Origin: Macrostomum lignano
Taxonomy: Eukaryota
DNA length: 42,067 bases
Assembly: GCA_002269645.1 (NCBI GenBank)
Contig: NIVC01002680.1
Span: forward strand, 1-42,067
Reading direction: 5' to 3'
A program made the translations under genes and the position numbers. The notes under the pieces were generated by a model that was given only the letters and a program-made list of their open reading frames with translations, was not told where the DNA came from and made no database searches. Of the stretch, positions 1 through 42,067 are shown piece after piece. Position 1 is the first letter of the stretch, and every line of letters begins with the position of its first letter.

Positions 1-993
1 ATCTCCCCACTGAGACACATCCCTCTAGAATCTTCCCACTGAGACACATCCCCTCTAGAATCTCCCCACTGCGACACATCCCCTCTAGAATCTTCCCACT
101 GAGACACATCCCCTCTAGAATCTCCCCACTGCGTCACATCCCCTCTAGAATCTTCCCACAAACACATCCCCTCTAGAATCTTCCCACTGCGACACATCCC
201 CTCTAGAATCTCCCCACTGCGACACATCCCCTCTAGAATCTCCCCACTGAGACACATCCCCTCTAGAATCTCCCCAATTAGACACATCCTCTCTAGAATC
301 TCCCCAATTAGACACAACCCCTCTAGAATCTCCCCACTGCGACACATCCTCTCTAGAATCTTCCCACTGAGACACATCCCCTCTAGAATCTCCCCACTGC
401 GACACATCCCTCTAGAATCTTCCCACTGCGACACATCCCCTCTAGAATTTCCCACTGCGACACATCCCCTCTAGAATCTTCCCACTGCGACACATCCCCT
501 CTAGAATCTCCCCAATTAGACACATCCCCTCTAGAATCTCCCCACTGTGACACATCCCCTCTAGAATCTCCCCAATTAGACACATCCTCTCTAGAATCTC
601 CCCAGTTAGACACATCCCCTCTAGAATCTCCCCACTGCGACACATCTCCTCTAGAATCTCCCCACTGCGACACATCCCCTCTAGAATCTTCCCACTGCGA
701 CACATCCCCTCTAGAATCTCCCCACTGCGACACATCCCCTCTAGAATCTCCCCACTGCGACACATCCCCTCTAGAATCTCCCCAATTAGACACATCCCCT
801 CTAGAATCTCCCCAATTAGACACATCCCCTCTAGAATCTCCCCAATTAGACACATCCCCTCTAGAATCTCCCCAATTAAACACATCCCCTCTAGAATCTC
901 CCCACTGCGACACATCCCCTCTAGAATCTCCCCACTGCGACACATCCCCTCTAGAATCTTCCCACTGCGACACATCCCCTCTAGAATATCCCC
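1..993. repeat. 30-bp minisatellite (CACATCCCCTCTAGAATCTCCCCACTGCGA)n, about 33 units, running off the window start
   Basis: Visible tandem 30-mers, each with TCTAGA. Variant units carry AATTA in place of ACTGC. It explains the repetitive minus-strand ORFs at 145-1078. Confidence 0.97.
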
Positions 994-1079
994 AAATCAG
1001 TATAATTTTAGTTAATTGGCTTCCGTGCTGATGATGCGCCTGTTTCAGCTGTGAAATATCCGATATCACAATCAACAAG

Positions 1080-1469
1080 ATGAATCACCTGCACCAGCTT
1101 CATCAGCATCAGCATCACGGTATAGTAAGCTCTTCATCATTAACTCCAGTTAGCAACGCTAATCTGTCGTCAATGTCAATCGCCTCATCTATGGTGCCGC
1201 ACGCTGGCAGTCCTCAGCATCATCAGCTGCATCAGCAGTTGCAAATTCTGCAACAACAGCAGCAGCAGCAAGAAAAAGAGGTGATCTATAAGTGGATTCA
1301 AGAGTTGAATAATTCTTCTACCAGAGAGTCGGCTCTGCTGGAATTGTCCAGAAAGCGCGACTCGATCCCGGATCTGGCGCCTCTGCTGTGGAATTCCTTC
1401 GGCACCGTGGCCGCCTTGCTGCAGGAGATTGTGCAGATCTATCCTTGCATTCACCCGCCCGTGCTGTCG
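1080..1469 (+). CDS. CNOT9: CCR4-NOT subunit 9 (RCD1/CAF40), coding exon 1 of 3; join(1080..1469,2071..2610,3681..3860), 369 aa
   Basis: IYKWIQEL...[41 protein letters not shown] matches the CNOT9 N-terminal ARM repeats. Donor TCG|GTGAGC at 1470, phase 0. Confidence 0.95.
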
Positions 1470-1499
1470 GTGAGCCAGTCCGACTATGAGGGACTTTAT

Positions 1500-1870
1500 G
1501 AGATCTAGGATTGAGAGAAGGATGTGAAATCTGTGAATTTCTCATGTTGAGATCTGTTGTGAGAATGTTATGAAATCTAGGGGTAAAAAAGTTGTGAGAT
1601 CTGGAGTGAGAAGGTTACGAGGTTACGGGTGACGGTTATGTGATCTGGTGTGACAAGGTCTTGAGATCTAGGGTGGGAAGGTTATGAGATCTAGGGGTGA
1701 GAATGTTGAGATCTGGTGTGAGAATGTTATGAGATCTAGGGGTGAAAAGGTTTTGTGAGATCTGGTGAGACGGTTATCTATGGTTGAGATCTATGGTTAA
1801 AAGGGGTGAGAAGGTTATGAGATCTAAGGTGAGAAGGGTATAAGATCTATATTGAAAATTAGATCTAGCT
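1500..1870. repeat. Degenerate GAGATCT(A/G)GG-GTGAGAAGGTTAT-type repeat in CNOT9 intron 1
   Basis: AGATCT cores recur roughly every 20-25 bp with GTGAGAA/GGTTAT spacers. Confidence 0.75.
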
Positions 1871-1976
1871 CGTATATATTTTAGAAATTAAATTCAATAT
1901 TTTAATAAACAGCATAGTGTGTGAGAAAATGTGCGGAGATATGATAAGGAAGTTTTCAATCGCCGTTTATGTGTTG

Positions 1977-2048
1977 CTACTACTACTCGTACTTCTGCTA
2001 CTACTACTACTAATAATAATAATATTAATAATGTTAATGATACTAGCA
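1977..2048. repeat. (TAC)n/(TAA)n trinucleotide microsatellite in CNOT9 intron 1
   Basis: Direct reading: TACTACTACTCGTACTTCTGCTACTACTACTACTAATAATAATAATATTAATAAT. Confidence 0.85.
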
Positions 2049-2070
2049 ATAAAAACGCCACACCTCTCAG

Positions 2071-2610
2071 GCTCATCAGTCCAACCGAGTCTGTCACGCC
2101 CTCGCTCTGCTCCAATGCGTGGCCTCTCACCCGGAGACGCGAGCTCGATTCCTGCAAGCCTCCATACCTCTCTATCTATATCCGTTTTTGCACACATCCA
2201 GTCGGACTAGGCCGTTCGAATATCTTCGACTGACTTCGCTTGGCGTTATTGGCGCCTTAGTGAAAGCAGACGATCGGGAGGTGATCACCTTCCTTTTGCA
2301 CACCGAGATCATACCGCTGTGCTTGAGAATTATGGAAACTGGCTCTGAGCTGAGTAAAACTGTGGCCACTTTTATATTGCAAAAGATTCTGCTTGACGAG
2401 ACCGGTCTGGCTTATATCTGTCAGACCTACGAGAGATTCGCTCACGTTGGCGCTATACTCAACAAGATGGTGCAATTCCTATCTAGGGAGATGAGCGCCA
2501 GACTGCTCAAACCTGTGGTCCGCTGCTACACCCGATTGGCTGACAATCCTAGGGCTAGGCAGGCCTTGGTTACCACCCTGCCCGAGGCGCTTAGAGACGA
2601 TACCTTTCAG
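2071..2610 (+). CDS. CNOT9: CNOT9 coding exon 2
   Basis: Acceptor CTCTCAG|GCT. Reads [24 protein letters not shown]...[19 protein letters not shown]...[21 protein letters not shown]...DDTFQ. Donor CAG|GTGAGG at 2611. Confidence 0.97.
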
Positions 2611-2633
2611 GTGAGGCTCCTGTCTGTGCTGCC

Positions 2634-3520
2634 TCCCCTTCATCTAGTCTCCCTGCTTCATCCAGTCTCCCTCCCTTCATCCAGTCTCCCTCTCTTCATC
2701 TAGTCTCCCTGCTTCATCCAGTATCCCTGCTTCATCCAGTCTCCCTCCCTTCATCCAGTCTCCCTCTCTTCATCTAGTCTCCCTGCTTCATCCAGTATCC
2801 CTGCTTCATCCAGTCTCCCTCCCTTCATCCAGTCTCCCTCTCTTCATCTAGTCTCCCTGCTTCATCCAGTATCCCTGCTTCATCCAGTCTCCCTGCTTCA
2901 TCCAGTCTCCCTGCTTCATCCAGTCTCCTTGCTTCATCCAGTCTCCCTCCCTTCATCCAGTCTCCCTCTCTTCATCTAGTGTCTCCTTCATCCAGTCTCC
3001 TTGCTTCATCCAGTCTCCCTGCTTCATCCAGTCTCCCTGTCTCATCCAGTCTCCCTGCTTCATCCAGTCTCCCCTCCTTCATCCAGTCTCCCTTCCTTCA
3101 TCTAGTCTACATCCCTTCATCCGGTGTCTCTCCTTCATTAAGTGTCTCCTTCATCCAGTCTCCCTCCCTTCATCCAGTCTCCCTCTCTTCATCTAGTGTC
3201 TCTCCTTCATCTAGTGTCTCTCCTTCATCCAGTCTCCCTCCCTTCATCCAGTCTCCCTCTCTTCATCTAGTGTCTCCTTCATCCAGTCTCCCTCCCTTCA
3301 TGCAGTCTCCCTCTCTTCATCTAGTGTCTTCTTCATCCAGTCTCCCTCCCTTCATCCAGTCTCCCTCTCTTCATCTAGTGTCTCTCCATCAAGTGTCTCT
3401 CCTTCATCTAGTCTCCCTCTCTTCATCTAGTGTCTCCTTCATCCAGTCTCCCTCCCTTCATGCAGTCTCCCTCTCTTCATCTAGTGTCTCCTTCATCCAG
3501 TCTCCCTCCCTTCATCCCGT
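2634..3520. repeat. 18-20 bp pyrimidine-rich minisatellite (TTCATC[C/T]AGT[C/G]TCCCT[GC/CCC/CTC]) filling CNOT9 intron 2
   Basis: Tandem units visible throughout. It explains the S/P/L-rich part of the 2979-3860 ORF. Confidence 0.95.
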
Positions 3521-3680
3521 CTCTCCCTTTACTCCTTCTCCCTTCCCCTCTCCCTACATCCGATCTTTCTTTTTTCTCTTCCTTCAACTATACCTTGTCC
3601 ATCATCCAAACCATTTTCCTCTCTGGACAAACTTGCACACAATATATTCAAATGCCAACATTTCGTCTTACCTGATGCAG

Positions 3681-3860
3681 GAGGTGATGCAGCAGGATTC
3701 CAGCATCCGTGCCTGGCTGCAGCAGTTGCGCAACACCCTGGATCCGGCTGGGTCTCAGCTTCAACAGCAGCAGCAGCCAAACGCTTCCGCAGCCGCCGCT
3801 GTTGCCGCCGCTGTCAACAATGCGCTGCCTGGAAGCGGCCTGTATTCGGCATCCAGCTAA
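3681..3860 (+). CDS. CNOT9: CNOT9 coding exon 3 (terminal)
   Basis: Acceptor TGCAG|GAG. EVMQQDSSIRAWLQQLRNTL aligns to the final CNOT9 helix (VLKDDTTTKRWLAQLVKNL). In frame with exon 2; TAA ends at 3860. Confidence 0.9.
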   Translation, partial: EVMQQDSSIRAWLQQLRNTLDPAGSQLQQQQQPNASAAAAVAAAVNNALPGSGLYSASS

Positions 3861-4983
3861 AAATAGCAAAGAAAGGCGGAAATCATTGAAATACTAAACT
3901 AGTTAATAATTATATTTGCTGGGTTTCAGTAATAACATCGTAGTTATAATAATAGTGAATCTAACTAACGATTATAATTACAAGTTCTATTAATTTTAAG
4001 TTTATTGTGTTACAACTAAACAAGTTTAACAATTATTATCGATTGAAAATGTAGACTTTATTTTCCAAGAAGCTGTTTAACATCCTGTACTCGTCGGAAA
4101 TTATGATATTATAAGAATTGCCATTCTGTCTTTCGGTCAGTCGAAGTAGAATGCAAATATGCCTCTATATATATGGTGTTTATAATATTTATGCAATTGA
4201 ACAGTTATGACGACTTTTAATCAGATCACATTTGTCTGTTTCATTTATTTTCGGTTATTATATTCTTTATTTTTAAATAAATATATATAAGGCGCACTTA
4301 TCACGCTTTCTCTTGTTAAAACAGTTCTTTCTGTCTAGTTTGGTGGCTTGTATTTTTGTTTTATCTTTCCTCGTTTGCTTTGCAGAGCTGCGGTTTATTG
4401 TAGCTTAAAATGTGCAATGACAAAACTGCCATTATAAATAGTCCTGTTAGTTTGGTTTGTTTATTTTTTGGTTAGCTTTAATTTGCCTACTTATACTAAC
4501 TCGGCTACTGATGTACATTAGTAGACAGTTAAGCGCTTCTGTGCTAAAATTTGTTCGTTCGGTCGATAAATTTGTGCTTTCTTTAATTATTATTTAAATT
4601 ATCTCTCGCCTATTCAAACTCGACGATATTTTCGCATTGTTGTACTGTTAGTAGCAAGTTTGCTCAGTCAGCAAATTCTGCTGTTTTTTTAATTAATTGA
4701 ATTGTTGCGTTTATATAGCTTTGAAAGTGCGCTAACTCTCAGATTAATTCATATGCGCGTATTGGTATATTGCTCTTCTTTCACTGCGTCGATAGGATAT
4801 TTTATCTATTTTATTTGTTTGTGCATTGTGTTCCTTCCTCAAGTTTGCTTTCGTCAATTCACTTTCCATTGTTCAACGGTATGATCTGCTACAATTGAGT
4901 TACTCTGTTCTTTCAGAAATCATCTATTCAGATCGGTTGAGCAGACTTACTTTTATGTCAAAATATTACTGTTGCTTTGCTGA

Positions 4984-5015
<32 letters not shown>

Positions 5016-5021
5016 CTGTCC

Positions 5022-5063
<42 letters not shown>

Positions 5064-5066
5064 CTA

Positions 5067-5161
<95 letters not shown>

Positions 5162-5206
5162 GTCTGTCTGTCTGTCTATCTGTCTGTCTGTCTATCTGTC
5201 TGTCTT

Positions 5207-5245
<39 letters not shown>

Positions 5246-5294
5246 GTCTGTCTGTCTATCTGTCTGTCTTTCTGTCTGTCTGTCTGTCTATCTT

Positions 5295-5327
<33 letters not shown>

Positions 5328-5344
5328 GTCTATCTGTCTGTCTT

Positions 5345-5377
<33 letters not shown>

Positions 5378-5436
5378 GTCTGTGTATCTGTCTGTCTATC
5401 TGTCTGTATTTCTGTCTGTCTGTCTGTCTGTCTGTC
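4984..5436. repeat. (TCTG)n tetranucleotide microsatellite, with a second short tract at 5583-5657
   Basis: Direct reading. It explains the LSVC and RQTD ORFs. Confidence 0.97.
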
Positions 5437-5445
5437 ATATATATA

Positions 5446-5582
5446 CATATAGTTTATTACAGTTTAATTGGTGTGCAGTTCCGGTTATTTCCTTTCTCCT
5501 ATCTATTTGTGTGCGCGTCTATTTTGTTTTACTGTTAGCATCACAGATACTAGAATAACTAGATGTGTCTCCCGCAATTAAA

Positions 5583-5626
<44 letters not shown>

Positions 5627-6253
5627 CGTCTGTCTGTCTGTCTATCTGTCTGTCTTTCTATCTTACCTGTCTATTTAACTGCATGCCCCAAATATTATAT
5701 TTTTACTGTTTTAGTTTATTAATAAAAAGACCTTTTCGTCTTTCTATTTATTCACCCCGTCACTATGTTGCCTATTCAGCTCCTATTGTCACATTTTTTA
5801 GAACACAAGTTTATCAAAGAGTGTTTTAAACTAGAAAATATTCCGTTTTGCAATCGCTGATATATAAATAGAAGCTTATATATTAAATTTGCATAATTTT
5901 AGATTGAACTCATTAAATCTGCCTGCATGACTCGTTCTGAAACATCTGTGAAATTTTATTGTACGAGTATACTGTAATGAGTGCAAATAATAAGAGCTTA
6001 GTGCATAGAACATTGTAGTATATTGCTCATCTCCTTTTACAGCGGCAAATTTCAGTTTCATTGTTTTCCTTGCCTACCAATTATCAATCAATGTCTAAAT
6101 TAGTTATCTATACATATATGCATATAGTTTATTACAGTTTAATTGGTGTGCAGTTCCGGTTATTTCCTTTCTCCTATCTATTTGTGTGCGCGCCTAGTTT
6201 GTTTTCCTGTTAGCATTACAGATACTAGAATAACTAGATGTCACTCGCAATTA
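5446..6253 (+). repeat. About 135-bp direct repeat (5446-5580 and 6121-6253, offset 675)
   Basis: CATATAGTTTATTACAGTTTAATTGGTGTGCAGTTCCGG...GATACTAGAATAACTAGATG occurs twice with few mismatches. Confidence 0.9.
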
Positions 6254-6431
6254 CATTTGTGAAAAACTAAAGCGTCTACTCTGTTTTCAGTAGTTTGTCT
6301 GCGTAGTGCCATTTAAATTTAATATAGCAGCTAAAAGTTCCATTTCCTTCGTCGGGGTTTGTGGCCTCTGAAGTATACGGGGTTAAAAATGAACAGCAAA
6401 GCATTTAAATCGATGTACACAAGTGAACGCA

Positions 6432-6662
6432 AGACGGACGAAACTCGGCCTTGGGGCAGGCCCAATCTAGCTCAGCCAATCAGAGAGCAGTAAGGAGAGA
6501 AGTCAAAGTCAGACGGACGAAACTCAGCCTAGGGGCCAGGCCCAATCTAGCCCAGCCAATCAGAGAGCAGTAAGGAAAGAATTTAAAACCAGACGGACGA
6601 AACTCGGCCTCAATCTAAATCAGCCAATGAGAGAGCATATCTTACATTTCCTACTATAAAAG
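6432..6662 (+). promoter_or_regulatory. Three tandem ~80-bp units with CCAAT boxes followed by a TATA box (orphan promoter or LTR U3-like)
   Basis: AGACGGACGAAACTC starts at 6432, 6511 and 6591. Paired CCAAT motifs in units 1 and 2, a single one at 6624, and TATAAAAG at 6655. Confidence 0.6.
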
Positions 6663-7567
6663 CCAATTTAGAAAAATATAAAATGAGCGTATTCTTTACA
6701 AATTGAATATCTAGTATAGTTATTCTAGTATCTGTGGTTAGCACCAATCTAATAGAAGCATTGTGTGTAATTGTAGTTACTGAACGTCTCTATTGACTGT
6801 GCGCAATAAATAATTAATGAATAGATAAATATTCTAATCTAATTAAATTGCGACGACGCTTGACGTTTTGTTTTATTTGCCTCACAAATTGTGTGAAACT
6901 CCGATTTCTAAAATGTAGGCAAACTGCATAGAAGATAAAAAGTAGTAAATATTCTTTAGTGTCTACTTATTTGAGTAGTGTAGTCTGAATTTTCCAGAGT
7001 TTTTTATCAACACTGTCGAGAAATTTCGTCATGCCGCGCAATCTCACGCGGATCACGTGAGATTTTGTGTATTTTTTAGCCCGATAATCCGGTTTAAACC
7101 GGTTGAGTTCTTATTTCTGCTGCGTTACGGAAATGACTCAAGACGGTCTACGGTTTGTTCGCAGCATTCCAGTTTTTGCAATTAAGCAATGAAACATGTC
7201 ATTTTTTAAATATGAGCAAGATTAACAGTAGAAATACTTAATCTCAGGAACAAAGCAACGCAGGCACACGGGCTAACTTTTTGTTGCGCACTTTCTTAAA
7301 CAAGAATCAAGTCGCCAGCCCTCGGACCGTCGAGATAAACAACAATTCTGACAGAAGGTGGGACTTTTATAATATTAAGCGCTAGTGCATTCAATAGCTC
7401 GTAAACCCATGTGCGCCAATTAGCACTGCGCCTCAGTGCAGCCTTGCCAAGCTTTTAAATTTCATCAACACGTCGATCACACGTGTCTGCATCAGCTCTG
7501 CCTCTGACTTCGTTGGTCACTGACCTTCACTCAGGCGGAGCTTCTGGACCTTCAGCAGGTGACACCA

Positions 7568-7990
7568 TGTGACTATGGACGCCCTGATGCGAATTTCTCT
7601 GATTTTGCTGATCAAGCCGCGACAGTGGGCAAACCGGCAAACCTCAGCTGCTGGACATACTCAGCTAGTCTCTCAAGCATTCAGTCATCGCAACAGGGTG
7701 TCCATAGTCGGTGCCATCTGTTAAAGGGTGCCGACGGCGTCGGGGTGGTGACGGAACGCTTGAGAGTCTAGCTGAGGATGTCCAGCAGTTGAGGCTTGTA
7801 CATTTTATTCCCGCCTTGGTAGTAAAAAGATTTGTTTCGATTTCAGTTATGTATTTCATCAAACATAAAACAAGTACCGTTAGTGCTGTTCTCTATTCTA
7901 CCTTGCGCCCTTGTCAATTTGTAATGTACACCAAACTAATTCAGCGAATTCTACTGGCCTCGCGTCGATTACTGCATTGGCGTCGCAAGC
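7568..7990 (+). mobile_element. Putative 5' LTR (TG...CA) plus primer-binding site of a Ty3/Gypsy element
   Basis: TGCA at 7973-7976 is followed by TGGCGTCGCAAGC (7978-7990), which resembles a tRNA-Ser-type PBS (TGGCGTCACGAAC), then the gag ATG at 7997. The LTR start at TGTGAC (7568) is a guess. No second LTR was found. Confidence 0.5.
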
Positions 7991-7996
7991 AAAGCA

Positions 7997-8420
7997 ATGG
8001 CTGTCCAACTGCAACTACCCCCCCCCCACCCGAGCCATTTGATGTCAACTGCGAACCTCACACTCTTGCTTCGCGCTGGGAAGACTGGTCATCGCAATTC
8101 TTGTGCTTCATTCAGGCTGCAGGAGTCAAGGACCCCGCGCAACAGAGGCAAGTTCTGCTCTGCCGAACTGTACAAGTAGCTGAGCAACACTGGAGACATC
8201 ATCGAGTCACTCATCAAGTCATTCAAGGATCACTTCACCAATCGCAACAGTATCGTGTTCTCCAGGTATGAATTCCGAAACTGCAGCGTGCAGCAGCCCA
8301 ACCCAGAGCATTGACAACTGGGTCAGTCGACTGTGCAAAGCCAGGGAATCCTGCACGTTCAAGACCGCGTGATCCTCAAAGGCGACCCGGAAAGCTTGCC
8401 TCGATGAGGTTTACAGACAA
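7997..8420 (+). pseudogene. Decayed Ty3/Gypsy (Mag-like) gag fragment
   Basis: MAVQLQLPPP-PEPFDVNCEPHTLASRWEDWSSQFLCFIQAAGVKDPAQQRQVLL, then after frameshifts ELYK*LSNTGD...SFKDHFTNRNSIVFSRYEF, SIDNWVSRL...C.F and QDRVILKG. These follow the PEPF..W..W..F, FERY.F..Q..ESID..RL and RD.IV.G gag motifs. Stops and frameshifts are present. Confidence 0.75.
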
Positions 8421-8836
8421 ATGCTGACAGCAATGGCAAGCGGCTGGAATCGACAGTGCAGCATCATGTAATCACGCGAGCGAATGCGACAATGCTCCTG
8501 CAGCGTGGCAGCATGCGCTGCATGCAGCTACTATCAAATCGTGCACTGGAGAGGCAATGCAGATCTGTCGCGTGGCCGCGCTGCAGCATTCACTAATTGC
8601 ACTGCGGGCAATTCTGACAGATTTAGACAGATTTAAAAAGCGACATATTAACATTCCGTTACTAGCAGTTTGTTTATCCTTACAAGATATGTATGCTGAA
8701 CAAACTTTTAAACTACTCGTACTATTAGTAAAAAGAAAAACTTAAGTCATGGAAAATTACTATCGAAATCAATGTACACTGCATACGGCAAGAGTTGGCC
8801 TTCCATCCCCTCCGACTTTGGTCGGGGCTATTTCTC

Positions 8837-8862
8837 ATTGGTCGACAACCAGCCTGACCAAT
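8837..8862 (+). promoter_or_regulatory. Inverted CCAAT box pair (ATTGG...CCAAT) upstream of the H3 variant
   Basis: ATTGG at 8837-8841 and CCAAT at 8858-8862, about 125-150 bp upstream of the ATG. Confidence 0.5.
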
Positions 8863-8913
8863 CAGCAGGCGCACAGCAGGAAGGTAAAGACTTAACAAAG
8901 TCTTTAAGGGTAG

Positions 8914-9396
<483 letters not shown>

Positions 9397-10836
9397 GGCT
9401 CAAGATCGAAACGAGACAGGATGATAGTGTCCGAAAATGGACCTATATGACAATAACTGATACTGACTTTCCTCTCTAAATGTTGTAAAATTCCCTCTTC
9501 AAACTATTTGAAATACAGTGTAAAGCCTTCAATATAAGACTTTCATATCAGAACCGGTTTAGCTTCAATCAAAGTGCACGGATTCACGGTATTGCCCAAT
9601 ATGGTGCAATAATTTTGCACATTAATAAAAATTTACCGAAAAATGCCCTTACTACTACCCAAATAAGTAGTGTAATGTGGTTGTGCCAATTTTTGTGTCT
9701 TTAGAACCTAAAACAAAATAGAAACTTGTGTTAGACAAAGAGAACTTTTATTTCTTAGATATATGGAGCGATGGTTTAATGTAATTTAAGCGATAGATTA
9801 TAATGAAGATGCACTTAACTACCTCAGACATATAGTTGTGAAGTCAAATAGTTTAGCCTTTGCCTATGCACGGATCACGTCACTAGCAAGTCGAAATTCA
9901 CACAATGGGTGGGTACAATATCTTATCGCGACTATACTAAATGAGTGTAAAAATGCGCTTAATACTACACAAATAAGTAGTGTATTGAAGTTTTACGCCT
10001 TTTTAGATAAGACACAATCTAGATCACGGAGCCGGTAATCAAAACAACTTAAACCTATTTAAATGGTTTAGCTATTGCAAAACAAGGTGAGTCATTGTTT
10101 CACAATATTGTGCAATATTTTCAAGTACGATAAGATGAAAAATGTGTATAATTACCCAAATAAGTAGTGACATGAGATTTTCTGAGAATTTTTTACAATT
10201 CAGATCGAAATACTAAGCACAAAAAGAACTTCCTAATCACTAAAAGCTATTTTTGTTGAAATGAAAAACATTTGGTTAGAAACTAAATCAATAGTTTAGA
10301 ACGATTATAAAAACGAAAAAGAGCAGCCTAAACTATTTAGTTATTTTTAGTAACGTGTATTTTAAAATAAAATAGGTGTTTTTTAAACACAGTAGACAAT
10401 GATAATATATTAGACGATAATGCTAAGCAAATATTTTGATATTTAATGAATATTTTTAAGACAGAAGCTGCCAATAAATTGTGACTATATTTATTATAAT
10501 ACCTAACTAATTAGCGACAGAATTGTATTAAAAAATAACTCAATAAAAATAAACGAAGGAATTTCCCGGAATTCAATAAACCGTTAATTTTGGCTGAATA
10601 GTTAAACTTGTTCAAAACCAACAAGAGAACAGGATAGAGAGTTGAACTAACACGAACAGTCAATTGAAACATTATTAAACAATGGCAATATAGTACAAGA
10701 GATGCAGAACATGCTTGAATTTTTTTTAAATAGAGACCACAAGGAAAAACAGATTAAAATATTAGTTAAGAAGCGAGAATAAAAGAAACTTAGCGTCACA
10801 GAGCGCACTTGTCAAAAGCTGTGCAACTGAGCCTTT

Positions 10837-11253
<417 letters not shown>

Positions 11254-14200
11254 TTAAGAGAATTTAGCAAAATTGCTGCGGGATTGAATGGGTGATTATT
11301 TGTTGTCTTAAAAACAAACAATCTGGGTTTAGTTAAGCATCAGAATTGCTGCAGGCTTTAGTCAAAAAGTTTAAAATCAAATCAAGCATCATCTCTTTAT
11401 ACTGCTGAGCCTCTGACCCACAGTTTGGTTAGAAACCTACAGACTTCATGCTTACAGATTGTTAAAATTTAAAAATTGATAAAAGTCTCAAAAGCAATCG
11501 ATTTTGTGACTATCAAGTTGTTAAACATCAGTATTGCATGTAACCTTCCATTGTGACCACAATAAGCTGTCATTAATGTGGCGATTAATGTGACTATCAA
11601 AGATCTATAAGACCTATATTTAGCAATTAGTGCTTTGTTATATGCTATAGCACTAGCCAATAAGTTAAAACTACTGATAAGTATTATAAAACAATCTTTC
11701 TATTCTTGGAACTGGGCCGGCGCGTCCTGGGCTGGCGCCGTGTCTGGGGCCGGCGCATTCAGGTGCAAGATAGATTTTTCTTATAACAGTGGCTTAATAA
11801 CTATAAAAAGCAACTCTGAATGAAGAATTGCATGCTTCTTCCTATATAAGTATTGCCATATGATTCTAAATAACCTTACAGAGCTGGAGCTATTCTTAGA
11901 AATACAGCCAAAACTACAAAGATTTGTTGTGGCTAGACTTGTGATTAAGTCATATTGTTTTATTTCTAAGGATAACCTTATTAATGATTTGCATATGATA
12001 TGCACCAACTCAAAAATTACAGGTCAAATGCAACTTGGTGCCACTAAATTAGAATTATCAGAGAATTTTACTATAATTAACCTAAAAATTTAATGGCAAA
12101 TGAAATGACCAAATTGGCAAAAGAAATGACTTTCTACAAAAAATAAGCCAACAGAAGGATAGCAAACAAATTTGTGGTTAATCTCTTATATAACTTTTGA
12201 TACTAGCAGTAAGTGAAATAAATAGAAAGAATAAACCTTTATCATAACTTTTGGTGGCATTTAAAGGAAGTTGAAATCAAGTCAGCTTTATAATAACTTT
12301 ACTATTATATAAGTAATGTATTTTTTAAACTGAATAAAGAGCCCTTAGTTTTTGTCTTAGCAATTAGGAGAGAAGAAAATTTTCTATACAAGGAAATCCT
12401 TGTTCAGAAAATGAAGCTATTTACATTAAGCTATGTACATTAAAAACTGGCAACCAACTTCAAATAAACAGTTGGGTTATTCCGGGGCCAGTGCTCTCCT
12501 AAGAGTGTTCTAACGTACACCCACTACCCGGCTCTCTCTCTCTCTTTCTCTGTCTGTCTCAGTTTTGATCTGTTGACTCTCCCCCATGTTTTGTTATTAC
12601 AATTTTGTGCATCACTGACTATCTGCCACTGAAATGTATTTATACTCTACATTTTGACTTAAATTAAATAAATTCCAATCTGCCCAATGATGCCTAAAGT
12701 TAGGCAAAACATGTTGTTCTAATGAAAATGCTCGCAATCTCTTTTCTTTTATTAGCTTAAAGAATAATAGCATATATATAAAATGTTGACAGTCCTTTAC
12801 TTTTGCACATTTAATTATTTTTCAAAAATTCAACAAATTCTAAACACAGTTATAATTAAGTTTAATAATAGCAAGTTTGTTGTGTCATATTTGGTTGCAC
12901 TAGATATTATAATAGTGCACTACATAGAAAAATATATTGCCAAAAGGTGTTTTGCAAGTGGCAATAGTACCATAGAAACTTATCTAGATAGGTATTAAAT
13001 AGGGATTTGGGCCTTTGGATATGCCATCAATGGCCATGAATGAGGCCTTAATCAGCTTAGTATAGGCCCATGTACCTTTAATTGTATTTGTATTAGCATG
13101 GACATCTAGGTTGTTAAGGTCCAAAAATGCAGCCAATTAAAATTGTTTAAAAAAGTAAGCAAGGCAAGAAATCTCTTAGAATCTCAGTCTTAGGCCTATA
13201 TCAGAGACAACTTAAACTACTAGGATGCAAAATAAGCCAAATCATGGCAAAAAAGTTGGGGGCTTGTTTGAGTCTATGGGTGCCCAATTTTTCATGCATT
13301 AAATGCTTAGCTTAGCTGCTGAAAAGACTAAAGGCTACAGTATTATTTTTGCTTTAAAAGGTTCAGTAAGTTGTCTAAAAGGTTTTTTATTCAGTTTTAA
13401 ATGTTTTTTTAGTACTAAAAAACGGCCATACAGAGCACAATGACATACAATTAGACATGTGAGTTATTCATGAAGAAAAGGTTTAAACTTAGCATGGTGT
13501 ATATATTGTGGAACGGAACTGAACATAACTTATTTGAGGAGGAACTTATAGAGGGACCTGTATACTATATAGGAAAAACTGGGGTACTAAGCAAAAATTA
13601 CATATATTTAAGCATGTGAGATAAGCATAAGAGAAAAAAGTTTAATAGCATAAAATGGTGTGTGTACAAAAGTATATGGCAACTTGTACTCATAGAATAG
13701 AACACAGAAAATCAGGACTAAACAGAACAAATTTTAGGAGGAACCCAGATGAGAAGCAGTTAGATATGAAAGATTTCGGATTGAAAAATTTGAAACTCCA
13801 AAGACAGAATGCGTTTTACCAGGCCTTTAAAATAAACATGATCGTAAGCCGACGACTTATACTGCCGTGTCTATGGAGCCGTCACACTTCAGTGCTGCAA
13901 CAACCTTTTCATTAAAGACTTGGAGAGCGAGTGTTACTTTCATTTTTCTATATGCTAGCTAGAACTGAAGGATACAAGTAGCAAGCTACGTGGGTTAATT
14001 CCGTTTATTTGACAATGTGATATTCTTCTGATTTGTACAGTCGAATCACATCTATCCATTTGGCTAATATAGGGCCTAACTATCTGCACCTCGCGGTTGA
14101 ATAGTTAGGGTTCCATTGCCATTGGATTTGGTTTGCCAATTGTTGCAAGTCTTGAATCAAAACTGGCATATGCATAATGAATACGCGAATGGAGAAGTTT

Positions 14201-15233
14201 AGGGTAAATAAAAACTGTCTGTCTGTTTGTCTGTATCAAGCACAAAAAGGGAAAGCTAGAAGGCGGATCTTTCGGTCTTTCATGTTGACCATTCTTTCAC
14301 ATGGGGTGTCACTAGCCAGTGCTTTTGGCATATGTCTATGTGTTCAGTCACTTTTTAGAATGGTAAGTTTTATCGCAGTGGTTATTTTTAACAATTAGTT
14401 TATAATAAATTCATCCATGCATACCAGCGTATGATTGCTTAGAATTAACATCTTTCTTACCTCAAAAATATTTGGTAGGGTTTGTCTCCAATGTTCCCAT
14501 TCTTGTGCATCTCAAGGAAGAGTAAATATTGTTGTTTGGCTTTCTTCTGAGTTAGTTTGATCTGCAGTTAAAGATGCTGCACTTTCTCGACATTTTTCAC
14601 AGTCGCACAAGAGATGAGGGCTTTTTATTTGCCCTCACATCTTTTTAGACTGAAGAGTTGTAGTTGGAAAAGCCTGGCCATAGAACACTGCTTTCAAACG
14701 AGCCCCCAACTTTTTTCACCATGATTTGGCTTAATTTGCATCCCGGTAGTTTTAGTTGTCCCTGGGCCTATATAGCCAGTTTCTTTAAAAAAGGAGCAAT
14801 TGTAGGTTTTTGCCATTTCAAACTAGGCCTAAGCTTAGTAAATATGGACATAAAATCAATCTACTACCATGTCTTATACTTGTGCAAGTTCAAATATTTA
14901 CTTATGGAAATGGAAACTATTAAATAAGCTACTATTATTTGAAAAAAATAATTAGGCCTAAGGCTAAAGTTTCTAAACATGCAAAATTAGAGGATTGACA
15001 AAATGTTTTCTGTGGTCTTATATAGTCTAGGCTTCATGTGACCTAGCGTATGTGACCATTCATGTGACCATTTTGGCTACAATAGGTTTTGATCAATACA
15101 TCATATGGCAAGGAATAAAAAAGCTAAAAAATGACATTTAGGCTTTTAGCCTATAGGCCTAGCCATATAGGCATAGAAATCAGTTAGGGCTAGGCTCAAT
15201 AAAAAATGTTATAGCTAAACCTATTACTTTTTT

Positions 15234-15343
15234 GACACATTTTCAGACACATCTTCTGAGGTTCCAACAATTTCCGACATTTTTTGACACCGACACTTTA
15301 AGTGTCTTAAAAAGGTGTCGGAAGATATGTCTGAAAATGTGTC
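15234..15343. repeat. 23-bp inverted repeat with inner CCGACAC/GTGTCGG repeats (110-bp foldback)
   Basis: GACACATTTTCAGACACATCTTC (15234-15256) versus GAAGATATGTCTGAAAATGTGTC (15321-15343), 1 mismatch. Confidence 0.8.
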
Positions 15344-15456
15344 GGTGAAAGTTACAGGTTTTTGGAATTTGGGTTTACTAGGCAGTAGTAGTAATACTAA
15401 TAATAATAGTACTAATAATAATACTAGTAATACTAATACTAATTTAATGGCAGTGC

Positions 15457-15540
15457 TTATCCCCACGGTACCATAGGAATAATTTCTGTCTTATTCCAAC
15501 GGTACCGTGGGAATAATTTTCTGCTTATCCGCACGGCACA
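15457..15540. repeat. Tandem ~34-bp units built on the 26-bp palindrome TTATTCCCACGGTACCGTGGGAATAA
   Basis: Copies at 15457-15482 and 15491-15516, with a partial third copy from 15525. Confidence 0.8.
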
Positions 15541-15572
15541 CTGACGAGATAGCTGGCCCGCTTCCATTTTCT

Positions 15573-16319
15573 ATGCGGGTAACCATATTAAAATGTCAGC
15601 ATTTTTTTACAATTTTAAATCAATTTAAGCGTACTTCTCGCTTTAACAAAAAATATTAGCTATTGTAACATATTTACACAATTCACTTCATAAGGTTTTT
15701 CGCTGAGAATCTCAACTTTTTTTTAGTTATTGCTGACATAGACTTACGGACATAAGTTTCTGCGTGTTTTACATTAATTTATTTAAATACTTTAGATCAT
15801 GGTTACTGTAACTTCATTATATCTCTTACTTACTTAGCAGTCTTACTCTTAGTTTTATTGTTTTTTTTAAATTTTATTGTATCTTTTATTTTATCATTTT
15901 TGTACATGGCAGACTGCAGACTGCTGCTCTGCTGTCTGGGACTAGTATCCAGTATATCTGGCGAAAAGACATTCCATCGATAGGTAATCCAGCGACAGTT
16001 AAAGCATTGTCACTATTGACATTGTCACAATTGACAATTTTCATGTCACGTGACAGTTGTCGCATTGCATCCTATGAATGACAATTGTTATATTGCGTGA
16101 CAATTGTTAGAGGCCTATGCATACTTGTGCCTAAAAGCCATTAAAATGATCCATGGCTTGGCTCATTGGTTTTATGAATAGGCCTATATTTTATTTGGGC
16201 AAACTCCTAGTTTGCTGCATTAAATTATTTTTACATTTAAAACCTTTTAAAAGTAGAGAAAGTTGCCAAACGTCTTCTCCGGGAAGAGGCGGCGCCAGAG
16301 ATAGGGCCTACTTGTTCAG
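15573..16319 (+). CDS. UBL7: Predicted 5' coding exons of UBL7-like gene: 15573..15578, 15920..15983, 16254..16319 (ubiquitin-like domain N-half)
   Basis: Manual splicing (CGG|GTAACC, CAG|ACT, ATAG|GTAATC, AAAG|TA, TCAG|GTGAGT) gives MRTAALLSGTSIQYIWRKDIPSIVEKVAKRLLREEAAPEIGPTCSV. It is phase-compatible with the 26246 exon and aligns by eye to ubiquitin beta1-beta2-alpha1. The 6-nt first exon is the weakest part. Confidence 0.55.
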
Positions 16320-17014
16320 GTGAGTCTCGAATAGTGCGTCACTTGTGCCATGCATTTTCCGGAACTTGTCCTTCACTTGTGCCCACAATCCATGAAGATA
16401 CATTGTAAAAAAATTCAACGCAGCAAACTAGGAGTTTGCCTTTATTTGTGCACTGAAACAGAAGGCCCATATTGTACTTAAATGTACTATACTTAGGAAT
16501 TTACTAATTGACTAAGTTACAAATTTACAAATAAATATACCATATGCTAGGGTAGGACCTAGGATACAGCTAGGCCTAGGATACAGCTAGGCCTAGGCCA
16601 GTTGGTGAAAAATAGTTGACAAGTTTAGGCCTTGGCTTACTAATTCCCTTTTAAATATCAAGACAATAGGGCCTATATTAGGCCTAGTCAACAATTGTCA
16701 TTTCATCTTTCAAGTTTCTTTGACTCTTTGACTTTCTTTGCTCTTAGTCTTAGATAAGCCTAGGCCCCCTATTACAAAATCTGTGATAATATTAAGGCCT
16801 ATTAATAAAAAATTGTTGATTTTTTTACTTTTTATTAATATTTGTACTTGTAACTTATTTCAACTAAGTGGCAGGCCTACAACTCAATATAAGGCCTAAT
16901 GCAATACAATGCATATATAATAGCTAGATATCCACTAACCACTTATATTAATAAAAATAATGTAGAGTATTTATAGGCATGGCAGCTGTCTATAAGTATG
17001 GAGCTTATAGGCAT

Positions 17015-18994
17015 GGTGGCTGTGTCTATAATATTAGAGCTTATAGGCACAGCTAGGGGGCCTATCAGTGTTGGGCACCGTTAATGAAAATCTTAACTTC
17101 CTAATAGCAAATAGCAAAAGCGTTAGCGTTAAAACAAAAAAATCTTAACTTTTTAACTCTTAATTTCATTAATTTAATTGAAAATTAACTGATAATCATT
17201 AATAAGCATTAATCCGTTAAAGTTAACACAGAAAATACGGAAACTTGCATGTTTTTTCCAAAAGAGACTTCATATTGCACATCTTTGCTATCCCTATTGC
17301 AGCGCATGGCTTAAGTACACCAGACGCCTACACAACCTGCGCCACGCTGTGAAATGACTTACCTGTGAAAGAAACCCTAAAGCAAAATTAACGCAGTTTT
17401 GGGTAAACGGCAGGAGTAACTATGACTGTCCTATCAAGCCTAAATGCCTTGGCATCTAATTAGTACTACGCCCGTATTCTATGGGGTGGCATTTTTGCGA
17501 CTTACCCCTGGTCCACCACCAATGCTGCGCTGCGCAGGCTGATCCGCGCCGGACGCCGTCCGCCAAAATGCCCATGCGCTGCAATCAGGTTTGCTATTCC
17601 ATCTTTTTAGCAAAACACAGAGGTTATCTAAGCGATTTGAAAGCTAAAAAAGTAATAAATAATCATTTTAAAAATTTGCATGCATAATACTACTAAAAGT
17701 AAAGCATATGGTAAAAAAAGTAACTTATTTTATTTGAAACTTAAAAGCTAATAGCAAGAAATTCATAATTAAATACGCATAGGAAGGTTGTTTTAGTACC
17801 ATTAGCAGGCGCAGCAAAAAGTTGCGAAAGATTGGGACAGAAGTGAATCAAAGCGATTGATGTTCACGCGCAAGAAATAAAGTTTCACACTATTTTAATT
17901 CATTATTTTAAAGTTTATTTGTAAGAAGTTGTTAATTACATATACATTTGTATGATCATCGTCATAAATAAAGAGATTATATTTAGGCATATAGGTAAGC
18001 TCAAATACATTCGTAATGTTTAAACTTCTTGTAAGACTTCTATTTTTTGTTCCTTCTTTGCGTCTTTGGTCATTGACATAGACACTACCGTTAACGATGA
18101 ATTCATCGTTAATTCACAAAACTTTTAACGCAAATTCGTTAATCCATTAGTTAAAAAAATCTTAACGACAGTCCATTAACGTTAATGAAAAATCTTAATG
18201 CTTATTAATGCTTATTAACAGATTAACATTTATTAATAGACTGGTGCCCAACACTGACAGCTATAATCATCAATATAAAATGCATGTTCTATAGGGTTCC
18301 CTCATAAGCAAATGGTGGCTTAGTGGATATGTCAATTGCCTTGTGATTGTGTGTAGAAAGGTTCAAATCTCAAGTGGTTGAAGTTTTTTTAATTTGAATT
18401 TTTTAGCAGACAAAAATTTTTGCATCTTGAACTTTTTAAGTTTTTTAATTAAAATAAAATTATAAATTAAATTCATTTTTTTAATAAGAGTAAAACAATC
18501 TTAAAGTGCGACCACAATTATATTTATTGCTGTATCTATAAGTATTCAAAGTTATAGATTATTACACATTTTATATTATTAGAATTTTCCTATGTTTTTG
18601 TCTTCACTTATTGTTAGAATTTTATTTATTTTCAAGTCGTTTAATTACACATTTAATAAGGCTATATAATGTTTACCTTATAACAAAGTATGGCCAATAT
18701 GTATCGAAAAAATGGTTGTAACTATTTTTTCAGTAGTTACAACTTACATATATAATTAGGGCCACACTTTAAGATTTAGTGTTACTTTAAAAAATTTAAT
18801 TTCATTTAAAAAATTCAAATAAAAAACTCTGTCCACTTGGGATTTGAATCTTTTGACACAATCACAAGGCAATTAACTTATCTGCTAAGCCATTATTGGC
18901 TTATGAGAGAGCCCTACAGAACATGCATTTTATATTGATGATTATATACATGGCAGCCATGCCTATAAGCTCTAATATTATAGACATGGCCACC
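17015..18994. mobile_element. Foldback element with ~300-bp inverted arms (17015-17056 plus 18262-18523, versus 18750-18994), interrupted by a hAT-like MITE
   Basis: The reverse complement of 18750-18994 aligns along its length with the left arm (GTCTATAATATTAGAGCTTATAGGC, ATCATCAATATAAAATGCATGTTCT, ATTGCCTTGTGATTGTG, ATCTTAAAGTG). Confidence 0.85.
17066..18256. mobile_element. Non-autonomous hAT-like DNA transposon (1191 bp)
   Basis: Perfect 14-bp TIR CAGTGTTGGGCACC/GGTGCCCAACACTG and dense TTAA/GTTAAT subterminal repeats at both ends. The 8-bp TSD ACAGCTAT is intact on the right and disrupted on the left. No transposase ORF. Confidence 0.85.
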
Positions 18995-20136
18995 CACCGT
19001 GTCTTTAAGTGTGAACCCATTCAATATTAATGACATGACCACCCATCATGTCATCAAGTGCAAACCCATTCAATATTAAAGACATGCCTACCATGCAAGT
19101 TTCATTGACATAGTGGCCATGCCTTTAATAATGACTAAGTCTATACTTATTGTAACAGGGGAGATTCTTCCTTCTTAATAATATCCCACTGCTTTTACCA
19201 AAAGCTGTCCTAGGGCTCTTAATTATTCTTTTGTTTAGCTTTACTCGCTGCCACCAAGCTTTATAGGTGTGTTAATTCTGTCTTTCTACTTAATGTACTT
19301 TTGCATAAATGTACTACTGATATTGGTAGCGTCTACTTATCTACTTATATTGGTAGCGTCTACTTATCTAATGGTAGTGGTTGTACATGCACTGTACCTT
19401 TTGCCTGAGCAGTCTATTGGCACTGTTTACTCTTATATCTCTCAGTCCTGGCATTCCCGGGATCAAAGGGTCACAGCTTTATATTTTCCCTGCCCTGAGG
19501 TGACTTTCCCTTGCTATGAAGCGGTTCTTCTACCCTGAGGCGAATTCACTATTTTCTATCGTTTTCCTGCCCTGAGGTGATTCTCGCTTTTTAGGGGATC
19601 TTAATACTCCTGATTTGGGGCTTCTACTCTAAGAAATGATCAAGTCTTAAAGTGATTTCAATATTTAGAACAAACTAAGTTTGCTTATTGAAAACCAAGA
19701 GGCAGCAAAAGGTCACAATTTATTTTTCCTGGCCCAATCTAGGCCCCTATTTATACTATGAATTGGCGTAATTTTAAGAAAATAATAATTCCCAAAAATA
19801 TTTTTACAGATCACAACATTTAAACAAAATATTTAGTTTTCGTGCGAATTTGAACAAAAGCTTTCTAAGAAATACAGTATTCATGCATAAAAATAGTTAT
19901 TACTTCAGTACTTCTTAGGCACTATATCATTATAGACAGTGGCTATGTCTCTAAGTGTGGTGTAATAATAATAATTATAATCACTAATCAGTGGTCTTTT
20001 ATAGGACTAAACATTTGGTCAAACTGTTTTCAACTTTAGCTTGATCTATATGGTACTTTTCTAATATATTTTAAAAACTCAAAAACCCGATGCAACACAA
20101 TAGTCAACATGTTAACTTTTGCACTGAATCATGCAT

Positions 20137-20292
20137 GCGCAACCTTGGGATTCACCTGGCTGTTTCTATTGGCAACACACACATGTAAGTTGCTATTGGT
20201 TGAGAGCAGTCACGTGACTACTATTCCATCCAATAGTGACTTACATGTGTGTGTTGCCAATTGAAATAGCCGGATGAATCCCTAGGTTGCGC
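20137..20292. mobile_element. 156-bp hairpin MITE, with partial relatives at about 20641-20750 and 23340-23420
   Basis: About 63-bp arms: GCGCAACCTTGGGATTCA...CAACACACACATGTAAG...CTATTGG versus CCAATAG...CTTACATGTGTGTGTTG...TGAATCCCTAGGTTGCGC. Confidence 0.85.
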
Positions 20293-21654
20293 CCAAGCAT
20301 GCACTGAATACAGGTGTAATACTAATTAGATAGTAAGGCATTTAGCCTTAGTAAGATAGTCATAGTTACTCTTGCTATTTACCCAAAACTGCACTATGCT
20401 GCATTATCTGCCTTGACTCTAGCCATAATGTAACTCTAGAAAATAAATTCCAAAACTATGACTAATAGTTGGATGCCTTTTGTCCACTTATTTCAATAAA
20501 GTATCTTTAGAATACATTAAATTATTAATATCATATAACCAATAAAATCTTAGTAATAATTACAATAATATAAATTAATATATAATAAAATAATTCTATT
20601 GAATTAAAGTTTGAGGTAAGCATTGATTTTATTCACATATAGTGCAACCTTGGGTCCTTAGGAATCCCTTGGCCATTTTTATTGGCAATGCACATATACA
20701 TGTAAGTCATTAGTCACTATTGACTACAAGCAGTCATATGGCTATTATTCTGTCTCATAGTTTGGATTATCTTATATCTAAAGCTGAGTGGATCGATCGA
20801 TTGACCGGCCGGGTTTAATGCGTATCTCCTCCTAGACGGCTGGCAACTCAAATGCGAGACTTATATATGTCAATGCAGAATTTTCCTACGCAACAAATAG
20901 GCTATTTTAATGTTGAAATTTCCAAAATTAAGTCAGTTAAAAAAGCAAAAAACTGTTTTCTTAACCTTCTTTGGCCACTTTGCCTCTCCAGTGGAGGGGT
21001 AGTGGCATAATTGTAAAAACAACCACCCCAACCTCCTCCCGCGGGTCGCTGTGTTTTGGAGGGGTGGGTGACGCGTGTTCTGGGTTCAATGCTAATAAAA
21101 CCCCCGCGTGTTGGGGGTGAAGTAAAATTTAATGATTCCCCCGGCCCAGAATAGGGGGGTTGGTTTGGGCTGAGTGTACATAGAAATGTACTGTGTAAAC
21201 AGATAGATAAGGACTGTGTCGAGATTCAATTGGTTTTATTATCGGCGTCTTTCAAAAGACTGTGTATTTAGCTGGGCAGCTAAATTCAATGAATAAACTT
21301 GCCAGCCTCTTACTAGCAGGCAGTGAATGTACAGTCGATACTTCGATGCTTTAAATCGGGAAGTTCAAACGCTAACTGTTCCTTGAGTTTTAAGCTTTGA
21401 GAGGAGAGAATTTATATTGCTGGAAAGATCTTGCAACGCTGAGTTTGGGGATATAAGTTATTTGCTTTAAATATGAAAACAAAAAGCACAGCATTGAAAA
21501 AACGATTTCCATACTTTTAAACTTTCTGCCAAGATTGTACTTGGAGGGGGGTTGCGTACAGAAATTCAAGCTAGCTGTCATTTGAGTAATTTCAGTAATG
21601 GAGGAGGCGGGTGACAAATTTCAATTGGTTTGATTATTGGTGCTTTCAGTCCGT

Positions 21655-23060
21655 CAGATAAGAGAGTAGAGAGAAGAGAGATTTCAAGAAGAGAGGATAG
21701 AAAGATGATAGAAAAGACAGTAGATATGAGAGCTAAGAGATTAAAGACGAGTCGACAACAGAGGGGAGAGAAGAGGGGAGTGAGGCAGAAATGATGAAGA
21801 GGGAAAGTGAAGAGAAGAGAATGTAGAGGGAAGAAAGGAGGGGAGAGGAAAAATGAGAGAGCAAAGGAGGGAGGAGAGAGGAGGGATAAGAGAGTACAGA
21901 TGAGATAGAAGAGAGAGGAGAGATGAGACAGGAGATGGTAGAGAGGAGAGGGGAAAGATGAGAGAATAGAGATGAGAAAATAGAGAGCGCAGAGAGGAGA
22001 GATGAGAGATGGGAAATGATTGATAAGAAAGTAAGAGTAGAGATGAGAGAGGAGATGAGAGCAGAGAGAAGAGATTAGATAAAGGAGCAAAGAGGAGAGA
22101 GGAGACAGGAGAGAGTCTCAGTCTGGACCATGTCAGTCAATTTTTGCAAACAGGGAAAACATGCTATGATATTTCAGAGGTTTTATGGAGGATTTTGAAG
22201 ATTTTTTGACGTATACCCAAACAAGTAAAAAGCATATTTTTATAGACTTCAGTTTCATAGTCTTAAGTGACTGAAATTTGATAGAGCTAATATTTTTTAA
22301 ATTGATGGATTGTAGCTTGAAGGAGATGATACACGCTGGATTGCAGTTTAACGGAGAGGATTTTGATGATATCTGTTTCATAGAGAGGATGAAATGGCTA
22401 AATGAAAGGGAATAGAGAAAAGAGAAAAGGAAAGAGTGGATAAAATATTAGATAAAAGAGAAAATGAAAAGAGAGAATTAAAAGGGACAGATTAAAGAAA
22501 AGAAAAAGAGAATAAAGACAAGAGAAGAGATGAGGGAATTGAGAGGAGAGAGGAGAGGGGGTAAGAGAGGAGGAAGAGGAGACAGGAGGGAGTAGAGCCG
22601 AAAGACGAGAGAGAAGAGATAAATGAGTAGAGATGAGGGGAGGGAGAGGAGAGAGAAGCGAGAGGATAAGGGAGAGAGGAGAGGGGAGAAAGTAGAGAGA
22701 TGAGAGAGCAGAGAGGAGATAAAGGAGAGGAGAGAGAAGAGATAAAAGAGGAGAGAGGAAAAAGTAGTGATGAGAAAGAAGAGAGTATAGATATGAGAGC
22801 GCAGAAAGGAGAGATAAGAGAGTAGAGATGAGAGATGAGAGATGAGATGAGAAATGATAGATAAATGAGAAGATGAGAGCAGAGAGGAGAGAGGAGAGAT
22901 TAGAGATAAGAGAGCAAAGAGGAGAGAGGGACAGACAAGAGTCTCAGTCTGGACAATGGCAGGCAGTCAATTTTTGCAAACAGGTAAAACAATATGGTTT
23001 TTGGGAGGTTAATAGAGGATTTGGAAAGGATTTGGATAATGGGATTCGTGTCATTGGATT
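21655..23060. repeat. GA-rich low-complexity tracts with a duplicated unique tail (offset about 826 bp)
   Basis: AGAGTCTCAGTCTGGAC...CAGTCAATTTTTGCAAACAGG at about 22112 and 22938, each preceded by a purine tract. Confidence 0.8.
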
Positions 23061-23641
23061 CAGCTGATGGATTTCAGGGAATGAAATTCTGGCGATGGGA
23101 GTTCTATCCCCTTACTCCGCCAACGGAGGAGTTGGCCTCGTATATTTATATATGCAAGGTCTAATATTAGAAAAAATTCAAGACTTCATTTGTATGCTGG
23201 AACTAAAAAATGTGTCATTAATATAATGTTTCCACTGAGTCATATATGCTGAGATATATGTTAATGCATATTGAAAAATGTCAAGTAATCTTGTTGTATA
23301 CTAGGAAATCCTAGCATATGTTACCTTCCAAACTATAGATTCTATCCAATAGCAACTTACATATGCATGTTGCCAATAGAAATTGCTACTAGGTAAATCC
23401 CTAGGTTCTGCTCAAGCATGATCTTGTTAGTTAAGGTTGCCATCTAGAATGACAGGCAATATCAATCTATATAAAGCATGAATTGGAAAACTCTAGTCTG
23501 CCTCTTTCTGACCCTTGGGTTCCTTGAAACTATCTTTATCTTCTCTCTTTCTTTTTCTTATCATTCTTCTCTTTCCTTTTTCCTTTCTTCTTTTCTCACT
23601 GCAATTTCTCACTTTTCTTTCCATTTTCATCTCTCATAAAA

Positions 23642-23890
23642 ACCTAAAAATGCAAAAATGGCAAAAAAATACACTACTTTTTTACTAAGTAAATCTTCCA
23701 TAGTACTCCATAAAGGAATAATAGGAAAGCAAAAAGAGAGGGGAGAGTGATAATCATTCTTCTCTTTTCTTGCCCCTTTTGCTTTCTCTCCTCTGAACTC
23801 CTCTAACTCTTATTTATTTAGAGTAGTATAGAGAATTTAGTAAAAAAATATACATATTCCACTATTTTAGCTGTTTTTGCACTTTTAGGT
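23642..23890. mobile_element. Degenerate MITE-like foldback (~250 bp)
   Basis: ACCTAAAAATGCAAAAATGGC versus GCTGTTTTTGCACTTTTAGGT (3 mismatches in 21), plus inner TTTTTTACTAA/TTAGTAAAAAA arms. Confidence 0.55.
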
Positions 23891-26245
23891 AGGAAGACTT
23901 AGATTTAAGAAATTTTTAGTTTGCCTAAAATATTCTCTATAGTGAGTTTAGGGAAAGGTGCAAAATTTTGTATCATTTGGTTGAGTTGTTTAGGAGTCTA
24001 TGGCAAATAAGTTTGTATATAGATAGATAGATAGATATATACAGAGTTTTCATTTCTATGGTTTGAGCAAATTAATTATAAACACTAGCCTATGCAAGCA
24101 ATCACTTAATAATAGGCCTAATAAGGCTAATATAGTAATACTAAGCCTAATAATAGATTTGAAAGATTGAAATCAAATAATTATCCAGAATACAGAAATT
24201 CAAAATTCAAGATTATATAGACCTTATTATTTTTCCTTCTTTTAGTAATAAAAAACTTACTTATATTGTATAATCACAGCAGATGGAGCTCTATTTAGGT
24301 CATGTCTATACCTAGGATATTTGAATAAATTCTACAAATATGTGGGTCACATTAATGGTAAAGTCTAAAAGGTAGTAAGTTGATTAACTGAAAATTGATT
24401 CAATAAAAACAGAGCAAAAATTTGACTCAGTTTACTCTCATGGCTTAAGAGTCATCTCAGTCTAACTTTTAATTTTAAGTTATGTTAAGTTAATACCATC
24501 AGTATGACTTTTTCTCTAGGAATTGGCTTCAATATATTATAGTGCCTTAGCCAATGTGGGTTGTTATGCTTGTTTTTAGAATTTAGATCTTATTTTTTAA
24601 TTAATCAAGGTCTTTTCATCAAAATAGTATATTTTTTATTTCAAAAAATCTGTTTTTTGTTTTTTACCTATTAAACTGCATGCATAACTTTAAAATTTCA
24701 TGCTATCAATCAGCTAGTCTAATACTAAAACTGTCATGGACCTAAAAGTTAGTATATTTGAATCTAGGGCTGAAAGGTCACCAACTGACTTCTTTATTAC
24801 TGATTTAAACAGTGTGACCATGGATACAACACTAAGTAAAGTTTTTTATCTTTGTTGGAACAAGCAGTCGAATGTGAATTTCAATTGGACTGCATCTCAT
24901 GTTGGTAAGTTGTCAAAATATCTTATATAAATATATACGAGTATCAGTAAATCATTTTTGAAATGTATTTATTTTCAAGTCAATGCCAAAGAAGAAGCCC
25001 TTTCTATGGAGAATGGGTTAGAAAGAGTTATTGATATAGCCTAATGCAGTAAGAAAATCGTCTCCTATGTCAATCCTGACCATTCCACTGGCGCCTGAGC
25101 ACATGCGCACCAGCACTGTATGCAGATATGCACTTGTACACACGCTCACAGGGTGGGTGTATAGCAGCCCTTTGACTTTCCAATCGTTGGGCACCTAGGC
25201 CTACCAGTTCATCTGGCAGCATTGCACGCCTCTCCTCGTGTGCCTTCATTTCTTCCTTCCTCTGTTGGTTAATGTCTCCATTTATAGTTTCTCCTCATGT
25301 CTCTTTAGGCTTTATTCACCATCCATCTATTAAAAAGAACTCAGTGTAGCAAACTCCAAGGTATTCCTAGAATACCCTAGCCAAGGATTACTTAGGTGGA
25401 TAGGAAACTACATTTCATGAAAAATTATAAAAATGAATGGTTAAAAATAAAAAGGTAAAAAAATGAATGACCTATGGTCAACTCATAGGTTTTATAAATC
25501 TATTTTATCATCTCTGTTACACATATTGTTACACAGTCAGCTAAGAATTAGAAAAAATATACATAAAAACAATGAGTCAAGCCGTGCCATGCATTTTTAT
25601 GTTGTATGTTTTTTGGTACTGGGAATGTATGTAGAATTAAAAAAATAAACATAGAATCAAAATTTTCTGAGCAAAAAGCTTTGTGAATGGACAAGCGTGG
25701 TACCTGCGGTCTAGGCTTACTGGTTTGTCTACTTACACCAGGTTCCTGCTTTTCTCTAATCCTAGTATGTAGTGTTTAAAGAACGGAGTCAGGACACCAA
25801 TGAATTTTTGCAAACACTAATTCCTTTAGAATTTTATAAATTAAAAATGTCGCAATGGAAGCAGATGCTTTCCCAAGAGCCCAACTTTTCTTTACTAGTA
25901 GTGAAGTCCCAAAATTAGCGATTTACCCGCTCTAATTATTTCCCCTAGCTAAAACTACTGTTAGTAGCGTAAAAGCATTTTTAATCCGTGCCTATTCTAC
26001 TCCTTAATTAATGCCCTACTACATGAATATCAATAGAGCCATAAGAAAGGTAAAACAAATGAAAATATGAACACAGGGTCTGCCTCCTATGAAAAGCAAT
26101 AACAATTTTTCTGCTGAAAAAATAAAATCTGCTTCCTGAAATTTTCTAAGAAACGTACTTTCCCGTCCTACTTTAGTAGTCCTTGACCCTAGCAAGCTTG
26201 GAATTGAGTTTTACTTTTCAATTTCAATTGCTCTACTTTGTTCAG

Positions 26246-26709
26246 TGGCCATCTGCCGCGGAGTTCGCCACGAGGACCTGTCGAAAAGTCTCAATCAGCT
26301 GTTGCACCAGGATGCCAAATCCGTGACCGGCAGCAAAACTAGTTTAAGCGTACAATTTGTTGCTAGAAATCGTCACCGTTCTTCGGCCAATTCTCAGCAG
26401 CTGGTTGAGCAGACTCTCCGCTCATTGCACTCCGCCGCTTTGCTGCCTGGCGGTCTGCTGGCTCTGTGCAAAGCCGCCTCGCAACTGGACGCAGCTGATG
26501 TTCCCGGGCTGGGTGAAGATCGCCGGGCACAAGAGATTATCACTGATCACCGTCTGCAGGGCGTCATGTTGAAACGGCCGCGACTATTGCAACAGCTGGT
26601 TAGGCGTCATCCAGTGTTAGCTAGCGCCATAGCAACCGTTGTTAAGCGGGTGCAACAGAATGCGCAGAGTGCTCGACTGCCAACATCGGCTCCGGGTGCC
26701 GCTTCTGCG
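26246..26709 (+). CDS. UBL7: UBL7-like protein, penultimate coding exon (UBL C-half plus central helical region)
   Basis: Acceptor TTGTTCAG|TG and donor GCG|GTAAGG. VPGLGEDRRAQEIITDHRL...LLQQLVRRHPVLASAIATVV matches UBL7 (TPGLSSDPIALGVLQDKDL...LDTLVPAHPALVNAIVLVL, recalled). Confidence 0.8.
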
Positions 26710-26771
26710 GTAAGGAACTGTGGTTATGGGGAAGATGTCAGGTTCTGGCACAGCCTAGCATATTAGAACTG

Positions 26772-27581
26772 TGTCAGTATGGCATAGGCTGCAGTGTCAG
26801 TATGGCATAGGCTGCAGTGTCAGTATTGCATAGGCTGCAGTGTCAGTATTGCATAGGCTGCAGTGTCAGTATGGCATAGGCTGCAGTGTCAGTATGGCAT
26901 AGGCTGCAGTGTCAGTATTGCATAGGCTGCAGTGTCAGTATGGCATAGGCTGCAGTGTCAGTATGGCATAGGCTGCAGTGTCAGTATGGCATAGGCTGCA
27001 GTGTCAGTATGGCATAGGCTGCAGTGTCAGTATGGCATAGGCTGCAGTGTCAGTATGGCATAGGCTAGGCTGCAGTGTCAGTATGGCATAGGCTAGGCTG
27101 CAGTGTCAGTATGCATAGGCTGCAGTGTCAGTATGGCATAGGCTAGGCTGCAGTGTCAGTATGCATAGGCTGCAGTGTCAGTATGGCATAGGCTAGGCTG
27201 CAGTGTCAGTATGCATAGGCTGCAGTGTCAGTATGGCATAGGCTAGGCTGCAGTGTCAGTATGGCATAGGCTAGGCTGCAGTGTCAGTATGGCATAGGCT
27301 AGGCTGCAGTGTCAGTATGCATAGGCTGCAGTGTCAGTATGGCATAGGCTAGGCTGCAGTGTCAGTATGCATAGGCTGCAGTGTCAGTATGGCATAGGCT
27401 GCAGTGTCAGTATGGCATAGGCTGCAGTGTCAGTATGGCATAGGCTGCAGTGTCAGTATGGCATAGGCTGCAGTGTCAGTATGGCATAGGCTGCAGTGTC
27501 AGTATGCATAGGCTGCAGTGTCAGTATGGCATAGGCTGCAGTGTCAGTATGGCATAGGCTGCAGTGTCAGTATGGCATAGG
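26772..27581. repeat. 23-bp minisatellite (TGTCAGTATGGCATAGGCTGCAG)n with 22- and 28-bp variants in the last UBL7 intron
   Basis: Direct reading of tandem units. Confidence 0.97.
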
Positions 27582-27740
27582 TAACAGTTCACGCAGCCAA
27601 GTAAATGGTTAAAATTTACTTAACTTAAGTTATTACGTTAAATAAAAAAACTTAAGTTTATTTTTCCTGGTTATCTCTGTTTATCTATAGCACTGAACAT
27701 CAATTATAAGCTTGCCCTTGCGTAACGCCCCCCCCCCCAG

Positions 27741-28130
27741 GTCGCTGGCAACATGCCCCCTGGCGCCAATTACAACGTAGACTTCGAGTCCGTTCTAGAC
27801 GAAGACGAGGACAACGATGGCGAAGGTGAGGACGGCGCCGCCGCAGCCGCCATGCCGACACCATCGCCGATGCAACGCGGATCGCGCTCGCGTCCGACCT
27901 CTTCGTCAGCTTCCGGCGGAGCTTCGGGCGGTAGCGCCGGCCAAGTGTCGTCGGATTTCCTGCGCCAAGCGATGGCGCAAGCGTTCACTCTGATTCCAGC
28001 TAGGCAGAGGTTTGCTAACCAATTGCGAGCGCTGAGAGAGATGGGCATCACCGATGAGGAGGCGGCCCTACGAGTTCTCGAGCAGAATAATGGCGACCTG
28101 GAGCTCACTATTGATCACATGTTTAATTGA
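27741..28130 (+). CDS. UBL7: UBL7-like protein, terminal exon with acidic stretch and C-terminal UBA domain
   Basis: Acceptor poly-C-AG|GTC, phase 0. FESVLDEDED, VSSDFLRQAMAQAF and FANQLRALREMGITDEEAALRVLEQNNGDLELTIDHMF give a UBA domain with the UBL7-type MGI loop. Confidence 0.88.
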   Translation, partial: VAGNMPPGANYNVDFESVLDEDEDNDGEGEDGAAAAAMPTPSPMQRGSRSRPTSSSASGGASGGSAGQVSSDFLRQAMAQAFTLIPARQRFANQLRALREMGITDEEAALRVLEQNNGDLELTIDHMFN

Positions 28131-28582
28131 ACTTACGCACATTCTGTTCGTGTCGCGCTACTGTTAGTATAAATATAAGTTGAACAATTTCTCTGAAATA
28201 TTCACGGCTATTTGTTTCTATAAGCTGAAATTTCAGGCCCTCAAAGCGGCGGATGCAGATTAGCTCTTAGGCTTTCCGACTTGGATTGAGTAAATTCAAT
28301 TGCGTTTCTACCCGTTTTTGCTTTTTTGCTTCTTTCTTCCTTCTTTCGTGTTCTTTGCTTTAAGTCAATGCGGCGTATATTATTGCCTTTTTCTGTTCAA
28401 AGCATGAGTTGAATAAAAATACGATTTCAACGTAATTGCTGCTGCAAAATAGCAAAATGATTCGCAAAGTTGTCTCTCTGATCTTTTATTTTATTGCTGC
28501 AGCAAATTTCGTCTTTAGTTTGTGTGTTCCATAAACAACATTAGATGCACTAGATCCCCTAGTTAAAATACTTAGGCATTAG

Positions 28583-28821
28583 ATCCCCCAGTTGCACTGG
28601 TGCAGAAGTCTGTGTTTTAATTGTTTATTTCATTTACTGACTGCTAATAAATGGCCACCGATGGATACATCAAATATTCCCCATTTATACAAGTGTCTAT
28701 GGCAAACATATTTTTGCCTCGGTCAATAAACTTGTCACTCAAGCATTTATTGTGCAAACGGTGCAAATAAATGAAATAAACAATTAAACCATAGACTGCT
28801 GCACCAGTGCAACTGGGGGAT
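28583..28821. mobile_element. MITE with ~55-bp TIRs
   Basis: ATCCCCCAGTTGCACTGGTGCAG...TTAATTGTTTATTTCATTTA versus TAAATGAAATAAACAATTAA...CTGCACCAGTGCAACTGGGGGAT. Confidence 0.85.
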
Positions 28822-29059
28822 ATATGATTGATCTTATTTCCCGCTGCCCCGAAAGAAATAAATTTGCACTCGGCTTTGTACCATAGACTAAAAACTTAAT
28901 TTTTCATTTTAAAGATTTTAAAGTAAACAAGAAAGTTCAACAAGTTCAAAGTCCAGTTAAAGTTCAACACCACTGCCGTGCAAATTGATCTCGCCTTGGA
29001 ATTCCAAATCGCGTAGCTCACTGCCACCTCGCAGACCGAAGTGATTTTTAAGTAGAAGA

Positions 29060-29145
29060 TAATGCATGGTTTTTAGGGTTGTATTTCTTTAAATCCCCGA
29101 GAGCCGAGAGCCAAAGTTAATACAACCCGTAAAAACCATGCATTA
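29060..29145. repeat. 26-bp inverted repeat (86-bp hairpin)
   Basis: TAATGCATGGTTTTTAGGGTTGTATT versus AATACAACCCGTAAAAACCATGCATTA. Confidence 0.8.
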
Positions 29146-30054
29146 CCTCAATTAAATCCCTGCTTTCAAACTCCGGGATGTATTTAGATACAATTCGCAA
29201 AACAGTTTGAACCATAGTGCAAAGAGGGTTAAGGGGACGCAGTCCCCTGCGGGGGTGTGGGGGCGGAGCCCCCACATGTAGTATAGTGAATTTATAAGAT
29301 ATTCTATGGGTTTGAGGTCAGTATTTTACTTAAATCCGTAGAGCCGAAGGCTTTCGAGATATTAATGACATAAAATTTGAATTAAAACATTTAAACTCAA
29401 AATTCTAACATTTTAAACTACTTTAATTTTGCGGGATGTATTCAGATAAATCCAGGAGCCATACTTGTATGTTTATGGTTGAAGTTGGGGATGGAGGTGT
29501 GGGAGCAAGCTATGTCTTACCATAGACAAAATTTCATTAAGAAATTTCTCGAGTCACGAAGGAAAAGAAGAGAGAAGCTCGCTTATTTATATACATACAA
29601 TAATCCTTGCAATATGTCCGGGAAAGTGATCGATTAAATCCCGCAAAATAAAATGTCAATAACCTCCCTGAAAGTGAGCTTTAAAGTGGTTTAAATCACT
29701 TAATTAAACGCTATGGTCCGCTTTCATCTCGGAAAGTCAACTAGAAAGGATTTGAAGCGAAAAATGAGGGAAGCTGCGATTTTTTTTATGAACCTGAAAG
29801 TTCGAAAGCACGGATTTAATAGTCCATTGTCGCGGCTTGCAGTTGTACCATAGAAAGATGCCAGCGGTTCTCCTACCTCGGCGGTCTGGTGCTCCACGTG
29901 GAGGATTCTATTCTATGGTAAATTTATATCGCAGAAGTCCTTGCAGCAATATAGTTTTATTTCGTTGTATAGTAATATCTTTCTTGATTTTCACTCTGTT
30001 CGTACCATAGACTAAAAACTTAATTTGGATTTCCTTTTTTAAGCTTCTGACTTG

Positions 30055-30451
30055 GCTAATGCATAGCTTTTATTGCTAAGTTAGAAAACGGAAATCCAAA
30101 GTGGAGACAGGTTGAGCCATAGAAAACATACACAGCCTGACTGAGAAACTTGAATGAGAGACAAGGCTCAATTAAATCTAGAATCGGACGTCCAAACTTG
30201 CTATATATAGCCAGAGTTTTGTCAAAGACAAAGCACAGCCTGTATAATTCAAGAAGGCGACTGCGCGGACACGTAAACCGTCAGCTAATTGTAGCAGCAG
30301 ACAGTGGAAAGTGACAGTTCAGAGTCCCATTCTAGATTTAACTGCTTGTCTTTCAGTAAATTATAAGTCAGGGTTTTTGTTGTCTATGGCCCAACCTGTC
30401 TCAACCTTGGATTTCCGTTTTCTAATTTGGTAATAAAAGCTATGCATTAGC
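30055..30451. mobile_element. ~400-bp foldback MITE with TIRs of at least 75 bp
   Basis: GCTAATGCATAGCTTTTATT...AGAAAACGGAAATCCAA...GAGACAGGTTGAGCCATAGA is mirrored at the right end. There is also inner symmetry (AAATCTAGAAT/ATTCTAGATTT). Confidence 0.85.
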
Positions 30452-31727
30452 AGAAGCATTCAGAAGCGGACAGAAGCGGACCCAATAAACATTGACAGTG
30501 AGAGCAGTGGTCACTTTGATCCTATGGCACTTTGACACCGAAAAAATTAATGAACTCAGTATACGTAATATGCGTAATACGCGTAAATACTCATCGAGAT
30601 CATCAGCGCATTGAACTGAATCCTCGTCACACTTTTGGGTTAGATTTGGCAGCATTAGTTTTTGCTGAGATGATACGGGCGCGGTTCTCATATCTTTTGC
30701 CCGAAGGGCACGAATAGACGTCATCTTCGAAGTTGCCTGAGCACACCTTTAGGTCTCTTATGCGAACGGACTCTAGATTCACTAGCCCAGATTGTGCAGC
30801 CAGTTCGTTGCAGTCACGTCACTCCGAAGAAATTTGGCAATTGCACTCGATGGTGTTCAATGGGTTACGCCTCAGGACCACCTGAATACGTCATAAGTAG
30901 CACGTCTTGGAAAGCGTGACTCATGGTTGTTGAATTTCTGCTGCAGATGAAGGCGAGTCGGCTGTTGGGTGACGGCATTGTCGGCTGATTTTCCATGCAG
31001 GAATGGCATTCTTGCACTCTTGCGTGCAGGAATGGATGTCTATGGTAAAATCTCACTGAAAAAGCATTAGGCGCAGAAATGCATTCCTGCACGGTTTTGT
31101 GCATTCCTGCACGATGAATAATCCGACAATGGGATTCCTTCACGTTCAATCGTGCGTGAAGGACATCGAGAACTTGTGACCGTGCAGGAATCATTCATTC
31201 CGTGTGTGTAATCAAGCGAAGAAAGTGACCACTTTTCATATTGAGTTGACACAAATTTTTTAGGATCTGTGGTGTGCGCTATTATTTTCAGCACTGCACT
31301 GTCAACAGAGTAGAGAGCTAAGTTCTCCAACGGTATTGCGTACGAGTATGAGACAACAGCCAATGCTATGTTGGTCTTGAACCACCTTGAATTGCAGCTG
31401 TGCGCACTCCTTAATCGGGTTAGCTCACGATTTATATAGCTGATCCCAAGGCTAAACAAATTGAGGATTATCTTAAAGGTTGAGTGAGATCCACTGGCGC
31501 TAAAGTCATTGACTAAGAAAGGAAGTTCATTTCTGCACTCAATTCAAGCGAGATATGCACACGCACCTAATTTTTTCCAGCTGTTACCAGTACCTTTTAT
31601 AATGCTAGCACATCAATTGTGTATTTTTACTAATGCAACAACTATAACTATTCTGAATCAATGCTTTCCTGTTAGTTGAACATGTTTCTCTAATTTTCTA
31701 CAAGGCACGAGTTGTTACTATAGTCAT

Positions 31728-32903
31728 TCAGGCATGGTTAAACAGGTATTTGATGACGAGCCGCATGCCAGGATCGATGTAGATCTCTCGCAGACGTCTA
31801 GCCAGGGTGTTGTGCTCGCAGCTCCGCTCAGCAGGTGCTGGATAATGATGCAGCCGGTCTTTCGCTAGGCTGCTCACTCTGTAGACAGCGAAGGCTTGGT
31901 AGCAGGACTCCACTTTGACTGGAATGCTGTTCCGGTTTATAGCAATTTCATCCGTGATGATGCTGCGATCGTATTCAGTAACGCTGCAGAACCGCTTCTT
32001 GCTGAAATAGGTGCGAGAGCAGGGATCGTAGAGTCCGTTTCGAAAGCGGCTGTTGGCGCAGAGTACGTCCAGTTTGGGCTTGGCACTGAAGTAGTAAATT
32101 CCCTGAGCAATGTTGTCCAAGCTCCATGGATCCCACTCCAGATCTGGATCAACTGAAATCATCAGATCAACTTTATCTGCCAAATTGTCGTAAATGTAGT
32201 TCAGGTACATATTTCTGAGGACACTCATTGTGATGCCGCGATCAACGAGTTCCTCTTCCGTACGCTGCTGTCCCCAGCCGGGTCTGTGCACCTTCCCGGA
32301 CCTGTATGTGATGTTAATTTTGCACGGGGCTCTTGAGTTTATTGGCGTGCATCCGAGAATCACCGCCTGATTGTGTTTCCGACGCACGTCGTGAAGAAAC
32401 TCTCGGGTGCCATCGTTCGAGTCATTCTCAACGAAAATCATCCAGTAGTCTTTGAAGAGCTTGCCCAATCTGTGCAACTCCACGACGTTTTTCTGCAAGC
32501 GCTCCTTGGCGTTTCGCACTGACGCGACAAATACGGCAGTTTTGGTGCGCATCCAGTCTCTCCCAATACGCGTTCGATAGTTTTGGTCAAGCTCGCGATT
32601 CTCTCGTCGCATAAGAGGCATACGTTCGCGTGTATGGACGAAGTACATGGAGCTGTTCTGCAAGTGCAAGACTTCAGCGTGTCCGTAGCTAAAATCGGAA
32701 GATTTTTTCTCAATAAGTTCAGGATCGAGTTGTGTCACAGCGCTTCTGCTGGTTCTGCCTGGACGGTTGATAGAAAGTATAGCGTTGGGAATTTTTCTTA
32801 TCTGATGAAAGTAGTCCGTTGTGAGGTGTACATGTAGCATGGATAAACAAAACAGGACATTGCATGAAACAAGAATGCCGGCGAAAAATTTCATGCCGAT
32901 CAT
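31728..32903 (-). CDS. Type II membrane GT-A glycosyltransferase-like protein (GT2/CAP59-GT69-like), intronless, copy 1, 391 aa
   Basis: N-terminal hydrophobic anchor. Motifs VFVASVRN, FKDYWMIFVENDSNDGT, LRNMYLNYI, a DxD (VDPD), YD, V.SCY.AFAVYR and SCEH are those I recall for CAP59-like/GT2-like transferases. The family label was not verified by search. Confidence 0.75.
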   Translation of the reverse strand: MIGMKFFAGILVSCNVLFCLSMLHVHLTTDYFHQIRKIPNAILSINRPGRTSRSAVTQLDPELIEKKSSDFSYGHAEVLHLQNSSMYFVHTRERMPLMRRENRELDQNYRTRIGRDWMRTKTAVFVASVRNAKERLQKNVVELHRLGKLFKDYWMIFVENDSNDGTREFLHDVRRKHNQAVILGCTPINSRAPCKINITYRSGKVHRPGWGQQRTEEELVDRGITMSVLRNMYLNYIYDNLADKVDLMISVDPDLEWDPWSLDNIAQGIYYFSAKPKLDVLCANSRFRNGLYDPCSRTYFSKKRFCSVTEYDRSIITDEIAINRNSIPVKVESCYQAFAVYRVSSLAKDRLHHYPAPAERSCEHNTLARRLREIYIDPGMRLVIKYLFNHA

Positions 32904-33904
32904 TTTGCTATCATGGAATGTACGTGAGCCTTTTTTGACTAGTAACTAGCGCGGGTAATGCATTTTTCTTTTAGGATTGGCTGTTGAATAACTCGTTTAA
33001 GAATTGGAATGATAAAAACAAATTAAAACTATATACAATATATTTTTAATTGAATTAATAACTTGGCCAAAAAAATACATTTACACAACTTTCTTCTGTA
33101 AAAACTATTTTGTTAAGCTTTTCTCGACTTTTATAACAGAATATTTTTTTTAAAAATGACACGAATTTTGAAATGTACGATTTTCTTATAACACGTGTCT
33201 CTTTGATTTCTACTGTAATTGTCATTGTCTGTCATATATATATATATATATGCTTACGCAGCTAAAATTGCTTGTTAGAAATTTTTAGGAACTTTAAATT
33301 GGGACATCGGGCTGAAAATTATTACTGATTTCTACAGAAGTACGCGCGTACCTTTAATCATTAGGGACCCAAAAGATAACAAAATTAAATTTCTATCTGG
33401 AGTTTTTTCTGAATTGATCAAATAATTCTAAAATTTATTATTAATTTATGAGTTGTTTTCTATATTTGTTTGTGTTTGTGTTTCTTGTATTGGCTAGTTA
33501 ATTTACTTTTATGGGTTAACTGAAGAAATGAAGTACAGGAGTTGTTTGTATTAGTATTGCACAGTTCTTGTGTTTAGGGCCGGTCTAGCCTGTCTCGGGG
33601 TTCATTTTAAATAAATTGAATTTAAAGTAAGATACATTGACTCAGAACTTGACCTTCTTGTCCAAAATCCTTACATTCGATGCCCGATCCGGAGAAATCC
33701 GACAAATGTATGTCATGCTTGTACACTTTATTAGAAGGCCCATATCTTAATTTGAAACAGTTAATGGACATCTTAATTCTTAACCTGATATTACCACGAT
33801 CACAAAATCTAAAATTTTGGCCCGAGGCGGCTTCCTAAATTAAGAAAAGTTGCCGTTTTTATTGCATGGTACATTACTTCCATAGCCTACATTGCATGTA
33901 GTAT

Positions 33905-34110
33905 GGGGTTGTAGCCTGGTGGTTAGGGCATCGGACTCGCGACTGAAAGGTCTGGGTTTCGATTCTCGAACCACTCGGAACAATTTGTGTCCTTGAACAG
34001 GACATTTGACTCTGCATTGCTTCAGTTCACTCAGCTGTAAAATTGGGTGCCAGCAATAGCTGGGGTAATTGAGGATGTGTGTGGCGACCCTAATGCAGTC
34101 CTTGGACTGA
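33905..34110 (+). mobile_element. tRNA-derived SINE with CORE-like central domain
   Basis: A box TAGCCTGGTGG (33912) and B box GGTTTCGATTC (33955), then GTCCTTGAACAGGACATTTGAC...TTGCTTCAGTTCACTCAGCTGTAAAATTGGG, resembling the MIR/CORE consensus. The 3' end is uncertain. Confidence 0.75.
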
Positions 34111-34429
34111 ACAGCCGTACGCAGTCTTCAAATGCGCCGCGCAATAGCGACAGAATTAGACACCGAATGAACAGACACGTGCTGATCATACTTACATTCA
34201 CATGCAGTCTACAGATATGATATTACCACGAGGGCAAAGGGTAAGGGTGCCAAAGGGAGAGCCTTTTATGTCATAGACACATAATTAGACAGGTACATAC
34301 TATTTTATAGGAGCAGAAAGAAAGGATTCAATTTTCAAAATGGAAGAAGTGGATATCAACTTTGAAATAGACTAATTTCAACTTCGACTGGCTGGACAAC
34401 TTTGAATTACTTGACTTAGCTGTAATTGG

Positions 34430-37400
34430 TACTGGTCTGTAGACACAGCGGTAGCCCCTGAAAGCCCGTAGACAGGTAGATGCGTGGGGCCGGTCAGGGT
34501 GGTCCGCCGGTCCGTCCTGCAGCGTGATCTTTGTAGGAAATAAGGGGGCTTGTCTAGTCGCCCAAAGGAACTATTGTAGATGAGCCGTGGAATGCTGTCG
34601 GGCTGGGAGACCTCGTCAATGGACGGGTCGGCCCGAGGTAGCGTAGCCGGTCTCTCGTAAAGAAAGGGCAGTGAGTGACAAACAAAGTGCTGAGTATCTT
34701 TATTGTCGTACGTGCAAAAAGGGCAAAGTTCACTCTCTCGAGATCACCTCGGAGAAAGCAGTGCCTAGCGAGGTAGCCATGGCCGGTAAAGGTCATGACA
34801 AGGGCTGGAGATGATGGTGGTGCAGCTTCGCTCCGGCTTCTGCCCGCTTCTCCGCGATTTTCAGTCGAGGATCAACCCAGGCGTCGTGGCGGTTTGTCCC
34901 GACTGTGGCTTTGAGCCCCAAACGGTGGCATACCTCTTCAACTGCCCTGCCTATCTGACGCAGCTTTGTCCGGGTGATCTATGGACTAACCCGTCCAGAA
35001 CCGATACGTGCAACTTTCTGGAATCGGCCGCTCTCGGACCAAGGGAACAGGGCCAAGGAAAGAGCCAAAGCCGCCCCTCCTGGCGAGTGTGTCTGCCAAC
35101 TCGTTCCCCGGAAACCCTGCGCGCCCTGGGATCCACTTCAACCTGATAGTATTGCTACTGGCCAGGAGGTTGAGCTGCCGGGCGCAGTCAGCGACTGTCC
35201 GGGAGTTTGTGGTGGTGTGGCAAAGGGCCTGTAAGGCCGCTTGGCTATCAGAGTGGATAACGATAGTCTCTCCTCTCGTACCCTTGGCATTCAGTTCTGC
35301 AGCGCAAGATCGAGCTAATAGCAAGGGCTTCGTTCTGGAAGACTGTGGAGGGTCTGCCAGTGTGCTGGGCATGCGTGGCAATGACGCGGCTGTAATGATG
35401 ATGCAGACCCCAAAGCCGGCGCGACCGTCTTTGATGGATCGGTGCGTGTAGCAGTGGACCTCATCCTTTGAGGGGATGATGACCTTGTAGCGCTGAAAAG
35501 ATGTTGAGAGTGCAGGGTTCAACGTCAGATAAGACGTGGAGCCCGCCGCTGTCTCTCAAGTTTTTGAGGTATAAGAGGTCGGCGTGAGGCAGGAGCTTGC
35601 GCGTAGCCATGGCCCTATGGGGCAGGAAACGAATGCCAGCGTCAATTACACGGCGGGCAGTCTTAGCAGCTTCCCTGCGGACAAAGATGTCCAGCGGGGG
35701 ATGTTGAGGCCATCGTAAGGAGAGCAGACGGGGGCGCTCACGATCATGCGGCATGGGCCCCCTTGCGCTCTCCTGAGAGTCTCCAGACAGGTCTTCATCC
35801 GCAGGGCGCTAGCCCAGACCATGCCGCGGTGCGAGATAGCAGGCCTAACCATTGCAGTGTAGATCCACCAGAGGTGCTTGGGGGTGCGCCCCAAAGTGGT
35901 GACGACGACCCTACGCAGTTGCGCGAGGACTGCGAGGGCCTTCTTGGCTTTTGCTTGAGCGTGGGGCGACCAGTTCAGCCTGTGGTCCAGGGTAAATACC
36001 CAGACATTTAGTCTGCTTGCAGAAGGGGATTTCCCTTCCGTAAAGCGTGAGCGGCTGAATTTGCCACTTGGTCCTGCTGGTTAACATGATCGCTGCCGTC
36101 TTAGTCTCAGAGAGCTTTAGACCACAAAGATTCGCCCATTGCTCAGCGGCGTAGAAAAATTCTGAAGAATTGAAGGTCCCTGATGTTATCTGGGGACGGA
36201 CCAGACGCCACCGCGGTGACATTCTGACTACTTTGAGAATGGGGTCAGGCCGAGCATCCCGAAGGAGCTCATCGATGACCATATTCCAGAGCACTGGAGA
36301 CAGCACCCCATCTTGCGGGCTACCTTTGCAGACCGAGACCGTCCTCTGGTGGCCCAGCAGACTGGCGGTGGCCGTGCGATGGCTGATCATGTACATGATC
36401 CATCTGGTGAGATTTGTGTGCGTTTGCCTCTTACAAAGAGCTCTTCCGAACGCCTCGAAGAGGACGTTATCGAAGGCGCCAATGATTTACAAGAGGGTCT
36501 CCTGAGCGAAGCCGTTTCCAAGCACGGCCTACTCAAGTTTATCGACCAGGGCGTGCAGCGCGCTTTCATTGCGTGCGACCCGCCTGAAAAGCGTGCTGGT
36601 TTTCGCTGAGAGGCTTGTTCTTCAGCTTCACAGAGAGGAGGCGCCAGAGCACCAGTCTTTCCATCAGCTTGACCAGGGAGAAGGTCAGACTGATTGGTCT
36701 GAAGGATTTGATAGAATGGTAGTCCGGGCGGCCTGGCTTCGGAATAAAGATCACCTTTGCCTCGGTCCAAGCCTGTGGGACATGGCCAAGCGTTATGCAT
36801 GCCCGAAAAAGGCTTACGCAGTTTACGCAGGAAGCCTGGGCATTTAACCGCCTCTTTTAGGAGGGCAGGTACAATGCCGTCGGGTCCTGGGGCTTTGAAA
36901 GCTTTGAAGTAGTTTGCCGCGGTACTCTGTGATGATAGAGTCAGCCAGCGCGTGACCTCCTTCAGAGTGGCCCGGAGTGGTCAGGTTGGCCGGCTCGTTG
37001 GGGGAAAAACGCAGAGAGCATTACATCAAGCGTTTCCCCTGGGTTATCCATGGACGTGCCGTCGGTGCGTTTGACCGAGGAGAGCTTAGACATTTTGTCC
37101 AGCGTTGCTTTTGAATTGCTTTAACAATTCTGGAGGTGGAGTGTAAGCCTCTAGCTCCTCGCAGTATTGACGCCATTTCTGAGCTTTCGCGTTCCTGACC
37201 TGCCTTTTAAACTCATGGATTGCTTCATGATAGGCGGTTTGGTCCGCTGGGCTCTTGGCTTCAGTTGCTCTGCAATGGAGTCTCTTAGCACTGCGACGGA
37301 GGTTGCCGAGCTCGGGATTCCACCACTGCGCAGATTTTTTCCCTTTATAGGCTTTTAAAGGACAGGATGCCTCAAAGGCGGCGGTTAGCGTTTCTGTCAA

Positions 37401-38660
37401 CAAAGTCGCGCACTCATCCGCTCCTTGGCAAGTCGACGTGATCGTGGATGGTTGGCCGGAAAACCGATAAACTCCTTCAGGGCGAGCCCGAAGGTTTCCC
37501 AATCAGTGTTTCTGATGTCCAGTCTCCATGTAACACGATTTTGCTGCGCGCGGCCATCAGGTTGAAGGAGATGAACTTGTGATCGGAGAGTGAGAGGCTG
37601 GAAGCACCCGCCAGGCAATGCTTTTGTAGAGCCCGGGTGTTGCGAGTGTGGTATCGATCACCTCCTATCAGCGCCCGTTGTCAAATGTAGGGGTGGACCC
37701 AGAGTTGCAGAACTCAAGGGTCGTAGAGGCAACGTAGGCTAGGAGTCTTCGCCTCTCTGATTAATGCCCTTGCTGCCCCAGTGAGTATGGTGGGCGTTGA
37801 ATGTCGCCGGCAACCATGAGCTCGCAGTTTTTGGCAGAGCAAAGCTCGACCAGCGTAGCGAGGGTTCTAACGACGACCGCAGCATCACCTGGTAGGTAAA
37901 GCGAGGCAATGAGAGTGGTTTTTCCAGGAAGGAGATCTTCAGATTGGATGACGCAGATGTCCCTGTTAGACAGGTCCGATCTGTGTCACGCGCTGAGCGT
38001 TTTGCCGGGAAAAATGCAGTCTCTGGGAGGCTGATTGGCACTGCCGGGGTAAGTATAGAAACAGTTGTAGCCGGAAGGGGCGTTCTGAGGCTAACCTCTG
38101 AGGGTCCAAGGTTCCTGGACGAGGATGAGCCCCGGTATGTGGAGCTCGGCCTAACGCATAAGGTTGACCGAGGCTGCGACGCAGTGCTGCAAGTTGATCG
38201 GCATCGGATTCCCAGGCTGCTGATCATTATCACGCAGTTGGGGAATCGTGGAGCAGGTCATCCTCCTCAGAGGTCATCCTACTCATCCTCGGAGGTGGTT
38301 GGCCCGCAGACCTCCATGGGAGTTTCAGCGTCCTCGGCAGTTAAGGTGGCTGTGGAGTCCTCCGCGGACGTGAGCCCAGCGTGGACGTTTCCGTCGCCTC
38401 CCCTGTATGCTTCGGCGCCGTCACTACCCATACCCTCCGCCTCGTTGGTCAGGTCGATGCGGGTGACGCCAACTTCCTAGTGAGTGACAGCCTCTAACCA
38501 GTCAGTCAGCGCCTCCACGCTTTTAACCTGGTCTTCTGGCTGTTGGGTTGGAGCACGAGAAGTGCAGACCCGCTCAAGATGCGCCCGGAGGTTCCTGGCC
38601 TGGTCCAGCGCGCGCTGAACCAGACCGGACCTCCGGGGGCTCCTGGTAGGTCTGCAGTTG
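34430..38660 (-). mobile_element. Decayed non-LTR retrotransposon, LOA/Lian-like (APE-RT-RNase H-CCHC)
   Basis: Domains in order on the - strand: INLQHC...LVQEPW and FNAHHTHWGS (APE); IFIPKPGRPDY..KSFRPISL, GSPQ.GVLSPVLWN and WIYTAMVRP (RT); IHSDSQAAL.AL and WIPG.AG..GNELAD.LAR (RNase H); FTGHG..CPFC...QHFVC.CP (zinc finger). Many stops and frameshifts. Both ends are approximate. Confidence 0.9.
34811..34995 (+). mobile_element. Inverted fragment of a different APE-type LINE (C-terminal zinc-finger region) inside the LOA-like element
   Basis: QLRSGFCPLLRDFQSRINP...CPDCG..PQTVAYLFNCPAYLTQLCPGDLWTNP fits the QLRSG.C...CP.C...HLF.CP...L...DLW..P LINE C-terminal signature, on the opposite strand to the host element. 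Confidence 0.75.
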
Positions 38661-39588
38661 CTCACTTTCTCAGCTTCTCAGCTTCAGAGGCCTCTAACCA
38701 ATTGGTTCGATTTCGCCAATGGCCACAATAATTTTTGGTTACTCCACCAAAGCTGCCATGCGATTCACTCTTCATGCATGTACGAACGTATGTGGGCCAA
38801 CCTCCGGGGCATACAAAGTGTGTACATGCACAGCCAGACGATAAGAGAGTCAGGCCGGGCCGGACGCTATGCACCCTGTCTAAGCGTGTGGTATGTTGTA
38901 CGTGTCCGTGTGCGGGGTGACACTTCTCAGGTGTCAGTTTTTGGCGGCGGTGCCCAAAGCGCCTATGTGAACGATATAAACTAGCCATCCTGGTGTGAGT
39001 TTTCGCACATAATAATTCCAACCTACAGCTCATCTCCATTGAAGGCTACTTCAGGTGCCAATGGCGCGCCTTTGCAGATTTTGGTAGACATTTTCCCGCC
39101 AATCTACTAAACGTAGCACTCTACGAAAAGTAGTATCGAAAAGTGCGTCAATGACGAAAACTGTTAATGAGAGTAGCGGGTTTTTATATTCACCCCATGG
39201 AGAAAGAAAGGAATGGATGATGGAGTGCTAATCTGACTGAGATATTTTTGTTTTGCTCTTTTTCGACTTTTGGCACCTAGCTGGTACCCCCGACACACTT
39301 ATCAAATTGTTTTGGCTTAATCCGCTTACATATACATGTATGCATTGTGCGTAGGCACAAAATCCGCCTAAGTAGATAAAGCTGTCTCCATTGAATTACT
39401 GATCCTGTTTGTCACACGTACGCAAGTCTGCACATAAACAAAAACTATAATTTGCTACAAAGTACAAATCATCTACGCAAGTTAAACCCTGTTTTGCCAC
39501 CTGTTGCCATAACTTATCGCGTATTTTTGTGAAATTTTGTTATTGCCAACAGTGAAAATATTTTTGCTTAATGTTTTTGTGTTGCCCT

Positions 39589-39742
39589 CCAGGGGCGCCA
39601 GCACCAAGGGGCTTTTAGCACCTGGGGCTTTAGCACCAGGGGCGCCAGCACCAGAGGCGCCAGCACCAGAGGCGCCAGCACCAGAGGCGCCAGCACCAGG
39701 GGCGCCAGCACCAGGGACTTTAGCACCAGGGGCGTTAGCAGG
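39589..39742. repeat. 15-bp GC-rich minisatellite (GCACCAG[A/G]GGCGCCA)n
   Basis: About 10 tandem units in an AT-rich context. Confidence 0.9.
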
Positions 39743-40174
39743 AGCCTATCAGTAGCACGTGCATATCAATCTAGATCTCATTTCACAAGCTCATGCAATA
39801 CTTCGCAGAGTCAACACTAATATAAGCTTATCCGGCATATGATCAGTCTGGACAAAATATGCTTATGAGTGAGCAACAGCTGTTCTCTTCTATAGCATCT
39901 GTTTTCTTTATGGATATGCAGCACAAAGGATCGATGCAAAATACTTACAAAACAAGGTCGCCCGATCGAGCGAGTTTAACCTTATTTTTGCAACCTGTTT
40001 ACCATCCATGCATGCAGGTGCTCACATGCAATACACTGTAGGTATCATATTTTTTTGTATTTTTAGTCTTTCGCAAGAAAATTACTTTTTTGTCGTTTAC
40101 TACTTTTATTACTCCCTTCACCTCCAGTTTTAGTAGCATAAATTAGACTCAATCTGTAGCTATTAATGAACCAT

Positions 40175-41341
40175 TCAGGTATGATCGAACATCGCTTTGA
40201 TGACGAGCCGCATGCCAGGATCGATGTAGATCTCTCGCAGACGTCTAGCCAGGGTGTTGTGCTCGCAGCTCCGCTCAGCAGGTGCTGGATAATGATGCAG
40301 CCGGTCTTTCGCTAGGCTGCTCACTCTGTAGACAGCGAAGGCTTGGTAGCAGGACTCCACTTTGACTGGAATGCTGTTCCGGTTTATAGCAATTTCATCC
40401 GTGATGATGCTGCGATCGTCTTCGGTAACGCTGCAGAACCGCTTCTTGCTGAAATACGTTCGAGCACAGGGATCGTAGAGTACATTTGAAAAGCGGCTGT
40501 TGGCGCAAAGTACGTCCAGTTTGGGCTTGGCGCTGAAGTAGTAAATTCCCTGAGCAATGTTGTCCAAGCTCCATGGATCCCACTCCAGATCTGGATCAAC
40601 TGAAATCATCAGATCAACTTTATCTGCCAAACTGTCGTAAATGTAGTTCAGGTACATATTTCTGAGGACACTCATTGTGATGCCGCGATCAACGAGTTCT
40701 TCTTCCGTACGCTGCTGTCCCCAGCCGGGTCTGTGCACCTTCCCGGACCTGTATGTGATGTTAATTTTGCACGGGGCTCTTGAGTTTATTGGCGTGCATC
40801 CGAGAATCACCGTCTGATTGTGTTTCCGACGCACGTCGTGAAGAAACTCTCGGGTGCCATCGTTCGAGTCATTCTCAACGAAAATCATCCAGTAGTCTTT
40901 GAAGAGCTTGCCCAATCTTTGCAACTCCACGACGTTTTTCTGCAAGCGCTCCTTGGCGTTTCGCACTGACGCGACAAATACGGCAGTTTTGGTGCGCATC
41001 CAGTCTCTCCCAATACGCGTTCGATAGTTTTGGTCAAGCTCGCGATTCTCTCGTCGCATAAGAGGCATACGTTCGCGTGTATGGACGAAGTACATGGAGC
41101 TGTTCTGCAAGTCCAAGACTTCAGCGTGTCCGTAGCTAAAATCGGAAGATTTTTTCTCAATAAGTTCAGGATCGAGTTGTGTCACACGGTGTTTGCTTCG
41201 CTCTAGCTGATTGATAAAAATAATACCATTTGTAAATTTTCCGAATTGATAGAAGTAGTCCGTTGTGAGATGTATCATGGATATACAAAACAAAACATTG
41301 AATGAAACAAGAAGGCAGGCAAAAAGTTTCTTGTCAAACAT
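40175..41341 (-). CDS. Type II membrane GT-A glycosyltransferase-like protein, intronless, copy 2, 388 aa
   Basis: Paralog of 31728-32903 in the same orientation (offset 8447). The likely start is MFDKK (ATG at 41341), which aligns with the copy 1 anchor. The catalytic domain is nearly identical. Confidence 0.75.
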   Translation of the reverse strand: MFDKKLFACLLVSFNVLFCISMIHLTTDYFYQFGKFTNGIIFINQLERSKHRVTQLDPELIEKKSSDFSYGHAEVLDLQNSSMYFVHTRERMPLMRRENRELDQNYRTRIGRDWMRTKTAVFVASVRNAKERLQKNVVELQRLGKLFKDYWMIFVENDSNDGTREFLHDVRRKHNQTVILGCTPINSRAPCKINITYRSGKVHRPGWGQQRTEEELVDRGITMSVLRNMYLNYIYDSLADKVDLMISVDPDLEWDPWSLDNIAQGIYYFSAKPKLDVLCANSRFSNVLYDPCARTYFSKKRFCSVTEDDRSIITDEIAINRNSIPVKVESCYQAFAVYRVSSLAKDRLHHYPAPAERSCEHNTLARRLREIYIDPGMRLVIKAMFDHT

Positions 41342-42067
41342 TTTGTTGCGTACTTGATTCGTTTGTTTGTTTTTTGCCGTGACAATTTTTTTACCAGTCG
41401 TTGACTTGTAGAAAAAGCTTAACACTAGAAGTACTATCTGAATTAAAAAGCTTTATTTTATTGTGATTCGCACTCTTCACTCTTTTTATACTTCACGAAA
41501 TGCTACTTGTTAAACTGTTTGACAATTTTAGTGAATTGGAAGAAAATATAACTATGGTAATAGTTTTAATTAAAGTAGTTGTAGATTTAATTTTTTAAAT
41601 TACGGTTGATTATTTACTTTTGTTATTTTCATAAAACTTTTGTGTAAAATTTAAAATAACCTAAAATAACTATGCTAAGCATGTTGCGCGGCCTGATGAC
41701 GCCTGAGCCTGAGCCTGATTTTATGTAAGCTATTGAACTTTTTCGTCATCTCGATGCACAGTGTATAGTGCAATGCAATATAATTGAAGTGCAGTGTATG
41801 TCAGGTATAGGATCGGATGAATTATACTTTTCATTGCTGTAACTATTGACTTGCAAGGAAGTTATAAGATAAATTTCTATAAAGTTATAAGCAAAATAAA
41901 TTAAAAAAGAGGTGAAAAAACTTTCTTATGAACTAATTATGTTGTAAATACAATTTTAATTTAATAATGTTTGAGATTTCAAGGAGAATTTGAAAATTTT
42001 GAATTGATTTTTGTTCATAACAAAAGTAGATAGGCTAGGCCTAGGCCTATGACGTATATTATTATAA

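What the first reader, a model, noticed from the sequence alone, without database searches (positions are those of the whole stretch)
31728..41341. Tandem intronless glycosyltransferase-like genes of a family atypical for animals (horizontal-transfer candidate)
Both ORFs are intronless, whereas the native CNOT9 and UBL7 genes here have repeat-filled introns. The motif set (FKDY..IFVENDS.DGT, ILGC..N...C, RN.YL.YI, DxD, V.SC...FAVYR, CEH, IYIDP.M) matches, from memory, CAP59/GT69-like and GT2-like transferases known mainly from fungi, algae, bacteria, giant viruses and bdelloid rotifers rather than standard metazoan Golgi GT families. Each copy has a type II signal anchor and stem, suggesting adaptation to the secretory pathway. 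It could produce an unusual glycan (mucus, adhesive or egg-shell; speculation).
Basis: partly seen in the sequence, partly recalled or inferred. Interest (0 to 1): 0.8.

Follow-up and report, generated by a model that had tools for sequence, protein, structure and literature searches.

The report
Giant-virus-like glycosyltransferase gene pair in flatworm
Two intact, intron-free neighbouring genes in a Macrostomum-type flatworm genome encode membrane-anchored sugar-transferring enzymes whose only named animal relatives are in Macrostomum lignano and whose next-closest relatives are giant-virus proteins, so they are a credible but unproven case of an old gene transfer into an animal.

Summary
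Two same-strand, single-exon ORFs (31728-32903, 391 aa; 40175-41341, 388 aa) are 90% identical. They lie beside intron-bearing CNOT9 and a UBA/CUE-domain gene, and a SINE and a decayed LINE separate them. The AlphaFold model (pLDDT 83.7) is a type II-anchored GT-A glycosyltransferase with VENDSxDGT, DPD and CEH motifs. The window proteins score below threshold on Pfam CAP59_mtransfer (GT69), but 40 of 44 aligned family members hit that family.

The only named-organism homologues I found are about ten paralogues in Macrostomum lignano, all single-exon where checked. After a large gap come hundreds of metagenomic proteins. All five genomic contexts I examined look like giant viruses, and homologues occur in isolated Marseilleviridae. 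Bacterial and phage relatives are more distant and mostly lack the membrane anchor.

The flatworm clade is monophyletic (100/100 bootstraps) on a long branch, and its deeper position is unresolved. Codon composition matches the native exons. Long-term dN is far below a saturated dS. The catalytic region of the two copies shows gene conversion.

Verdict: these are functional, long-resident, lineage-restricted glycosyltransferases. Ancient horizontal acquisition from a giant-virus-type source is the best explanation (about 0.6) but is not proven. The membrane anchor is shared with the viral homologues, so it is not a post-transfer adaptation.

The parts
31728..32903 (-). GT copy A: single-exon CDS of 391 aa plus stop. 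It encodes a type II membrane GT-A glycosyltransferase of a CAP59/GT69-related family.
   Evidence: ORF; Pfam PF11735 E=0.0048, residues 136-356; AF2 model pLDDT 83.7, pTM 0.79; GT-A matches in PDB and BFVD.
40175..41341 (-). GT copy B: single-exon CDS of 388 aa plus stop, paralogue of copy A.
   Evidence: ORF; 90% aa identity to copy A; DNA similarity confined to the CDS; AATAAA about 68 nt after the stop.
32829..32891 (-). Signal-anchor (transmembrane) segment of copy A, about residues 5-25, after a 4-5 residue cytoplasmic tail.
   Evidence: Hydropathy maximum at residues 6-7; AF2 helix 2-44 followed by a low-confidence stem 39-65; an anchor is present in all 14 flatworm proteins.
32550..32723 (-). 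Flatworm-specific stem module of copy A (residues about 61-118: a helix, two short strand pairs, then helices). Viral and bacterial homologues lack it.
   Evidence: Profile matches of non-flatworm proteins start at about query position 105-130. The VENDS motif sits at residue 150-191 in flatworm proteins versus a median of 100 in viral-type proteins. The module is conserved among flatworm paralogues. Blockwise pLDDT about 50-95 over residues 61-118.
32406..32432 (-). VENDSNDGT (residues 158-166) after beta-strand 2. This is the position of the nucleotide-sugar-binding acidic motif, the equivalent of GT2 'DDGSxD'.
   Evidence: E159, N160, S162 and D164 are invariant in 44 sequences; strand 152-159 in the model; read directly from the sequence. 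The role is inferred by analogy with GT-A enzymes.
32142..32150 (-). DPD (residues 252-254): a DXD metal-binding motif at the end of beta-strand 4.
   Evidence: D254 invariant and D252 at least 90% conserved; strand 247-251 immediately precedes it; sequence read.
31812..31820 (-). CEH (residues 362-364): a conserved C-terminal Cys-Glu-His. The His is a candidate third metal ligand.
   Evidence: At least 90% conserved in 44 sequences. The analogy is with the predicted H318 plus DXD metal site of the fungal mannosyltransferase Cgm1, which is not a GT69 enzyme, so this is only a generic GT-A analogy (PMC12493134). Inferred only.
31728..32732 (-). Tract of copy A (codons about 58-391) homogenised with copy B (40175-41170), probably by gene conversion.
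   Evidence: dS is 0.05 in this tract versus 0.52 in the first 57 codons, and the flanks cannot be aligned.

Best explanation
The two ORFs are functional paralogous genes for type II membrane-anchored GT-A glycosyltransferases. Each protein has a short cytoplasmic tail, one transmembrane anchor, a flexible stem, a flatworm-specific stem module and a lumenal catalytic domain. By analogy with GT-A enzymes, VENDSxDGT would bind the nucleotide-sugar, DPD (DXD) with the CEH histidine would hold Mn2+, and six conserved cysteines would form lumenal disulfides. The enzyme would then transfer a sugar to a glycan, protein or lipid acceptor in the ER or Golgi. The donor could be GDP-mannose, by analogy with GT69 Cmt1, but that is a guess. 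The family is a divergent branch of the CAP59/GT69-related family (PF11735). Among named organisms I found it only in Macrostomum, where it has expanded to at least four deep subfamilies. Its nearest relatives are membrane-anchored glycosyltransferases of giant viruses (Nucleocytoviricota, including Marseilleviridae). The most likely history is one ancient horizontal acquisition by the macrostomid lineage from a giant virus or a similar donor. Full compositional amelioration, gain of a stem module, repeated duplication and local gene conversion would have followed. Shown here: the intact ORFs, the motifs, the predicted fold, the taxonomic pattern of the homologues that I could label, purifying selection, and physical linkage to native genes. 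Inferred: enzyme activity, donor sugar, cellular location, and the direction and source of the transfer.
For: Fold and motifs: the AF2 model has pLDDT 83.7. Foldseek gives probability 1.0 to the GT-A enzymes COLGALT1, PcManGT, CvHAS, RmlT, TarP and SpsA.

Family: 40/44 aligned homologues hit PF11735, best E=2.4e-13.

Distribution: the profile search of 1.84 billion representatives gave 948 hits. The flatworm-type hits score 1e-59 or better and the next hits 4e-32 or worse. All 30 clusters I looked up are either M. lignano or unnamed metagenome proteins.

Viral identity of the nearest relatives: the best BFVD match is a Marseillevirus LCMAC102 glycosyltransferase (E=8.7e-24, 26% identity, TM 0.78), followed by Sylvanvirus and ChoanoV1. 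IMG/VR returned 43 loci, including giant-virus MAGs. Three of these records have exactly the published lengths of Tokyovirus, Melbournevirus and Lausannevirus. Five of five neighbourhoods examined are giant-virus-like, with PolB, split RPB2, RING, FtsJ, ankyrin, ELO and other glycosyltransferases. Most of the top representatives (for example, all of those ranked above P0058) are closest to large viral contigs.

Shared architecture: the N-terminal anchor is present in 14/14 flatworm and 15/15 large-viral-contig proteins. It is absent from the phage-like hits and from 12/14 GTDB hits.

Residency: the genes lie on one contig with CNOT9, histone H3 and retroelements. GC3 is 0.57-0.59, against 0.59-0.61 for the CNOT9 exons. 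M. lignano paralogues sit on contigs up to 832 kb and are single-exon.

Function: against the M. lignano homologues pN is 0.15-0.22 while pS is 0.79-0.84 (saturated). Between the two copies dN/dS is 0.34-0.44.

Monophyly: the flatworm clade is recovered in 100/100 bootstraps.
Against: The phylogeny does not place the flatworm clade inside a viral clade. Beyond a metagenomic sister of unknown origin (P0008, 83/100), support is about 0, and the midpoint root falls on the flatworm stem.

Only neighbour-joining with a Kimura correction was available; no ML or mixture models.

The large libraries carry no taxonomy. I could label only 30 of 150 top clusters and none of the other roughly 800 hits, so absence from other animals or protists is not demonstrated.

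Fungi, which are also opisthokonts, have GT69, so descent with loss is possible.

The window proteins themselves fall below the Pfam threshold (17 versus 28.8 bits).

No expression data, no enzymology and no solved GT69 structure exist.
Confidence: 0.6

Rival explanations
1. Vertical descent: the genes are relics of an ancient eukaryotic or opisthokont CAP59/GT69-like gene. Most animals lost it, macrostomid flatworms kept and expanded it, and giant viruses captured similar genes from their hosts.
For: Fungi carry GT69 (PMC8092235 and PMC12493134) and a green alga has the domain. Composition is fully host-like. The family has deep paralogues in M. lignano at 38-62% identity. The tree does not nest the flatworm clade within viruses.
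Against: The flatworm proteins are much closer to the viral-type proteins (profile E about 1e-32, 25-30% identity) than to the fungal-based Pfam model (E=0.0048). No other named animal or eukaryote appeared among the 30 clusters looked up. The scenario needs many independent losses across Metazoa.
Confidence: 0.25
2. Horizontal transfer, but from a bacterium or phage rather than a giant virus or a eukaryote-type donor.
For: True bacterial members exist, for example on a 2.36 Mb Spirochaetia chromosome and in Bacteroidota and Verrucomicrobiota MAGs. Many small high-GC IMG/VR contigs look phage-like.
Against: These hits are more distant: they first appear around rank 58 in the profile search and have lower tblastn scores. 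Almost all lack the N-terminal membrane anchor shared by the flatworm and giant-virus proteins. Some 'bacterial' MAG contigs carry proteins identical (L055 = L034, a giant-virus MAG) or nearly identical (L053 ~ L031) to those on IMG/VR viral contigs.
Confidence: 0.1
3. Artefact: contaminant DNA, a chimeric assembly, or a recently integrated giant-virus fragment rather than host genes.
For: There is no read-level evidence for the joins. The window is a complete 42,067-bp contig.
Against: The genes sit between native intron-bearing genes and animal retroelements on one contig. A tRNA-derived SINE 1 kb upstream is shared with M. lignano loci. GC3 equals that of the native exons, while the surrounding non-coding DNA is 28-38% GC. 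Paralogues lie on several large M. lignano contigs. No other viral-type gene is nearby.
Confidence: 0.03
4. The ORFs are decaying or non-functional duplicates.
For: Between the copies dN/dS is only moderately low (0.34-0.44) and rests on few substitutions. Frameshifted relatives occur in two Logan assemblies.
Against: Both ORFs are intact. All catalytic-motif residues are retained. Long-term pN of 0.15 against saturated pS shows strong constraint.
Confidence: 0.03

Closest known systems
Macrostomum lignano uncharacterised proteins (BOX15_Mlig026086g1, Mlig011967g2, Mlig008975g1, Mlig030790g1, Mlig003076g1-3, Mlig029645g1, Mlig033934g1; UniRef labels some of them 'Glyco_trans_2-like domain-containing')
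   Same: Same clade (100/100 bootstraps). They share 38-62% identity with the window protein, the same anchor, stem module and catalytic architecture, and the same six conserved cysteines. Those checked are single-exon genes.
   Different: None is closer than 62% and synonymous sites are saturated. They are therefore orthologues from another species or old paralogues. None has been characterised and no paper mentions them.
Membrane-anchored glycosyltransferases of giant viruses (Marseillevirus LCMAC102 A0A481YUL9; homologues in Tokyovirus, Melbournevirus and Lausannevirus; giant-virus MAGs; the metagenomic P0009/P0011 group)
   Same: They have an N-terminal anchor plus the same GT-A catalytic domain with VENDSxDxT, LGC, RxxxMxxLRNxYL, DxD, SCFxxFxxYR and CEH. 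They are the best structural and profile matches.
   Different: Identity is only 23-30%. The viral proteins are about 60 residues shorter and lack the flatworm stem module. They sit in compact viral genomes. Their function is also unknown.
CAZy GT69 / Pfam PF11735 CAP59_mtransfer (Cryptococcus Cmt1, Cap59, Cap6; Aspergillus ClpA; Neurospora GT69-2)
   Same: This is the nearest curated family. They are Golgi-resident GT-A type enzymes. The alignment covers profile positions 18-222 of 242. The family enzymes are alpha-1,3-mannosyltransferases using GDP-Man.
   Different: The window proteins score 17 bits against a 28.8-bit threshold. They are linked to the family only transitively through the viral-type members. 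The sugar and linkage are unknown.
GT2/GT25 GT-A enzymes with solved structures (COLGALT1 9evj, SpsA 1h7l, TarP 6h1j, PcManGT 6yv7)
   Same: Same Rossmann-like GT-A fold, with the DXD after beta-4.
   Different: Identity is 9-15% and TM-score 0.35-0.47. There are no significant sequence hits. GT2 and GT25 are inverting families, whereas GT69 is retaining (from my own knowledge), so the mechanism cannot be transferred from them.

Membership tests
GT-A fold nucleotide-sugar glycosyltransferases | Rossmann-like alpha/beta/alpha catalytic domain | tested here: met
   AF2 model with pLDDT 83.7. Foldseek gives 228 PDB matches at E<=1e-3; the 50 best listed are essentially all GT-A enzymes.
GT-A fold nucleotide-sugar glycosyltransferases | DXD metal-binding motif after beta-4 and an acidic nucleotide-binding motif after beta-2 | tested here: met
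   D252-P-D254 follows strand 247-251, and E159-N-D-S-N-D164 follows strand 152-159. These residues are invariant or nearly invariant in 44 sequences.
GT-A fold nucleotide-sugar glycosyltransferases | Demonstrated sugar-transfer activity | not testable with these tools
   Needs a recombinant enzyme assay.
Pfam PF11735 CAP59_mtransfer / CAZy GT69 | Score at or above the Pfam gathering threshold (28.8 bits) | tested here: not met
   Copy A scores 17 bits (E=0.0048) and copy B has no hit. However, 40/44 aligned homologues hit at E<=0.01, best 2.4e-13.
Pfam PF11735 CAP59_mtransfer / CAZy GT69 | Membrane-anchored or secretory-pathway (Golgi) protein | tested here: inconclusive
   An N-terminal anchor is predicted. 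Localisation was not tested. GT69-2 is Golgi-localised in Neurospora.
Pfam PF11735 CAP59_mtransfer / CAZy GT69 | Retaining alpha-1,3-mannosyltransferase using GDP-Man | not testable with these tools
   Known only by analogy from the literature.
Pfam PF00535 Glycos_transf_2 (GT2) | Significant match to the GT2 profile | tested here: not met
   The window proteins have no hit at E<=10. 31/44 relatives have weak hits, best 8.7e-07.
Horizontally acquired gene in an animal | Physically integrated among native host genes | tested here: met
   Same contig as CNOT9, histone H3, a UBA/CUE gene, a SINE and a LINE. Read-level confirmation was not possible.
Horizontally acquired gene in an animal | Absent from other animals, with the closest relatives outside animals | tested here: inconclusive
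   No other named animal occurs among the 30 clusters looked up, and the nearest non-flatworm relatives are giant-virus-like. The libraries are unlabelled, so the check is not exhaustive.
Horizontally acquired gene in an animal | Nested within a donor clade with statistical support | tested here: not met
   In the NJ bootstrap analysis the flatworm clade has 100% support and its sister P0008 (unknown source) 83%. Deeper nodes have about 0%, and the midpoint root falls on the flatworm stem.

The most novel reading that the evidence does not exclude
An ancestor of macrostomid flatworms captured a membrane-anchored glycosyltransferase from a giant virus (Nucleocytoviricota). The gene was domesticated, gained a lineage-specific stem module and expanded into at least four subfamilies that now build a flatworm-specific glycan. 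This would be one of very few documented functional giant-virus-to-animal gene transfers.
Probability: 0.35. Interest if true: 0.65.

Novelty: new member of a known kind. Interest (0 to 1): 0.45.

Why it matters
Functional gene flow from giant viruses, or from their protist-associated gene pool, into animals is rarely documented. Here the candidate is an intact, selected and expanded enzyme family sitting next to ordinary host genes in a laboratory model genus (Macrostomum) with RNAi and transgenesis (from my own knowledge), so the hypothesis can be tested directly. If confirmed, it would point to a lineage-specific glycan, for example in mucus, adhesive, eggshell or reproductive secretions. 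It would also give a first experimental handle on a glycosyltransferase family that is very common in giant viruses but has no characterised viral member that I know of and no solved structure. If instead the family proves to be vertically inherited, it shows extreme loss of an opisthokont GT69-like gene across animals.

Tried and rejected
- Word-indexed protein search with the 44-sequence profile returned only 4 proteins.
- A search with the UBA/CUE exon, meant to identify the species, returned nothing. I therefore cannot say whether the window is M. lignano itself or a relative. Shared repeats are only 78-85% identical to the three M. lignano loci held.
- Searches for longer contigs carrying the sister sequence P0008 found nothing in IMG/VR or in JGI metagenomes.
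- The flatworm-clade profile found only one metagenome locus, which duplicates L006.
- PDB sequence searches found no relative, with either the single sequence or the profile. NCBIfam gave no hit.
- Rfam and ARAGORN found nothing in the window.
- Literature searches found nothing on Macrostomum HGT, the M. lignano gene identifiers, or giant virus plus flatworm plus glycosyltransferase. A PF11735 search found only fungal, algal and Borg mentions.
- I rejected the idea that the anchor reflects adaptation after transfer, because the viral homologues share it.
- I rejected a recent viral insertion: composition is ameliorated and there are no neighbouring viral genes.
- I did not compute an alien index, because the large libraries carry no taxonomy.
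- Midpoint and outgroup rooting could not polarise the tree.

Full report
**1. What is there**

On the minus strand there are two intact ORFs, 31728-32903 (391 aa) and 40175-41341 (388 aa from the ATG). The proteins are 90% identical.

DNA similarity (93.9% over 1,183 nt) begins 4 nt before the ATG and ends 3 nt after the stop. The flanks cannot be aligned. Both start codons sit in a CAAAATG context, and copy B has AATAAA about 68 nt after its stop.

Divergence is very uneven along the genes. The first 57 codons have dS 0.52, while the remainder has dS 0.05. The duplication is therefore old, and the catalytic part has been homogenised since, most simply by gene conversion.

Three elements lie between the copies:
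- a tRNA-derived SINE (33906-34148);
- a decayed non-LTR retroelement, with an RT fragment at 35911-36396 and RNase H at 34986-35522;
- AT-rich spacer.

The rest of the contig carries:
- CNOT9/Rcd1 in at least two exons (Pfam E=2.8e-19 and 3.8e-78);
- two histone H3 genes;
- a UBA/CUE-like terminal exon.

Minisatellite arrays fill the introns. Only the name 'UBL7' remains unverified.

**2. What the proteins are**

Copy A gives a weak, sub-threshold hit to Pfam CAP59_mtransfer (PF11735; E=0.0048, 17 bits against a 28.8-bit cut-off) that covers nearly the whole profile. Copy B gives none. NCBIfam and PDB sequence searches are empty.

An AlphaFold2 model built on a 44-sequence alignment is confident (pLDDT 83.7, pTM 0.79). 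It shows:
- an N-terminal helix (residues 2-44, hydrophobic core about 5-25);
- a disordered stem (39-65);
- a small structured module (61-118);
- a GT-A domain.

Foldseek matches only GT-A glycosyltransferases in the PDB, at low identity: COLGALT1 E=3.8e-8, PcManGT, chlorovirus hyaluronan synthase, RmlT, TarP and SpsA.

The canonical functional positions are occupied and conserved:
- VENDSNDGT follows beta-2;
- D252-P-D254 follows beta-4;
- C362-E-H364 lies near the C-terminus.

Six cysteines are invariant across the flatworm clade and its nearest relative, which fits a lumenal, disulfide-bonded domain.

The mechanism I infer is a Mn2+-dependent transfer of a sugar from a nucleotide-sugar in the ER or Golgi lumen. 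GDP-mannose is suggested only by analogy with GT69 Cmt1, Cap59 and ClpA.

**3. Relatives**

The word-indexed search found only M. lignano proteins, at 62% and 58% identity.

A full HMMER scan of 1.84 billion cluster representatives, using a four-sequence profile, gave 948 hits. After the window's own protein (P0001), the next four (E 1e-89 to 1e-59) are three M. lignano clusters and a Logan fragment. There is then a gap to E=4e-32, followed by a long series of 300-340 aa proteins.

Cluster look-ups show about ten M. lignano gene models in at least four deep subfamilies, on contigs up to 832 kb. All other clusters looked up (24) are unnamed metagenome proteins. The M. lignano genes examined are single-exon.

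Of 44 aligned homologues, 40 hit PF11735 (best 2.4e-13) and 31 hit Glycos_transf_2. The flatworm proteins are thus a divergent branch of a CAP59-like family.

**4. Who owns the nearest non-flatworm relatives**

- BFVD: the best match by far is a Marseillevirus LCMAC102 glycosyltransferase (E=8.7e-24, 26% identity, target TM 0.78). Sylvanvirus and the choanoflagellate virus ChoanoV1 follow.
- IMG/VR: 43 loci, including giant-virus MAGs and isolate genomes. The lengths 372,707, 369,360 and 346,754 bp are exactly those published for Tokyovirus, Melbournevirus and Lausannevirus (PMC5158117).
- Neighbourhoods: all five examined are compact and giant-virus-like. They contain family-B DNA polymerase, thymidine kinase, ankyrins, an RPB2 split by an HNH insert, an SNF2 helicase, RING proteins, an FtsJ methyltransferase, Fapy glycosylase, ELO and further glycosyltransferases.
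- Nearly all of the best 57 representatives are most similar to proteins of these large viral contigs.
- GTDB genomes gave 14 weaker loci. Some are real bacterial genes, for example on a 2.36 Mb Spirochaetia chromosome. At least two encode proteins identical or nearly identical to those on IMG/VR viral contigs.
- The N-terminal anchor is found in 14/14 flatworm proteins, 15/15 proteins from large viral contigs and 116/141 representatives. It is absent from the small phage-like contigs and from 12/14 GTDB hits.

The anchor is therefore a shared feature of the flatworm and giant-virus branches, not a flatworm adaptation. What is flatworm-specific is an extra stem module of about 60 residues.

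**5. Phylogeny**

I built a neighbour-joining tree from 212 sequences and 284 trimmed columns, with Kimura distances and 100 bootstraps.
- The window, M. lignano and Logan sequences form a clade in 100/100 replicates.
- A single 312-aa protein from a 1.3 kb ENA metagenome contig (P0008, no anchor, unknown organism) is sister in 83/100.
- Everything deeper is unsupported.
- The midpoint root falls on the flatworm stem, because that branch is long.

The tree thus shows one origin for the flatworm family and no close donor. It cannot polarise the transfer. No ML software was available.

**6. Residency and selection**

GC3 of the two genes (0.57-0.59) matches the adjacent CNOT9 exons (0.59-0.61), while the surrounding non-coding DNA is 28-38% GC.

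Against the nearest M. lignano genes, synonymous sites are saturated (pS 0.79-0.84) while pN is 0.15-0.22. That indicates strong long-term purifying selection.

A SINE 1 kb upstream of copy A is 84-85% identical to copies near the M. lignano genes.

These data argue against contamination, a recent viral insertion or pseudogenes. They cannot replace read-level confirmation of the assembly.

**7. Interpretation**

The best explanation (about 0.6) is an ancient horizontal acquisition of a giant-virus-type anchored glycosyltransferase by the macrostomid lineage, followed by amelioration, gain of a stem module, expansion and local gene conversion.

The main rival (about 0.25) is vertical descent from an ancient GT69-like eukaryotic gene with massive loss. 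It is disfavoured because the flatworm proteins resemble the viral branch far more than the fungal-based Pfam model, and because no other animal homologue surfaced. It is not excluded, since the big libraries are unlabelled and the tree is unresolved.

A bacterial or phage donor (about 0.1) is disfavoured by distance and by the missing anchor. Artefact and pseudogene readings are each about 0.03.

**8. Comparison with what is known, and novelty**

Functionally the genes look like ordinary Golgi-type GT-A enzymes. The family, CAP59/GT69-like, is known.

The M. lignano members are already in public databases as uncharacterised or 'GT2-like' proteins. I found no paper that discusses them, or any giant-virus link to flatworms.

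I classify the finding as a new member of a known kind. It has moderate interest (0.45), because a functional giant-virus-to-animal transfer would be unusual and is directly testable in Macrostomum. The evidence so far is distributional rather than phylogenetic.

Noticed in passing
window 33906-34148: A tRNA-derived SINE head with A/B-box-like sequence (GGGGTTGTAGCCTGGTGGTTAGGGC...GGGTTTCGATTCTCG). It is 84-85% identical to copies lying 2-6.5 kb upstream of the GT homologues in M. lignano loci L001-L003. ARAGORN and Rfam do not call it.
   Followed up: partly
window ~34200-38500 (- strand): A decayed non-LTR retrotransposon lies between the two GT genes. It has an RT fragment at 35911-36396 and an RNase H at 34986-35522, with many overlapping broken ORFs and 53-59% GC.
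   Followed up: partly
window 8986-9396 (+) and 10837-11247 (-): Two histone H3 genes lie 1.4 kb apart. The minus-strand copy has a canonical H3.3-like tail. The plus-strand copy carries a cluster of tail substitutions (T11M, G13A, Q19R, S28T, A29P, P30L, S31V, I124M), so it may be a tail-variant H3.
   Followed up: no
window 1-994, 2637-3523, 4980-5436, 26771-27581: Large minisatellite and microsatellite arrays: a 30-nt unit x33, an 18-19-nt unit x49 inside CNOT9, (CTGT)x115, and a 23-nt unit x34 before the UBA/CUE exon. They create long spurious ORFs.
   Followed up: partly
window 21000-23000: Strongly skewed composition (GC skew +0.43 to +0.70, AT skew up to +0.42), which suggests a purine-rich low-complexity block. 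Not examined.
   Followed up: no
L048 (1-968) and L049 (539-1020), Logan SRR31628434 / SRR31628403: Short contigs from two related sequencing runs carry flatworm-clade homologues, including the flatworm-specific stem module. Both are interrupted by frameshifts, and in L049 the DXD region is lost. These could be pseudogenes in another species or assembly errors. L048 also ends in a 21-nt minisatellite like those in the window.
   Followed up: partly
L055 vs L034; L053 vs L031: Contigs filed in GTDB as bacterial MAGs ('bacterium WB9_2_064', 'uncultured Aquaspirillum') encode proteins identical or nearly identical to those on IMG/VR viral contigs, one of which is a giant-virus MAG. This suggests viral contigs were mis-binned into bacterial MAGs.
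   Followed up: partly
M. lignano contig of 563,949 bp (P0157/P0159; PAA81979, PAA81968): Two paralogues of another subfamily lie on the same M. lignano contig, with accession numbers 11 apart. Local duplication of this family therefore also occurs there.
   Followed up: no
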